Shown here: positions 1 through 64,000 of the stretch, in pieces
How the letters are laid out: the number at the start of each line of letters is the position of its first letter
Numbering within the stretch: the stretch's first letter is position 1
Origin: Dicyema japonicum
Lineage: Eukaryota > Animalia > Dicyemida
DNA length: 64,000 bases
Direction of reading: 5' to 3'
Assembly (NCBI GenBank): GCA_011109175.1
Contig: RDEW01000002.1
Span: 810,676 to 874,675, forward strand
Translations under genes and position numbers: made by a program
The notes under the pieces: generated by a model
What the model saw: only the letters and a program-made list of their open reading frames with translations
The model's database searches: none
What the model was told of the DNA's origin: nothing

Positions 1-189
1 ATTAAGATAAAGATTGGAGGTATTGAGATGAAAACGTTGATCCAATACTAATTTATTGAAATAGAAAGCAATCGAGAAGAGTAGTGCCCCAACGAGGAAT
101 CCAGGCCCTAAGATAGGACTCAGTAACACTTACTTTATTGCAACCTTTTTTTTAAATCTTGTTTAATAAAGTTCTTTATTTGAAGAAAA

Positions 190-900
190 ATATGTGATCC
201 CAGCCGACCCTTCAGTATGGTTTGGTGTTCATCCTTTGGCCCACACAGGCGAGGAACTACAAAGTCACAATGTTTCAAACATCCATCCAAATTTTAACCG
301 AATTAAGGTTTTCAAAGTAGTTTGTAACAGTCGTTTTTTTCTAGTATTTTCGAAAGTTATCGCATGGATTTTTGAGATTTGTCGAAGGGGATTTTGGTAT
401 CATTTGCTTTGATATTGATTATACATTTTCGAGTCTTGTCTGAGATGACTTTTCTGGGCTAATCAATAGCCGGTTGTCTTTTCGCGAAGCATTTGGTTCT
501 ATCTTGTTGGGGCGGACTTGATGTCTTTTAAAATGATGTTGCATGATGTCTGCCTCAATGCAGTTATATCCCAAGAAAAGAAAACAAAGATGTGAAGAGC
601 GTTTCTTGATTTTTCCTAATTAATTAGCTATGATATCTGTTCTTTGATTAAAATAAAGTGTGTGTTCTACCTGAGATGAGTGATAGCTGATGTGGCTTTT
701 CGGAAAGTGCATTGTTTTTTCAGTGAATCGGGAAACTCGATATATTCATTGAACGGATAGAAAGGGCAAGTTTGCCTCTTTTGCCTTTCAACAGGTTCCT
801 TCGCAATTAGGTCCAAAGCTAGTAGGTAATTCCCAGTAGATCCTTCCAGTAGACACTAACTATTAATGCGGGTAGCAGGTCTAGAAGAACCCAATTCGCC
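190..900 (-). mobile_element. Degenerate Penelope-like retroelement 3' fragment (possible GIY-YIG endonuclease remnant)
   Basis: Minus-strand frameshifted translation gives '...RQTSCNII...', 'KKRLLQT' and 'PRLCGPKDEHQTIL', resembling the C-terminus of Penelope endonucleases; heavily decayed. Confidence 0.3.
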
Positions 901-1669
901 AGTAGGTTTCAGTAATGTTGGTATCAGATCCAATGTGGAGAGAATTTAAGGTCATTGAGCAAGTAGATCTAAACTTAACCTAATTGGTAAATTCGAACGG
1001 ACAAATTTATTAAACAAAAATTAGGAGTTAGATAAGAGCTGTTTTAATAGTACTGCCTCTATGGCCAGAACACTTCACAAGTCTTGATTGGGTCGAAACA
1101 AACCGATGAACATGGTAGTCGAACAGAGTCCCAGGGGGTCCAAGCAAGCCGTTATAACGGTCAAACCCATTAACCCGGCTAAACCCGTTAGAAGAGCGTT
1201 TAAAAGGCCTATTTTGAATCGTTCAACTGAATGTCCAACTATGAAAGATCACTTTATAGGTACCTTCAACTGAATGTGCAACGATGAAAGATCAACAATA
1301 AAAATTTATTAACAAAAGAGTTAAAGAGTATTAGTAATCAAGCGCAATAATTTTGACATATTAAAACTTCAATTTAGGTAAGTAAATAATTTAATCAATA
1401 AATATTAATGTCTATTCACGGATCAGAAGAAAATTAAAAATGTATTTTTTTCATTTTAGATAATCTCTCAATGTATTTCACTTTTAATTTGATCGCTCTG
1501 AAAATAATTGTGCTGATAGTTGTCTGGAAGAAATGTAAGAGTATTGTATCTCTCGAGGCTGAATTGATTGGTCAATGCAATTATCATTAATAATGATTAT
1601 TACTCATCTAAATTAGAATATTTTATTAACCCAGATAAAATCCCTGAAAATTTCAATGATTAAATTGTG

Positions 1670-2150
1670 TTATACTCTTATCCAATTCGTTGCTTTTATC
1701 GAGCTAAACACTTTTGTCGTGGTCACCAATGAAATCTCCTTTTGAAGAAAATCAACGGAACCTAAGATTTTTAAAATCAGACAAACAGTCCGCTTCCCTG
1801 TGATTTTTTCCAGAAAATCCGTTATTTCAGTTAATTTTGGTTCCTTGTCAATCACTCACTCAGTGTAATAGGGAATAGAGTCCACGTGTCTCTTCAATAT
1901 TTTTTCTGCCGCCGTAGAATACTTACAATATGATTTTTGTCACAATAAAGATTTTGTTTGTTATTATTTTGCACCTGACGAGTTGGGTCATATTTTTTTG
2001 AATCTATAATTATTTAGAACTAATACAGTCACAGTTGTTACATAAATTGTTAAACAGTACTTTGCATAAAAAGGTAAAAAATAACCTGGATGGCGGCATT
2101 TGAACGAGAGAACACAGTTTTTGTCTACAATTAATTTTTCGGCGGCATGG
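1670..2150 (-). pseudogene. Monothiol glutaredoxin-like pseudogene, copy 1
   Basis: Minus strand reads NKIFIVT-KSYCKYSTAAEKIL...IDKEPKLTEITDFLEKITGKRT, then a short GT-AG intron, then VPLIFFK-GDFIGDHDK...LDKSNELDK. This gives the Grx CxxS site, the TVP motif and the FIG motif. Contains stops and frameshifts. Confidence 0.7.
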
Positions 2151-3099
2151 CAGTATGTACAGATTAAAGAGTGTTGGTCAAAGTGAAAAACTTCTTTAAA
2201 TGGAGAACATGTCCTAAATATATACTGTACCCTCTAAAGCTTATACGTGACTCTCCATTGTGGTGACATTGGAAAAAAAAGTTATACTTCCTATTCTTCT
2301 AAAGGGATGGACTTTCAAGAGAGGCCTGAGTAGGAAATAATGTGGATTTTGTGCAATCGCAATATTTTGACCTATTAACTTCAATTTATGACATTAAATA
2401 ATTTAGTTAAGAAAGTAATCCGGTTATTAGAGAAAGGTAGACCGCCGTAACCCTTGCAGTACGGTTGTTCCCTCTCGGAAAATCATTAAAATGTTTCAGT
2501 TCAGATTATCTCTCCAGTTCTCCTTAGCCAAATCCATGGTGAAGATATTCCATTATGAAAACTCTTTTGCTAAAGAAGAATTGATGTCTCGTGAAGGTAG
2601 GACGTGCGATGAAACTGGAAAAGGTTGACCTACTTCTCCGCTTTCTTCTGAAGCGGAAGCCTGTAATGAATATTGGATCGATTTGGTTGCCACAAATAGA
2701 CGTTTTCTCTTGGGTTCCTTCTTGGATTAATTAGTTGTAACTGATGTGATGGGCTTACCAACTTTGTAAGCCTGGGGTTAATAAATAAAATAAAACGAGT
2801 GAGCTGGTATCATTGTTGTTTTCTTTAATCATCAATTTTGCCAGAATGCTTGGAATTCTGTGCATAATTAAAGATAACTGAAATCGAGCTATCTTTTATT
2901 TGGTAGGGAAATAGTCCGACATTGATCTCCAAATAGTCCACAAAAGATATTGCGATAATAAACACTTTATAATAAATGATAACTAATTTTAAGTCAAAAT
3001 AACCTTATTAGAGAGAGAGCTGATAATTAAGAAAAATACCACCAGACTTAGCACTTCCAGAGATCCTTTCTTCTTACTCTTCAAAGCAGATTGACGCAG

Positions 3100-3790
3100 T
3101 TAATCATATTTGACCAGATGGAGTTTTAATCCACCGATGGCTTTCTTATTTTCGAGGTGTTCGCGGATAACATATCTCTTGATTCTATGTCTTAGTGTGC
3201 CAAAGGACACTGACGTCAACTATCCTGGTTCTTCCAAGGGCTCGAACCTAGAAGATTCAGAAGGGGATGCGTTGTTTTCACAACTTCAAATCCGACATTA
3301 TTAATTCTAAGTACTATGCATATGAAATAATTTATTAATTCAAATAGACCTCCATAAACTGTTAAAAATTAACTTATGTTGTACTCCTTTACCAATTCAT
3401 CGCTTTAATGTGACCCAGTTACTCATATTTGACCAGATGGAGTTTTAATCCACCGATGTTTTCTTATTTTCTAGTGTTTCGCGTATAACATATCTCTTGA
3501 GTACATTAGAAGGGAGACGAAAAGAATATGACCCTTTAAGGGGATACAGTATGTGTGGTAAAGCTATGTCTCAGTGTGTCAAAGAAACTGACGTCAACTG
3601 TCCTGGTTCTACATCAGACTCAAACCTGGAAGATTCAAAGGGGATGCGTTGTTTTCAACAACTTGGGGGAATCAATACCGACATTATTAATTCTAAGTAC
3701 TATGCAAATGAAATAATTTATTAATTCAAATGAACCTCCATAAACTGTTAAAAATTAACTTATGTTGTACTCTTTTACCAATTTGTCGCT
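3100..3790. repeat. Imperfect tandem duplication (about 3100-3410 and 3420-3790)
   Basis: Both units start CATATTTGACCAGATGGAGTTTTAATCCACCGATG and end ...CTCCATAAACTGTTAAAAATTAACTTATGTTGTACTC; the first unit has an internal deletion. Confidence 0.9.
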
Positions 3791-4254
3791 TTTATTAGAG
3801 TTGAACAATTTTGTCGTTGTTCGCCAATGAAACTTCCTTTGAAGAAAATCAACGGAACCTAAAAATTTAAAAATCAGGCAAACAGTCCGCTTCCCCGTGA
3901 TTTTTTCCAAAAAATCCGTTATTTCCTTTAATTTTGGTTCCTTGTCAATTACCCACTCAGTGTGTTGGGGGAATAAAGTCTGCGTGACTCTTCAATATTT
4001 TGTACGGCGTTCTTTGAATGCCAGCAATCCGATTTCGTTCACGATAAAGACTTTATTTTCCATTATTTTTGCAGCCGACGACTTTGGTTACATCGTTGTA
4101 ATCTATAATTATTTAGAACTTTACTGTCACAGTTGTTTCCTAAATTATAGAATAGACTGTACTTGGGGAGAAAAAAATTAAAATCAGAAGAATAGTAGCA
4201 ATTGAAACAAGAAATAACACTTTACGGTTTTTTTCAATAAAATAGAATATCATG
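3770..4254 (-). pseudogene. Monothiol glutaredoxin-like pseudogene, copy 2, with hydrophobic N-terminal exon
   Basis: Paralogous to 1670-2150: ENKVFIV-KSDCWHS...EWVIDKEPKLKEITDFLEKITGKRT|intron|VPLIFFKGSFIG. Upstream exon encodes FLVSIATILLILIFF. Frameshifted. Confidence 0.65.
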
Positions 4255-5659
4255 TCAAAATTGTGCTAATGAGAATTTAAAGATTTATAAGAAATTTATA
4301 TTTAAAATTAATGTTTAAATTAAAATCAATTTTAATTTAAATTGGCTTATTTGTAGGATGAATCAATAAAATGTGGACTCATAGTATCCACCTCACTCAG
4401 AAGATGTCAAATGGGCGATATTCAAAAAGATCTCATCATTCCACCGGGAGATTTGTACGCAAATAAAGTCCTTTTGTACCCCAATTTATATTTTTTGAAA
4501 AGAAGGGATGAGTCTTTCAATAGTTGTCTCCTTTGTCTTCAAAATGATAGCTGATGATCATCTGCAAAATTTATATTCCCTCAAGTCGAACATCAAGAAT
4601 TCTTTCAACGGTTAAGGATATCAAAGATCGCTGCCAGAGTAGACTGCGAAATTCTAAGTCTCGTACTGAACCCAACTCAACTAGAGTTGCAGATGTGAAG
4701 CGACAATTCACTCAATCCGAAATTTCAGTCAGCCCACCAGACAGTAGAATACAATAATAGTTAAACTGAAAGTCCGCAGTGCTTTCAATAGCATTCACAG
4801 AGATGGAATCATAGAAAAGCAAATGTTTCCAGGATCCTGAAATTAGCAGGATAGTAAATTTCTTATATGGTTCGCCATATAGACTGATTTTTGTACTGCC
4901 ATAAAAAATACTTAAGATTTCATTTGATGAAAGTGGTTAGATCATATTTGAACTGGCCCTATTCGCTTTCATGTCTTCGGTCAACGCTGTTGCCGATCTT
5001 ATAAGGCAGATCTCATCTCACATAAACAGATCATGTTGAACCAGTAGCATGAGTAGGTCGGGAATTTGGATGTGTCATGTCTTGGATCCTTAAAGAACGC
5101 TGATGAACTACGAGACTGGGATCAACTGTTATGTTCCAAATGAAATAAATCCAGAACTTGATCAACATCTCATTGCATGACTTGCTTCGGCACCAACAAA
5201 CTTAAGTTTTCCCATGGACCTCCCTTAGCGAGCATTGGACGACTCAAAAAGAATATGGGTCTGCATCCACCTCGTAGTAGATGTTTGCGTGGCTCATCAC
5301 TATAGATGCAGAAGGATGGTCGACTCTAAAGGTCTTCACCTCTTCTTCTTCCAATAGACCACTGGAAGGATTCCGAGACGCAGAGCCATCAACTAAGTTA
5401 TTGCGTGAGGACTGGAAGCTAACAGACACTTCTCCTGTTGGAGTCTGTCGAAGTGTCCTCAGCCAACAAACACCTGATGGGACAACTTTCCATGGTAAAG
5501 CGGTAGAAACCTCGCCTGAGACGCCACCCGTGTATGGCCTCTCACCTTTTAATTTTGCAATGACGGCAATTAATCCAGGATATCAGGATTTTTTGGTTGA
5601 GGTGGTGACGTCCCTCTTGAAAAGTATGTCTGAAAAACACGAAAATTGCAACCTAAATG

Positions 5660-6050
5660 ACTTCTCTCTTTTAACTGCATGGAAAAGAAAAGAACTTTAT
5701 GAAGACCTTTCAAAATACAAGATATCAATCGGATGTCTCCAAGAGACAAAAATATCGAAGGAGTTTGAAATCTTATACAAGAGAACAGGAGCTGAGTTAA
5801 TATCATGTGAGATTACTGATTCAAGATGGAGGCTCTTTGGACACATACTCCCCCACGATATTGGGACCCCTGCCAACATAGCAATGGAAGAGTATTTTGT
5901 CTTAGAAGCTTCTCGTTTCCGCGGCCGGCCGAGGACAACACTGCCGGTTATTCTAGATGAAGATCTCAGGATACGCTACGGAACATGGCAACGGATCGAA
6001 AAAGATGGGGGACGTTAATTAGATTGTTAATTTTTCGTGTTGCACATGCT
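5660..6050 (+). mobile_element. Internally deleted RTE-like non-LTR retrotransposon
   Basis: APE endonuclease start (KRKELYEDLSKYKISIGCLQETKI) is joined directly to the RTE C-terminal motif (SRWRLFGHIL...FRGRPRTTL); the RT is absent. Confidence 0.75.
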
Positions 6051-6682
6051 TTGTCATGATCTTGGCATCGCGTACGTGCCTATAATAATAATAATCCAGA
6101 TAAGCTTAAGAAAAGGCCAAGACTCTTAAAAAATACAAGTCTCGATGGATTTTGAGAACAGCCACATTTAGTTGAAAGATAAGTCTAATTTCCTTTGTTA
6201 ATTTTATGTTAAAAATTTATTGACGATTTCCGTCAGATTTTGCTTTTGGCTCACGACATATTATAAAGTCAATTGTCTGAGTAGGTTGGGGGATCTTAGG
6301 AATTAGATAGTGAGGAAACTAGCTATTGAGACAATAAAGTTTCTTTAAAATGTATAACTGATTTTATAAGATGACTATAGTATACGTGAACTTTTTTATG
6401 CTCCATTTCAGTAGAGATCACACAAACTAATAATGTTCCGAGGTTGTGATTATCGGATGCTGACTAGATCATCTGCGTCTTCTAATATCATTTTAATATG
6501 TTTTAGGTTGATTTTCAGTATTGATGACAAAGTTGTTCGTGGCTTCCATCTAAAAGCCCCTGAGTATGATTCCATAATATCGTAAGCAGGTTCGGCATGA
6601 TTTATCCGTATTATGTACCCAAATAATCACCAATAAGTTTTAGTGACAATTGTATCAGGCACTTCGGATTAAAAACTGTGTA

Positions 6683-7599
6683 CAGTCGGACCCCGAATTG
6701 GGGCACCAAGTGCCCCAAAAAGCGGGGGTGCCCCAAAAACAGGGGTTTAATAAAACAGAGATTTTAAACATCAAAAATCAATTTTAGAATAATAATCAGT
6801 TAATTTATCACGATTTATCTTTTTACTTCTTACATTTTTCATAAAATTAAGTCGAAAATCGTTAAATTCTTTGAGCATTTCACGAGATATTTAAAAAATT
6901 TTCTTCTCTAACTGATCAAGAGAATCTTGAATTTTAAAAAACTCATTGATGTAAGTCAAGTCACATGAATTTTTTCTCTACAAATTGATTTGAATTTCAG
7001 TTCATGTCGCTTTTTAAATCTGTCAAGCCACCGTTTAAAGCTTTGAAAGTATCAAATCCAATTTTTGAAGCCGTATATAAGGCAATTTTCTTTATGAAAG
7101 GACCTGATATTGGAACCTTATCTTCACGTAGTTTCTGAAATATTTCAAAAACTTGATCATCGAATCTAGATTTCTCACAATAAGGCATAAGATCCTCATC
7201 CTTGTTCAAGAAAAGGTACAATAGTTTTTTTTATTCTCGAAATCATGCCTTTACTAGTTTTGTATTTTTTATTATCTGTCTTTCAGATAATTTGTTCTTC
7301 AATATCAATTTAGCAATCGTTAATTTTGTTTCGTAGTTAATAACCATTCACAACAAAAATGTAAATAAACGTGTAAATTTTTTTTTTTTTTTAAGAACAA
7401 AATTAAAATTATATATTTATTAATAAAATATAATTTTATTTACTTATAATTTCATTCCCCACAATTTTATAGTGCCCCAAAATTTCCATATTTTTATCGA
7501 TTTTCCATTTTACTCTGCCAAAATGTTGGCCAGAAAAAAAATGCCCCAAAATCGAGGGTGCCCCACCCCTGGGATCTGCCCCAATTCGGGGTCGGACTG
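6683..7599 (-). mobile_element. pogo/Tigger-type DNA transposon, internally deleted
   Basis: 23-bp TIRs CAGTC(G/C)GACCCCGAATTGGGGCA with TA on both sides (6681-6682, 7600-7601). Minus-strand CENP-B-type HTH remnant (FQKLREDKVPISGPFIKKIA...FKALNG). Confidence 0.9.
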
Positions 7600-7968
7600 T
7601 ATAGGTATTTGTTATTGATAAGTACAATTTCTCTAGGGTGAGTTTAGACATTCGTGTAATTGAAGGAAATCACCACCTGATCAATCTAACATTTTTTTCT
7701 ATATAAATCTGTTTAGCAAAGTTTATATTATTATTTAACATCCCAAGACCATGGCAAACAAATTGATTATCACTTGATAACGATGCGTTCCAACAGTGAC
7801 TTCATCTTTGCACACTTGAATATTAATGAAAATATATTTAATTTTTTAAATTATTTAAATTTAAATAAAAATTTAATTAACATTAATAAATAACTTAAAA
7901 AATCATTATTTACATGCTTGAAAATTCTTCAAGTGAGGTTTTAATATTAAATTCATGAGAAATGTGTC

Positions 7969-9038
7969 ATGAAAGACAAAATGAAAAGTCTGGTCCTTGA
8001 ACTTCAGGTACGGCTATAATTACTTTCAGAAATACCTCTGTGACCAAATAGAAAAATTAGAGGACGGAGGAAAGTTTACAGTCGAAGATTGGAACCGCAA
8101 AGTCAACTTTTCCCTACAAAATAGAATGGAGAAGAAACCTTCGGAGAAGGTCGCACGTGTTCGCTGGAGGATGCAAAAGTGATCGAAAGGGCCGGAGTGT
8201 GTGTATCTGCTATGCAAGGAACTCTTTCTGAGTTGGCTATTCAAGGAATGCGGACGAGGTAGTTCTGTGTCGTAAACTTCTCAGAGGCCACGTGGATATT
8301 CCTGATAAGGCAAAGTACTTTGTGACTGGTCTAAGTGTGATTATGCATCCGGTAGTTGATTTTGACCAACTTTAAGCAAAATCCTCACGTTTGTACGATG
8401 CATCTAAATACGCGCTATTTTGAGGTTGAAAAGGCTGATGGAGATATAATCTGGTGGTTTGGCGGAGGCAGTGACCTCACCCCTTACTATAAGGATGAAG
8501 ATCAATTCTCAGTCTTCCATAACGCATTGAAAGAGGCATGTGACCAGCTTTCGCCTTCATTATATCCTCTCTATAAGAAACAGGCAGATGAATACTTCTT
8601 TAACGCCGTGAGAGGTATACCCACGTGGGTTAGACTTAGGCGAACACCGTGGTATTGGTGGAATTTTCTATGATGACTTGAACTCGTACCCTAAAGATGA
8701 TCTGTTTGCTTTCGCAAAGCGTTCAACACTCGCAACTATCGATAGTTACGTTACCCACGTGGGGAAACGGATGGGGACTCCGTTCACTGCGGCGGAACGT
8801 GAGTGGCAGCTTTTTCGACGTGGGAGGTACGTCGAGTTCAACCTTATTTACGACCGTGGCACAAAATTTGGAATCCATAATCCCAATTCATCAATCGATA
8901 CAGTTTTGTTGTCTCTCCCACGTGTTGTGGTAGTCATTTCGGTTATTGTAGACGTGGAAGTATGCCTATAAGCCAGAAAAAGGCTCAACAGAATATGAAA
9001 TGCTTGATATTTTAGTTAAACCTCGTGAATGGGCTTAA
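7969..9038 (+). CDS. CPOX: Oxygen-dependent coproporphyrinogen III oxidase, 7 exons
   Basis: Introns 8008-8029, 8102-8124, 8259-8284, 8352-8376, 8615-8639 and 8930-8951 (22-26 nt, GT-AG) give a continuous frame with [46 protein letters not shown] and PREW. Confidence 0.96.
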
Positions 9039-10099
9039 TTCGTCGTTTCTCTCATCTAATTTTGTTTATTTTGTGTGTTGGTTGTCATAGCAGTAAAAAT
9101 AGGCAAATTCCTTTCATTATAGACAAATGGCTGTAATGAGTTGTGAATGGGTTAATTTGCAATAATTGTCATTAATCAAATAGGCACTTTCATTAGTTTT
9201 AAGTTCACTCCGCGTTACCCATAAGAATGTAAATACTCAGGGTTCCGCTTGTGCCGTTTTTCACAGTCCGTTCTACCGTTTTTATCCATGAAACATTCCT
9301 CTTCGCAGGTCTCCGCAGTTCATTGAGGTCGTCCTCAGTCCTCTGACATTGAAGTTGGTGTTGTAAACTGGGTAGAATAGAGAGACTGAGAGTACGTTAA
9401 AGACAGACATTATTGAATACGCTCAACCAACAAAAAATCACAAAATTTCGCTAATTAAATTGGATAGATGTATAATAGTGTCACAATGACTCCTAAAGCA
9501 TACAGTCTGTGATGTGTCAAGCATTTTCTAAAGTCGGTGAATTATGAAACTAAGGTCCAATTTGTTGAGTATTTTCTAATACATTCCATCCCCCATTTTC
9601 AAAATGCCGCTATTTAATCAATCACAAGTTAATTAATAGTTAGCGACTAATTAAATGTTTTCAATTCTTCTGGTGGCTGAAGCGGGGATACACTAATAAT
9701 ACACAAGTCTATCCAAAACCAATGGATAGAGAAGTAAATATCTAGTTCTTGCAGTTGTGGTAATCTTTAATGGGGGACAGAAGCTTCCAAACCCTTTATA
9801 CGCCATCCTGGGATTGAGTGTCACTTTATACAGATTGGGTACATAAGCCAGTAAACTTTTTCCCGCATAATTTGTTATCATTACCCAAGGTAATCACGGA
9901 GTTAAAAGGAAAGAAAATTCATAACTACCGTAACGGAGAAGGTCTATCAAACGTGGAAGATAATTTTGGATGGCTCTCCAGAAAGGTATAATTTTTTATA
10001 GTTTATTCCTCAACATAATGGATTCATGGTATTCGATTGCCCATTGAGATAATGAACTATAAATGGAAATTTTGACGAAAATTAGAGTTTGACAAAATT

Positions 10100-13080
10100 A
10101 AAAACATTTATTTATAACAATAAAATCGTTCTAAAGTCCAGCGGATATGATCGAGTGGCTGTTACCTCTGACTACTGCCAGGGATATCCTTTGGAAAAGC
10201 CACTCGGTTTCCCGACGCTCCCTCGAGGCTTTGGTCAATAGACACCCAAGTGCTCTAAGGAAAAAGACCGTCTTGGGGCCAAAGACTCCGCTCGTCTCGA
10301 CGACCACTGGCTGTACATGGAAACGGTTTAGGAGGCTGCTGTATTTCTTTATTTTTGAGTTTTCATATAAACGGGCGGCCTCTCCCGCTTTCATGCCGAC
10401 CTCAAAAGTTTCGACTGGGAAAAGCTGTCAGTACAGGCAGCATCCCAAATTAAGCATTTGCCCCGAGAGAAGGGGAAGACAGTAATTCCATCGGGTCGCT
10501 TCCCATCATCCCTACTCAAGCCCGTTGGCTCTAGAATGGATGGGTATCCCGCCAACTCGAGGGCGCGCTTCACCACTTCATTTATAGCCTTGTGTCTAGC
10601 GAATCGACCTGCGCTTTTTCGACAAGAAAGGGCATGATGTCCATAGCAGTCGACCTTCCGGCCGCATCGGCACTCATGGGGTTGACAAACTTTCAATCCA
10701 AGTCTGATGGAGACTCCGGTGCGGACCGTTTCATCGTCTAGGTGAGTTCCCACGTTTCCAATGGGTAGGGCATTGATCCAAGCCCCGCTCCACTCGCATC
10801 TTGCAGTTAAAAGACAGGCTCGTCGGTGTTGGTTAGATATTTTCAAAAGCCTCTCGTATTTATCCTCGCAAACAGACTCATAAAGGTCTCTCTGCCCGAG
10901 TTGTTTGACTTTAGGGTGTACCAAATCTTCGATCTTTGACGACTCTGATGGGAGCTGGAGAATCATCATGATCAAATTCTGATTGGAGTCCAATGAGGAT
11001 TGATATGCCGGGTGTGCTAAATCAGATGGTGAGAGAATTCCGAGTCCACCAAAGCGAACGGGCAAGGTTGCTTGTTCCCATCCTTGTTCGTCGAATTCGA
11101 CATTAGTAATACGTTCGGTCGTAGACCGGAATAGGGAGTCAATCGCCCCGAGTTGTTGCATTTTCAGGTAACATGGAGCTCCTCGAAGGACGTAATTTAA
11201 TTTCTGCGTGGATAAAGCGTTTTTCATGAGAAAAAGAGAGGTATGTGCATCCAGCATCCCAAGGCGTAAAAAAGTTTTTCTTAGTTGCTGTTCTTTAGCC
11301 AACAGAGTGTCGTTAATTCCAGTTTCAGCCAGAGGGCATCCAAGTATTTCCAAATGATCCGGCTCGATTTCCGATATTTTAGGAATAATCCCCCGAAACA
11401 TTAATAGGATCCGATTCCATTCATATCGGGAGAATCCATAATTAACAATTTCGCATTTGGATGCGTTTAGCTTTAAACCAAGCGTATCCAATTGGGTTAG
11501 TAATCTCTGTAGACAGTCATATACATTGTTAGGATGACCTCCCAGGGTGCAATCATCCAAATACCACACGTTCAGCGGAGTAGTAAGGCATCTCATGACA
11601 CGGTCGACACCGAGGCAGAACAATGCCGGTCCTAGTGGGTCTCCTTGCTGAACTCCACACGACGAGGGAATGAAGTATTTCCCATGTACAAGACTGGACG
11701 GTTTTCCATACGAACAATGAACATAATTATATATAGACGGGTAATGGGTAAGACAATCTTCCAAAATTACATCGCGCCGTATGGTATTGAAGGCGTTTTT
11801 TATGTCAATCTTGAGGACCACACAAGGCATGTTCGTTCTGTTTCCAGTAAACATCCGAACGGCATGAACCGCCGCCTCACATCCACCAGGAGTACCGACC
11901 CCTACTTGGGTTGGTCGCAGTTGTTTGACAAGCATCGGAAGGATTGCTCTGCTAGCAAGTTTAGAAGCCAGTCGACGAAAAACAAACCCAACAGCAATAG
12001 GACGAATTCCTCCTCCACATTTATCAAAGGCAATTAACTTGGCGGAAAACATAATATGACGGATTGCTTCTGGTAATCTTCCGGAAAGCATTCTGTTGAT
12101 TAACCTCGTTATAGCCGATAATAGCCGAACACCAGAGTTCCCCGTATTCTGATCAATTAAGTCTTTTAGGTGTCCTGGACGGAGTCCGTCAAGTCCCCAC
12201 TGCTGCTTGGGGCGAATGAGAGGATCGCATCTTTCACGTCCCCCTCAGAAATAATCAGACTAGGTAATTCTCCAGAGCAAGTAGGGATCTGTCGTCCACT
12301 GGCGGACCAGGATGTCGTTCAACCAGTGCATCGTAGGAGTGTTCAGTTGGCTCAATTAGACGGTTATGCTCTTCTAGAGTCCTCACGGCGGCCCGGACTC
12401 CACCTTCAGATAGTTTGCGATGTATCGCTCTTCCAATCTTTGTGTTTCTGAGGCATGGTTCTCGTGGTTTGAGGGCTTGAAGGTATATTCTCGGGAGTCA
12501 CTGAACAAATTTCCAGAAGAAAACAAGCAAATATTTTCCTTTACAATAGACGTGAGCGATTCCTGATCATTCCTCTTCTGAAAGGGCATACATAGCGTGT
12601 ATGGTGCAAAGTAGAATAATCGTGTCCAATCACTGGGTCAGTCGAAGAAATTGCCCTTTCAATACAATCGTGTAAACAGTCGGCGGCAGGAACACGGGCA
12701 GCTTTTGGAATTTTGATCATGATCATTCGTGTAGATGCCAGGTTTGCAATTGATTCAAGGGTTTTCTGGTAATCTATTGGTATTCGTTCAGGTGAATTAG
12801 GTGGAGTCGATAGGGCTTTCGTCCCAGGAAGGAGGCATGCCTGGCAACATCAGTTGGTAATGGTGGTAAGGGCTTTTTTGGTCATTCCAACACATGACAT
12901 GTGAAAAACCGACGAACAAACGACACAACATATAAGCCGCTTTCTTTTGTTAATTTTATTGCAAAATTCACAAAGCTCTTCTCTTTTGTCGATCTTGTGC
13001 ATATCGCTTCTGGTTACTTCTTTCTCAATTACACCACACCACCACAACAGACAAAATATTATCAAAACTAGGAAATTTTT
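10100..13080 (-). mobile_element. CRE-clade non-LTR retrotransposon (PHD-like finger, RT, restriction-like endonuclease), frameshifted
   Basis: RT motifs GGIRPIAVG, GVQQGDPLGPALF, YLDD; CRCG...HALSC zinc knuckle; RHKAIN, RPDG and PVVVETSG RLE motifs; Cys-rich CEFC...CVVCSSVFHMSCVG segment at 12850-13065. Confidence 0.9.
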
Positions 13081-14679
13081 TTATTAAGAATTCGGTCAAA
13101 ATCAAGAAAAATACATAGTTTTTATTTTGTCTGGTAACACTCTTAAAAGAAGAAGACAACCACTTTTAAAATCTAAAGTAACCAGGATTATCCGTGGAGC
13201 TGTAGCTGTTATAGACACAGCAAAACTAAATATTCTAATAATTAATAAACGAAAATAAAGAAATTTGGTGTAATCAATATTCCTGGATATAATTCTATTC
13301 ATGTTCCATGGTGACATAATGTCCTCACTAGTACAGGTATTTTGATTCACTAAAATTAACCTATAAATACACATTCTACGTCCATCTGTCATTTCCTTTG
13401 TTCAGAACTTCCTGTTTCTGCTGTCTCTTGATTCTGCCATCACCACATTTATTATTATTAATAAGCAAACTGCAAAACAACGTTAGTAAAGTTATCTCGC
13501 TTGTGCCACCTTTTCCTGGATGTGTTTTGTTAATCGCTTCTAGTTCCTCTGTTCCTCGATAGGTCCCTCAGGTGCTCGAGATCATCTGCCGACGTCAACT
13601 TTTTCCCAATTGAAGTTAGGTCTTGATGTAGAAGGGTTGGTAGAGTAATTCGTGGTCTTCCCCGGAAAGTCGAGGAACATAATGGTGTTCTATCGCGAGA
13701 TTAGCGGTGTATTCCTATCCATTCTAAAGTACGTTTATAATTTATCTCCTTTGCTGACAAGGATGGAGATTATTTATCTTATGATAAGATGGAGATTATT
13801 TATTTACGCCAAATCAGCTTATCAGAATCTAGTTATCATTGTGATTTGAGTTGAATATATTTTAGAACATTGTCTTTATTTTATGTGGAAAACAATATTT
13901 GGAGACAGACGTATGGTTCACTTATAAGAGAATTTCCGACCCCCATTAAGTATTAGTATTCTCATGCTATCTATTTGACTATTTTAAGAACTCTAGTTTC
14001 GACAACATAGTTTTTTGCTGGAAGCGGACGGACCTATTTCTTCACCTCTATCGGTAGCGAATGCCTGTGATGGACTATTTGAGATGGATCAGACGTTCTC
14101 CCTTGGTTCCTTCATTGGATTAATTAGTTTATGACTGTTTGTGCTGGGATTACCAAATATTATAATCCTTGGGTTAGGACTTTCGTGCAATACATCTATC
14201 GGCAGGCCACTTGTGTGGAAGATAATAGATAAGAGCTGCCTCATTGAGCTCATTTCCTTGCAAATAGTAGAAGGGGATGCTTTAATTAGTTGTTTGTCTC
14301 GTTTTTAAATAAAAAATAAATAATAAATAAAAATTCACATATTAATTTCTACCAATATTGCTATCAGGCTGCTTGATAGAAATATTGGAATATTTATAAT
14401 ATAATTCAAATGGGTTTATTTTTGCCGATGTTGAAACCGTAGGACGAATGCCTGATGCTCAGAGGTTTCCATGACGTGAGGAACATTGAAATTGGATTAT
14501 ATTGTGGCGATATGCATGTTTGAACTGTGATCTAGGAATAGTGAATACTTTTGGTTAAAAATAAAATTAATTGGTTCCCATGGTTGTGTTTTCTTGTCGA
14601 ATAGTCTGAGAAAAATACATTGAAGAAACTATATCAGAACAAAGTTATCATCCCTAATAACCTACCCAGTACTTTCACT

Positions 14680-14920
14680 CTGCCTCTGCGCGTCCCTTAA
14701 GACAGATGAATCACACGACGTCACTATTGGTCTTTCCGTTCGTCTCAGCGTAGACTTGTGCTATCCTCATCGGTGTCGGACCGCAAAGGCTTCACCCGCT
14801 TCTTTTGACGACGAAGGAGTGGCTGATTCCCAAGGCATGTCGCCATTGACGGGGTATGATGCGTTCTATCGAGAAGTCTGGATTCCCGTCAATTCATGAA
14901 CCGGCAGATGTGAATGATCA
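14680..14920 (+). mobile_element. CRE-like RLE fragment
   Basis: Degenerate match to the C-terminal part of the 10.1-13.1 kb element (IGLSVRLSVDLCYPHRC...RHVAID...GFPSIHEP). Confidence 0.6.
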
Positions 14921-15271
14921 TTTTGATTGTTTTGTTTTGAATAAATAAAAAATTCTCCCAAAAAATTATCAAGAAAATAATGATTCAACAAAATATTCAT
15001 TTATAAATGCAGCATCTATCCAAGGCATTATAGTGTTCTTGACTTCTCGATCTTTTTTTTGCTTGTTTGTGAGTCCCAGAAAACAATGAAACGCTGATGA
15101 CGGAATCACTCGTCAACCAAAAAGCATCGTAGATACGTAGAACCCTCAACCGAATGGACAGCAGCGAGATTCGGTCCAGAATTTATTACACTGAGCCATC
15201 CGGCTTACAATAAATAAAAATGTCTAGGATCGATTAAAAATAATAAATAAAATTAAAATAAATGTTAACGT

Positions 15272-15332
15272 GGCGTCATGTGGTTCACTTTTTATGGTGG
15301 CCCTCAGTGTCGAATAACACCAAAAAGAACCA
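15272..15332 (+). ncRNA. HDV-like double-pseudoknot ribozyme candidate (copy E)
   Basis: P1 GGCGTCA/TGGCCCT (G.U at first position, one mismatch), P2 TGGTTC/GAACCA, P4 GTGT/ACAC, J4/2 CAAAAA. Confidence 0.6.
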
Positions 15333-16303
15333 TTTTCTCTTCCCCATCCAGACTCCTCGTATGCCTGGATGGTATACCTCAACTGGAAACTCGAGATGTT
15401 GTTTGTTTTCCTGGATTCTATACTTTCTGGAGATGTTGAACAAAGCCCTGGACCAAAACCCCTTGTTATTATGCAACTCAATGCTAACGGAATAAAAACA
15501 AAGATTCTGGAGTTACGATGTCTATCATCGAAGCACAAGATTGACATTTGCTCTTTATCCAGGAGTCAAAACTTTCTACAAAGAGTACAACCCCACTTTT
15601 TCCTGGATACATCTCTATCAGAAAAGACCGTATTGGACGTGGTGACGGCTTACTTACCTTTGTTAAAAACGGTTCATCCTTCCACGATGTGAGCTCGTAA
15701 GTGGAATGATTTAATTCTCACACGACAGGACCGCGAACAAATTTCTATTGATCTCATTAATGGGTCAGAATATCTTATTCTAATCAGCATTTTACATTCC
15801 ACCGCCGAAATCCTGTCCTAATAACTATGTTCCGAAGCACGACAAACTGCAAGAAATTCGAAATGTGGGGATTTCAACGCCAAACATCTGCAATGGTTCA
15901 ATACCCAGTCGGTAGACAAGAGGGGGAGTCTAATTATCGACTGTGATTCTAAATTACCCGAACATCTTCACAAGGACACCAGTCCGAAGAAATGACAACC
16001 CAACCTCTCCCGATATATCCTTTGCTTCCTCTTTCTTTCAATTTCTAATTTGCACAAGATAATACCTCTCTTAAAACCAGGAAAACCGAAAACCTTACCT
16101 TCTTCCTACCGTCCAATTTCATTGACGTGCGCATTATCGCGCCTTAACGGAGAAACTCGTTGGCGATCGTCGTCGATATAGGAAAGCCGTGGGTACTCTG
16201 GAGGAACACAAGAAAAAACCTCTCGATCCTTTTTGAGATGTACCTGGATCACTTAATTAGTTGGTTTACTCTTTTCTTGGTGTTACCTTTTCGGGGTTAT
16301 AAA
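15272..16303 (+). mobile_element. Ingi/Vingi-like APE LINE, internally deleted, with 5' HDV-like RNA and 2A-like motif
   Basis: 5' pseudoknot at 15272-15332; LSGDVEQSPGP at 15423-15455; APE motifs QLNANG, IQESKL, GDFNA, SPDISF; RT start IIPLLKPGKP...SYRPISLT; 3' end CGGGGTTATAAA. Confidence 0.8.
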
Positions 16304-16649
16304 TGTGACCGGTTCAGAATGAGATACGGTTGAATACGAGCCGTTAAATATCGATTTTAAATGTACCGATTTAAACAGCCAATCAAACAAAATGGCAATC
16401 GTCACAGATAACATGATTTATTCGCAAAACCCCAACTAACTAAACAAGGTAAGAGCCATTAACTAAAGAGGAAAGCCAAGATTTGGGGTCGTCTATATCG
16501 GGGCACTCTCATGAGACACCGTATGTCTCTTCTCCGTAAAAAGCCCCAATTACAATGCGAGTTTCCACAAGCAATGTAATAAATCACCGATTCTTCTCGT
16601 TTTTCTTTCGTATTCGTCATCAATTTCAGATGCTAAATCCAATCCATGT

Positions 16650-17600
16650 GCTTCAATTTAGTTTCGTTTATAATTAGAACTTCCATCTGGATCGTGCTGG
16701 CTATAGCAACCAGCACTGAGGCCCGTTTCCGAAGAGAACGGGCATTAATCAGGGTTATCCTGACTACTTCTGGTTTTTTCGGTGGCTGCCCTCTCTTCTT
16801 AAGAGCACCACTCTCTTCTCTGTGTTGAAGCTTCTACTGTTTCTTTTTTAGAAGGTTTCTTATTATATGTCGTATTCCAGCCAGTCTGCCCATACATTCT
16901 AAACTCTGACTTTAATTTCTTATTCGTTCCAGTTTTGGAAACTTCACTTTCTCCATTATGGGCATTTTCTCGTTTTAGAAATAATTTTCCATTCGATTCT
17001 TTCCTTTTTTGGTCAATTTTGTTTTTCTTCGCAATGTTAGCTTCAACAGCCTTGGGCATCTTCCATAATTTAGTTTCGTTTATAATTAGAACTTCCATCT
17101 GGATCGTGCTGGCTATAGCAACCAGCACTGAGGCCCGTTTCCAAAGAGAACGGGCATTAATCAGGGTTATCCTGACTACTTCTGGTTTTTTTTTCGGTGG
17201 CTGCTCTCTCTTCTCTGTATTGAAGCTTCTATATATGTCCTATTCCAGCCAGTTTTAATTTCTTATTCGTTTTAATTTTGGAAACTTCACTTTCTCCATT
17301 ATGGGCATTTTCTCGTTTTAGAGATAATTTTCCATTCGATTCTTTCCTTTTTGGTCAATTTTGTTTTTTTCGCAATGTTAGCTTCAACAGCCTTGGGACA
17401 TCTTCCATAATTGGCAAAGTCGATGGATGAACCACAATTCAAAGGACTTATTATTGTTTTAACGGACACTGCGATCTTCTATGTGAATCAGAACAAACAA
17501 GCATCTTTCAACACATCTCCATTAATCTGAAGTATGTTTCTCAAACTCGTAGTATATTTCTTCGTCTTGTAGCACCAGTGGCACCACTTTTCATTAGTGG
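16650..17600 (-). mobile_element. LINE ORF1/ORF2 junction fragment, tandemly reiterated
   Basis: APE start VVRITLINARSL...IINETKL occurs twice (16656-16830 and 17068-17228). The ORF1 tail KAVEANIAKKNK occurs twice (16912-17070 and 17255-17411), preceded by a zinc-knuckle remnant. Confidence 0.75.
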
Positions 17601-17801
17601 CACCACAATCCATCAAAACCGTCCGTATTAATGATTGAACCTTAAATTTTTATAAAAATGAAGTTATATATCTGAACAAAGTTTGCTTTAAACTAGTCAA
17701 ATTATCCACAACATTAAAAAATATAATTTACATCATTTTAATTATTGATAATATAAATTTCATTGAATTAAAATTTCTACTAAACAGAAAAACGTCACTA
17801 A

Positions 17802-18089
17802 ATGATTTTTCCTGATGATTTTCGGGACGCATTAAATAACATGCTATCTTCTTCTCAAAGAAACTTTGTGAAGGTCCTCCTTGGACATTACAGAAGATCT
17901 TACAACTCGGCATTGGATCATCTCTACAACCAGTATATCGAGCCGACTATCAGCTTGTCAATGCGGCCTTCAAAGGGAAATGAGTTCGACACCCCTGACT
18001 TAATGGATACTTTTTCTCTTAGTTACATTGGTGATTTTGCAACTTCAATTCAAATTGTGTGTTTCAGCTGTGTCTCGTCAAATTGTTAG
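17802..18089 (+). CDS. Hypothetical 95-aa protein
   Basis: ATG-initiated uninterrupted ORF directly after an AT-rich block like those preceding host genes; no family recognised. Confidence 0.35.
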   Translation: MIFPDDFRDALNNMLSSSQRNFVKVLLGHYRRSYNSALDHLYNQYIEPTISLSMRPSKGNEFDTPDLMDTFSLSYIGDFATSIQIVCFSCVSSNC

Positions 18090-19416
18090 TTTTCTTGCGT
18101 TCTGTTCGTTGTATAACTCTAATATATATCCCTAAGTTTTCCTATCTCTGATGCAAAGCTGAAAGCTTAAGAACTCCTAAGTCTAATGATATTATAAATG
18201 ATCAAAAATAATAATAACTGTTTTTATTAGAAAAAATTGAGAAATTTATATTGTAAAATTATTCTAGCTTTGCTAAGTCTCTGCTATTTTCTTGAATCAC
18301 ACTTCCATCTTCTCCTTCTAAATCAATCATTCCTGTATCAGATATTCCTTTAACATGATATATGAATGTATCAATGTGTTCGTTTAAGCCACTTTTTCGT
18401 GTTTTTTATTATTATCAAGATAGACCCTTCTAACAACGCGATCACCGATGTTAAAGATAGAAATATCATTCTTCCACCTTCTTTTAGTTAACATTTTTCT
18501 TTCAGCAATGTTTGAATTTAAAATTGCTTTTTGTTCTCAAAGTTTCATTTGATGACCAAAACCATGCAAGATATTCAGTTGCTTCAGTTTGTGTTTCTTC
18601 ATTCCATAAATCAATTTGGTTGAATATTTCATTCATTTCCTCTTTGAAATTCAAATTCTTTGAAAAGCAGGTTGAAGAAATCATAAATTTCAATGTCTGA
18701 TTCAGACGCTCGACTTGTCCCTGCATCCAAGGACACCTGGACGTCCCCTGACATGTTTTATACCAAATGTTGAGCATAACTCGAACATTTTTTCATTTAC
18801 AAACTCCTTGCCATTGTCCGTGTGCAAAATAGTTGGTTTTCCAAACATTAAAATTATGCTCTTTATTGCACTTGACACCTCCGTAGCCGATTTACTCTTT
18901 ATTTAATCTTAATAATGACGCAGTTCTTATAAAATTTCGTTTCTCCTTCAGCAAATTGGATGGTAAAATTTGGTATCTCAGATAGGTTATTATTTCTTGC
19001 TTTTGTAGCAGAGTAAAGTAGACAACCTTCATAACAAAAAACAAAAACAAGCGTGAGCAAAAATCTATTACTATTCTATCTGAGGTTAGCCGTTAAAAAA
19101 TGAAAATTTGTGAGAAATTTAAATTATTAAAATTACTAATCATTATAAAGATAGGAATTAATTAATTCATTGATTTAATTTTTCATTAAAAAAAATTATT
19201 GATTTCTAACGGCTTTAACGCCACGTATAACGCTTTTAACGGCTCGTATTCAACCTGGGCTCGTATTCAACGGTCACATAAAATAAATGCAATATATGAA
19301 GAAAAATTACTGACTTCTTTGAGCATAAAAATCAATATTATATTTATTAAATTATAAATTTTTAAATATATAAAAATTAATTCAAATATTTTAAAACAAA
19401 ATCTACATATTTGCTG

Positions 19417-19811
19417 ATGTGTGCTGAAAACTCTCAAACACCAAGTGAACTAAATGACCCGCCAGAAAGTGATTCCAGCCAAAATAATAACGGAATCACT
19501 TTAAATGGTTTTGAAGAATCGTTTAATGTAAATTTTTATTAAAGATACTTTATTAGAATGGTTTTCATTTAGGTAGACTATCAGTTGGGGATTCACCATG
19601 GAAAGCTGGATTCCAGTTAGGGTTTTCTAAAGGTCTGAAAACCAATTTTGAGAAAATCATGAATTCAATTCCAACTGACAAAATCTCCGAAACCATGAGC
19701 TTTGAAGAATTTGAGGAATTGGCTTTGCGTTTTGTTGATATGGAACCTCCTCCAATTACGCCAGAACATTCAATTAACAACGACGTTGGCAAACAAGGAT
19801 TGCCTAATTAA
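19417..19811 (+). CDS. Yae1/Lto1-like (Yae1_N, GX3-repeat) protein, 121 aa
   Basis: One 29-nt GT-AG intron (19528-19556) joins two exons in frame. NGFHLGRLSVGDSPWKAGFQLGFSKGLK matches the G-x3 pattern of Yae1/Lto1. Missed by the ORF track. Confidence 0.6.
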
Positions 19812-19959
19812 ATTATATTTTGTGCTTTATATTAAAATACATATTATTATTTTGGTTCTTGTTAAATGATGACCGCCACTTTCCAGCGTCATAATCAATA
19901 TATTGTTTTTTAGTTAAAAATCAAAAAAAATTATTACGAAACAGCACAATCAGAATAAT

Positions 19960-20780
19960 CCAGTTGATACAATGGAATGGCTGTTACCCCTGACAACTGA
20001 CAGGAGAAAATATTTGGAAGAGCTACTCGGTTTCCCGAGGCTCATTACTCATTTTCGATATCATTGACCAAAGATAGTTACCCCATTTGACACTTTCTAT
20101 CTCTACGATCCATTCCCACCGGTTCCAGAGATGATGGTAATCCAGCCGCCTCAAGGGTGCGCTTCACAACCCCGTTGATGGCGGCATGTCTCAGGAATCG
20201 GCCACTGCTGAGATGGCAAGAGAGTGGGTGAAGTCCTTTGAAGCCCACAACGGCATGGATGAGGCTAGCACAAGTCGACATCGAGACGGATAGATATCCT
20301 ATTTAGGATGGTGCTGTTCCTGAGGGAATCAATTGACGATGGTGGGAACGCGTTCAGTCAAGTACCGCTGTGGAGAAGAGGCTGACAAAATGCAAGTCGT
20401 TTGTTTCCAAAAGGTTGATTTAGTAGCCTTGTATGTAATGTTGGCTCAGTTCCTCAATTTGTGTGTATCATAGGGGACTAATTCTTCAACCCAGCAGCAA
20501 TTTTGTCATCCAGAGCAGATTTGCAGAAATCTGGGATAGTACTCCTAGCGTGTCGCATGATAATGAGAGAAGGTAGGATGGCAAGGTAAAATGTTGATAA
20601 CCGAGGTTAAGCCGATGTCCCAAATCTGACGGGTAAGAAGCTTATAACAGTCCAATATCATCGAACTTGATATTTGTTATTTCTTCAATAGACTTGTTGA
20701 AATTCTCCAGGCTTTCCGGAAAGAGGTACAAAAACATTAATCTCGGATGGAATAGATAATTTTTGAGGATAAATTATTTT
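19960..20780 (-). mobile_element. CRE-like retrotransposon remnant
   Basis: HPLSCHLSSGRFLRHAAINGVVKRTLEAAGLPSSLEPVG, paralogous to the RLE region of the 10-13 kb element. Confidence 0.8.
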
Positions 20781-20793
20781 CCTCCCCTCCGAT

Positions 20794-20980
20794 GGCGTCA
20801 TTGGATCCACCTTATTGAGGAGACGCCAATGCCTAGTCGGTATCAAGAGGATTCAATTATTCTCTCCCCGGGGGACAATGTCGTTACCTGGAGACAAGTT
20901 CTGGAACCCTGGAACGAGTCAGGATCAAGGATTTAGTTAGTTTGGTTGCCCTTGGTCTTTGGAATAATTTTAATTTAATC
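20794..20980 (+). mobile_element. Short non-autonomous element: HDV-like RNA (20794-20854, copy C) plus LINE-like 3' tail
   Basis: P1 GGCGTC/GACGCC, P2 GGATCC/GGATTC, P4 ATGCC/GGTAT, J4/2 CAAGA; tail TGGTCTTTGGAATAA resembles LINE ends at about 35540 and 35890. Confidence 0.6.
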
Positions 20981-21772
20981 GGATTTTTCTATATGGCTTG
21001 TGTAGACACTTAAAGGTGTCGCAGCTTGCATTCTCTCAACAAAATAATTCATAATGGTCATGTAATTGCCATTTGGTTTCTCAGTGTGCTAGACTGACAT
21101 TAAGACATTCATTTTTGCTAATTAAAATCGTTATTATTGGCGCTTAATATAGAGGTGTCGCCCCTTGATCACTAAGCAGCCATTTAATCAATAGTCATGC
21201 ATTTAAATCACATAGACAATTTATTAGCAGAAATCTATATTCGAGTTCCTTGTTATGCTAAACTGTGTATAAGACAATTTACTGCTTTACAGGGATAATC
21301 GATATCATTTATTTTGATGGCAAACTTCAGATATATTCGAAATAAGTCACATTCAGTTCCCTCAGTCGTTGTGGGGCGTATTTTTTCCAAGTACCAGCCA
21401 TTATGGAAACTCTTGCGTTAGTGGAATTTTTTGTATTCCGGCAAGGACTGGGCGTCTCTTGATTAGGTGGATCAAATGACACTCTAAAAATGATAAATCC
21501 AATTATACTAATAATGCACACAAATGTCAGATGTCAGACAGCTTAATAAATCACATCAATTCTACTAATCAACAAAAAGTCTATCTTTTAACCATCAAAG
21601 CTATTAAGTCTATTATTAAAGTGCATCATAAACATAAACGGAAATAACCATCGTTACTAATGGCAACGAATGATGACGTCACAGAGATACTTCCTTACAC
21701 CAGAATTGCTATTTTAAAACATTCCTTAACAAAGCAAACTATAAGACAAAAAAATAAAAATTTATTTAAAAA

Positions 21773-22237
21773 TTAAATTCTAAACATCGATCCAAGCCAT
21801 CTCATATAATTTGAAAACATAGAATCACGATTTTCTATACAAAGTCCTGCACTCTTCAGAAAACTGAGCCATCCACCTTTTGATTCAACAACATTGACAT
21901 ATTCTTCCTTGCATTCAAAATGGGATACAAACACACTCACAATATCATCTACTTCGTTGGGATGAGTGATAGCCAATGAACGACAGAAAACCATAAGCAT
22001 AAGCAGACGTCCGTTAGCCGAGTTTGACGTCTCAGATTCAACATTTTCAAGTAGCATTTCCAGTTTTTGATGAAAGGGAATGTTCAAAGAGTCCACACCA
22101 CGGTTTACCAGGGAAAGATAAGGTGAACGTTCCCTTACCATTTCTTCAATCTTTATTATGAGTGGTTGGAGTTGGTTGGCGTCTGAAGTTGAACAAGAAA
22201 TAGCATGAAATACTTCGAAAGTGGTTAATTGCGACAT
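21773..22237 (-). CDS. Divergent intronless Bcl-2 family protein, 154 aa
   Basis: BH1-like NSANGRLLMLMVFCRSL and BH2-like VESKGGWLSF; ATG at 22237 follows an AT-rich block; paralog at 62955-63417. Confidence 0.8.
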   Translation of the reverse strand: MSQLTTFEVFHAISCSTSDANQLQPLIIKIEEMVRERSPYLSLVNRGVDSLNIPFHQKLEMLLENVESETSNSANGRLLMLMVFCRSLAITHPNEVDDIVSVFVSHFECKEEYVNVVESKGGWLSFLKSAGLCIENRDSMFSNYMRWLGSMFRI

Positions 22238-22351
22238 TATAGAGTACAACAAGCGAATATAATATATTTTGATCAATAGTTTATTAATTTTAATAATTAA
22301 ATAAATAATAATAAATTTAATATAAATATATAAATAATTATTAGTATTCTA

Positions 22352-23420
22352 ATGCGAATGCACGACACCCTGATAGCTGGGTCAAGTGTGTCTGCTAGGA
22401 AGCACGCCATAATAACGACCGAGAAAACACGGGCAACTTACCTAGGCACTATCAGACCTTTTTTGTCTGCTAAGTATGGTGTTGATGATGGTGGGCTAGT
22501 AAATGTGAAGGCGTTGATCGAATTACAATATAATAATTTGATGGAAAAGATCAACTTAAAAAGCCTTCATAAGGTCCTCTTCAGAGCATTGGACAACCCA
22601 CATGTCGACTTTAAGTCGTCGACAATATGGCTAAAATACGGTGACAACTCACCTCGATCGGAGGCGCTGTACACGTATATGCAAACCGCAATATTTTTTG
22701 GTGTTGATCAACAAATTCATGTCCCCACTGTAAGTCAAGGAGCATGTCGGTTGATCATTTAGCACTCGATGTGGATCCATGCTCTGCCACGACTATGTGT
22801 GGAGCATAACGAGGAAGTAACGAGTCTTCATCTTCTACTATGCAATAAGTATGGTATTCGCCACACCAGAAAGTTGCGGACTCATAAAGTGCAATCTGTA
22901 GTAGAGAACACCAGGGTCCAAATTAGGTAGACAGTGTTATCCGTACCTCGGTGATAGTCAAGCACAATAAACCGGACATTGTGGTACTCGATAAGAAGTC
23001 TGGCCAAGTCCTTATCATAGAGGTTGGCATCACGTCTCAAGACCGTTTGTAGATTGTGAGGTAGAAAAAAAGGAAGTATGACTTTCTTGCAAACGAGATG
23101 GGGCAGATGCTTGGTTGCAGGGTCCTCGTTATTCCTATAGTAATGACGTGGGAAGGAATTGCAACAAAGTACCACAAGGGTTATCTGAAGAAGTTGGGGG
23201 TAGATAGGAAGCTCCAGGCCTATCTACAGTCCACTGTGTTAAAGCGGACCCTAAAGAGCCTGACACTGGAGTATAGGAGGCAGAGCCCTGAGATGCCATA
23301 TGGGCAGAGGGTTCAATTGACAAGGCGCTCTCGGAGTTGTTTCAGCAACCAAAATAGAACCTGCCTGAGGAGCTGGCGAACAGGCAGGCGAGGAAGGTTG
23401 TTGATTATTAAATATATTAA
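22352..23420 (+). mobile_element. R4/NeSL-like RLE non-LTR retrotransposon, 3' part
   Basis: Frameshifted CxxC...H...C knuckle, HDYVWxHNE, HNKPDIVV, IIEVG, KYDFLANE and IPIVMTWEG. Confidence 0.8.
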
Positions 23421-23580
23421 CTTTTTTATTGTTTGTTAAATAAAGTGGGTTTTTTATTAATATATAAATAATTATTAAATTATAATCATTTGTCGCCAAT
23501 AAAGTCCTCACTAAAGGCCTGCAGATGAGAACTTTTATTTCTTTCTCATTTGCAGACCCCAAAACAAAAGAAAAATTATT

Positions 23581-24440
23581 ATGACAACCAGTGACCTGTC
23601 TCGAATGATATCATCCATCTCTTCCAGTCACAATGAAGGAGTTGTCTGAAACAGATGTATGATTTTGGTTCTACGAGAAGCATCCGAATACTCGATGATA
23701 ATAAAATACTACATCGGCCCCCTCTTCCAATAGGCCAATAAGAATCCTCTCTTCCGAGGGTAAACCTGGCTCGTCTACGATGTGGGCACTATCCCTCTCT
23801 AACGACGTACGATGTTCTTTGTCCTGTTTGAAACCTCTACGAGTTGACAACAAATCACTTATTTGAATGTCATAATTATCACAACGTTCGTCTACAATGC
23901 CAGGACTGACTTATCTATGGGATCGACTGGCATCTGATGCGTCCTATTTAATAGCTGCTTGCCTCGAATACTTTAGTGAGACTGAGGTTACTTAACTAAC
24001 TAACTAGAGGCCTGCAGAAGCTGAACGTTGTACGTGCGCTTGTCCTGAGGACTCCTTTGAATATGGATGCTTCTGTTGCAACACTACCTGTAAACTATCG
24101 CGCCGGTTGTGTAGTATGCCTCTGTTGCCTAGATATTCGCGTTATCGGAGACTACGCTCCACATAATAAACTCGATATACCGGAAAACCATACATATGAT
24201 GGGCCCTCAGATTGGATCAACTCTCAATCCCTACTAACGGAAGAAACGACCCGTAATCGCTTATCCCGATTCCTTCCGGTCTTTGAGGCAAAATAAATTC
24301 GATTCGTTAAGAAGTTTCCTTCTCCAATTGGATTCCTCTTCAGGGATGAGAGAAGGCTTTTTCTTAGGATAGTGGGAACAATGAAAGACCACAGACGTTG
24401 GATGGCTCGATTGATGCGGGAACTGGAATTTCCTTAATGT
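23581..24440 (+). pseudogene. Unidentified spliced gene remnant
   Basis: Coding-like composition with short GT-AG candidates (e.g. GTTACTTAACTAACTAACTAG near 23987-24007), in-frame stops and a downstream AATAAA. Confidence 0.35.
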
Positions 24441-24998
24441 CTGACGTTTTTTATGTCTTTCTTTCTCGATGATCCTGGGGTTGTAAATAAATATTCACAA
24501 TAATTTATTATTTTTGTAATCCGAAGGCATTCTTGATTATCGAACAGAACTGTATACGAGAGGAAGAAGTGTTCGCCAATCTCAAATGAAATCACGGAAC
24601 TGAATGGATGTTATTTTTTCACGTTCTGATAATGTACCTGAAAACTCTGCAAAATCGATGTCATACACTTTCTACATGATTAATACAACACACGTAAAAC
24701 CACATTAGCCATATAATTAGAGGTAAGATGTTCGCAACGATCAGGTTAACTATGCGGTTCCACCTTCCATGATCGTGTACAACCACTCTCAAGTCATCCA
24801 GATGGTTTGGAAATCTCAGTGAAAAATAGATGATCAACCTGGCTAGCTTTTTGCATTACGGCTAATAAAGTTATGATTAATAATTACAATTGATTAATTT
24901 TGATTAATAAAACATATATAAAACGTATTAAAAGCAATTAATTGTTATTTTTCATAACACGTTCTTGTGTGTCAACTTTATGCAGACTTTGAAAATCA

Positions 24999-27900
24999 AT
25001 GAAAAAACGCTGGCCATAAAACCAATACGGGCCACAACATAACTAACAGAAATGACCTATCCTCAACACTTCTCCTTTGTTCCCTATATTTACAGGAAGG
25101 AAAATTTGACCAGTGCATTAAGGCAGCCAATTCTGCCATCCTTATCCACCCCGAAAGACCTGAGTTATACATATACTTGGGGACAGCCTGCCGAGCTGTT
25201 GGATCTCTTCAGTACGCCACGGAAGCGCTCAGTCGAGCCCACAGTATACTCCCTGACCACGTGCAGACGGCTAGCGAACTCGCCCAGTGCTACGTCTCAC
25301 TCGGTTATGTTGACAAGGCAGTGAACGTTTACCTAAATCTGCTGAAATATAAACCAGTTTGCTTAGTATTTTATTTAGAATATCATCGAGATTCAATTGG
25401 CTGTCGGAAATCTGCTAAAAGTTCAAGGTCGATTTTTGGAAGCAAAGGTTTGGCGGGCAAAAAACGGCATTTTTGGCAAAAATTGCGCGCTTAATCTGAA
25501 TTGTTAGGAGTTGTCGTGGTGGGAGACTGTATGCATAATGTTGTGCTAAAATCCTGGAAGAGTTGCAATCAGCAGCTGGGCAGCAGAGCTAATGTTTAGA
25601 ATTGGTTGATGGGACTGCTGAATTATCGACCTGACTGTGCCCAAGCAATGTATCTACTGGGAACTGTTTTCAGAGTGGAAGGAGAGTTGTGGCTGTCAAT
25701 TCACTATCTTGAGAAGGTTAGAGCCTTACTCCTCTATTCTTAGGCCACTCAGTTGGATCCCTCACTCTTTGAAGCCAAAATGGCCTTAGCTAACGCATTC
25801 AGAGAAGCCAAGCTGACAGACAGGTTGGTTGTACTCATCACAGCAGAGCAATCGCCATATATTCACAGATCAATGCCTCGTTTCCTAGCAATATTGAGTC
25901 TATCGTCAGTCTGGGTACAGCTTACTTGGAGAAGGGGTAACTTTACAGCTCACGCAGACTTTATGAGATGTCTATAGACTACTATCAGGCAGCTATAGCA
26001 CTGGATGGAAATTCGTCAGAGTATTATGGCTACCTCGGGAATGCTTTGAAGGAGAAGGGAATGGTGGTTGTTTCTTAACATGGCAGATTGAGGACTCTGA
26101 ACGCTGTTATGAGCATTCTCTGAAAATAAATCCGGCGCATATCGATTCCCTGAATAACCTGGCCAACATAAAACGGGAGAAAGGGAACCTTAATATGGCA
26201 ATAAGCCTATATAAGCAGGCTCTGAAGGTACACGTGCTCATAACTCAGATCTGTCCGACCATGGCTGTGGCACTGTCCAATCTGGGTTGCATATATCAGC
26301 AGATGGGGAAGTACAGTGAATCCTTCTCTTACTACAACGAGGCACTCCTGTATTAATTTTATATTCTCACCTTTTGTGTTACTTGTGATTATTACAGAAT
26401 TTCCCCCAACTTTGTGGACGCCCTGATGAACCTTGGGTGTCTGTATAAGGAAGTGCAAGACCTCAACAACTCCCTAAACTGCTTTAATCGGATTCTCTTG
26501 ATAAACCCAAACATTGCTGAAGCCCACAACAACATTGGGACGGTTTTTAGAGTAAATTTCTTTTTTTACTGTGTAGGACAACTCAAAGTTCATAGATGCC
26601 ATCCCCCATTTTAAAAAGGCTCTCAAATTGAAACCGAACTTCCCAGATGCTTTTTGTAATCTGTCTCACAGTTGCCTGGTATATTGTCGCACGGTTATTA
26701 TAGGTTGTCTGTGATTGGTCAAAATATGACGAACGGGTAAGACAGGTCGTTGCCATAGTGAAGGAGCAAATTGGTCGAAATCGCCCGCCTCCAGTACACC
26801 CTCATCACACTATGCTTTATGCGCCTCTTTCGGGCGAATTGGCTATTAAAATAGCAGAGAAATATGCTAACGCATGTGTTGACAAGGCAGTGATTGCTCA
26901 AAACTGCAGGCCAGGCAACTAAACCGGACGTATTCTTACAAAATGCCCGCCAAGGGAGAACGGATTAAAGTGGGATACGTCTCATACGACTTTTGCAACC
27001 ACCCAACCTCCCATCTAATGCAGAGCATTCCTGGACTTCACAACACTGAAGACTTTGATGTTTCATGAATATTAATATGTAGGTTCACTGCTATGCCCTA
27101 AATCCCCCTGATGGGAGTAAATTCAGGTCTAAGATAGCGGGGGAGGTAGAACATTTTGTAGACCTCTCCAACCTTCCTGACAGCGGACATGCGGCCGATT
27201 CAATAAATAATGACGGGATCCATATTTTGGTGAACATAAACGGGTACACTAAGGGAGCTCGAAATGAGATCTTTGCCCTGAGGCCCTCCCCAGTGCAGAT
27301 TATGTGGTTGGGTTACCCCAATACGAGTGGGAGTTCTTTCATGGACTACATAGTCCTGGATTCTGTCACTGCCCCCTTAAGATTGTCTCATTTGTACTCT
27401 GAGAAGCTTGCCCACATGCCCAGTTCCTTTTTCATTGGAGATCATCTTCAGGTTGTCGTTCGAGTTACCTCCAGATGTTTGGCCACCTCAAAAACCGATA
27501 TTGTCTGGTCAGGGACCGAAAGGCTGAGAACGACAAGATCATCAACTTTCCCGACAACTGTAAGTTCGTTACAATCACGGAGGTTTGATTTTCCGTGATT
27601 TCATTAGAAAGTTCCTTCAGGGATTTACCGTTCTGACATGAACCACGTGACTCTCGGTTGTTCTATCCCCAACATCATTGATTTGGCTGAGAAGGGAGAA
27701 CTCTACCTTCCCCAAGTTGATACAAAGCTCATTTATGGCTCGGCTATGCAAAAAGTAGTAGATTGAAGTCAATCTCTTAGTTATATCCCACTTGTGCTTC
27801 TGGGGAGGAGAGTATAAGCTACCCTGTGTACACGTGCAGGAAGATGTACAATCTCCCACAGAATGGCATTGTTTACTGCAATTTCAACCAATTTTACAAA

Positions 27901-28519
27901 TATGATCCCAATACCTTCGATCTCTGGTGTAGGATTCTCCAGAATGTGCCAAACTCTGTCCTCTGGCTGCTGATGTTCCCCCTGGAGGACAAGTGAATCT
28001 GTTGGAAGTTGTGCGAGGAAAGAAAATCGACGAAAAGAGGGTCATATTTTCAACTGTGGCGCCAAAAGTTGGTTGTTTTATGTAATTGCCAAAGGAAGAG
28101 CACGTGCGTCGAGGACAGTTGGCTGATGTGTGTCTGGATACTCATCTATGCAATGGGCATACGACGGGAGTAGACATTCTGTTTGGGGGGACTCCTATGG
28201 TGACTTTACCTGGGGAACATTTGGCCAGTCGAGTGGCTGCCTCCCAGTTGAAGGCGATTGGATGTGGGGAGTTGGTGGCGAAGACTGAGGAGGAATATGT
28301 GGATATTGCTACTCGCCTTGGAAATGAACCTTCCTTGTTTTAGTGGTGGTTATTTATAGTTTGGAGAGAGTTAAGAAGAAGGTTCGGGAGAATCGCTTTA
28401 ATGCTTCTATATTTAATGTGGAGGGATATGTGCGAGATTTGGAGGGATTGTACAAACGAATGGTTAATCAGCACATTTCCTTTGGACGACCTGATCATCT
28501 ATTGGCTCAGGATTATTAA
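24999..28519 (+). CDS. OGT: O-GlcNAc transferase (TPR repeats plus GT41 catalytic domain), about 17 introns, three apparent homopolymer-associated frameshifts
   Basis: [88 protein letters not shown]; stop TAA at 28517-28519. The start codon is uncertain. Confidence 0.95.
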
Positions 28520-28573
28520 TAATTTTTTAAATAAACCTTTATCACTTTTTGATTAATTATTTTTAATACCAGT

Positions 28574-29660
28574 GGTTTTCATGTCTGTCACGTGCTCGTG
28601 GAGAGAACTGGAAACATTGTAGCAAATCTTTTTTCCCTTATCAAGCTATTACTAAAAAGTTGGGGATATAATAACGAACTTACCAAAAATTGTATTGATA
28701 TACGTAACATAATCATTGTCTGACATTGCTCTTATCCAAGCTTACATCGGAATCCAAGACTCCACACTTCAAGAATAATTTTGTTATACGTGGGGTGGTT
28801 CACTTATTGATATTTCAGTGAATTACTTCCCCATCTGTCTATTGAACATATTAGGGATGTTCTCACAAATTGTCTGATTGCTGCTGACAAAAAATATATT
28901 CCACGTGGTTTCATTTCGTGTTCAGAGGTTATTTTAAAATCTTTAATTAATCAACTTGTTGCTAATTCTTGAAACGCGAATGCAAATTCTCTTAGACGTC
29001 ATACATCACGTCGAAAATCTCTGTCCGAACAAGCTTTTTTTTCTTTAACCGATTTAATGGGACACTCGATTAATCACGGATCGGTGGCTATGCTCTGGAA
29101 AAAATCAACAATCATTCCTATTCTGAAGCCTAATCGCTATTTTTCTGATTCTTCTAATCGTCCTATTTCACTTTTTTTCCCGAAGATTGCAGAAATAATT
29201 TTACTATTTTAGTCAAACTGTGGCTGTCATTTTAGTCAAACTGAGGTTTCATTCAACCACAGTCTTTCAAAACTGACTCAATTTATTGCTGACGGCTTTA
29301 ATGACAGTAAACCTCCGGAAAGTGTTACAAGTGGCATGTATTGATATCAGCATAGCTTTGACTGTTCATCGAGATACGTTCTAGCAGCAAGATCCTTGCT
29401 ACGAAAATCTTTTCCCGATTGAAAATGGTTACTTGCTTTCCTCTCTGATCGCATTGAATGGTTCTTTATTATGTCAACCTACTATCGTTATCGATATCTT
29501 CCAAATGGTGTTCATCAAGTCTCGGTCTTCTCTTCCAGAAGACAAGCCCCTCTTGTCCTTGTTCGCCTTCTAGTTCTGCGCCGCATAAAATATAGCTGAC
29601 TGATCTCTTAGAGTCTCTACTTTTGGTTATGACTTTATGTAACCACCGGTTTCCTTCACT
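28574..29660 (+). mobile_element. Degenerate APE/RT LINE with partial HDV-like 5' motif
   Basis: WKKSTIIPILKP...RPISL, DISIAFD and NGVHQ remnants. 5' GGTTTTC...TGCTCGT...GAGAACT-GG forms a 7-bp P1 followed by GG. Confidence 0.65.
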
Positions 29661-30577
29661 TGAAAGGGCATCCGGTTAAAGGAAAAGGAAAGAGGGTCTT
29701 CATCAAACTAAGTGATTTCGGAGTGACAAAGAGGAAGACGAGACCAACGGAGATCCTGTATTACCCTTTTATCGGGTATAGCGTCACCTCGTATTTTGAG
29801 TACATTTCAAGGTATTTGAGCTGGAATTGTGCTTAATGGACTCCCTATAAGGTGGTTGCCTCTATTAAGTTCCTCTGTTCATAAAAGTGGACTTGAAATT
29901 TGTTGACAGCTTATTAAACAGCGGTTAGAGTCACTTAATGGCACTTTAGTGAAAAGACACTCCATCTTGTATTTTTAATTGTCATAAAAAATTATGTGAT
30001 ACCGATTGAGTGACAAATACATTGGTAGTTTATGTCAGTACATTCAATCGGCAGTAAGTTTCTTGCATTTGCAAGCTGTACCACCGATCATCGCTCCAAC
30101 AGTAGAATATATCTGTTCTGCCTTGAGGTTTTCACCTATCTCTCCGAAACCATGCTTTTTTGTCAAGTCCTCCAGATCAGACCAGAAAAAAGACATCAAA
30201 TCGAGTTCCCTGAAGGTACATGTGGAGAACTACCGGAAACGATGGATCACTATTGACCATTCTATGAGAATTTGGAGAGTCTTGGAAACTAAATCACGGC
30301 TTGATACTTTTCTAGATGCTTTTGGAGATTTTAAGACAAGGGCTTTCAGACATCATGAAGCTAGGTAGACACAGGTAAAGGGATATTAAATGAAGTAAAA
30401 ATTTCCAAAGACCACCACGGTAACATAAAAACTAACTAATCACGTGATTCCAGCACGCTCTAAAAGACATTTCAACCTGGCCGATGGTCCTCCCTCGAGC
30501 ACACACAAGCACGTATCGGCCATATAACTGGCTCCTCGTAGTCTTAGCGGCACGTTCCTTGGTTCTTACGTATTAAG

Positions 30578-32168
30578 CAGAGCTTTTCAAAAATAATTCT
30601 CGCGGCACACTAATCGTAAAAAAAATAATCCACGGCACACATTAAAAAATAAAACAATTAATTTTTTAAGATGTGTAAAACTAAGTACAAAAATTGGTAA
30701 TTTAATGCCCAAATTTTTATTAATAAAAAAATGAATTCTTAATTATTATTGTTTTTGCATATATCATCAATATCATGTCGAATGGTTAACAACAGCACTC
30801 GCATTTCAGCACAAATCCGGCGAGAAACAGTGTTATCTGACAAAGGTATCTTCATTATTTTTTGTTCATATTTATGACCCAACATAGTCCGAGCAATAAT
30901 ACGACAAGCAGGGATTATCAAGTTTTCGCCAATATTGTGAGGTTTTAGTTGTTTTGCTATCACTTCTGAGATCAGGTATAAACATTTCAATGATTCCTTT
31001 GTGTTTAAAAAAGTTTCACTGAACATCATTTGACTAGATCTACGATTCATAGTAAAAACCAAATAATACTTAAGTTGTTTTTTTCAAATGGATAAAATAA
31101 TCCACAGATTTTTCGGAATAGTCCGGATGCTTGGAAGTAAAATGTCTCTTTAGTTTGCTAAGAACCATAGCATCACTTGCCAAAAAACCATGCAAATTAG
31201 ACATTGAGGTAGTTTATTTTTATCTTTGCATATACATCCAAATGACATATAAGAATCTTTACACTGAATCCCATAAATGTTGACCAATTCCCATAAATGT
31301 TGACCCAATTCCCATAAATGTTGACCCAATTCCATAAATGTTGTCCCAATTCCCATAAATGATGTCCAAGTTTATATATATTATACTAATAAATAATTTA
31401 GGAAAAAAGTATTTTATTCAATTAATCTGTTATTAATTCCATTTACCCTTTCCCAAAAACTGTAATATGAGGACAAATTCTCGGTTTCGAGACCACTCAT
31501 AACAAATCCGATAGTTGTTAGCAATTCTCCTCTTACAGTTACTCTTGTCTAATTACATTTAGGCGAGATTTCACACAATAAAAAAAGTTTTCAATTGGGT
31601 TCAAGTCAGTTGAATAAGGGGGTAAATAAAATGTTGTAACACTTTTGTATACACCTATTCAAACTCTTTTTACTGATCGAAGTGATAAATAGACTTTCGT
31701 TCATAAAAACCTTGCGACTTCTCATATCTGTATTAGTTGATAACAAATCTAAAAAATTAAAATTTTAAAATATAGATTTACTTGTGTATTATTTATATAT
31801 ATAACTTGGACATCATTTATGGGAATTGGGTCAACATTTATGGGAATTGGGACATCATTTATGGGAATTGGTCAACATTTATGGGAATTGGGTCAACATT
31901 TATGGGATTGAGTGTATAAGAACGACGAACTGATTTACCCATAAGCACGTTGATGCGCACGTTATTAAAAAATTTATAAATAATGGTTAACCAATGTAAA
32001 TGTCATTTAATGTATAATAAAAAATGATTATTTTAATTTTAGTAATTATTTTAATTCGTTTATCTTTTAAATTAATTAAGTCAAAAATGTATATAAATTT
32101 ATTCAAATTTGTATTTGGCAGGCGGCACACTAGAAATTGTCTTGCGGCACACCGTTTGACAACCTCTG
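30578..32168 (-). mobile_element. hAT (Charlie/Buster, ZBED5-like) DNA transposon, internally deleted
   Basis: CAGAG...CTCTG ends, subterminal GCGGCACAC repeats, TATTAAG on both flanks; RSYKDSYMSFG...PQCLIC and IAKQLKPHNIGENLIIPA...KIPLSDNTVSRRI. Confidence 0.9.
31262..31914 (-). mobile_element. Tc1/IS630-like non-autonomous element with long repeat-built TIRs, nested in the hAT transposase
   Basis: TA TSD; ~115-bp TIRs made of ~21-bp units ATTCCCATAAATGTTGACCCA; internal PYSTDLNPIENF motif. Removing the element restores the hAT reading frame. Confidence 0.9.
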
Positions 32169-32709
32169 TATTAAGGATTCCAGAGGAATTGTGACTGGAA
32201 CTTTCCAGAAGTCCACCGTTCCGTAATTTTAGAGCCCTTTTTGACTATGCATGGCTCAAACAAATTGGGATTCTTGCTTAGAATTCAAGAAACACAATCT
32301 TTGACAATTATCTAATTTTGTTAGACCAGGTAGCTTAAGATTAGGTTGTCATAATAACAGTGGTCCTGTGTTTGATCTTTTTAAATCAGAGTTTTCTTGA
32401 AGGTGATCCTGGAATGACTAGATGCCTTTTTCGAGACAACTGGTGAAGTAAGCAGGAACTCTGTCTCTCCTTAAGAGCTTGGGACTTCTGACTACGTTCA
32501 TAAGTCACAAAGTCCGTGAAGCACAGTGGCTCTATTAGCTGATCTCTAGTATGTCGTCAATTATGTCAACGGGGTCAGAATGCTAAAAGTGCTCTTGTGT
32601 TGTAATGCCTTGATCTCAACGTGAAACTGGATTGTCTAATGGGAAAGACAAAAAGGGGTTAAGAATATTCTTGATGCCTTGATCCCCTTCAAATAATTAA
32701 TTAGTTTAT

Positions 32710-35555
32710 CTGTTCTTTCTTTTTGTGTTTGTCTCTGCCAAAGTGGGCGGTTAAAGTAGAGATTTTTAGGGTTTCTGTGTTAATTGTGAAAGACAAGAAG
32801 CGACCATAGTGGAGTCGACAGATTATTAGTTGACATTTGAACTCTTGGCTATAGGCAAGAGCATGGGGAGTGTTAAACTTGCAAACCTGTAATGTGGATT
32901 GAAATCACTGAAAAATGCCAGAGTGACTGGAAAAGCCCCGGGATTTTCCGATTAAAGTTTAAAGAAAAGTCAGATAAATCTCATTCATTGAAGAGACTAA
33001 TCTATTTTCTCCTTTCGGGAAGAGAAACCACAAGGTGATCGAACTCAAGAAAAGCTTTCGGAAATTGTTCTAAAAAATGTGCCAATATGGACTAAGGAAG
33101 ACGAACTTATGACTTATATGAAAGAAATTGCTCCAACCACTGAGTCGGTGAAACTTATTGCCAGGAATGAAAGAAAACTCCCTGTTGTGAAGATTAGCTT
33201 AAAGTCAAGGGCAGAAGCTACGTCTGAGTCTCGTGATTGGATGGAAATTGATTGTGAGTGGGTCAGAAGACAACCCCCAAGATGCTTTAATTGTCAATAT
33301 TTCGGACACATTGCAATGGGGCAAAAAGATGTTTCTTATGTGGAGGACCACATAGTCCCCCGGAGAGCCCAGAACCTAACAATAGAAGATCCTGTATTAA
33401 CTGCGGGTCTGGTGATCACGGAACGAGTTATGCTGGTTGTCTGGTGGCCAGGAAAGCCGTGGCCTCTACAGGAAGAGGAACCGAATCTCATGGGTTAGGA
33501 ACATGGAGTAGATGAAAAAATCCTCCTCCACCACATTACCTAGATACGAAGTCTAGTGAAAACAAGCAGGACGCAATAATTAAAAATCGACCTCTAAAAT
33601 ACGATATTATGAATCCAACACAGAAAAAGCCAATTGTGGATCAAGAATATCTGGAGGAGAAGCTAAAAAGGTCCTGCTGGGAATCTATTCCGAGGGCATC
33701 TGAAAGACAGAACTTACATATGTGATCAACCGTCTAAACGAAGAGTGTGATAAGGTAAACTTGGATTTACTGCAAGTGGTGGCTCTGGTCCTGAAGAGAT
33801 CAGGCCGCCAAGACCAGTGATCCAAAACATAAGGATCATGCTCGTGAATGCCCGATCAATCCTGAGGAAGCATCGCGAGCTAGCTTCCCTGGCGAATGCC
33901 TAGGAAGGTGATATAATAAGTCAAATGAGAATACAGTACTCCCGGATTTTGAATCGATATCTTTATACTGGAAAGAAGGGGCTATACCAGGGACTGGAAC
34001 ATCAATTTTTTGTCGGTGTCATCTAAAGACAAGGAATCCGAGATTTGTTTCATCAATTTGTTGTGAGTTTGTAGCCATTGATGTTCGCTGTGTCGACGGA
34101 TGGCTCGCAATTGGCGGTATTCCAAATCCTTGAAGGAATGTACCGGAGATATCTCCCAGTTCTTCAGTGAAAACCCGATGGCCATACTGGGAGGACATCC
34201 ATTGGCTGCAAGAAGAGTAACATGGATGGCAAGCTGCTGATGAAACTATTGTACGGATGGTAGCGAAAACAGGGAGACCGACGAATGATCCTGCTAACTC
34301 CGCCCGATCAGCTGATTCGGTCAATTTCAAAAATTATGGAAAAAATTGAGATGCAGCAGAAAAAAAGGACTTGCTCATATACGACCACTCCTGAAACCTA
34401 GAAGACGAAAAGACAATATAGCATCATTCAGGTCGACTGGAAAGCTAGTCCTTTCAAAAATTAATGATGTTCTACCAGATATGTCATTTCAGCATGGGTT
34501 CAAAGCAGAAGATCAAATTCACTCATTTAACCACCCTGGCGGATTTTACCAGGAAAGGATTCACAAAAAATCCCAGACATCTGAAGACGGTACTTTTTTC
34601 CGTGGATATTTGACTTTGTTTTCAGGAAAAACTTAACTTGGAAATATTCAATCGGAAATCCCTTGAAACCTTAAACTCTGGTTGACTAACTTTCTCAGTG
34701 GTCGGAGGGGCGTATTTTTTTGATGATTTAAGACCGGCATCACGACTTCTCACGATTGGCGTCCCCCAAGGATCATCCCCTATCCCCTTTATTGTTCAAC
34801 CTATTTACGGGTGATCTTCCCATTCCAGAAAACGAGAACGACATGTTATTAACTTATGGAGATGGCATTGTTTGACCTCACGTGATCAAGATATTCAGGT
34901 TGCAACATCAAGATTGCAACAACACGTGGACTGTTAGAGGACAACCACAATCGATTATTCCAGAAGATCAGTTACTACATTATCCATGTTCGGAGAAAGA
35001 TTAAGCAGACGGACGGTGGAGCTAAAAGTGAATAATGCAGACATCCCTTTAGCAAACACCAGAAATTTCTGGGAGTCACATTTGACATGTCGAAAACGTG
35101 ATCATCAAATGGGAGAAAAAGGCTAACGTTCTGAAAAGCATCTCAGGAGTATGGGAGGGATAAAACCATCCAGTCTTGAACTCCATATGCAAACACTTCG
35201 TCGAGCCATGTATCTCATATACGTGTGCTTCATTGGATCCGTTTATCTGTTGGACAAATTCTATGAAAATCTAAGCCAGCTAAAAAAGGGCTTCCATGGA
35301 CTTCTGGAGAGTCCCAGTTTCCAATGCCTTTCGAATCTTTATACGAAAAAATACGTGCGACTACGAGGAACCAGTTATACGGCTGATACGTACGTGCGTG
35401 GGCTCGAGGGAGGATCATCGTGCCAAGTTGAAGTCTATTTGAAGCGTGCCAGGACCACGTGATTAGTTAATTTGGTATTAGGGCAGCCACTGTATGGCCA
35501 TTTGTTCATTTTATTTTGTCATTAAATAATAAACTGTGGTCTTTGGGATTATTAT
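32710..35555 (+). mobile_element. Two-ORF APE LINE (gag-like ORF1 with three zinc knuckles, APE, RT), decayed
   Basis: CFNCQYFGHIA, CFLCGGPH, CINCGSGDH; IMLVNARSI; FQHGFK, GVPQG, KFLGVTFD. Confidence 0.85.
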
Positions 35556-36427
35556 AGCATGACTGATATCACCGGGGTTACTTGCACTAAGAGCTATAAA
35601 ATCACTTTGATTTGCCAGAAAGTATATAATCCTTGAGTAATTTCTGCTTTTGACTAAAAAACCGCGGTTAAATAAAAAAATGCTTTTGAACTGACAAAGA
35701 AATGGTTTACGGACAAAAGGAACATAATTCAAACGCCTTTTGACATCCAAATCCGAAGGAATAACGGAGGAGGCCAAATCCAACGTGATCAGGATACAAA
35801 CCAAACCCAACGAACTTGTCGAACCAAGTTGTGAGTCTGAATTCAACTTTTCGGGATCACTTAGTTTTTTTTCGGTTTACCTGTGGTCTTGGAATAAAAA
35901 TTTAATCTAATGCACCTTACACAGAAGACGCCTAATGCTTGGCTAGCATTCAAAGGTTCCATCTCTTTATTCCACCGGGAGATTATTTCGCTCCCTGGAT
36001 CCTCTACTGGAAATCTTCATGATCATGGGATAAGGTATTTTGGTTTTACCTTTGGTCTTTGAAATAATTTCGATCTGACGCACATGACATTTGCACGTGT
36101 TACCTATGGAAACTTTGGTTCTCCTAGCAATTAAAAGAATTGGTCTTACAGCGATGTGGAGCACCTTTGTAAAGTTCTAGTGACTGTTTTGCTCTTTCTG
36201 CCTATTAGATGACCAGAATACCACTTCTTCTCTTGTACGGGCCAGCCTTTGAGTTATGCGCTATATATCTAACGAATATTTGCGAGCGTCCACCCTTGGT
36301 AGGATATTCCTGTTATACACCGGTAACCTTCAAATACCAGGAGATAATAAATAAACAAAAATTTTTTTTTAAAATTAAACTTATTTTTAAATAAATTACT
36401 ATATTTTAGGAGGGAAATATTTTTCAA

Positions 36428-38021
36428 ATGGAATATGGTACTGTGTGTATTTAATTAGGTTTTAATGAATTATTAACCCCAAATTTCCAACTTTAATTCA
36501 TTCAAAGAAGAAATGTAAAGAATATAAGGCTAATAGGTACAGAACAAACCAGTCCACATTGAGTAAAAAGCCAACCATACCGAAAATATTACAAAATCAA
36601 TTCAAGGTACTATACAACCTTAAATATTATTAGCAATAAACGAAGGAAGAGGTCTGGCAAGTGGAGAAGTTGGAATTGCCTCAATTAAGCCTCAAGAGTC
36701 TGCTATTCTCACTCTCACCCAATTTTCCGACACAATCTGTTATTCCCGATTAATAGCCTACTGCAACATTTTGCAACCAAGTGATTTTGTTTGTTCCAAA
36801 ACCATGTCCACCAAGATAAATGGAGTGAATGTTATAAGGGAGAATATGGGTGAATCCAACATTAACTTTATCGATAGGATTTTTTCTGATTTATTGGGTT
36901 TTATTTAATAGTGATTGTTGGCAGAGTCTGTTGCGGAATTGGATTTGATCTATTCCCTCTCCCACGTCTGCACCTTTTCTGATTATGGTTTGTATTGTTA
37001 GCATATAGTTCGTCCTGAATTATCATCTTCCATTGTATTGAGGAATGGAAGACATCCAATTATTGACAGACTCGACTCTAATTTTGTTCCCAACCATACT
37101 GTTTGTTAATTAGTAATATATAGTACATCACTGGGAGTAACAGAATCCACATTATAGGAGGATTTAACATGGTAATGATTGTGTTACAACAGAGTGGGAA
37201 AACAACTTATTTAAGACAGGTGGCCCTTCTACTAATAATGACTCAACTTGGGTCGTTTGTCCCCGCAGATTATGCGTGCTTCAAACTTGCTAATCAAATT
37301 GTGTTCCACTATGGTCGATCAGAGACTGGATCGTCACTTTCCACATTCGAAACAGATGTTTATATATAATAATAATTTAGATGCAACTAATGTCAGGATT
37401 GCTCAGGTCTTGTGGAAATAACTCATATGTCTTTATTGATGAATTATGCTGCTGTACTCTCTCTTGTTATTACAGCAACTGACCAATGGCTGGAGCGGCC
37501 ATTTATATCTCTATTTTGGAAGAGTTGTGTAAATTGGGGGTATTACTTTCAATAATTTAGTCGATTGTGTAAATAGCTACTAATATTGATAAGGTCTGTC
37601 TTTTGGAAGATATCAATCCTTGTGTTGAAAAGTTACTCTGTTTATTATTAGAGCTATCACTTTGTGACCTCACAACAAATTGGACGCCTTCTCTTGTATT
37701 TAAACACGCTTTGAAAAGGGGAAAAGTACATCGACTGATTATGGTTGTGGTTGCACCTATTAGGCATTACTTTGGCTTCAATGACCAGTCTGCCCTCTGA
37801 AATATTAGTAAGTGCTAGGAATGTTCAGAGACTATGGGTGACATGGAAGTATTTATTATTTTTATATTCAGAATGAGGACATTTCACGTATTAATGCTAT
37901 TAAAGTGAAAAAGGCAAAAATGAGGCTGGTTATTAAACTAGAGGATATTGCTAAAGGTAACTGCTTTTGATGAAAACTCAATGAGGTTATATCTAAAGAA
38001 ATTAAGACGAGAATACGATGA
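36428..38021 (+). pseudogene. MSH4: MutS homolog 4 (meiotic), internally deleted and disrupted
   Basis: AINEGRGLASGEVGIASI (MSH4 connector), then directly AELDLIYSLSHVCTFSDY|VRPE, GFNM|SGKTTYLRQVAL, SSLSTFE, FIDEL; short introns retained; in-frame stops near 36907-36915 and at 37570-37572. Confidence 0.85.
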
Positions 38022-39319
38022 GGCTGTTAAATTTGACTCATAGTTGGTTAATGTTCAGTTTTTGTATTCAATAAGTCATCTTCGTTCGCATTAAACCATA
38101 TTCCTATCTCCCATACAAATGAATATCAATAAATCCTCTACAGAAGCATAGTACTCAAAGTTATCACTTTCCCTTAAATTTACGACTACAAGGAGATCTG
38201 TTACAAAACGACTCGTAATAATTTCCCATCCTCCACGAATGTTTTGAAATCTTAGTACTGATGAACATTGGAAACGTTTACCACTGTGACGGAGTATTTA
38301 TCGGTTTTGTTAAAAAGATTTAATTGTAGAGGAAAACACAACAAGTCTAACAAGGAGATCAAAACCAATGTCAGACTAGTAGAGTCAAATCAACTCTAAG
38401 AAAACAAAACATCCTTTCAAGAACATAGAACAGTGTCTCAAAAACTATTGACGCATCAATTACATCCTTCACAAGAATCTTTAAGGTTTTCCCTTATCTT
38501 TCCAAATACATTCTATAATCATATATCACTTTAACTGAGAAGTAGAGAATTAATAATATTACATATCGGATGGTTAAATTTGGAATGGACCAATGTCGAA
38601 ATTGAGAAGGAACAGTATAATTACTAGTTAAGATGTTTAGTGGTCATTTTTAAACTGTTCAAATATTATGTGGTTGTGTTTGGTTAATTGAGGGCATAAT
38701 TAAATGGTCAGATGTGTACACCTGCATCTTTGCCGTCAATATAAAAGAAAAAAGAAAGAAGACCCACAGCAATCCGCAAACGAATTGTGGAGATTCGTAT
38801 AGACACGACGATCAGTACGGATACGGCTGTGACGAATAACAAACCCGACATACGATTATTCTTGTTGAAATTGGGATCAATTCAAAACGTCTCCATCCTT
38901 TTCTGATGGGTACATATAGACCAATTCATCGAGCCAACTAAAGTTATGGAAGTGCAGCTTGGGGATCAAAACTTGCCAAAACTAACATGGATAAGATCAA
39001 CTCAGCCGAATCTAATTTGACCAAAACAATCTTCCGACTCACAGGACTACCAATAAGGGCAACCCCATTTGAGGTCCTTGTGAGGAATTCCGGCGGCCAA
39101 ATGGGAAACCGCCAGAAGAACGGTGTTATCTAAATGTGTCGATTCCTGAGAACGACACAGAGAAAAGATGTGAATACTGCTGAGAGAAGCCGGGATCACC
39201 TGATGGCGTCTCCTTTTTAATTAGTTTGCCTGGTGATTTTTTGGCTTATTAATAATAATAGAGAAATATAATGTTTTTCCATTTTTGTGATAAAAAGAAC
39301 TTGACAGAAATTCTGATTC

Positions 39320-39745
39320 CAGATAGTAAGGTATTATAAAGTAAACACTGCTAATTAAGTTATGGGAAAAGCAATATGAAACTGTAGGACTTGCCAACCG
39401 AAATTTACCCAGACAATCTCTCCAAACCATGGTAAACGCGGCATTACACAGGCTGAAAAACCTATGGCTAAAACGGAAAGGGAATAACATAAAACAAAGG
39501 ATAATGTTATATGACACCTTTATAAAACCAATCCTCCTATACAACTCTGGGACCTGGGCCACCTCAAAATAGGAATTGGAGAGGCTATACTTGTTTTACA
39601 GGAATCATCTAAGAAACATAACTGGAATGTCCAAGATCTCGCGGAAAGGACTGTACAATAAGTTTGACTGTACACCAATAAGTCTCGAGATCATTAGCTC
39701 TCGTTGGAGACTCTTTGGACACGTCCTGAGGTTGGACCCGATAAA
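39320..39745 (+). mobile_element. RTE-like retrotransposon fragment
   Basis: RIMLYDTFIKPILLYNSGTW...SSRWRLFGHVLRLD. Confidence 0.8.
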
Positions 39746-40409
39746 TTTGTACGTAGTTTTTTTGACAAACTCCTTGCAAACATCTTTGGACTAAAATCCC
39801 TTATTGGAACTTTCAATTACTTTTTTAGTGAAATGTTTGCAATAATTATACCCAACTTCCCCATCTTGCCAAACCTTTCTTGTAGATTCTCGATTACAAC
39901 AATTTTTTATCTTCGTGTCTTGTTTTTGATTATCGTTTTCATTGAAGAAATTAAAAAATCGACATCTTTAAAAAATCCTCTTATTTTAAGGCAGATTGTG
40001 GGGAAACTTTCAATACTTGTGGAGCAGCTACCATGTGTCTTACCCCATGCGATATCAGAAAAGAAAATTATCGCAATCTATCGCAAAATCATTAGCACGT
40101 GGTCAATTATCAGGCAATTTTCTACACTATTTTGGCAAGCATGAGGGGAAGGAAGTTAATGTCCAATACACTCAAACAAGTATCGTAAACTTTTACTGAT
40201 CAAGTCTTGCAAAGGAATATCCGATTCTACAAAAGCCTTAGTGACCTGATCGATCCATGAGTTGGTAGATGAGAAGAGAAAATCAAATATTCTTGTAGTG
40301 TTGACACCTATAAAAATAGTAATAAAATGATAAACCTGTTAATTTGAAATATTTCTTAGACGATCTTGCTATTGATTCTCTCAAATAATAACACTGCACT
40401 TTACCAAGA

Positions 40410-40600
40410 ACCATATTAGCTATAGCTGCTTCCAGGCAAGACACACTTTTTTAAGCAAAGAACATAACTAATCGATGAGGAGAACCAAGGAATGCTCTTC
40501 ATTTCTTGTTCTTTTGTTGGATGTGAGTCCTTTTGTAGAAGATCGGTTCCGCAATGGAATGTTCAATGATGATGGGGTCACTCGTCTAACAAAGGTTTTA
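40410..40600 (-). repeat. Dispersed repeat, probable LINE 3' end; other copies at about 56990-57200 and 63670-63750
   Basis: Shared CCATATTAGCTAT...AGGCAAGACACACTTT...AACTAAT; this copy and the 56990 copy continue with AACCAAGGAATGCTCTTCA. Confidence 0.75.
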
Positions 40601-40885
40601 AAAATGTGCCGCATAAATTGCGAAAAGATTTCCTTGTGAATTGCTATAAAATTCATTACTATATTTTCAAATAACAGACTAATCTTTTCAATGTCCTTTT
40701 GATTGAACAGGCATCAAAGTAAGTAAGATGATAATTGAACACACGCTATTATTTTATTTAAAAACTCGCAATATTAAAAAATCAAATCAAAATAACTTTT
40801 GATTTATATAATATTTTTGATTAAAAACTACATTTATAATTTTTAAAAAATTTAAAAAAAAACATGAATTTTTGACTTTATTGAC

Positions 40886-41040
40886 TATTATTAACCCTCA
40901 ATACAGAACAACATAAAAGGTAACAGGCGTCCATTCCCGGAATTTGTGGAAACTTTCCAGTGAGTGGAGGAGAGCAAATGATCCTTTTCGCGCCAGCCTG
41001 GCACTGGGAGCCACTTGAGACAGTTGGATCAGATGACGCG
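40886..41040 (-). mobile_element. Short non-autonomous element with HDV-like 5' RNA (40979-41040, copy B)
   Basis: Homologous to 50905-51136; P2 TGATCC/GGATCA, P4 GTGCCA/TGGCGC; tail GGGTTAATAA; partial flanking repeat ATTGA. Confidence 0.7.
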
Positions 41041-43121
41041 ATTGATCTTACTTAATCATTAAAGAACTGTATTTGAAGAAAAACTTTACTGCTATAATAC
41101 AAAATAATTTAAAACTCTAATTAATGTAAAGTCAAATTCTATTGATTTCTATTTACTTTATTCTAAAATCTACACTTTCCTTAAGCTCACACCAAGGAGA
41201 CAATAACTGACTTGCAGTAAGTCTAACTGTATAATTGAATTCTTAGTAATTCTCCTGGTTTTCGTTCATCATACGAAGGACAAACCTTATAATCGCTCTC
41301 CTCGTCTTTCCCAGCATCAAGATAATTCTCTCCACGAAAAACCACTTCACACATCCATATAAGAGAGGAGCCGTATAGTAGCTTGGTCAAACACTACCAC
41401 TACTTTATTTTTCCATCAAAAAAATTTAGCAAATTATTGGGAGGATCATTTTATGAGCTTATGACGAATCTCTTACTTATATGAGAAGGTTAATTCAATT
41501 TATAATCGATAAAATATTTTAGAGGATTAAATTTGTTTTTCAATTTACTTTTCCCATCGACGCGAATTCCTGGGTCGTTTAGGGAATCGGATTTCTACAC
41601 GCACAAGAGATCTCCGTGAGCACTGCTGGCTAGTTAAGCGAATCACCTTCCTGGGAGAGAATATCTACGGATTCAGAGCAGCTACTGTATGATCCTCTGA
41701 CTTAAGTATTAAGCTGCTTACAAATATCATTTATTTTATAAAACTTCCTTCACCTTGTTAGAATATGTCATAATAGCTTATTGATTTCATTAACAGCTAT
41801 TTTTGAAACCACAAAATACCAATAAAACTCAAAAACCACAAACCCCAAGCAACGTCTCTTCAAAGACATTGGCCTTACAATCATTAAAGGCAACTCTGAG
41901 TGCCTTCTTTCCAGAGCGTTCAAGGCAGTAATAATCATGGACAGCAAACTTTCAATAAGACTCACCCAGAGCGTTCAAGGGCTGTAATAATCATGGACAG
42001 AATCTCCCAATAAGAGACTCTTCTGAATTACGTCATTTCAAAATCACTATATAAGTGCAGGATCAGTGACATCATACATTAGACGTAGTCACTCATTTAA
42101 GAACTATTGATTCACTACGACCTTGATATAACGATTTGATCATGAATCGGGGTAATAGAAGAGGCTAAGCCCTTGAATAGTTTTAAAATTTATAAATTCA
42201 CAGAATCTGCCGTTGAAACTAAAACTTGGATTCTCGTCAAGAAATTTTCCTTTCAGAAAGGCAATCAAATTTGCGGTTTAACGTCTGATTTGACAAACAG
42301 TGCAATGATTAAGACTTATAAAATTATTAGACGGCAGTTACAATGTTTCCACATTAAATGGATTTGTTCTCCAAGCAGCACAGTGTTTTTAACAGTGATC
42401 CCATACTTAGCAAGCTTTCCTCCAATTCAGAAGTCAATTTGTGACCTTAACCTTAGATGAGATATATTGGGGACAAGAATGTTTCGCACGATGAAAAAAA
42501 GTTCCGATTTCTGCAGGACTGTAGAGCCGGCCTCGTAGTTCTAGTAACACGATGGTTTAACTACCAATTTTAAGGTTTTTATGACTTTTGGAGTATCAAT
42601 TACATTTGTGGAGGACAAAGTCAGCAACAGCATTCAGTTTATGCATTTCGACTCCACACAGAATAAAGTGAATGTCTTCTTATTGCAGATGAACTTAACT
42701 GCGAGGTGTATTTTTAACGGAACAAACGTTTTGTGCCACGCTTGCATTGATACGGAGACTCTCTCTGGTTATGGGTATTTGGAGCCTGATTCAATCTATA
42801 ATTCATGCATTTAATAATTTTATGATTGAATACATGAACTTCCATTTTGATATTAAATGTCTTAAATTGTCGGTTTTCCTGTGGTACCTACTCTTTGCTC
42901 AGGGGGTAGTGGATGATGCTGTCGCTTGTGTTACATGCCGTGGGTTCTATTCTCACGCAGCTACCTGTTTGTCGATGGATTTCCTCTCAGTTCTTTGCCT
43001 AGAGGTGTTGGTGGAGTGTTTGGATAGGTGCGTATCACTCAGAGGGTTGGGGGTTGTATGATCAGATGTTAGTCGACCCTCAACCTCTTTCCAGTGTTTT
43101 TAAATTAAATCGAATTTTAGA

Positions 43122-43184
43122 GGCGTCACGGGATTCACCAACTGAGGACACGCCCAATGCCTAGTTGGCATCCAAAGAGAATCT
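43122..43184 (+). ncRNA. HDV-like ribozyme candidate (copy D)
   Basis: P1 GGCGT/ACGCC, P2 GGATTC/GAATCT, P4 ATGCC/GGCAT, J4/2 CCAAAGA. Confidence 0.55.
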
Positions 43185-43494
43185 AATGGCTGACAACCTG
43201 CACTCTGGGAAAGGATATGCCCTAATCAAGGCCCGAGTACGCCAATGAATGAGTGAGTTTCCAAGTAAAATTATTTTAACTTTTTATTCACGTTCCGACC
43301 GATCACTGTCGAGACAACTGAAGAGATAAGGACTAGGTCTTCTCCCTTCCTCAAGACCCTGAGGCGTTGACTACAAACAAAAGCAATGAGGCCCGTGAAT
43401 TCCGGTGGTTTATCCAGTCTATTTTAACGTGACAGGCAATGCCGCAGTTAGTGTAACAAAAATTACTATTAAATGACTTTAATAAAATCAGTTA

Positions 43495-43890
43495 CGTCAT
43501 TTGGGCGATAAAAATTGGGGGTCATTTATTCACAACGGTAAAACATGGAAATCGAATGTGAAGTCAATAATTCGTATTTTCCGTAGTAGCTTATTTCACG
43601 CAAGTTCTCATTGAACTGTAATATTGTGGCCTGCTAAGGTGTATAATTCTTTCGTAGTCTCATAGTTTAGTTTGAGAAAAATAGAAATCATGGGATTTGT
43701 AGGGTCAATCAAATCACCCATATCAAGAAAGAAGTACTGACCATCTAAAGTTGACATTTCATAGCTAAGCCGACTAAAAGGTAGATACGCTCTTCATCAA
43801 CGTAGTTTCGTGTTCAGTCTATTAATAGCTCCTTTGTTCTGCCAATTTGTTCATTTTTTGTAACTCCCTCAAATGATAGATTCATTTTCA
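43495..43890 (-). pseudogene. Cadherin-like domain remnant
   Basis: LDGQYFFLD...LKLNYETTKELYTL and a VNK*PP segment resemble the LDYE and DxNDxxP cadherin motifs; one 24-nt GT-AG intron; stops. Confidence 0.4.
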
Positions 43891-44399
43891 ATTATTATTA
43901 TTAAAAAGCACTCCGAGAAAACATAAAATAATTTAAGTTTTCCGTGTGCCTTATTCCTATTCATCCTCTCTGTCAGTCACCACCATGATCCTCTGATGCG
44001 CGCTAGTTCTCTTGGGTAGTTCAGGTCCTCCGACGAAGTTAGTTTCATACAGGTCCTCGACGAAGTTTATTTCATAAAGTTAGTTACATAGGTCTCCGTT
44101 CAAAATAGTCGGAAGTGTCGTTCTTGGCCTTCCGCGGAATCCAGCTCCTATGTGCGAAGTAGTTGTCAATTGCGGGGATCTGGTGATTTTGACGTAACAC
44201 GTGGCCAAAGAGGCTTCATCTTGATTTGAAAATATCATCTGACAGCAGTCGGATTTACTTCATAGGCCAGTTGATCTTGATTACCGATTTGAGCTGAGCT
44301 CTGTGAAGAGTCAAGACAGTCAACTTTTCGGTAAATATTCATATTAACTAAGCTTCAATATTTACATTTCTCTACTGATTTTGTTTGAGTCAGAGAATG

Positions 44400-45090
44400 T
44401 CATCCCAGGCTCAAAATAAAGAACTCAATGATTTGATCACAAAAAGCAAGGAAATCGAAGACTTCCAATCCTTATTAATTTGAACTCTTTAGAAGTTTTC
44501 GTCTTATTTAGTAGACCTTACCCCCTTCGATACCCAAGTGAAGCAAACGGACGGTGGTTCATCTCACGTGAACCCCTGCCACCAATTCGAGTCTACAGGA
44601 ACACCAGGTGAAAATGAGGTGGTAGTTGGGAGTGTCCGGGATCACCTAATGATCACGTTTTCTCAATTCAGTAATGCAAGATGACTTGCTCACCTCAAAA
44701 GGCTTGCTGCCATTCAACAGGAACCTGGCTGAATAGTTATCCTCGTGTAAAATTGGCAACCTGTTTGGTGATGAGGTAGTGAGAATCGCTCTGTCAAAGC
44801 CTTAGAGTTTGTGCTGAACTAAAATGTCGCTTGGATGTTGATAGATACGTATGGTTACCATCCCCTGCCATGCAAGTTGAGCGCGGGCCTTTTCCTCAGA
44901 CATACCTGTCTCAACATGTCATCAGAAAAATGCACTTTCCTTTGCTGCCCACCACTGTCTTTTGAAGCCGACTGGTTTCTTCCGGAGATGGCAAACACCC
45001 CGACGGGATGACGATTTTACTTTTCGCTAATAATTGGATCTATTTTTGGACGTGTGTTGATACATACTTCTAAACAAACCGAGGATTGCT
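44400..45090 (+). mobile_element. CRE-like remnant
   Basis: YGYHPLPCKLSAGLFLRH...GDGKHPDGMTI. Confidence 0.65.
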
Positions 45091-45782
45091 AACTATCCAT
45101 AAATACAATATTAATTCTACAAACCCACTTACTAAGCTAATATATTTCATGTGGGTTACCTGCTCGTTGAGAAAACATTTGGAGCAAACAGATACAACTT
45201 ATTTCCCTTACCAAGAACTACCAAATAGTTTTCTTGGTAGTGGCTACGGGAGTGCCTAGCTACCGTTCCCAGATTTCTTTTAAATAAATTTAATGACAGC
45301 AAAGTTAATTCGTTAGTTAAGAGAACCTCAGACTCACTAACTTGTAGGAGTCCAGCGACTATTAAGTGGGACTCGGCCGGTCAGTCTCATAGATTGGTCA
45401 ACTTTGGCCTGGTGGGCAAACAGCGTACTAGTTCAGGACATTCAAAGGTAATCTACTGCCAACTCGGAGATATTTAAAAGGAAGAGAACATCTTTAGCAT
45501 CATCCAGTTTACACACGCATATCTGTAAAGAGGAGTGGTACACACAGTGGAAAAACCAGGTTTACCCAGATGTCCCTCGGTAGAAAAGAATTCTGATCGT
45601 TGATAGGAGGAGGGCGGAAGATTTACTATAATCAAGTCTTCGAATGGTTCATGTGGAAGCAAACACGTGTATCAGTTTCAAACGAACCCAGAATATCAAA
45701 AAGCCTACCAAACACAAATAAAACAAAAATCGCATTAATCAAGAAAATTCAAAAAACAGATTAAACCATAAATAGTAAATCC

Positions 45783-47820
45783 CTAAAGTGGAATATTCCC
45801 ATGTTTCTTCCAGGGAGTGTAAACCTGTTTAGAACTCAACATCTCCAAGTCATCAATAATCCTCCTTCTCGTGTCAGCAGGGTCAATCACATCGTCAACA
45901 TAACCTCAAATAATCAAACAGCCACACCTCTCTCAGCAACTGGAATGGCACTACTAAATTTCTTGTTATACTCATCCTCTTGGGCCGCAGGGTCACTCGA
46001 TCCACGGAAAATGATCTGGACAGCGGCTTTAGCCCCGAGGACTGCCACCTCGCCAGTCGGCCATATGTAGTTCACATCTCCTCTGAGACTCTTAGAACTC
46101 ATTACAATGTAGGCCCCACCATATGCCTAGAATCAAACACGTGGGTTACTTTCCTGGTTATAACGGTGATCTTAGGGACAGTGGCTTCAGCATAGGCGTA
46201 TATCAACTTGGCTCCGTGGCGAATAATTCCGTCGTGTTCCTGCTTAACACCTGGCAGGAATCCGGGGACATCAACGAAGGAGACTATAGGGATGTTGAAT
46301 GCGTCACAGAAGCGAACGAATCTTGCAGCCTTCACAGAGGCATTGATATCAAGACATCCAGCAGCCACTTTGGGCTGATTTCCCACAATTCCCACAGTCT
46401 GTCCGTTCATTCTGGCAAAACAGATGACAATATTCTTGGCAAAGTCAGGCATGATCTCGAGGATCTTTCTATTGTCGACCACCTAAGGTCACAGTACACA
46501 ACAACGTCTCTAATGATGTCTTTCATGTCATAGGCAGCAGTGGACTCCAAGGGGACGGCTGATCGCAAGGAAGGCACTAATCGGTCCCTAACACAGGTCA
46601 TTATAATAAAAACCGAGGATCAGTGCACGGAAAGGTGGGGATAGGAGACCGATTACTGGAGGGGAGAAAGCTGAGGAATTCCCGAAGATTAAGGAGAAGT
46701 TGAACGTCGTTTTCGTATGAAAAGTGGGCCACACCTGACCGAGTTGTGTGTGGCTTGTACCCTCCCAACTGAGCCTTCGTGACGTCCTCGTTGGTCACAG
46801 TCAACATATTTACTAGAAGAGTACTTTGACCACATCCGGGCCTGTGATGAACATGTAAGACTCCTTGGTCATGAAAACAAAGTCGGTGATCGCTGGGGAA
46901 TATACAGCACCCCCAGCACAGGGACCCATTATCACAGATATTTGAGGGATAACCCCAGAACTGACGACATTTCTCTGTTCGTTAAATCAATGACCTACTT
47001 TGAAAATCTCAGCAAATCCAGTGAGAGAACTACAGCCTTCTTGAATTCTAGCACCACCAGAGTCGTTCAGTCCGATGACTGGAGCTCCTACATTCAACGC
47101 CATATCCATAATCTTGCATATTTTTTGAGAGTGGACTTCCGACAGTGAACCCCCAAGAACAGTAAAATCCTTAAAATTAAATAATTTCAACGAAAAACCA
47201 AGAATTGATCAATTTAAAAAATCAGTTTAATAAAAATAAATAAAATTATTAATGTTGCATATTAAGAAAACTTGGTTTAAAATAAAAAAAATAACTAAAA
47301 ATAAAATAACTAAAAATAAAAACATTTCTTAAATAATAATAAATAAATTTAAAAATTGTTTAATGACGCGACTTAATAAATCAGGCCATTTTGTGAGATT
47401 AAGTATGATATCACATCATAATACCTGACTAAAGAGAAATATTCTTTTTCCGTTAACAGTACCATGTCCAGTCACCACGGAATCACCAAAGAACTACAAT
47501 GTGAGGCAAACTGTACTTTTTGCCGGTCCAGGCCGAAGTTAGTCGACTGGTGAGTCACTAGTCCGTCATACTCCACGAATGAGTTTTCATCACATAAAAG
47601 TTCGATTCTCATTCGTGCTGTTAATTTCCCCTGCAAAGTGAGATAATGATGATGCCTTATTTAGCTGGGCTTGTATCCTCTTAGCCCCACCTCCTTCCTG
47701 AGAAGACTTTTTTGCATTCTCTAGATCCTTTACCGCCCTTAGCGTTTGATCTACTGTGGAACTTGACAGTCGCCATTGTGGGGATAAAATAGAGCGATAG
47801 CATATAAGCCGAGAAATCAT
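45783..47820 (-). CDS. PCCB: Propionyl-CoA carboxylase beta chain, mitochondrial; 10 exons
   Basis: N-terminal presequence-like [12 protein letters not shown]; [11 protein letters not shown]|[42 protein letters not shown]|[14 protein letters not shown]. Eight 23-26 nt introns and one 255-nt intron (47170-47424). Confidence 0.96.
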
Positions 47821-47919
47821 TAGTAATTAATTCTAAAACTTGTTTTAATTAAATTTAAATAATTTAATTTTTTAATAATAATATTTTAATATAACAATTT
47901 GATTTTACTTCCCGATGTC

Positions 47920-50000
47920 TGGCAGTTCTTGAAGATATGAACAGTAATTTTTGGATCGGTATCAGTTTCCCGGATGTGTGCCTTTCGAAAAGGAGGGAGG
48001 TATTTTGTGATAAGAAGAAGCCGACCTACATATACAAATATGCAAACTGGAACCTTTTCCTGATTATTAATGAATTTTGTTTGGCTGACGTAAATCTGGA
48101 GGATTTCTCATCCCTTGACAAGGCGGTGTATCACATAAATGACATCATTCTGCAAGGGAGAAAAATGGCTGTCCCAATAAGACACGCCTGCTACACAAGA
48201 GGCTTTGGAAAGATGGCTTTGGTCAAGGAAAGAAATAGCCTCAAAAAGACTGGAACTGAGGCAAAACTCCGACTGAAAGCACTGAATGAAAATAATACAA
48301 GAAAGAAAATGGTCACGAGTTCTCACAGCTTTGAACCGAAATCAGACAACCGCCAAGTATGGAAAATCATTCGGGACATATCAGGGCTGATGATAGACCA
48401 ACCGACGAATCCGAATACAGCCAAAAGAATATGAATTCCATTATGAAGTATTATGTGAAAATGCCCATAAAGAGAAACGGAAGATCAAGACAGGTCAACT
48501 TCCTTTGGAAAAACCGAAGAGGGACCGCTATCTTCCTACTTTTTAGAAACGGATGTAAAAGAAGCACTGCTCAATACAAAGACTACCTATTCCCACGCAC
48601 AGATGGAATCCCTGTTGTGCTGCTGAAAAATCTTGGACCGGAGGGGATCAGGACCCTTACAAAGATCTATAATTGGTCTTTAAGGGAAAATGCGATCCCC
48701 TCACTATGGAAACTCACCTACATCCGTCCGATATTGAAGATGGGAAACCAAAAAACAACCCGGCATCATTCAGACCGGTATCGTTGCTATCTTCAATGTC
48801 GAATATTCTGGAAAAACTAGTTCTTCAGAAGATCAGAGGAACAATCTCAGAGAAACCATTCCAACACGAATTTAAATCTCTTCACTCGACGGATACCCAC
48901 CTACTATCCCTGAGTAATTTTATTCCCTCGGAATCACCAACAAACCCAGGTACTAAGAGACAATTCTATGTTCTGTAGACATTCACAAGGCATTCGACTC
49001 CATCCTAAGAAAAAGACTCACCAGGAAAATCTATCAGACGGATATACCTGGGAATTGCAAACTCTGGCTGGTGAATTTCCTCAGTGGACGAAGAGGACGA
49101 GTCTGTTTGGGAAACCTACGGTCGAGCTCCCGTTTTATTACAAATGGGATACCCCAAGGATCTTCTCTGTCCTCTATACTATTCAATTTTTTCTTGAATG
49201 ATATCCCGACATCGAAGCATGAGGATGACCTTTACTGGCTTATGCAGATGATATTGTTATTGCATCATGGACCAAGACGTTCAGGCCGCCTCGGAAAGAT
49301 TACAATTACTTGTAAACTGCTTAATCTACTGGTTAAATGAAAACAGTCTGTCGATCAGCCCGTAATAATCGGTTACGTCTTTCCTTACCTCTGATAAGAG
49401 AATATCCAACAGGACAGTGGATATAGAAGCAGATAGAAGCAAGTTGCCATTCCAAAAATGGCAGAAGATCCTATGAGTAGTATTCGACACCCATAATGAC
49501 TTTCTCGAGCCACGTGGGAAATGTTTTAAACAAATGTGAAAAGAAAATCAATTTCTTGAAGGGGATCTCTGGTTTATGGAAGATCGGAAGTCATCCAGTT
49601 CTGAAATCACTATACAGCCAGTACGTCGAGCCATCCATATCATATGCATGTGCATCATGGGGCCCCTCAATTTCTTGGACGAATGCCCAGAGAATTGCGG
49701 CAACTCAAAAAAGCGTTTTGTTATGGAACACTAAACGTCTTCTCAATCATGGAATACTTTACAGAACGTCACCGGGACTTCCTCAAGATGGCAAAGTTCC
49801 CTGACCATCCCCTCGGACCGCAAATCAGACTATATGGACGCCTGCCGAGATATGAGAAGAAACCTTCCCCGCTGTGAAAATTAATCCAGGACTCCAAAAC
49901 TAACCGCAGGGAAAGAACTGGTATGGACACCGGGATACTTAATTAGACGATAACTTTTATCCTCTTTCTCGTGATTTCGGGGTAATTAAATAAATAAAAT
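47920..50000 (+). mobile_element. APE-type LINE RT region, frameshifted
   Basis: YKYANW, DGIPVVLLKNLG, PASFRPVSLLS, NGIPQGSSLSSILFN, AYADDI; tail GGGGTAATTAAATAAATAAA. Confidence 0.9.
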
Positions 50001-50904
50001 TACCTTTCACAATCCGAAAGGCATCCAAAATTTTTTGTTAAATTAAATTAAAATTAATTCCAAACCGAAAAAACTAACTAAGTAATCCCGACGAATTGAA
50101 TCATGACTCTCATCTTTGCTCGGTGTTGATCTTTAGAGCCTACACAAGTTCGCTGCGGGCGAGCACTTCCTTCTTGGCATTGGTTCATATTAATGGGAGT
50201 TTACTGTACTTTTATTTAAAATTTAAATAAAAGTAATTTTACTTTGTAATTTAAATTTACTTATTTTATGCAATTTAATGAAAATTTACAATCGTAACTA
50301 ACAAAATTTACTGACTTGGACAAATCTATCGGTGGGGTCGGGAGTGTTTCCTCAAGGTCCTCTTAGACGACAATGGGTATTTCCTATGAAGATGCATTGT
50401 CCCTTATCTTTTTTTGTCATAAAGGTCTACACGGACTAAAGCCACTCCTCATAAAACAAACATTGTAGCAAATGTGGATGATGTGGATTTCATTTCGAAT
50501 AATAAGGAAGCACTTATTGCATTATTGGAGGCAGGATTATCAAAATGACAGAGTGGCTCCTAACGGTAGGCCGGTCAAAAATGAAATCACGGAACCCATG
50601 AGAGAGGAAGAGGAGAAAATGAGAACTGGTGCAAACTCAAAGGGCTTACTCCTTGGAATCACGAAGAAATTACAAAACAAAAGCTAATACCTTCCTAACG
50701 AAGTAAAAGAAACCTGGCTATTTTATAAAAAAACTTGTGAACGAAAGAATCCGATTTTTCGTAAAGCCTGTACTCTTGTACAACTCTGGTCGAATTTACT
50801 GAGTTGCAACTCATCCGCAAAAAATGCTGCCTTAGTAGATATTAAAACATCATTCAAAAAACCACCTAAAATTGATTTTTCGAAAAGTACCTGTAGACTC
50901 TAAT

Positions 50905-51136
50905 TTAATTTATTAACCCCGGATACACCGAGAAAGAAGTTAAAGTAAACAACTAATTATGTGTATCCAGTATCCACTTCTACAGAAACAGAGTCCATCC
51001 GAATCAACATAAAGGGTAAAATACGTCCATATTTTCAGTTGTGGAAACCCCTCCAGTGGAGTGGGGAGAGCAAATGATCCTTTTTCGTGCCGGCCTGGCA
51101 CTGGGCGTCACCTAGACAGGTGGATCACATGACGCC
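50905..51136 (-). mobile_element. 232-bp non-autonomous retroelement: HDV-like RNA (51075-51136, copy A) plus GGGGTTAATAAA tail
   Basis: Perfect 8-bp TSD ACTCTAAT at 50897-50904 and 51137-51144; P1 GGCGTC/GACGCC, P2 TGATCC/GGATCA, P3 ACC/GGT, P4 GTGCC/GGCAC. Confidence 0.85.
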
Positions 51137-51199
51137 ACTCTAATAGGAAGAGAGAGGAGAGACAGACAAGCAAGCATAAACTTCAACCAATTAGCCACG

Positions 51200-51440
51200 A
51201 AGCACCACATGCGCCACGCGGCTAAGTGATTACCCTGTAGACTCTAAGCGTCAGGGTCGTCCCCGTCTTTTAATTGTTTCCCCACTCTCCGAAGGTCTCG
51301 ATCCAGCGTAACCGGGAGAGTACTTCTCGGGTGCCCCCTGAAACGAGGTCCGTCAGCTTCGAAATAGTCCTCCGTGACAGTATTTGCTGGTGCCTCCAAA
51401 TCCATGCTTATAATGTGTCCGAATAGTCTCACCTGCATGC
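51200..51440 (-). mobile_element. RTE-like 3' fragment
   Basis: RLFGHIISMDLEAPAN...FRGHPRSTLPVTLDRDL, paralogous to 5830-6018. Confidence 0.8.
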
Positions 51441-52222
51441 CGTTATTTCTTAATAAATGATTATTTATTTTTTTTTCAGATATTGTCTTTTGGAACATGT
51501 TTGAGAATCTATCAGTTAATTGCTGACACGAAATAGCATTATTTTCTTTATAACTAACAATTTGAGTTTTTTCATTAAAAGTACGCGATTAGCGTCCACA
51601 AAAGGAATTAGAAGACATGTGTTGATTAATATTTTATTTTTTTAAATTCGTATTAAAAATTAAATTAAAAATTAATAAGGAGAATAGGATTTTTTTAAAA
51701 AATGTTTCAAAATGTGGGCAATTTGCGAGGGTCGAGTGTATAACTTGACGAAAAGTAAAGTGACTTAGGACGCTTAGTCAAAGTCATCTCAAAAATACAT
51801 TCAAATGCTATGAAAATTTTAGCGTTTAATCAAGTGAAATAATATAGGATTATTGATTAATTTTCAATTTTTCGGATGAATCTATTCTAACAAGCACCAT
51901 CGGATTCATTAGCATTCGGGAGTTGTGTTGCTCTTTGGCTCGAGATACTGCTTCATTCGTTCCTCTTAGGATGTTAGTTTACTGGGAAAGAATTTTTGTA
52001 TAAGGATATTTTTTGAATAAATGCCATAGCCAATACCTATAGGATTTCCTTTGAATCAATCATTTTCGACAACACAAATAAAAATGGTTACGTTTGAATT
52101 ACAACTGAAAAATATGCAATTACAACCAAACTATAGCTTAAAAATTCATCAAAAGTAAACATGCGTGAAATTGATTTTTAATATGATTTAAATTATAAAA
52201 ATTGAACAACCGGACTGAAATA

Positions 52223-52780
52223 ATGGCATTTTTAATTACTATTTTTTTGGTGAAACTGGTTTCTGCTGACTGTAAGTTTCCGCATATATTTAGACTGTTA
52301 TAAAGGAACATGCTATTTATTGGTGAAAAGTACTTTAAACTACTCTGATTCTAAAATACACTGCGCAAAAATGAATATGGTGTTGGCGGATGTTCATAGT
52401 GAACAAATAAATGAATACCTCTACAACGAAATTGTTTCAAAATATCACAGTTATATCAGATTTGGGGTAAACGACTTAAAACAAGAAGGTCATTTTGTTA
52501 ATTCATATGGAGAAGATCAAGTTTTTTTTATTATAACTTTAAGAAATATTTTAATTGGAGCATACTTAAACAAATTAATTTAAATTGTTTGGCATAGAGG
52601 AAGACACGGTTAATTTTTCAAAAGGAAAACATGAATGGGACGACAATACTGCTAATTCAACAATGTGGTTTTTGTGCGAAACAAAACGTAAATTTTCAAT
52701 ATATTATTAGGAACCAAATTTGAAAATGATTTTAAATCGAAAGAAATTGTCAAATTAAAAACCACGGATGACTGCTAAAA
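52223..52780 (+). pseudogene. Secreted C-type lectin domain gene, disrupted
   Basis: Signal-like first exon and 22-23 nt introns; CYKGTCYLL...HCAKMNMVLADVHSEQINEYL...FGVNDLKQEGHF...YFNW...WDD...FLCE; a stop and frameshifts are present. Confidence 0.75.
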
Positions 52781-55700
52781 TTAATTCTAACATTTCTTTT
52801 ATTTACCACGTGGCATTTTTGTTTGATTAATATAACATTAATTCTTTACGTTCAAACTATGCAGTTATGATTGAAAAGCTAAACTCCTGTCAGAGACCAG
52901 ACAAGACCTGGAAAACTGAATTTTTTTCATTGAGACCACCTCCGATAATTTGGACTTTCCGAAACCACATTAGGATGTCGTCAGCAAGGAATTAAAAATG
53001 GAAGAAATACTGCAGGCGAACATTTACTTAGAATGGACCTTGAGAGCCCTGTCATCATAGTTACTTCATCTCGAATTCTTCGCATTTTCATGGTCGACAT
53101 TGAATCATCCAAACGGTAGTCTTGTATGAGGACCTCAGAGGGATTGGCGGACGTCTAAGAGATTGGGAAGACCTCGAGGGGTTGCTGAACAGATAAAAGT
53201 AGAAAAGATTAACTTGGTTTTTCGTGTTTGACATTCTTTATGACATCGCTAAGCATTAATAATAATTGAAAATTTAGAATTTGAATACTCTTACTAATTT
53301 TAATTTATTTTCTTCGTTGTAGAATCTCCTGAGTGAGTTAATTTAGGTTAAGTGGTCTAAATAATGTCATGTGACTCGCCGACGATGTTGTGGTATTTAA
53401 AGAAAAGGGCTACACTTTCCATCTCCATGAGATGAACTAACAAGGAAGACCTATGCCTATGTGAGAAGTCGATTCAAACCCTGGACCAACTAGAATAGTT
53501 CAACTGAATATAAATGGAATCAAGACCAAGATACTTGAACTAGATTTTTCTGATTATAATCCGACTGACTAGACGATCAGCTTCCTACAATCGACTGACT
53601 GTCTTGGTTTTCCTTTTTTGGGGTTAGATAATAATAATGAATTATGTCAGATTAAATTACATTAAATTTTGAGTAATTATTAAATAATAAATAATATATA
53701 AATTAAATTTTTAAACACAAATCGAAAACCGTTTAAATCAACATTTCTGGAAGTATTTCACAAACAGTACTGGAAACATTTACTTGCATCTAAATCAGTC
53801 TATTCCCTTCATAGTTTTGGGCATAACGACGATTTTAGTTCATTTTTATCAATTTTTTTCTGGTTTCAAAAGTAAATACATTTTCTGAGCTCAAACAATA
53901 ATAATCATTTCGCTGAACACATTAATACTATTTTCGTCTCCAAAAGTGCAGAAATAACAAAAATTCAAATTTCCGAAAATTAAGGTTGCCCATACCCGTG
54001 AGCTTAAATCTGATGACTTCTTTACACTCAATATCTCACGTACCTATAATTCCTTCAACTTCCCTCTGATTAACCAAATCCCCATATTTATGCCTCCGGA
54101 CAAATGCTTTTTTAATCTCCTCTTGAAGCTAAAACTAGTGACTTTGGCATCAATATTCGCACACTACGAATGGCCAACCACGACTAATCGACAGACAGAT
54201 GTCAATGTTTCAAGTAATTCTCCATCCAAGGGTTATTATGAATTGATAACTTCACTGTTAGTCATATCAAATGCATAATTTTGTCGAGGATGCAATTGAA
54301 GAGTATTTGAAGTGAGGGTATTTTCAGAGGTCATATTTTCAGATACCATATTTTAAAAATTACAACCGGCAAATAGTTTTTTTATGTTTTATAGATTATA
54401 AATTGTTTGAAAAAAACGAGTGAGATTCAATGTTTATTACTAACTTTCCAATATAATATTATTCGTAATATAATTCGTCCTCTTCAAAAGGGGGTATTTA
54501 TTTTCAAATTTTACGGATAATGTGGAATATTTACAAACTGTAATGTCAATCGTTCTACTAAAATTGATTGATTAATTGGCCTCGTTCAATAATTGAGTTT
54601 TCTTCACATAAAGGTTCAATTCTCATACATCATTTATTCTCCCTGCCATATTAATTGGTGACGGCGTTTGGTCATTCAATCCAACTCTCCTTTTTGATGA
54701 CTCCCTGATTTCTGACTGTTTTACTTAAAACTCGACAAAATCAGTATCATTTTAATCCCACCTTCCGTTTTTGAAGTTTCCCTAGATTTCCACGTCTGTT
54801 TTACTTAAAACTTGACAACTAATCAGTTTTTAAAGTAAAGCTTGAATGTTCTCAGATAATCTTTAATTGACTTACACACGTGAGTATGGTTTGGCCTCAG
54901 CCTAATAAACCAGAGGAAATCGTCCATTAAAGTGAATTCATTTTGGATATCAATATTCATTATGTCCTCTCCCTAAAAAGTATTGACTCCTTGACTCAAT
55001 GATTAAAAAATATGCTACATTTCAATTTTAACATTTGAGTAACTATGTAGTGATATTTAAGTCAAAAATGTCAAAACTACATGCTCACTAAAGAAAATAT
55101 TTCAAAGCAATAACTGTTACCATCCTTTCTCGAAGTGATTGTAAAGCAGGGACCAAAATACATGTTCACTAATGGAAATATTTCAAATCATAACAACATT
55201 TAAAACAGAGTCAATTGATCTTTATTTTGTGTCGAACATATTTTGAAAAATAAAGATTCAAATTCAGAAATCAGTTTTTGAAAGAGAAAATAATTTTTAA
55301 TGCAAGAAAACGAAAATTTTGACATAACATATCTTTGTCGACCATGTGAATAACATGTTCTAAATGTTCCTTGGTTGTTACTAAATTAAAACGAGGACCT
55401 TTACCTTCCTTGACATATGTGATGGTTCTGTTCTAGTTGACGGCACTGCAACCAACCATTGGAATCCCTCAAAACCATTCACCAAGTGTATAATGTCACT
55501 TTGATGTTGTCATGGCCGTAGTAATGTCAATCATGTCAATAAACATAATATTTTTATCGTAATCATTGAAACTACAAATTCTGTTCTTAGGATAATTAAG
55601 AAAATAAAACAGCCATCTGAGGGTTCCTTAAATATATACTCCCGATTTCTCTATGGGACATAAAAACAGATCAATCCAAGATTAATCAAAAGAATCACAA

Positions 55701-58700
55701 AAACACAAATATAAAAATTAAATTCTATCAAAAAAGAGGTACCACAGAGCGTCACTAAGATTAGAAGATTTTCAATTTATTTTAAACGACTTCTAGTTCA
55801 GTCTATAAATCATATATTTCTTCAGCGTACTAAAGGTATAATGTGTTAAACAGTAGATGACAGTTTTTTGATAAATATAAAAAAATTGAGTAAACATGTA
55901 AATTCAACAAATCAAATATATTGATAAATTGCAAATCACTTTTTCTATCACTGAGAGAAACAATATTCTACAGGTTCCACATCGCTGGACTGAAGCTACA
56001 AGCAGAATAAGATGATTGCACTGATCGTCATGACAAACAGAAAAAGAAAAACCTAAAATAAACATAAATTATTAAGATTCGAAGGAAAGTCAAGGTTAAT
56101 AATTATAATTCCCGAAATAATACAAGAAGTTACAAATGCCGCATTCCCATATTGCTAACCCGTCCTGTACTTCAAACATAAATTTAAGAAAAACCGTTCT
56201 TATACCATTATTCAAGAAGTTCCCCCTATTCTAAGGCCATTCTGATGTAAATATTTTTGCTAAAAGCATACCCAACATAGTAACATCAAAATATCCCCGA
56301 CATAATAACATCAAAAATTAAAATGGAATTTCTAAAATTTGATAGTTTCCATACCCAGTAAAGCTACCAGTAACAGAATAGTCACTTTAAAATTCAAAAA
56401 ATCTTAAGCATTATTCTACAACGATTCCTTTTGATATTTTATAATTTTATAATTTACGCTGTTTCCAATCCAACCGGATTCCTGTTAAAGATTTCTCGAA
56501 TTCAATTTGCCAATATTTCTCGTTAAATTTTGACCAAATAAATATAATTTTAACATTTTTTGTGTTTCCTTTCCTTTGTAGATGTAAGTAATTACAAAGA
56601 TCCATAACCATCTATTAGTTTCTCAGAAAAAACGATGTAATGAATATCTCCAACGAGTCCTAGTTTGACGCTTGGACTCTTCAATGTTACACCCTCCTTC
56701 TTATTAAGTCTCGTCCATCTATCAAATGGGAAACTTTGCTTTATCCGAAAAACTTTAATTTTCTTCTCAAATTCATATTAGGTTTAATTTGAGCATTTTA
56801 TAGTGGCTAGATACGATTTTTGATGCAAAAAACGACTAACTTTAGTCAGAGACAGGGACGTCTGGCTACACTCAAATGACTTCTATGAATCTCAGAAGCT
56901 CCTCTAGTTGATTTTCGTTGCTATTGTGTAAGGAAATTGTGCCAGTGGGGATCGATATTTCGAATTAAAAAACTAGACTTATACGCAGAGCCATATTAGC
57001 TATTGTTTAGTCAGGCAAAACACACACTTTATTTAAGTAAAGAATAGTCATTATAACTAATTGTAGAGGGTGAACCAAGGAATGCTCTTCACTTCTTTTA
57101 TTGTTGTTGGGTGTATGTCCTTTATAGACGATCCGGTACCGTAGTGAGATGTTCAATAATGACGGCGTCACTGGAACCTTCAACCGAAATTTACAGCACC
57201 GGGAATCGAACTTATAGAATCTTCTTCTAGACTGAGTCAAAAGCTATGTATGTCAATCGAGCAAAGCACTTTTTAAAGTGTCTCGGCTTGATTGTGAATC
57301 CGACTCGAATGTAGTCGGTCAATGTTTGTAGGTATGAAGATGTGGATCTCTCATTTTTCAGGTTAATCGAATAATCGAATAGTTTGAAGTTTGAAACCGA
57401 CGTTAGAAAAGTGACTCCCCCGTCTCCAAGATTTTTTAATAAAACAAAATCACTAGGCCTCAACTTATTATTTAATTTAATATTCATTTATTATTAAAAT
57501 CATTTTTAACATGGCGAACCCTGTATCACATTAGCGCATTATTCAGAGCGTGGTTGCCACGTTGTTTTGGTTGGATCTTGTTCTGTGTGATTTTTCTGTA
57601 GTATTTCTTCATTATTGTATATATACTGGTGGATTTATCAAATGGTGTCGAATGCTGTTATCAAAGTGTATTATATATGTATTTTGGTAATTCTTAATTA
57701 TGGATTATTCTCCAATATTTGATTTGTCTCAAACAGATGATTTTATTTTCACATATTTAATATCCATTTTGTAAATTTTTTTCCTCCACAGTGGGCTTGA
57801 GGGTTTTCTCTGGGAATGTTTGGACTTTTTTGAAGCACATCGCCGGGGGTCGATAATGACCCCGGGGTAGTAATGTATACTACTAAACCTCCACTTTTAT
57901 ATGACACATTTATTATATATATAATTTTTTCTCTATTTTTTGCGATCTCTGGCTGGACATTTAATATTTTAATATCATTGTCGGACTATGCCGTTACATT
58001 TTCGAAAAGATATTGGGATTCAACGTGCATTGAATAGGATTTGCTCATCAAAATTGGAAACTCTTTCGTTGCGATTTGAGATTATCGGACAATTCTATAT
58101 AATTTTAGTTTCTTCATTTTGAATTATTATTTACTTGAATCACAATTATTTTATGACTCAATCTGTCATTCAGATATTCTCTAACACGATAAACAAAAGC
58201 ATCAATTTATTTGTTTAACGCAGGTCTTTGTATTATTATTGTCTCATGGGTTAAAGGAAAAGAGAATACAGTTGAGTTGGGATCCGATTGTTCGGTCTTG
58301 GACTATCCCACATTCTGCAATATTTTTAATGAGATTAGAAAATTTCATAATTTTAACTGAGAAAAATGTATCTTTGATAAATTTCCTCTGTCGGCTTTTC
58401 AAAGAATATTTGATACACCGATTTTCTGAGACGTTTCTTTGTATAATGTTCATTAATGATTATAAAATGTGTGGATTTAATCTGACGATACTTTTCATGA
58501 CGATTTGTACAACCAACGTCCTTCGACATCTTCTAAATTATTCATCAGCATACTGATTAATGTTTTTACGTACAAACGACACAACGTGCAATACAAGATT
58601 TTATTTGAGTATTTTTTTAATATATTTAGAAACCCTAGATCACCACCGTTATTATAGGCAATATGCGTAAAACCATAATAGTTATCGTTTCACACGTGTA

Positions 58701-59255
58701 GCAATCACGCAGGCCTTTAATTTAACTCTTTCTTAACGTGGGAGTTGAAATTCAACAGTCTGTCGAACATTAATCCAAGAATTCAGGGAGACCTTGTTAC
58801 TGGTATTGGAAAGGACCAATTAAAATTCTTTGATCTTAATGAGACCGTCTGATTGAATCTTTCAAAAATTCCTCGACTCTCCGGTTTGTTCGGCCTTCCA
58901 TGGATTTGAGTTGTTGAATTCATCACATAACTTATTATTATAGGCAACTATCGTAGAAGTATAATTGTTATATTTCTACACGTGCGCGATTTTTCGGCGA
59001 TTTTTCGGATCAATCTCGTCCTCTTTCCTGGTTTTAGTATTGGCCGTATTATTGCCTGTTTCCATAATAATGATATCACATTCTGGTTAATTGAATAGTT
59101 GAAAACCGACGTAGAAAAGTGACTCCCCGTGCCTTTTTTGCGGAATTTTCGATAATAATATATTCAATAATAATAAATTTTTTTAATTTTTAAATTTATT
59201 GAAACACAAATATTAAATATATATAATTTCAAATAAATTGTAAATACGCGTTGAT

Positions 59256-60110
59256 ATGGTTCGCATGTTTATACTTTATTCTTAAAGGGTGTTAAAGGAT
59301 TAAAGAGACATTTGAAACAAGTAAATGCTCCCAAAAAGTTTGCCCTAAGTCTCACAAACAGCGAGAGTGTATTCCGATGGCATTGATACCACGAGAGTAC
59401 TTCAAATTTGCCCTTAACTATCAGGAGACAAAGAAAATAGCCAAAAGAAGGATCGTAATGGTCGACAGGAAAATCATAACGCATCATCGCTTTCCGATCG
59501 GCCTAATGAGTAAGCTTAGTTCTCTATGGAAGACGTGATCTTCCTCTCCAAGGTGAACAAGCACTACAGGATGCTCCACGATGCCAAGGGAAGATTCAAG
59601 CCGACTCCTATGGAGAAGCCGTGGTTGAGGTATAAAAAGATTTCATGTCCCCAGGTGAAGCTCTGCAAGGTTAAGAAAACTGTACACACGTGACAGTCGG
59701 ACAATCCGCTTTCAAATCCCGCAGTAAAGGCTAACGACAATATAATGTTCCATTTGTCCACTGGGGAAATTAGGGACCACATAACCATGGACAAAGGCTG
59801 GAGTTATTCCTCATCTCTAGGCAATCTGTGCATCATAACCGGGGGACGTAACTTTGGTATAGTTAGGGTGGTCAACAAGATTGAAAGACACCCTGGTGTG
59901 TATGACATTGTGTACGTGGAAGATCAGGCTCACAACAAGTTTTGTACTCGGTTTGGTGTTTGAATGAATTTAGGATGCAAAATATATTTATTATTGGACA
60001 GGGGAATACTTCATGGATTTCGTTTACCACTGATAAGGACATTAACCTATGGCTGACAGAGAACATAGACTGAATCAAAATGCCAAGATAAAGGAACTGT
60101 TATGGATTGA
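59256..60110 (+). pseudogene. RPS4: 40S ribosomal protein S4 unprocessed pseudogene
   Basis: KRHLKQVNAPK, HKQRECIP, KLCKVKK, GNLCIITGGRNFG...IERHPGVYDIVYVED, NIFIIG...WISL; short introns retained; two internal deletions and frameshifts. Confidence 0.9.
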
Positions 60111-60384
60111 ATAGTCTGACTCGTTTTTTATTTATTGATACATTCTCTTTTTGTTGATAGTTGTGCTTTGAGAGGCCAGCGCAAAGGAACCTTAAGTTTC
60201 CCTAATTATTAGTGAATCCGTTTTACTTCTTTATGGATATTATCGACGTCTCCTCGTTGTTTTTAAAGAGGTATAAATTCTATTAGTTACACAGAGACAA
60301 ATCCAAATGTAGAAGACCTGAAGTAGCTCACTAAAAATGTACTTCCACACCTTATCTTTGACGGTACTTGATTTAAACCTGAAT

Positions 60385-60570
60385 GGATACTACAATGAAC
60401 AAATGGTCAAACAGCGTCCCCCTGACTGCGTGGCTATTCCCTCTCAGGATGGAGAGCGACATTCGCTCAAATAACCAGCAGAGCTCACGGGGATCGCCTA
60501 TCCGTGCAGAAATCCAATTCCCTAGACGACTCAAGGATTCCAGCGTCGCAGACTTAAGGGAACCAGACAC
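60385..60570 (-). mobile_element. CRE-like 3' fragment
   Basis: PRELCWLFERMSLSILRGNSHAV, paralogous to 10131-10260. Confidence 0.75.
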
Positions 60571-61059
60571 TGATTATTTGGAGAAAATTGGAATTACAGT
60601 CATTGATAACACATGCATACTGAAAGTCCCCTTACTAAATTCGGAAAGCCACGATATTCAGGGATTTAATTGGAGAATTCATCAAAAACATATTGGGCGA
60701 TAGACTTTAAATGAGCGATCAAAGGTATAACTGGGAGATAGTCATATTATTAGCAACATACAATTAACCTAAGATATTATATTTCATCTTCGGACAGATT
60801 ATCTTTCACGTTCTCTCTCAAAATGTCTTTATACTCCATAATCCCCGATGTTATAATGAACATTGACTAAATGGAAAACTCAGAGATATTTCATGCATGA
60901 ATTACCGGAAATTAAAAAACGCCTGATTTCGATTGAGTCAACTCATCCTCACCAAAGTCAATGGAGCTTCGAAAGAGACTATTATCGTTACCGTCAGGGG
61001 CAACATTATTAATACCTGAATGAGCAATAATAAACAAAAATAACTTAAATAATAAAATA

Positions 61060-62804
61060 ACCTCTCAAGACCTCTTTGAACCTTCAACCTTGACTTCCTG
61101 AAAGCCAAATAAATAAACCCAGGCTTTGTGATCAACAATGAAGGTCTTTGAGCTATTTTTTCAGATAATGAATCATAGGATGATAACCACGTTTACTTTG
61201 AGTATATTTTAGTAGCCAAAGGAATCACGTTTTTACAGAGTTCCTCGATGTTCTGCTCCTTTTGGGACAAGTCGAGACGAGTCTGAGTAATGGAAACGAC
61301 GCGAGTTGAGTTTGCTAACTTTTAGACCACAGGATGAGGGGAGGGAAACAAAAACTATATTTTTGAATTACTAAGTTTGTTGTGATTTGGCGGATCTCAG
61401 TTGAACGATGTGAAGTTAATCGATGTTTTTTCCCGCTAATTTCGTTCGCCGAGTAGACCCATGAGTGCTGAACGTCAAAGGTTATTACAAGAATTTTGAC
61501 TGTGCTCTTGCATGAGATTTCTTTTACAATCAGGACCAGTCCAATAGTTAGCCAATCAAAAACTATTGTCTGTACTCGTGGTCATTGAATTATTGTTTAA
61601 TCATTCATTCTGGTGGTCGTGCATATGCTACAATTGTTCGGTAGCTCTCAGAACGCTTTTTCCTTTGTATGCTGAGATGACATCGTCCGTAAGAGAGAGA
61701 TAATGTTTTCGCTTCGGTATTGATTGGTAGATCATACAGGAAGATTAAACAGTTACGGTGACAAGGGGATATTGCTATGCTTCTGTTACCACTCTTCGTC
61801 CTGTTAGAAAATTTGCGAGTCATCGTTTAAATTCCTTGGGGATTAGGGACCATAGATCTTTCGAATCAAGATTTTTCTGGGTATTGAGTCAAAAGCCTTG
61901 TGAATATCAATAGAGCAAATCAGAGTTTTGTGTCACTAGGCTTTGAGAAAGTGATTAGATGTCGACAACATCTTGGCTTAGGTACATTGGTCTGTGCCAA
62001 GGAGGAAACTCTTTTGGCTTCCCATGGAAGTGTGTTAATTTTCATGTTGTGGAAGTTGTTTCGATTGATCGAGAGGTTATATAACTGAGTTAGAGCTATG
62101 AGGGCACAATTTCTTCACGACAGTTGCTAGAATTCCATCTGGTCTAGTGAAGTAAATTTTTTCTGTGTTTTAATGGCATTTTAATCTTGTGGGTGAGAAA
62201 GTGATTAGGTTGAGACATCATCTTGGTTTCAGGCAAGACGGTCGAATGAGTTAGTAGAGGACTGGGATGTCCTTTTGTGGATGTATTGTTTAATGGCCAC
62301 ATATGGTTTTACTAAAAGGTTTCACTGCATTATCAAGTGATTTGTAACTTTCTGCGCCTAAGACCGTGGGGATGCTAAAGTTAAGTCTGGTGAGGTAACA
62401 TTGTCATTAGCTCTGCAAGGTGTTCTTGTATTTCTTCGGTAGTCAGTAATGATCATAGGTTTTCCTGTGATCAGAGTATAGACAGGTGCCGTAGTTTTTT
62501 TAAACCAGGTCGATGGACTCCATTCGTCATTATTAAAATTCCAAGGTATTCTAATGGGGATGAGAACTCGTGATGGCAAGGGGTCGTCATGTGAAAAATT
62601 AAGAGTCAATTACTTTTCCTTCCACTCCGTTGACATTCAGTTAAATAATAGAGATAGATTTTGATAGTCGGATTTGGTTTGACGTCACAAGACATGATCA
62701 GTAAGGTTTTCACCAGGTTAGGTCAATAGCAGCAACAAAAGAGTATTACTGTGAAGTTAAGTCCACTGTTGACTTTAGCAGAAACAGTGAACCACATGAC
62801 CCCC
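61060..62804 (-). mobile_element. Ingi/Vingi-like LINE remnant with partial 5' ribozyme motif and decayed 2A-like motif
   Basis: 5' GGGGGTCATGTGGTTCAC matches the start of 15272; LLIMSCDVKPNPT at about 62667-62704; APE motif TSPDLTLAS; RT motif VIPKEF...TRKFSNR. Confidence 0.6.
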
Positions 62805-62954
62805 GCTAAATTCCAATTAGTAAATTATTGTGAGTAAATAATGAGAAATTATAATTCATTAATTATTTATAAAATTATATTAAATATTTATTTATTTGAT
62901 TAAATTAATAAATTATTTTCAAAATAAAGTATAATTCTTTTGTGGTCACTACTT

Positions 62955-63417
62955 ATGTTACAATTAACCACTTTTGATGTGTTCCAAGCAATTTGTTCTA
63001 CAAATCCAAACACCTGCCAACTCAAACCCCTTATAATAAAGATTGAGGAAATGATAAAAGAACGTTTACCTTATCTTTCCCTGGTAAACCGTTGGTGTAG
63101 ACTCTCTGGGTGTTCCATTCCATAAAAAATTGGAATTGATACTCGAAAATGTTGAGTCTGAGCATTTAAATTCAGTCAATGGTCGTCTGCTTATGCTTAT
63201 GGTGTTCAGTCGGTCACTGGCTAGTGCTCATCCTAATAATGTAAATGATATTGTGAATGTGTTTGCATCTCATTTTGATTGCAATGAGGAATATGTTAAT
63301 AATGTTGAGTCAAAGGGGGGTTGGCTTAGATTTCTAAAAGGTGCAGGACTTTGTACTGAAAATGAATCAATGTTCTCATATTATATGAGGTGGCTTGGGT
63401 CTGTATTTAGAATTTAA
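62955..63417 (+). pseudogene. Second Bcl-2-like copy with a single +1 frameshift near 63092
   Basis: Colinear with 21773-22237 (QLTTFDVFQAI...NGRLLMLMVFSRSL...VESKGGWLRF...YMRWLGSVFRI); removing one T in CCGTTGGT restores the ORF. Confidence 0.8.
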
Positions 63418-63466
63418 TTTATTTTAATAAATTTTTATTATATTTTGATTTTGTTAAGGATTTTAT

Positions 63467-63875
63467 TAAGTTTGCTATTTTTAATTAAGTGTCTTTGTGA
63501 CGTCATAGATTGCGGTTTTACCGTAACTGCGGTTTTATCGACTATTTTTTGATGTACATAGCTTATTAATTTAAACTTATTTAAAAGGAAACATCAACCC
63601 AGGGTCATACAGTAGCCGCCCTGAGTGGGTGTTGCAACAACCAAATTAATAATAATAAAGCCTTTTCACGAGAGCCATATTATTTATAGCTCCGCATAGG
63701 CAAGACACACACTTTATTTTAGTAAAGAACAGTTAATTTTAACTAATCGGTTTATTATCATTATTAAATTTGCTATTTTTAAGTAAGTGTCTTTGTGACG
63801 TCATAGATTGCGGTTTTGCCGTAACTGCGGTTTTATCGAGTATTCTTTGATGTACATAGCTTATTAAATTTTAAC
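63467..63875. repeat. ~105-bp direct repeat flanking a LINE 3' fragment
   Basis: TTTGCTATTTTTAA...GTGTCTTTGTGACGTCATAGATTGCGG...GATGTACATAGCTTATTAA at about 63470-63570 and 63770-63870. Confidence 0.85.
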
Positions 63876-64000
63876 GCTTACTAGCACAAATAAGTAGATC
63901 CGAATATCGTGAGAACACCAAATGAGCACTTTTTCAATTCATTTTGGAAGGTGATTGCTTGATATGATGCCAAAAGTCTCACTCCATTGAGGTTGAAAAA

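Follow-up and report, generated by a model that had tools for sequence, protein, structure and literature searches.

The OGT gene of Dicyema japonicum contains one long intron, of 152 nt, that is processed in an unusual way. Much of the RNA has not been spliced at the 5' splice site of this intron (25448; one run, contigs only), and an AG inside the intron is used as a second 3' splice site. Judged by exon lengths, phases and protein alignment, it occupies the position numbered intron 4 in vertebrates. We give about an even chance to the reading that it acts as an unproductive-splicing brake on the sole OGT gene by means of two nested 3' splice sites. The intron is considered to be real and unusually processed; it makes a good lead, but an ancient switch is not demonstrated by it. 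Coordinates refer to the window, i.e. the whole stretch of 64,000 nucleotides that was analysed.

The gene, as delimited by three-frame translation and a scripted exon chain, extends from 24980 to 28519 on the + strand and consists of 18 coding exons and 17 introns. Its exons match OGT proteins in exon-by-exon protein searches. Only a single OGT locus was found when the whole assembly (67,542,437 bases in 377 contigs) was searched with the exons, and a pseudogene or second OGT copy was rejected on this ground. A gene encoding OGA (GH84) is present in the genome as well, from which it follows that the O-GlcNAc modification cycle exists in this animal. The start codon (ATG 24980) is in frame only with an extra A after 25001 of the window sequence, which is placed there by the reads; a further irregularity, in exon 17, is probably a frameshift of the assembly. 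A 5' intron of 231 nt (24819-25049), suggested by the likeness of WKSQ..NDLSS to human ..WRQEPDNTG, was ruled out, since a contig of the sequencing run X5 (see below) is unbroken from 24973 to 25448 and the reading frame opens at ATG 24980 when the extra A is included. A 17-nt intron (25079-25095) joining the MTYPQHF reading frame was likewise rejected, being unspliced in X5.

The introns of the gene model measure, from first to last, 22, 152, 27, 20, 21, 23, 21, 48, 25, 25, 20, 23, 23, 25, 26, 27 and 23 nt. Fifteen of the 17 are 20-27 nt long, one has 48 nt and one 152 nt. The original prediction had singled out 25448-25599 as the longest OGT intron, lying between exons of 69 and 117 nt, and was exact in all of these lengths and positions. 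Its description of the intron as relatively GC-rich adds little, as the GC content of 0.45 lies inside the range of the other OGT introns (0.22-0.52) and the exons have approximately 0.45. Long introns are a real minority in dicyemids, given a median of 27 bp in Dicyema sp., where about two thirds are shorter than 30 bp (PMC6543705), and a mean of 38.2 bp in D. japonicum (PMC6736024). The intron and its surroundings are as follows.

25357-25378, + strand: neighbouring intron, 22 nt, missing from X5 contig 28
25379-25447, + strand: upstream exon (NIIEIQ..FLEAK), 69 nt, phase 0 at both ends
25448-25599, + strand: long OGT intron, 152 nt, GT..AG, phase 0; productive excision (25447/25600) predicted from the frame
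25600-25716, + strand: downstream exon (NWLM..HYLEK), 117 nt, phase 0

The segment 25448-25599 must be excised, because the reading frame and the TPR register continue only then. The protein encoded by the upstream exon aligns best to human OGT ..DLGNLLKALGRLEEAK. Human intron 4 is taken by us to lie, in phase 0, between the exons encoding ..GRLEEAK and ACYLKAIE.. (TPR 5). The same pair of exons was found in an animal contig from a metagenome (L009), which was reached by the search with exon 14. Its OGT gene has a 69-nt exon (ELYGVRSDLGNLYKALGRLEEAK) and a 117-nt exon (MCYTKAIETQ..HHFEK), in phase 0 and bordered by AG and GT, which are separated by an intron of 1,637 nt; the adjoining introns have 897 and 2,104 nt. 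Since exon lengths and phases are the same in this distant animal, the intron position is ancient in animals. The claim that the Dicyema intron sits at the position of vertebrate intron 4 is thus supported by the match to L009 and the alignment with the human protein. On this sequence comparison, the 152-nt intron is at the position numbered intron 4 in vertebrates, the human boundary being based on the exon pair of L009 and on PMC4901358, where the mOGT start, with nine TPRs left, is placed in intron 4 at 150 bp upstream of the following exon.

Other sequences contributed less to the question of position. A compact, crustacean-like OGT locus (L006) was uninformative, as its N-terminal exons lie outside the 10 kb examined. 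A word search with exon 2 for dicyemid relatives or transcript-derived proteins returned nothing, and that of the library with exon 14 produced neither a self match nor a near match. When fragments, including the eight best single-stretch matches, were compared with krill OGT, they were nearer, over their best aligned stretches, to krill than to Dicyema with five exceptions (P0030, P0035, P0157, P0043 and P0048), and these are only 64-72% identical to the Dicyema exon. None of the compared fragments is therefore from a dicyemid relative. Between the 152-nt intron and the homologous intron of L009 no similarity was detected.

Within the intron, two segments of different composition were distinguished, each with a branch-like motif near its 3' end.

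25448-25507, + strand: proximal 60-nt intron unit, free of AG until its own AG; spliced out in part of X5
25491-25495, + strand: branch-like TTAAT (motif scan), the A lying 13 nt before the proximal AG
25505-25507, + strand: in-frame TAG on retention, overlapping the AG of the proximal 3' splice site
25508-25599, + strand: AG/G-rich tail, 92 nt, with ten AG and a GT run at 25510-25520
25547-25549, + strand: premature TAA of the proximally spliced form (..FLEAK, then 13 codons, then stop)
25589-25593, + strand: branch-like CTAAT, the A lying 7 nt before the distal AG (25598-25599)

The first 58 nt after the 5' splice site contain no AG (P ~0.004, shuffling), and the 48-nt OGT intron is AG-free in the same way. 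This pattern could result from the purging of AGs that would make introns of the preferred length. In 11 of the 17 OGT introns, the motif scan located a YTNAY motif no more than 15 nt away from the 3' end. The TAG expected at 25505-25507 on retention was confirmed; it and the TAA at 25547-25549 both stop translation with 15 introns still downstream. A further TAG (25597-25599) shuts the frame of exon 25600-25716 from the upstream side. The proximal junction reads AAG/GA and not GT, so that the product cannot be re-spliced to the productive form and is a dead end; a second, recursive round of splicing once the 60-nt unit is gone was rejected for the same reason. A U12-type intron was also rejected, the 5' end (GTTTGG) being unfitting. 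Among the GT sites in the tail, only 25529 would make an in-frame cassette (21 nt), and this site is unused in X5.

Five public sequencing runs matched the locus, none of which is recorded as RNA. Four are genomic and contain 0.96-0.99 of the sampled words; contigs of three of them (X1, X3 and X4) are continuous across the introns. The fifth, X5, dates from 2017, derives from a sample separate from the genome runs, is recorded as 'DNA?' and was used as contigs, not reads. It contains 0.60 of the sampled words of 25000-26400, and a spliced message is expected to contain approximately 0.66-0.73 of them (31-mer count). Contigs were compared over 24400-26950, where those of X5 on the gene span 24973-25535. 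From X5 contig 28 (24973-25448, depth 325), exactly the 22-nt intron 25357-25378 is missing, and no contig of an unspliced variant was found. X5 behaves as RNA, because this intron is missing at a depth of 325 as against an upstream intergenic depth of approximately 5.

At 25448 the X5 assembly splits into two contigs, each of which starts at 25419 and ends at 25535, with the bubble closing at 25506. The unspliced arm (117 nt, depth 143) is colinear with the genome. The spliced arm (contig 30, 57 nt, depth 94.5, 0 mismatches) joins 25447 to 25508 across GT..AG ends, with only 27 letters on the shorter side of the joint. The arm lengths of 57 and 117 nt are those expected of a clean k=31 graph bubble. 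From this joint it follows that the internal AG (25506-25507) is a used 3' splice site, and it is used in a substantial share of the transcripts, contig depth being a poor measure of isoform ratios and contigs dropping rare variants. The 92-nt tail stays in the RNA after proximal splicing and is visible in X5 as far as 25535. Retention is higher than at the visible neighbour, with an unspliced depth of 143 versus clean removal of the 22-nt intron at a depth of 325, this intron being the sole other OGT intron visible in X5. A comparison of retention between the long intron and its neighbours had been proposed as a check of the original prediction, and came out in its favour for the one visible neighbour. 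The micro or decoy exon, for which junctions at 25507/25508 and at 25518/25528 had been proposed, was borne out, over the stretch visible in X5 (to 25535), at its 3' splice site only: the acceptor was found, whereas the two suggested donors, GT 25519 and GT 25529, exist in the sequence but are read through. Micro-exons 25508-25518 (11 nt) and 25508-25528 (21 nt) were rejected, as both X5 contigs run through the two GT sites.

The productive junction (25447/25600) was not seen among the X5 contigs examined, a set that excludes contigs resembling human sequence and ends at 25535. Contig 28 ends at 25448 and not at 25447, from which we infer that no branch toward 25600 survived in the assembly. 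No short X5 contig was found on 25536-25746, although the run has 0.60 of the words of 25000-26400. The simplest reading is that X5 continues downstream as one long unbranched contig into the conserved catalytic part, outside the examined set; the next introns would then be without a retention bubble. The word share of 0.60 fits the loss of most of 25536-25599 (expected share approximately 0.66) somewhat better than its retention (approximately 0.73), a difference that a few polymorphisms would cancel.

X5 might be an artefact in this respect, consisting of DNA or of a mixture, with the 60-nt skip representing a deletion allele or an assembly error. The record as 'DNA?', the separate sample and the short side of the joint are compatible with this, but we consider it very improbable. 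The precise absence of a 22-nt intron at high depth over a nearly empty intergenic background argues against it, as do the GT..AG ends of the skip, its position after a branch-like motif and the fit of both contigs to a clean bubble. Moreover, the 60-nt skip is missing from all three DNA runs (X1, X3 and X4).

Hardly any probability is assigned to the possibility that the extra length represents another element, be it a snoRNA, a piece of a transposon, or the promoter or first exon of a short OGT isoform. Such an internal start has reportedly been proposed for human mOGT. In Dicyema, resemblance to E2F-type sites is seen close to the 5' end of the intron in a TTTGGCGGG-like motif and a run of GCGCGC, and ATG 25609 in exon 25600-25716 could start a shorter protein. 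The Rfam, box, fold and copy searches were all negative, however. Over 24000-30000 Rfam was without a match at E values of 10 or less, the intron contains no C box and, on the + strand, no ACA, its fold is no better than those of shuffles (z-score 0.31), and a search of the genome for further copies recovered only the intron itself. A snoRNA, any other Rfam family, a stable fold and a repeat were rejected on these results, which also disposes of the snoRNA or transposon origin that had been named beforehand as the alternative explanation. As the unspliced X5 contig runs on without a break from exon 25379-25447, it represents retention and not an internal start, and the TAG at 25597-25599 stops any reading frame of the intron from entering exon 25600-25716.

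Under the reading as an unproductive-splicing brake, the spliceosomal intron at this ancient animal OGT position is built of two parts. The first is the AG-free 60-nt unit (25448-25507) with its own branch-like motif and AG, the second the AG-rich 92-nt tail, which closes with the other branch-like motif and the AG of productive splicing (25599). A single 5' splice site (25448) would thereby have three fates. Joined to the distal AG it would give full-length OGT; joined to the proximal AG it would keep the 92-nt tail and lead to the stop TAA 25547; left unspliced it would lead to the stop TAG 25505. In this manner, the intron would limit the output of productive OGT mRNA. The X5 contigs suggest that the dead-end forms are likely to dominate OGT RNA. 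We infer that these forms are retained for a braking role and are not just tolerated noise, and the dead-end RNAs would presumably be degraded or held in the nucleus.

The main rival to the brake is plain splicing noise at a long intron, which we hold to be possible, at clearly lower probability than the brake. The intron would then be an ordinary long one, and retention and use of the proximal AG would be errors cleared by surveillance, with no regulatory role. Dicyemid introns, with a median of 27 bp and a mean of 38 bp, include about one third of at least 30 bp (PMC6543705, PMC6736024), one long intron per 17-intron gene is unremarkable, and the chance of it hitting this particular position is about 1/17. 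The reduction of D. japonicum splice signals to GTa and AG (PMC13644364) makes the use of a cryptic AG plausible, and the searches of the intron for structure, Rfam families and repeats were negative. It may also be that a spliceosome adapted to introns of approximately 25 nt handles every long intron likewise. On the other hand, X5 contains the dead-end forms at more than minor depth (143 and 94.5 versus 325 upstream), the productive junction is without a surviving X5 contig, and the competing AG with its branch-like motif is still present, although it could be removed by a single base change.

The original prediction had gone further than the brake and proposed the same homeostatic switch as in vertebrate OGT intron 4, inherited by common descent and compressed to 152 nt. 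Under such a switch, retention or decoy splicing would be favoured by high O-GlcNAc and productive splicing by low O-GlcNAc. Position, phase and the sizes of the flanking exons are common to L009 and to human; OGT and OGA both occur in the genome, OGT as a single copy; and retention together with an internal 3' splice site and a premature stop recalls the human decoy exon (PMC12017769). Seldom included in the human message, this exon measures 143-153 nt, has two 3' and two 5' splice sites and carries a premature stop (PMC12017769). Retention of human intron 4 changes with O-GlcNAc and depends on a silencer of 526 nt, which overlaps a region conserved to jawless fish; no silencer-like element is found in Drosophila (PMC5588854). 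The tracing of this vertebrate element to jawless fish only and its absence from Drosophila (PMC5588854) speak against common descent, as does the lack of detectable intron-4 homology in fly, worm and zebrafish (PMC4901358). In Dicyema no decoy 5' splice site was seen, the sites at 25519 and 25529 being read through in X5 to 25535, and the homologous intron of L009 is not similar. The common position is to be expected anyway, as dicyemids keep ancestral intron positions according to Ogino 2010, as cited in PMC6543705. In the literature, no report was found of retention at this OGT position in any invertebrate. An inherited switch is therefore regarded as unlikely.

The dosage of mammalian OGT is tightly buffered by the detention of intron 4. 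For the age of this control, Dicyema OGT offers a small and tractable test case, in which a long and poorly spliced intron with nested splice sites has been kept at this position amid introns of approximately 25 nt. If the isoform ratio follows the O-GlcNAc state, the feedback would either be ancient or have evolved twice at one place, and would fit into 152 nt. If the ratio is independent of O-GlcNAc, the intron would still show what becomes of a long intron when the spliceosome is tuned to ultra-short ones. We are doubtful of the wider proposition that control of OGT by unproductive processing of this intron predates vertebrates, with Dicyema retaining a minimal version of 152 nt, and that surviving long introns may mark conserved regulatory roles. 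Were it true, the Dicyema genome would be a natural filter for functional introns.

The Dicyema intron and the detained intron 4 of vertebrate OGT (PMC5588854, PMC12017769, PMC7373989) belong to the same gene and occupy the same position, and the Dicyema intron, too, is retained above the level of its visible neighbour. Splice sites inside the Dicyema intron are also used, giving products with premature stops. Unlike the human intron, which is kilobases long, the whole Dicyema intron has 152 nt, and unlike the human decoy exon, which is rarely spliced in, it shows an internal 3' splice site only, which is used often. Unproductive splicing with nonsense-mediated decay, by way of alternative 3' splice sites or poison exons, is known from SR protein genes. 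The Dicyema case resembles such coupling of alternative splicing and decay in genes for SR proteins and other splicing factors in that splice sites compete in the gene of a dosage-sensitive regulator, and that one of the choices introduces an early stop, with many junctions still to follow far downstream. The autoregulatory intron of DBP2/DDX5 (p68) is long and its position is conserved from yeast to human. It provides a parallel to OGT as a single long intron at a conserved position in a regulator gene, although gene and mechanism differ. Introns of approximately 20-27 nt with minimal signals are shared with the ultra-short-intron genomes of Paramecium and other ciliates, myxobolid myxozoans and microsporidia, and in these, as in Dicyema, retention leads to stops (PMC5014332, PMC13644364). 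Unlike those reports, which are genome-wide, the observation in Dicyema OGT is gene-specific and concerns a long intron with two nested 3' splice sites.

Comparison of the read contigs with the window revealed that the assembly lacks one A in each of two A-runs near the beginning of the O-GlcNAc transferase gene (OGT), at positions 24821 and 25001. The additional A after 24821 is present in four out of four sequencing runs, while that after 25001 is found in the RNA-like run X5 and in the DNA runs X4 and X1. Furthermore, position 25005 is a G in the read contigs. Once the A is added after 25001, the ATG at 24980 opens the OGT reading frame; the RNA contig of X5 starts at 24973, 7 nt from this ATG. 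The protein encoded from here lacks the first TPR found in other animals.

A one-base frame shift was also detected in exon 17 of OGT, at a run of five C (27978–27982). An intron at this site was considered as an explanation for the shift, but no fitting GT..AG pair was found. Because the protein stays in register with other OGTs beyond this point, the shift is probably a further homopolymer error in the assembly.

No differences from the window were found between 25006 and 26556 in any of the runs covering this stretch. A second haplotype was identified at 26689–26763 in the DNA runs X4 and X3, with seven differences over 75 nt, covering the 25-nt intron at 26679–26703 and the beginning of exon 12.

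Upstream of OGT, the DNA depth in X4 reaches approximately 21,000 at 24400–24485, compared to approximately 680 in the adjoining DNA, and many loose contig ends are located between 24448 and 24599. This pattern resembles the border of a high-copy repeat lying immediately upstream of OGT. A contig of X5 with low depth (5.5) was aligned to 24543–24875; it differs from the window at two sites by A>G and carries 9 inserted nt after 24664. This contig could be background derived from pre-mRNA or DNA, or it could stem from weak upstream transcription of another allele.

The gene for the O-GlcNAc-removing enzyme (OGA) is located elsewhere in the genome assembly (G000), on a stretch with the handles L002 to L005:

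G000:C314:73365-74283, minus strand, OGA (GH84, PF07555)

Its catalytic domain comprises 264 model positions across about 920 nt, and there is therefore space for a few very short introns only and not for a long one.

A compact OGT locus is encoded in metagenome contigs (L006, L007 and L008). The exons for residues 1–263 are absent from the 10 kb upstream. In its TPR part, the locus shares 93% identity with krill OGT, and the majority of the TPR introns have been lost.

What the first reader, a model, noticed from the sequence alone, without database searches (positions are those of the whole stretch)
50897..51144. 232-bp ribozyme-headed non-autonomous retroelement whose TSD abuts the predicted self-cleavage site
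Seen: on the minus strand the element reads GGCGTC-ATG-TGATCC-ACC-TGTCTA-GGT-GACGCC-CA-GTGCC-AGGCC-GGCAC-GAAAAA-GGATCA. This is the P1-P2-P3-P3'-P1'-P4-P2' strand order of HDV-like ribozymes. It is followed by about 150 non-coding nt and the GGGGTTAATAAA tail shared with local LINEs. A perfect 8-bp TSD (ACTCTAAT) sits exactly against the first G of P1. A homologous shorter copy lies at 40886-41040. Established: HDV-like ribozymes cleave 5' of the first P1 nucleotide and define the 5' ends of R2, RTE and L1Tc/Ingi elements, and Ingi/Vingi elements spawn internally deleted non-autonomous families. Inference: this is a SINE-like family whose 5' end is made by self-cleavage and which is mobilised by a local Ingi/Vingi-like LINE.
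Basis: partly seen in the sequence, partly recalled or inferred. Interest (0 to 1): 0.85.

Follow-up and report, generated by a model that had tools for sequence, protein, structure and literature searches.

The report
SINE with internal delta-like RNA knot
The 232-base unit is the back three quarters of a roughly 330-base, very abundant short repeat (SINE) that carries a hepatitis-delta-ribozyme-shaped RNA fold copied from its helper LINE. The fold lies in the middle of the repeat, and the genome shows no sign that it cuts the repeat's front end.

Summary
The quoted motif is real and sits exactly where stated. The claimed 5' boundary and 8-bp TSD are wrong.

- **Boundary.** In all 30 best genomic copies, homology runs upstream of the 'P1' G, by about 86 nt in most, to a conserved head.
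- **True TSD.** It is 14 bp (TTAGAGTCTACAGG) at 51234-51247 and 50890-50903, so the element is about 330 bp.
- **5' ends genome-wide.** Only 1 of 470 exact P1-P3 words lacks the upstream bases. An arbitrary internal control site gives 1 in about 560.
- **Helper LINE.** This 2.95-kb element (N-terminal 2A peptide, APE, RT) carries the same module near its 5' end. At least 26 of 29 copies keep an 11-13-nt leader before P1.
- **The fold is real.** P2 and P4 covary across at least 8 variants.
- **Catalytic position.** SINE-A has G where the LINE has the J4/2 C. No Rfam HDV-type model matches.

Verdict: a LINE-dependent SINE, closest to published LP-SINEs, with an internal HDV-shaped module that does not define its end.

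This scan has already noted the same module many times on other DNA of this genome, with the same conclusion.

The parts
51234..51247 (-). 5' target-site duplication (TTAGAGTCTACAGG)
   Evidence: Perfect 14-mer repeated at 50890-50903.
51223..51233 (-). Variable 11-nt leader between the TSD and the conserved head
   Evidence: Other copies have unrelated leaders of 6-25 nt at this position.
51137..51222 (-). Conserved SINE head plus pyrimidine-rich linker.
   Evidence: Present in 26 of 29 copies sampled with a query that had no head. The core CGTGGCGCCATGTGGT matches the LINE 5' end at 15 of 16 positions. No tRNA and no Rfam match.
51075..51136 (-). 62-nt HDV-shaped double-pseudoknot module. 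P1 51131-51136 pairs with 51104-51109; P2 51122-51127 with 51075-51080; P3 51119-51121 with 51110-51112; P4 51097-51101 with 51087-51091; J4/2 is 51081-51086 (GAAAAA).
   Evidence: Sequence. Covariation of P2 and P4 across variants.
50966..51074 (-). Non-coding body. Its first ~20 nt (TTTGCTCTCCCCAC...) continue the LINE 5'-UTR homology.
   Evidence: The SINE region q85-166, which runs from 2 nt before P1 to 18 nt past the module, is 75% identical to LINE copy L104, positions 34-114. Alignment of copies.
50909..50965 (-). LINE-derived 3' tail ending in GGGGTTAATAAA, which contains AATAAA
   Evidence: Homologous to the 3' end of the 2.95-kb LINE. AATAAA is present in 35 of 42 copies.
50904..50908 (-). 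A/T-rich tail extension (TTAAA)
   Evidence: Variable (TAAA)n-like extension in other copies.
50890..50903 (-). 3' target-site duplication
40886..41040 (-). Old, diverged, internally shorter relative that lacks the head and begins at or near P1
   Evidence: 86% identity over 99 nt to SINE positions 88-184. No closer relative in the genome; best match 84%.
15272..15332 (+). The same module at the 5' end of a degenerate copy of the helper LINE, followed by a 2A-like peptide and an APE domain
   Evidence: The family's 5' ends are.

Best explanation
Window 50890-51247 (minus strand) is one copy of an abundant SINE of about 330 bp, called SINE-A here.

Anatomy, 5' to 3':
- a short variable leader
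- a conserved head of about 86 nt, whose core repeats the first ~16 nt of the helper LINE's 5' end
- a complete 62-nt module with HDV-ribozyme helix order, copied from a LINE 5' UTR
- a non-coding body
- a LINE-derived 3' tail with AATAAA and (TAAA)n

Shown: the anatomy, the TSDs, the relation to the LINE, and the RNA fold through compensatory changes.

Inferred:
- The element is transcribed from its LINE-like head. RNA polymerase II is more likely than III, because T4 runs lie inside every copy.
- It is copied by the LINE's target-primed reverse transcription through the shared tail.
- The module is kept as a structural cis element of the RNA, for example for LINE protein or ribosome docking, or as part of the promoter region. 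It is not kept as an end-defining ribozyme.
- The RNAs that were copied into the genome were uncut.
- The family carries G at the J4/2 position where the LINE has the candidate catalytic C.
For: - **Copy number.** 1880 first-look candidates; the 40 copies that were scored (lower bound) are 93-96% identical to the window copy.
- **Upstream homology.** Seen in all 30 fetched copies. In a sample taken with a query that had no head, 26 of 29 carry the head and none starts at P1.
- **TSDs.** Median 10 bp, up to 26 bp, flanking head-to-tail units.
- **5'-end census.** GGCGTCATGTGATCCACC occurs 470 times, and only 1 has both preceding bases changed. The control site gives 559 and 1.
- **LINE.** It is 2.95 kb with 2A, APE and RT, and its tail is homologous to the SINE tail. 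Its module shows compensatory P2 and P4 changes against SINE-A, and 26 of 29 copies keep the CGT leader. Of 44 exact LINE-type words, none lacks the preceding GT.
- **Covariation.** P2 is 97% paired with 4 of 6 pairs changed on both sides. P4 is 98% paired with 4 of 5. No shuffle of 1000 reaches the observed pairing or covariation score of either helix.
- **Catalytic position.** J4/2 starts with G in every SINE-A copy examined and with C in the LINE. The P4 closing pair covaries between G-C and A-U, so the neighbouring C is paired.
- **Transcription signals.** T4 runs in 42 of 42 copies and AATAAA in 35 of 42.
- **Head.** No tRNA and no Rfam match.
Against: - No RNA data exist for this organism in the run index, so transcription, the polymerase and the absence of cleavage are unobserved.
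- An alternative register (C-GAA, as in HDV and CPEB3) could supply a catalytic C if the P4 closing pair opens.
- Rare copies do begin at P1: L041, the 40886-41040 copy, and possibly LINE copies L073 and L080.
- The helices were parsed by hand with the structure in mind, which favours pairing.
- The head-to-LINE similarity is short (15 of 16; shuffle p about 0.014).
Confidence: 0.78

Rival explanations
1. One reading: a 232-bp non-autonomous element whose 5' end is created by HDV-like self-cleavage just 5' of the P1 G, with the TSD abutting that site.
For: The helix order is right. An 8-mer repeat flanks the 232 bp in this copy. One genomic copy (L041) and the old copy at 40886-41040 do begin at P1.
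Against: The left 8-mer is conserved element sequence. All 30 copies extend upstream. A 14-bp TSD lies further out. Starts at P1 are 1 of 470, the same as the control's 1 in about 560. J4/2 has no C.
Confidence: 0.03
2. The SINE-A module is an active ribozyme that cuts the head off the body after transcription. Cut RNAs are rarely reverse-transcribed, for instance because the cap or head is needed, so the genome keeps almost only uncut copies.
For: The fold is intact in most copies and kept by covariation. A C-G-A-A register resembling HDV and CPEB3 J4/2 exists if the P4 closing pair opens. Rare P1-start copies exist.
Against: A cut RNA would still carry the LINE-recognised tail, yet starts at P1 are not enriched. 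The P4 closing pair covaries, so that C is paired. The position aligned with the LINE's J4/2 C is G. No Rfam HDV-type model matches.
Confidence: 0.12
3. A classical pol III SINE with a tRNA-, 5S- or 7SL-derived head. On this view the HDV-like resemblance is a chance feature of a conserved central domain.
For: The head contains A-box-like (TGGCGCC.TGTGG) and B-box-like (GGTTGAAGT) strings by eye. Central conserved domains are common in SINEs (PMC4758252).
Against: ARAGORN and Rfam find no small-RNA relative. Every full-length copy has internal T4 runs. Double-sided compensatory changes in the pseudoknot helix P2 and in P4 are not expected by chance. The head core matches the LINE 5' end.
Confidence: 0.05

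Closest known systems
L1Tc/NARTc Pr77 hallmark with the L1TcRz HDV-like ribozyme (trypanosomatids; PMC3185411, PMC3383444, PMC4035085)
   Same: An HDV-type fold at the front of a 2A-bearing APE LINE, shared with its non-autonomous partners. The same ~70-nt region is proposed to be both promoter and RNA structure.
   Different: In L1Tc the ribozyme's first nucleotide is the element's +1, and cleavage was shown in vitro. Here the LINE keeps an 11-13-nt leader and the SINE about 97 nt upstream. No activity data exist, and SINE-A has G at the J4/2 C position.
R2 SIDEs and R2/R1 hybrid SIDEs (Eickbush and Eickbush 2012, PMC3414825)
   Same: Non-autonomous elements built from a LINE 5' ribozyme region plus a LINE 3' end, mobilised in trans.
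   Different: SIDEs are rDNA-specific, and their ribozyme makes the precise 5' end by cutting a 28S cotranscript. SINE-A is dispersed, has an extra head, and its copies are uncut.
LP-SINEs of molluscs (Matetovici et al. 2016, PMC4758252, section 10)
   Same: A SINE whose head comes from a ~70-bp LINE 5' domain rather than a small RNA. Variable TSDs. Terminal short repeats preceded by a poly(A) signal. Suggested pol II transcription.
   Different: Sequence relationship to the published LP domain could not be tested, because no sequences are held. Here the LINE 5' unit occurs twice (partial head plus complete internal module) and is shown to be a covarying pseudoknot.
HDV and CPEB3 ribozymes, and HDV-like ribozymes of R2, RTE and other LINEs (own knowledge: Webb 2009, Eickbush 2010, Ruminski 2011)
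   Same: Nested double-pseudoknot order P1-P2-P3-P3'-P1'-P4-P4'-P2', a 3-bp P3, a purine-rich J4/2, and G as the first P1 nucleotide.
   Different: No Rfam model matches. P1 is 6 bp. The base pair at the foot of P1 is G-C in SINE-A (G-U in the LINE). The candidate catalytic C is absent in SINE-A. P1.1 is only possible as U-A/G-C at a position that is not conserved.

Membership tests
HDV-like self-cleaving ribozymes | Nested double-pseudoknot helix order with complementary P1, P2, P3 and P4 | tested here: met
   P2 and P4 are supported by double-sided compensatory changes, and no shuffle of 1000 reaches the observed pairing or covariation score.
HDV-like self-cleaving ribozymes | Unpaired catalytic cytosine at the start of J4/2 (the C75 equivalent) | tested here: not met
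   SINE-A J4/2 is GAAAAA in the window copy and in the SINE-A copies examined. The LINE and several variants have C there. The adjacent C is the covarying closing pair of P4.
HDV-like self-cleaving ribozymes | G at +1 forming a G-U wobble at the foot of P1 | tested here: inconclusive
   G is present. The pair is G-C in SINE-A and G-U in the LINE family.
HDV-like self-cleaving ribozymes | Two-base-pair P1.1 between L3 and J1/4 | tested here: inconclusive
   CA in J1/4 can pair with a UG in L3 in most variants, but the UG position in L3 shifts between families.
HDV-like self-cleaving ribozymes | Self-cleavage 5' of the first P1 nucleotide | not testable with these tools
   The genomic footprint was tested instead. 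Copies starting at P1 are 1 of 470, against 1 in about 560 at a control site, and 0 of 44 for the LINE-type word. No RNA runs are available.
HDV-like self-cleaving ribozymes | Match to a curated Rfam HDV-type covariance model | tested here: not met
   No match at gathering score or at E up to 10, for the SINE or for the LINE copies. These models cannot encode pseudoknots, so this is weak evidence.
Classical pol III SINE | Head derived from tRNA, 5S or 7SL RNA | tested here: not met
   ARAGORN finds none. Rfam finds none at E up to 10.
Classical pol III SINE | No internal T4+ terminator runs | tested here: not met
   42 of 42 full-length copies contain a run of at least four T.
LINE-dependent SINE (general) | Short, non-coding, high-copy, variable-length TSDs, and a 3' tail shared with a LINE | tested here: met
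LP-SINE (SINE with a LINE-promoter head) | Head homologous to the 5' end of a LINE | tested here: inconclusive
   15 of 16 identity of the head core to the LINE 5' end, at the same terminal position; shuffle p about 0.014. nhmmer E 0.2-10.
LP-SINE (SINE with a LINE-promoter head) | Homology to the published ~70-bp LP domain (Nimb-17_LMi, I-3_DR, RTE-9_CPB, Lsa_2) | not testable with these tools
   No sequences or supplements are held.
Ingi/Vingi-clade LINE as helper | RT phylogeny placing the LINE in the Ingi/Vingi clade | not tested
   Only the architecture was seen: N-terminal 2A-like peptide, APE, RT with YADD, 2.95 kb. The Atlas look-up gives generic APE clusters.

The most novel reading that the evidence does not exclude
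The LINE versions of the module, which have the J4/2 C and a G-U at the foot of P1, are working or recently working HDV-type ribozymes. The SINE families inherited the knot and keep it, by compensatory evolution, after losing the catalytic C. That would be a natural case of a self-cleaving ribozyme exapted into a purely structural cis element needed for LINE-mediated mobilisation or for LINE-type promoter function.
Probability: 0.25. Interest if true: 0.6.

Novelty: new variant of a known kind. Interest (0 to 1): 0.35.

Why it matters
HDV-like ribozymes are known to trim the 5' ends of several LINE families and of their deletion derivatives. Here the same type of fold is maintained by compensatory change in a LINE and in thousands of SINE copies, yet in both families the copied RNAs kept the bases that cleavage would remove.

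If this holds, the knot has a job other than end-trimming, such as RNP assembly, translation or ribosome docking, or promoter function. It would also give a structural meaning to the unexplained ~70-bp LINE-5' domain reported in mollusc LP-SINEs.

Tried and rejected
- **Rfam.** Searched at gathering score and at E up to 10 on the SINE and on LINE copies. No HDV-type hit; only chance-level bacterial families.
- **Nested MFE folding of the 71 nt.** z = -1.49, not informative because the pseudoknot is not modelled.
- **A loose helix-order descriptor.** Over about 290 kb it gave many AT-rich chance hits, so it cannot be used as evidence.
- **MAFFT alignment A1.** It misaligned the 3' strand of P2. 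The pair counts come from a hand-parsed script instead.
- **RNA evidence.** The look-up of sequencing runs found no RNA holder.
- **Automatic locus cutting.** Small regions were fetched by hand afterwards.
- **TSDs of three ambiguous LINE copies.** L073 (ATGAA) and L080 (imperfect CAGA..CG.T) may start at P1. L102 has no tail at the expected distance. Unresolved.
- **Supplements of PMC4758252.** Not held.
- **Organism and LINE clade.** Not determined. The Atlas look-up was uninformative.

Full report
**Observation**

The strands pair as P1 (6 bp), P2 (6), P3 (3) and P4 (5), in the HDV order. The tail word GGGGTTAATAA occurs 8 times in the window at up to 1 mismatch, against 1.8 expected. The second copy is homologous: 41039-40944 is 86% identical over 99 nt.

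**Boundary and TSD**

A search of the window's own assembly (67.5 Mb held) gave 1880 first-look candidates, and the 40 that were scored are 93-96% identical. When the 30 fetched copies are aligned with their flanks, homology does not stop at the 'P1' G.

- The 8-mer ATTAGAGT just upstream of P1 is exact in 21 of 30 copies and within two mismatches in all 30, although each copy has a different 3' flank.
- Homology then continues through a pyrimidine-rich linker to a conserved head that begins GCCGCGTGGCGCCATGTGG, about 86 nt upstream of P1.
- A TSD script on 47 full-length copies finds direct repeats with a median of 10 bp and up to 26 bp. They flank head-to-tail units, with an unrelated leader of 6-25 nt between the TSD and the head.
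- For the window copy the TSD is the perfect 14-mer TTAGAGTCTACAGG, at 51234-51247 and 50890-50903.

**Do copies ever start at P1?**

- A second sample of 29 loci was drawn with the head-less 40870-41100 query, so it is unbiased for the head. Of these, 26 carry the head, the other three end elsewhere upstream, and none starts at P1.
- Genome-wide, the exact word GGCGTCATGTGATCCACC occurs 470 times. Only one occurrence has both preceding bases different from the consensus GT. That one, L041, is a copy beginning at the P1 G with a TSD of about 5 bp.
- At an arbitrary internal control site, 559 copies have the consensus and 1 does not.

Starts at P1 are therefore no more frequent than random 5' truncation. 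Truncated copies occur at scattered positions, about 15, 26, 38, 60, 79 and 128 and further into the element.

**The helper LINE**

That region is the 5' end of a degenerate LINE on the plus strand. The family gave 153 first-look candidates, with the best copies 90% identical to the window copy.

- It is about 2.95 kb long: two copies are 97.8% identical over 2.95 kb.
- It encodes an N-terminal 2A-like peptide (..SGDIEQNPGP), an APE domain and an RT with YADD.
- Its 3' end (CACTTAATTAGTTGG ... CGGGGTTATTAAAT) is homologous to the SINE-A tail.
- Its 5' end carries the same module, with different but complementary P2 (TGGTTC/GAACCA) and P4 (GTGTA/TACAC), a G-U at the foot of P1, and CAAAAA as J4/2.
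- The start codon lies about 37 nt downstream of the module.
- Of 29 LINE 5' ends examined, at least 26 keep a subfamily-specific leader of 11-13 nt ending in CGT before the P1 G.
- The exact LINE-type word is preceded by GT in 44 places and never by two other bases.
- Three copies (L073, L080, L102) are ambiguous, and two of them might begin at P1.

**Is the fold real?**

nhmmer found many diverged variants of the module in the roughly 290 kb held. In 12 hand-parsed variants that represent at least 8 lineages:

| Helix | Cells paired | Pairs changed on both sides | Shuffles of 1000 reaching the observed pairing or covariation score |
|---|---|---|---|
| P2 | 97% | 4 of 6 | 0 |
| P4 | 98% | 4 of 5 | 0 |
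| P1 | 85% | 3 of 6 | 20 (pairing), 6 (covariation) |

- P3 never changes on both sides.
- Sliding the 3' partner by 1-3 nt lowers pairing in P2, P3 and P4 to 15-57%.
- G-U pairs on this strand (for example U5-G in P1) would be A-C mismatches on the complement, so the structure belongs to the sense RNA.
- Caveat: the helices were parsed by hand with the structure in mind.

**Is it a ribozyme here?**

- The P4 closing pair covaries between G-C and A-U, so the C that ends P4' is paired.
- The next base, aligned with the LINE's J4/2 C, is G in every SINE-A copy examined and in one other variant.
- By established knowledge of HDV C75 mutants, this predicts loss of activity.
- No Rfam HDV-type model matches either the SINE or the LINE version.
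- No RNA run holds the sequence, so cleavage cannot be observed.

**What the SINE is**

- The head has no tRNA or Rfam relative.
- Its core matches the LINE's first bases at 15 of 16 positions and at the same terminal position.
- All 42 full-length copies contain T4 runs, and 35 of 42 end in AATAAA.

This fits the 'LP-SINE' idea of Matetovici et al. 2016 (PMC4758252, section 10). They describe mollusc SINEs with a ~70-bp LINE-5'-derived head, TSDs, terminal repeats after a poly(A) signal, and possibly pol II transcription. Whether their LP domain is this pseudoknot could not be tested. Other analogues are L1Tc/NARTc (PMC3185411, PMC3383444, PMC4035085) and the R2 SIDEs (PMC3414825). In both of those the ribozyme does define the 5' end.

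**Verdict**

The element is a LINE-dependent SINE of about 330 bp with an internal, covarying, HDV-shaped module inherited from LINE 5' UTRs. The genome shows that the RNAs which were copied had not been cut there.

Earlier follow-ups in this scan reached the same conclusion for the same module on other DNA of this genome. My tests were run independently on this family. The organism was not identified, and the earlier guess of a cephalopod was not tested.

Noticed in passing
window 2518-2793 (+): A second SINE-like family of about 275 bp (775 first-look candidates genome-wide, copies about 79% identical). It ends in the same GGGGTTAATAAATAAA tail but has an unrelated body.
   Followed up: partly
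window 10391-12091 (-): A 566-aa ORF with an RVT_1 domain (E 1e-19). It belongs to another LINE on the opposite strand from the 15272 element. No GGGGTTAATAA tail lies nearby.
   Followed up: partly
window 43122-43184 (+), 20794-20854 (+), 21404-21483 (-), 14643-14722 (-), about 62777-62809 (-): Further diverged copies of the same pseudoknot module, from other repeat families. Several have compensatory P2 and P4 changes and C at the start of J4/2.
   Followed up: partly
L001-L071, 5' junctions of SINE-A copies: Between the TSD and the conserved head, each copy carries an unrelated leader of 6-25 nt, often ending in ATA. Possible causes are transcription starting upstream in different source copies, or untemplated or template-switch additions. 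Unexplained.
   Followed up: partly
L005 and L006 (G000:C90:162573 and C90:125556): Two SINE-A copies with identical sequence and identical flanks, 37 kb apart on one contig. This is a segmental duplication, not two insertions.
   Followed up: no
L014 1740-2200: This SINE-A copy is inserted in a tandem satellite of TTAGGG-like units (GGGTTTTAAGGGTTATGG...). That gives an apparent 26-bp TSD.
   Followed up: no
L073 (G000:C323:1576600-1576820): The 5' junction of this LINE copy shows a partial duplication (ACGTCATG, AAA, then AGCGTCATG), and the leader is missing. It looks like a template switch at or near the P1 position.
   Followed up: partly
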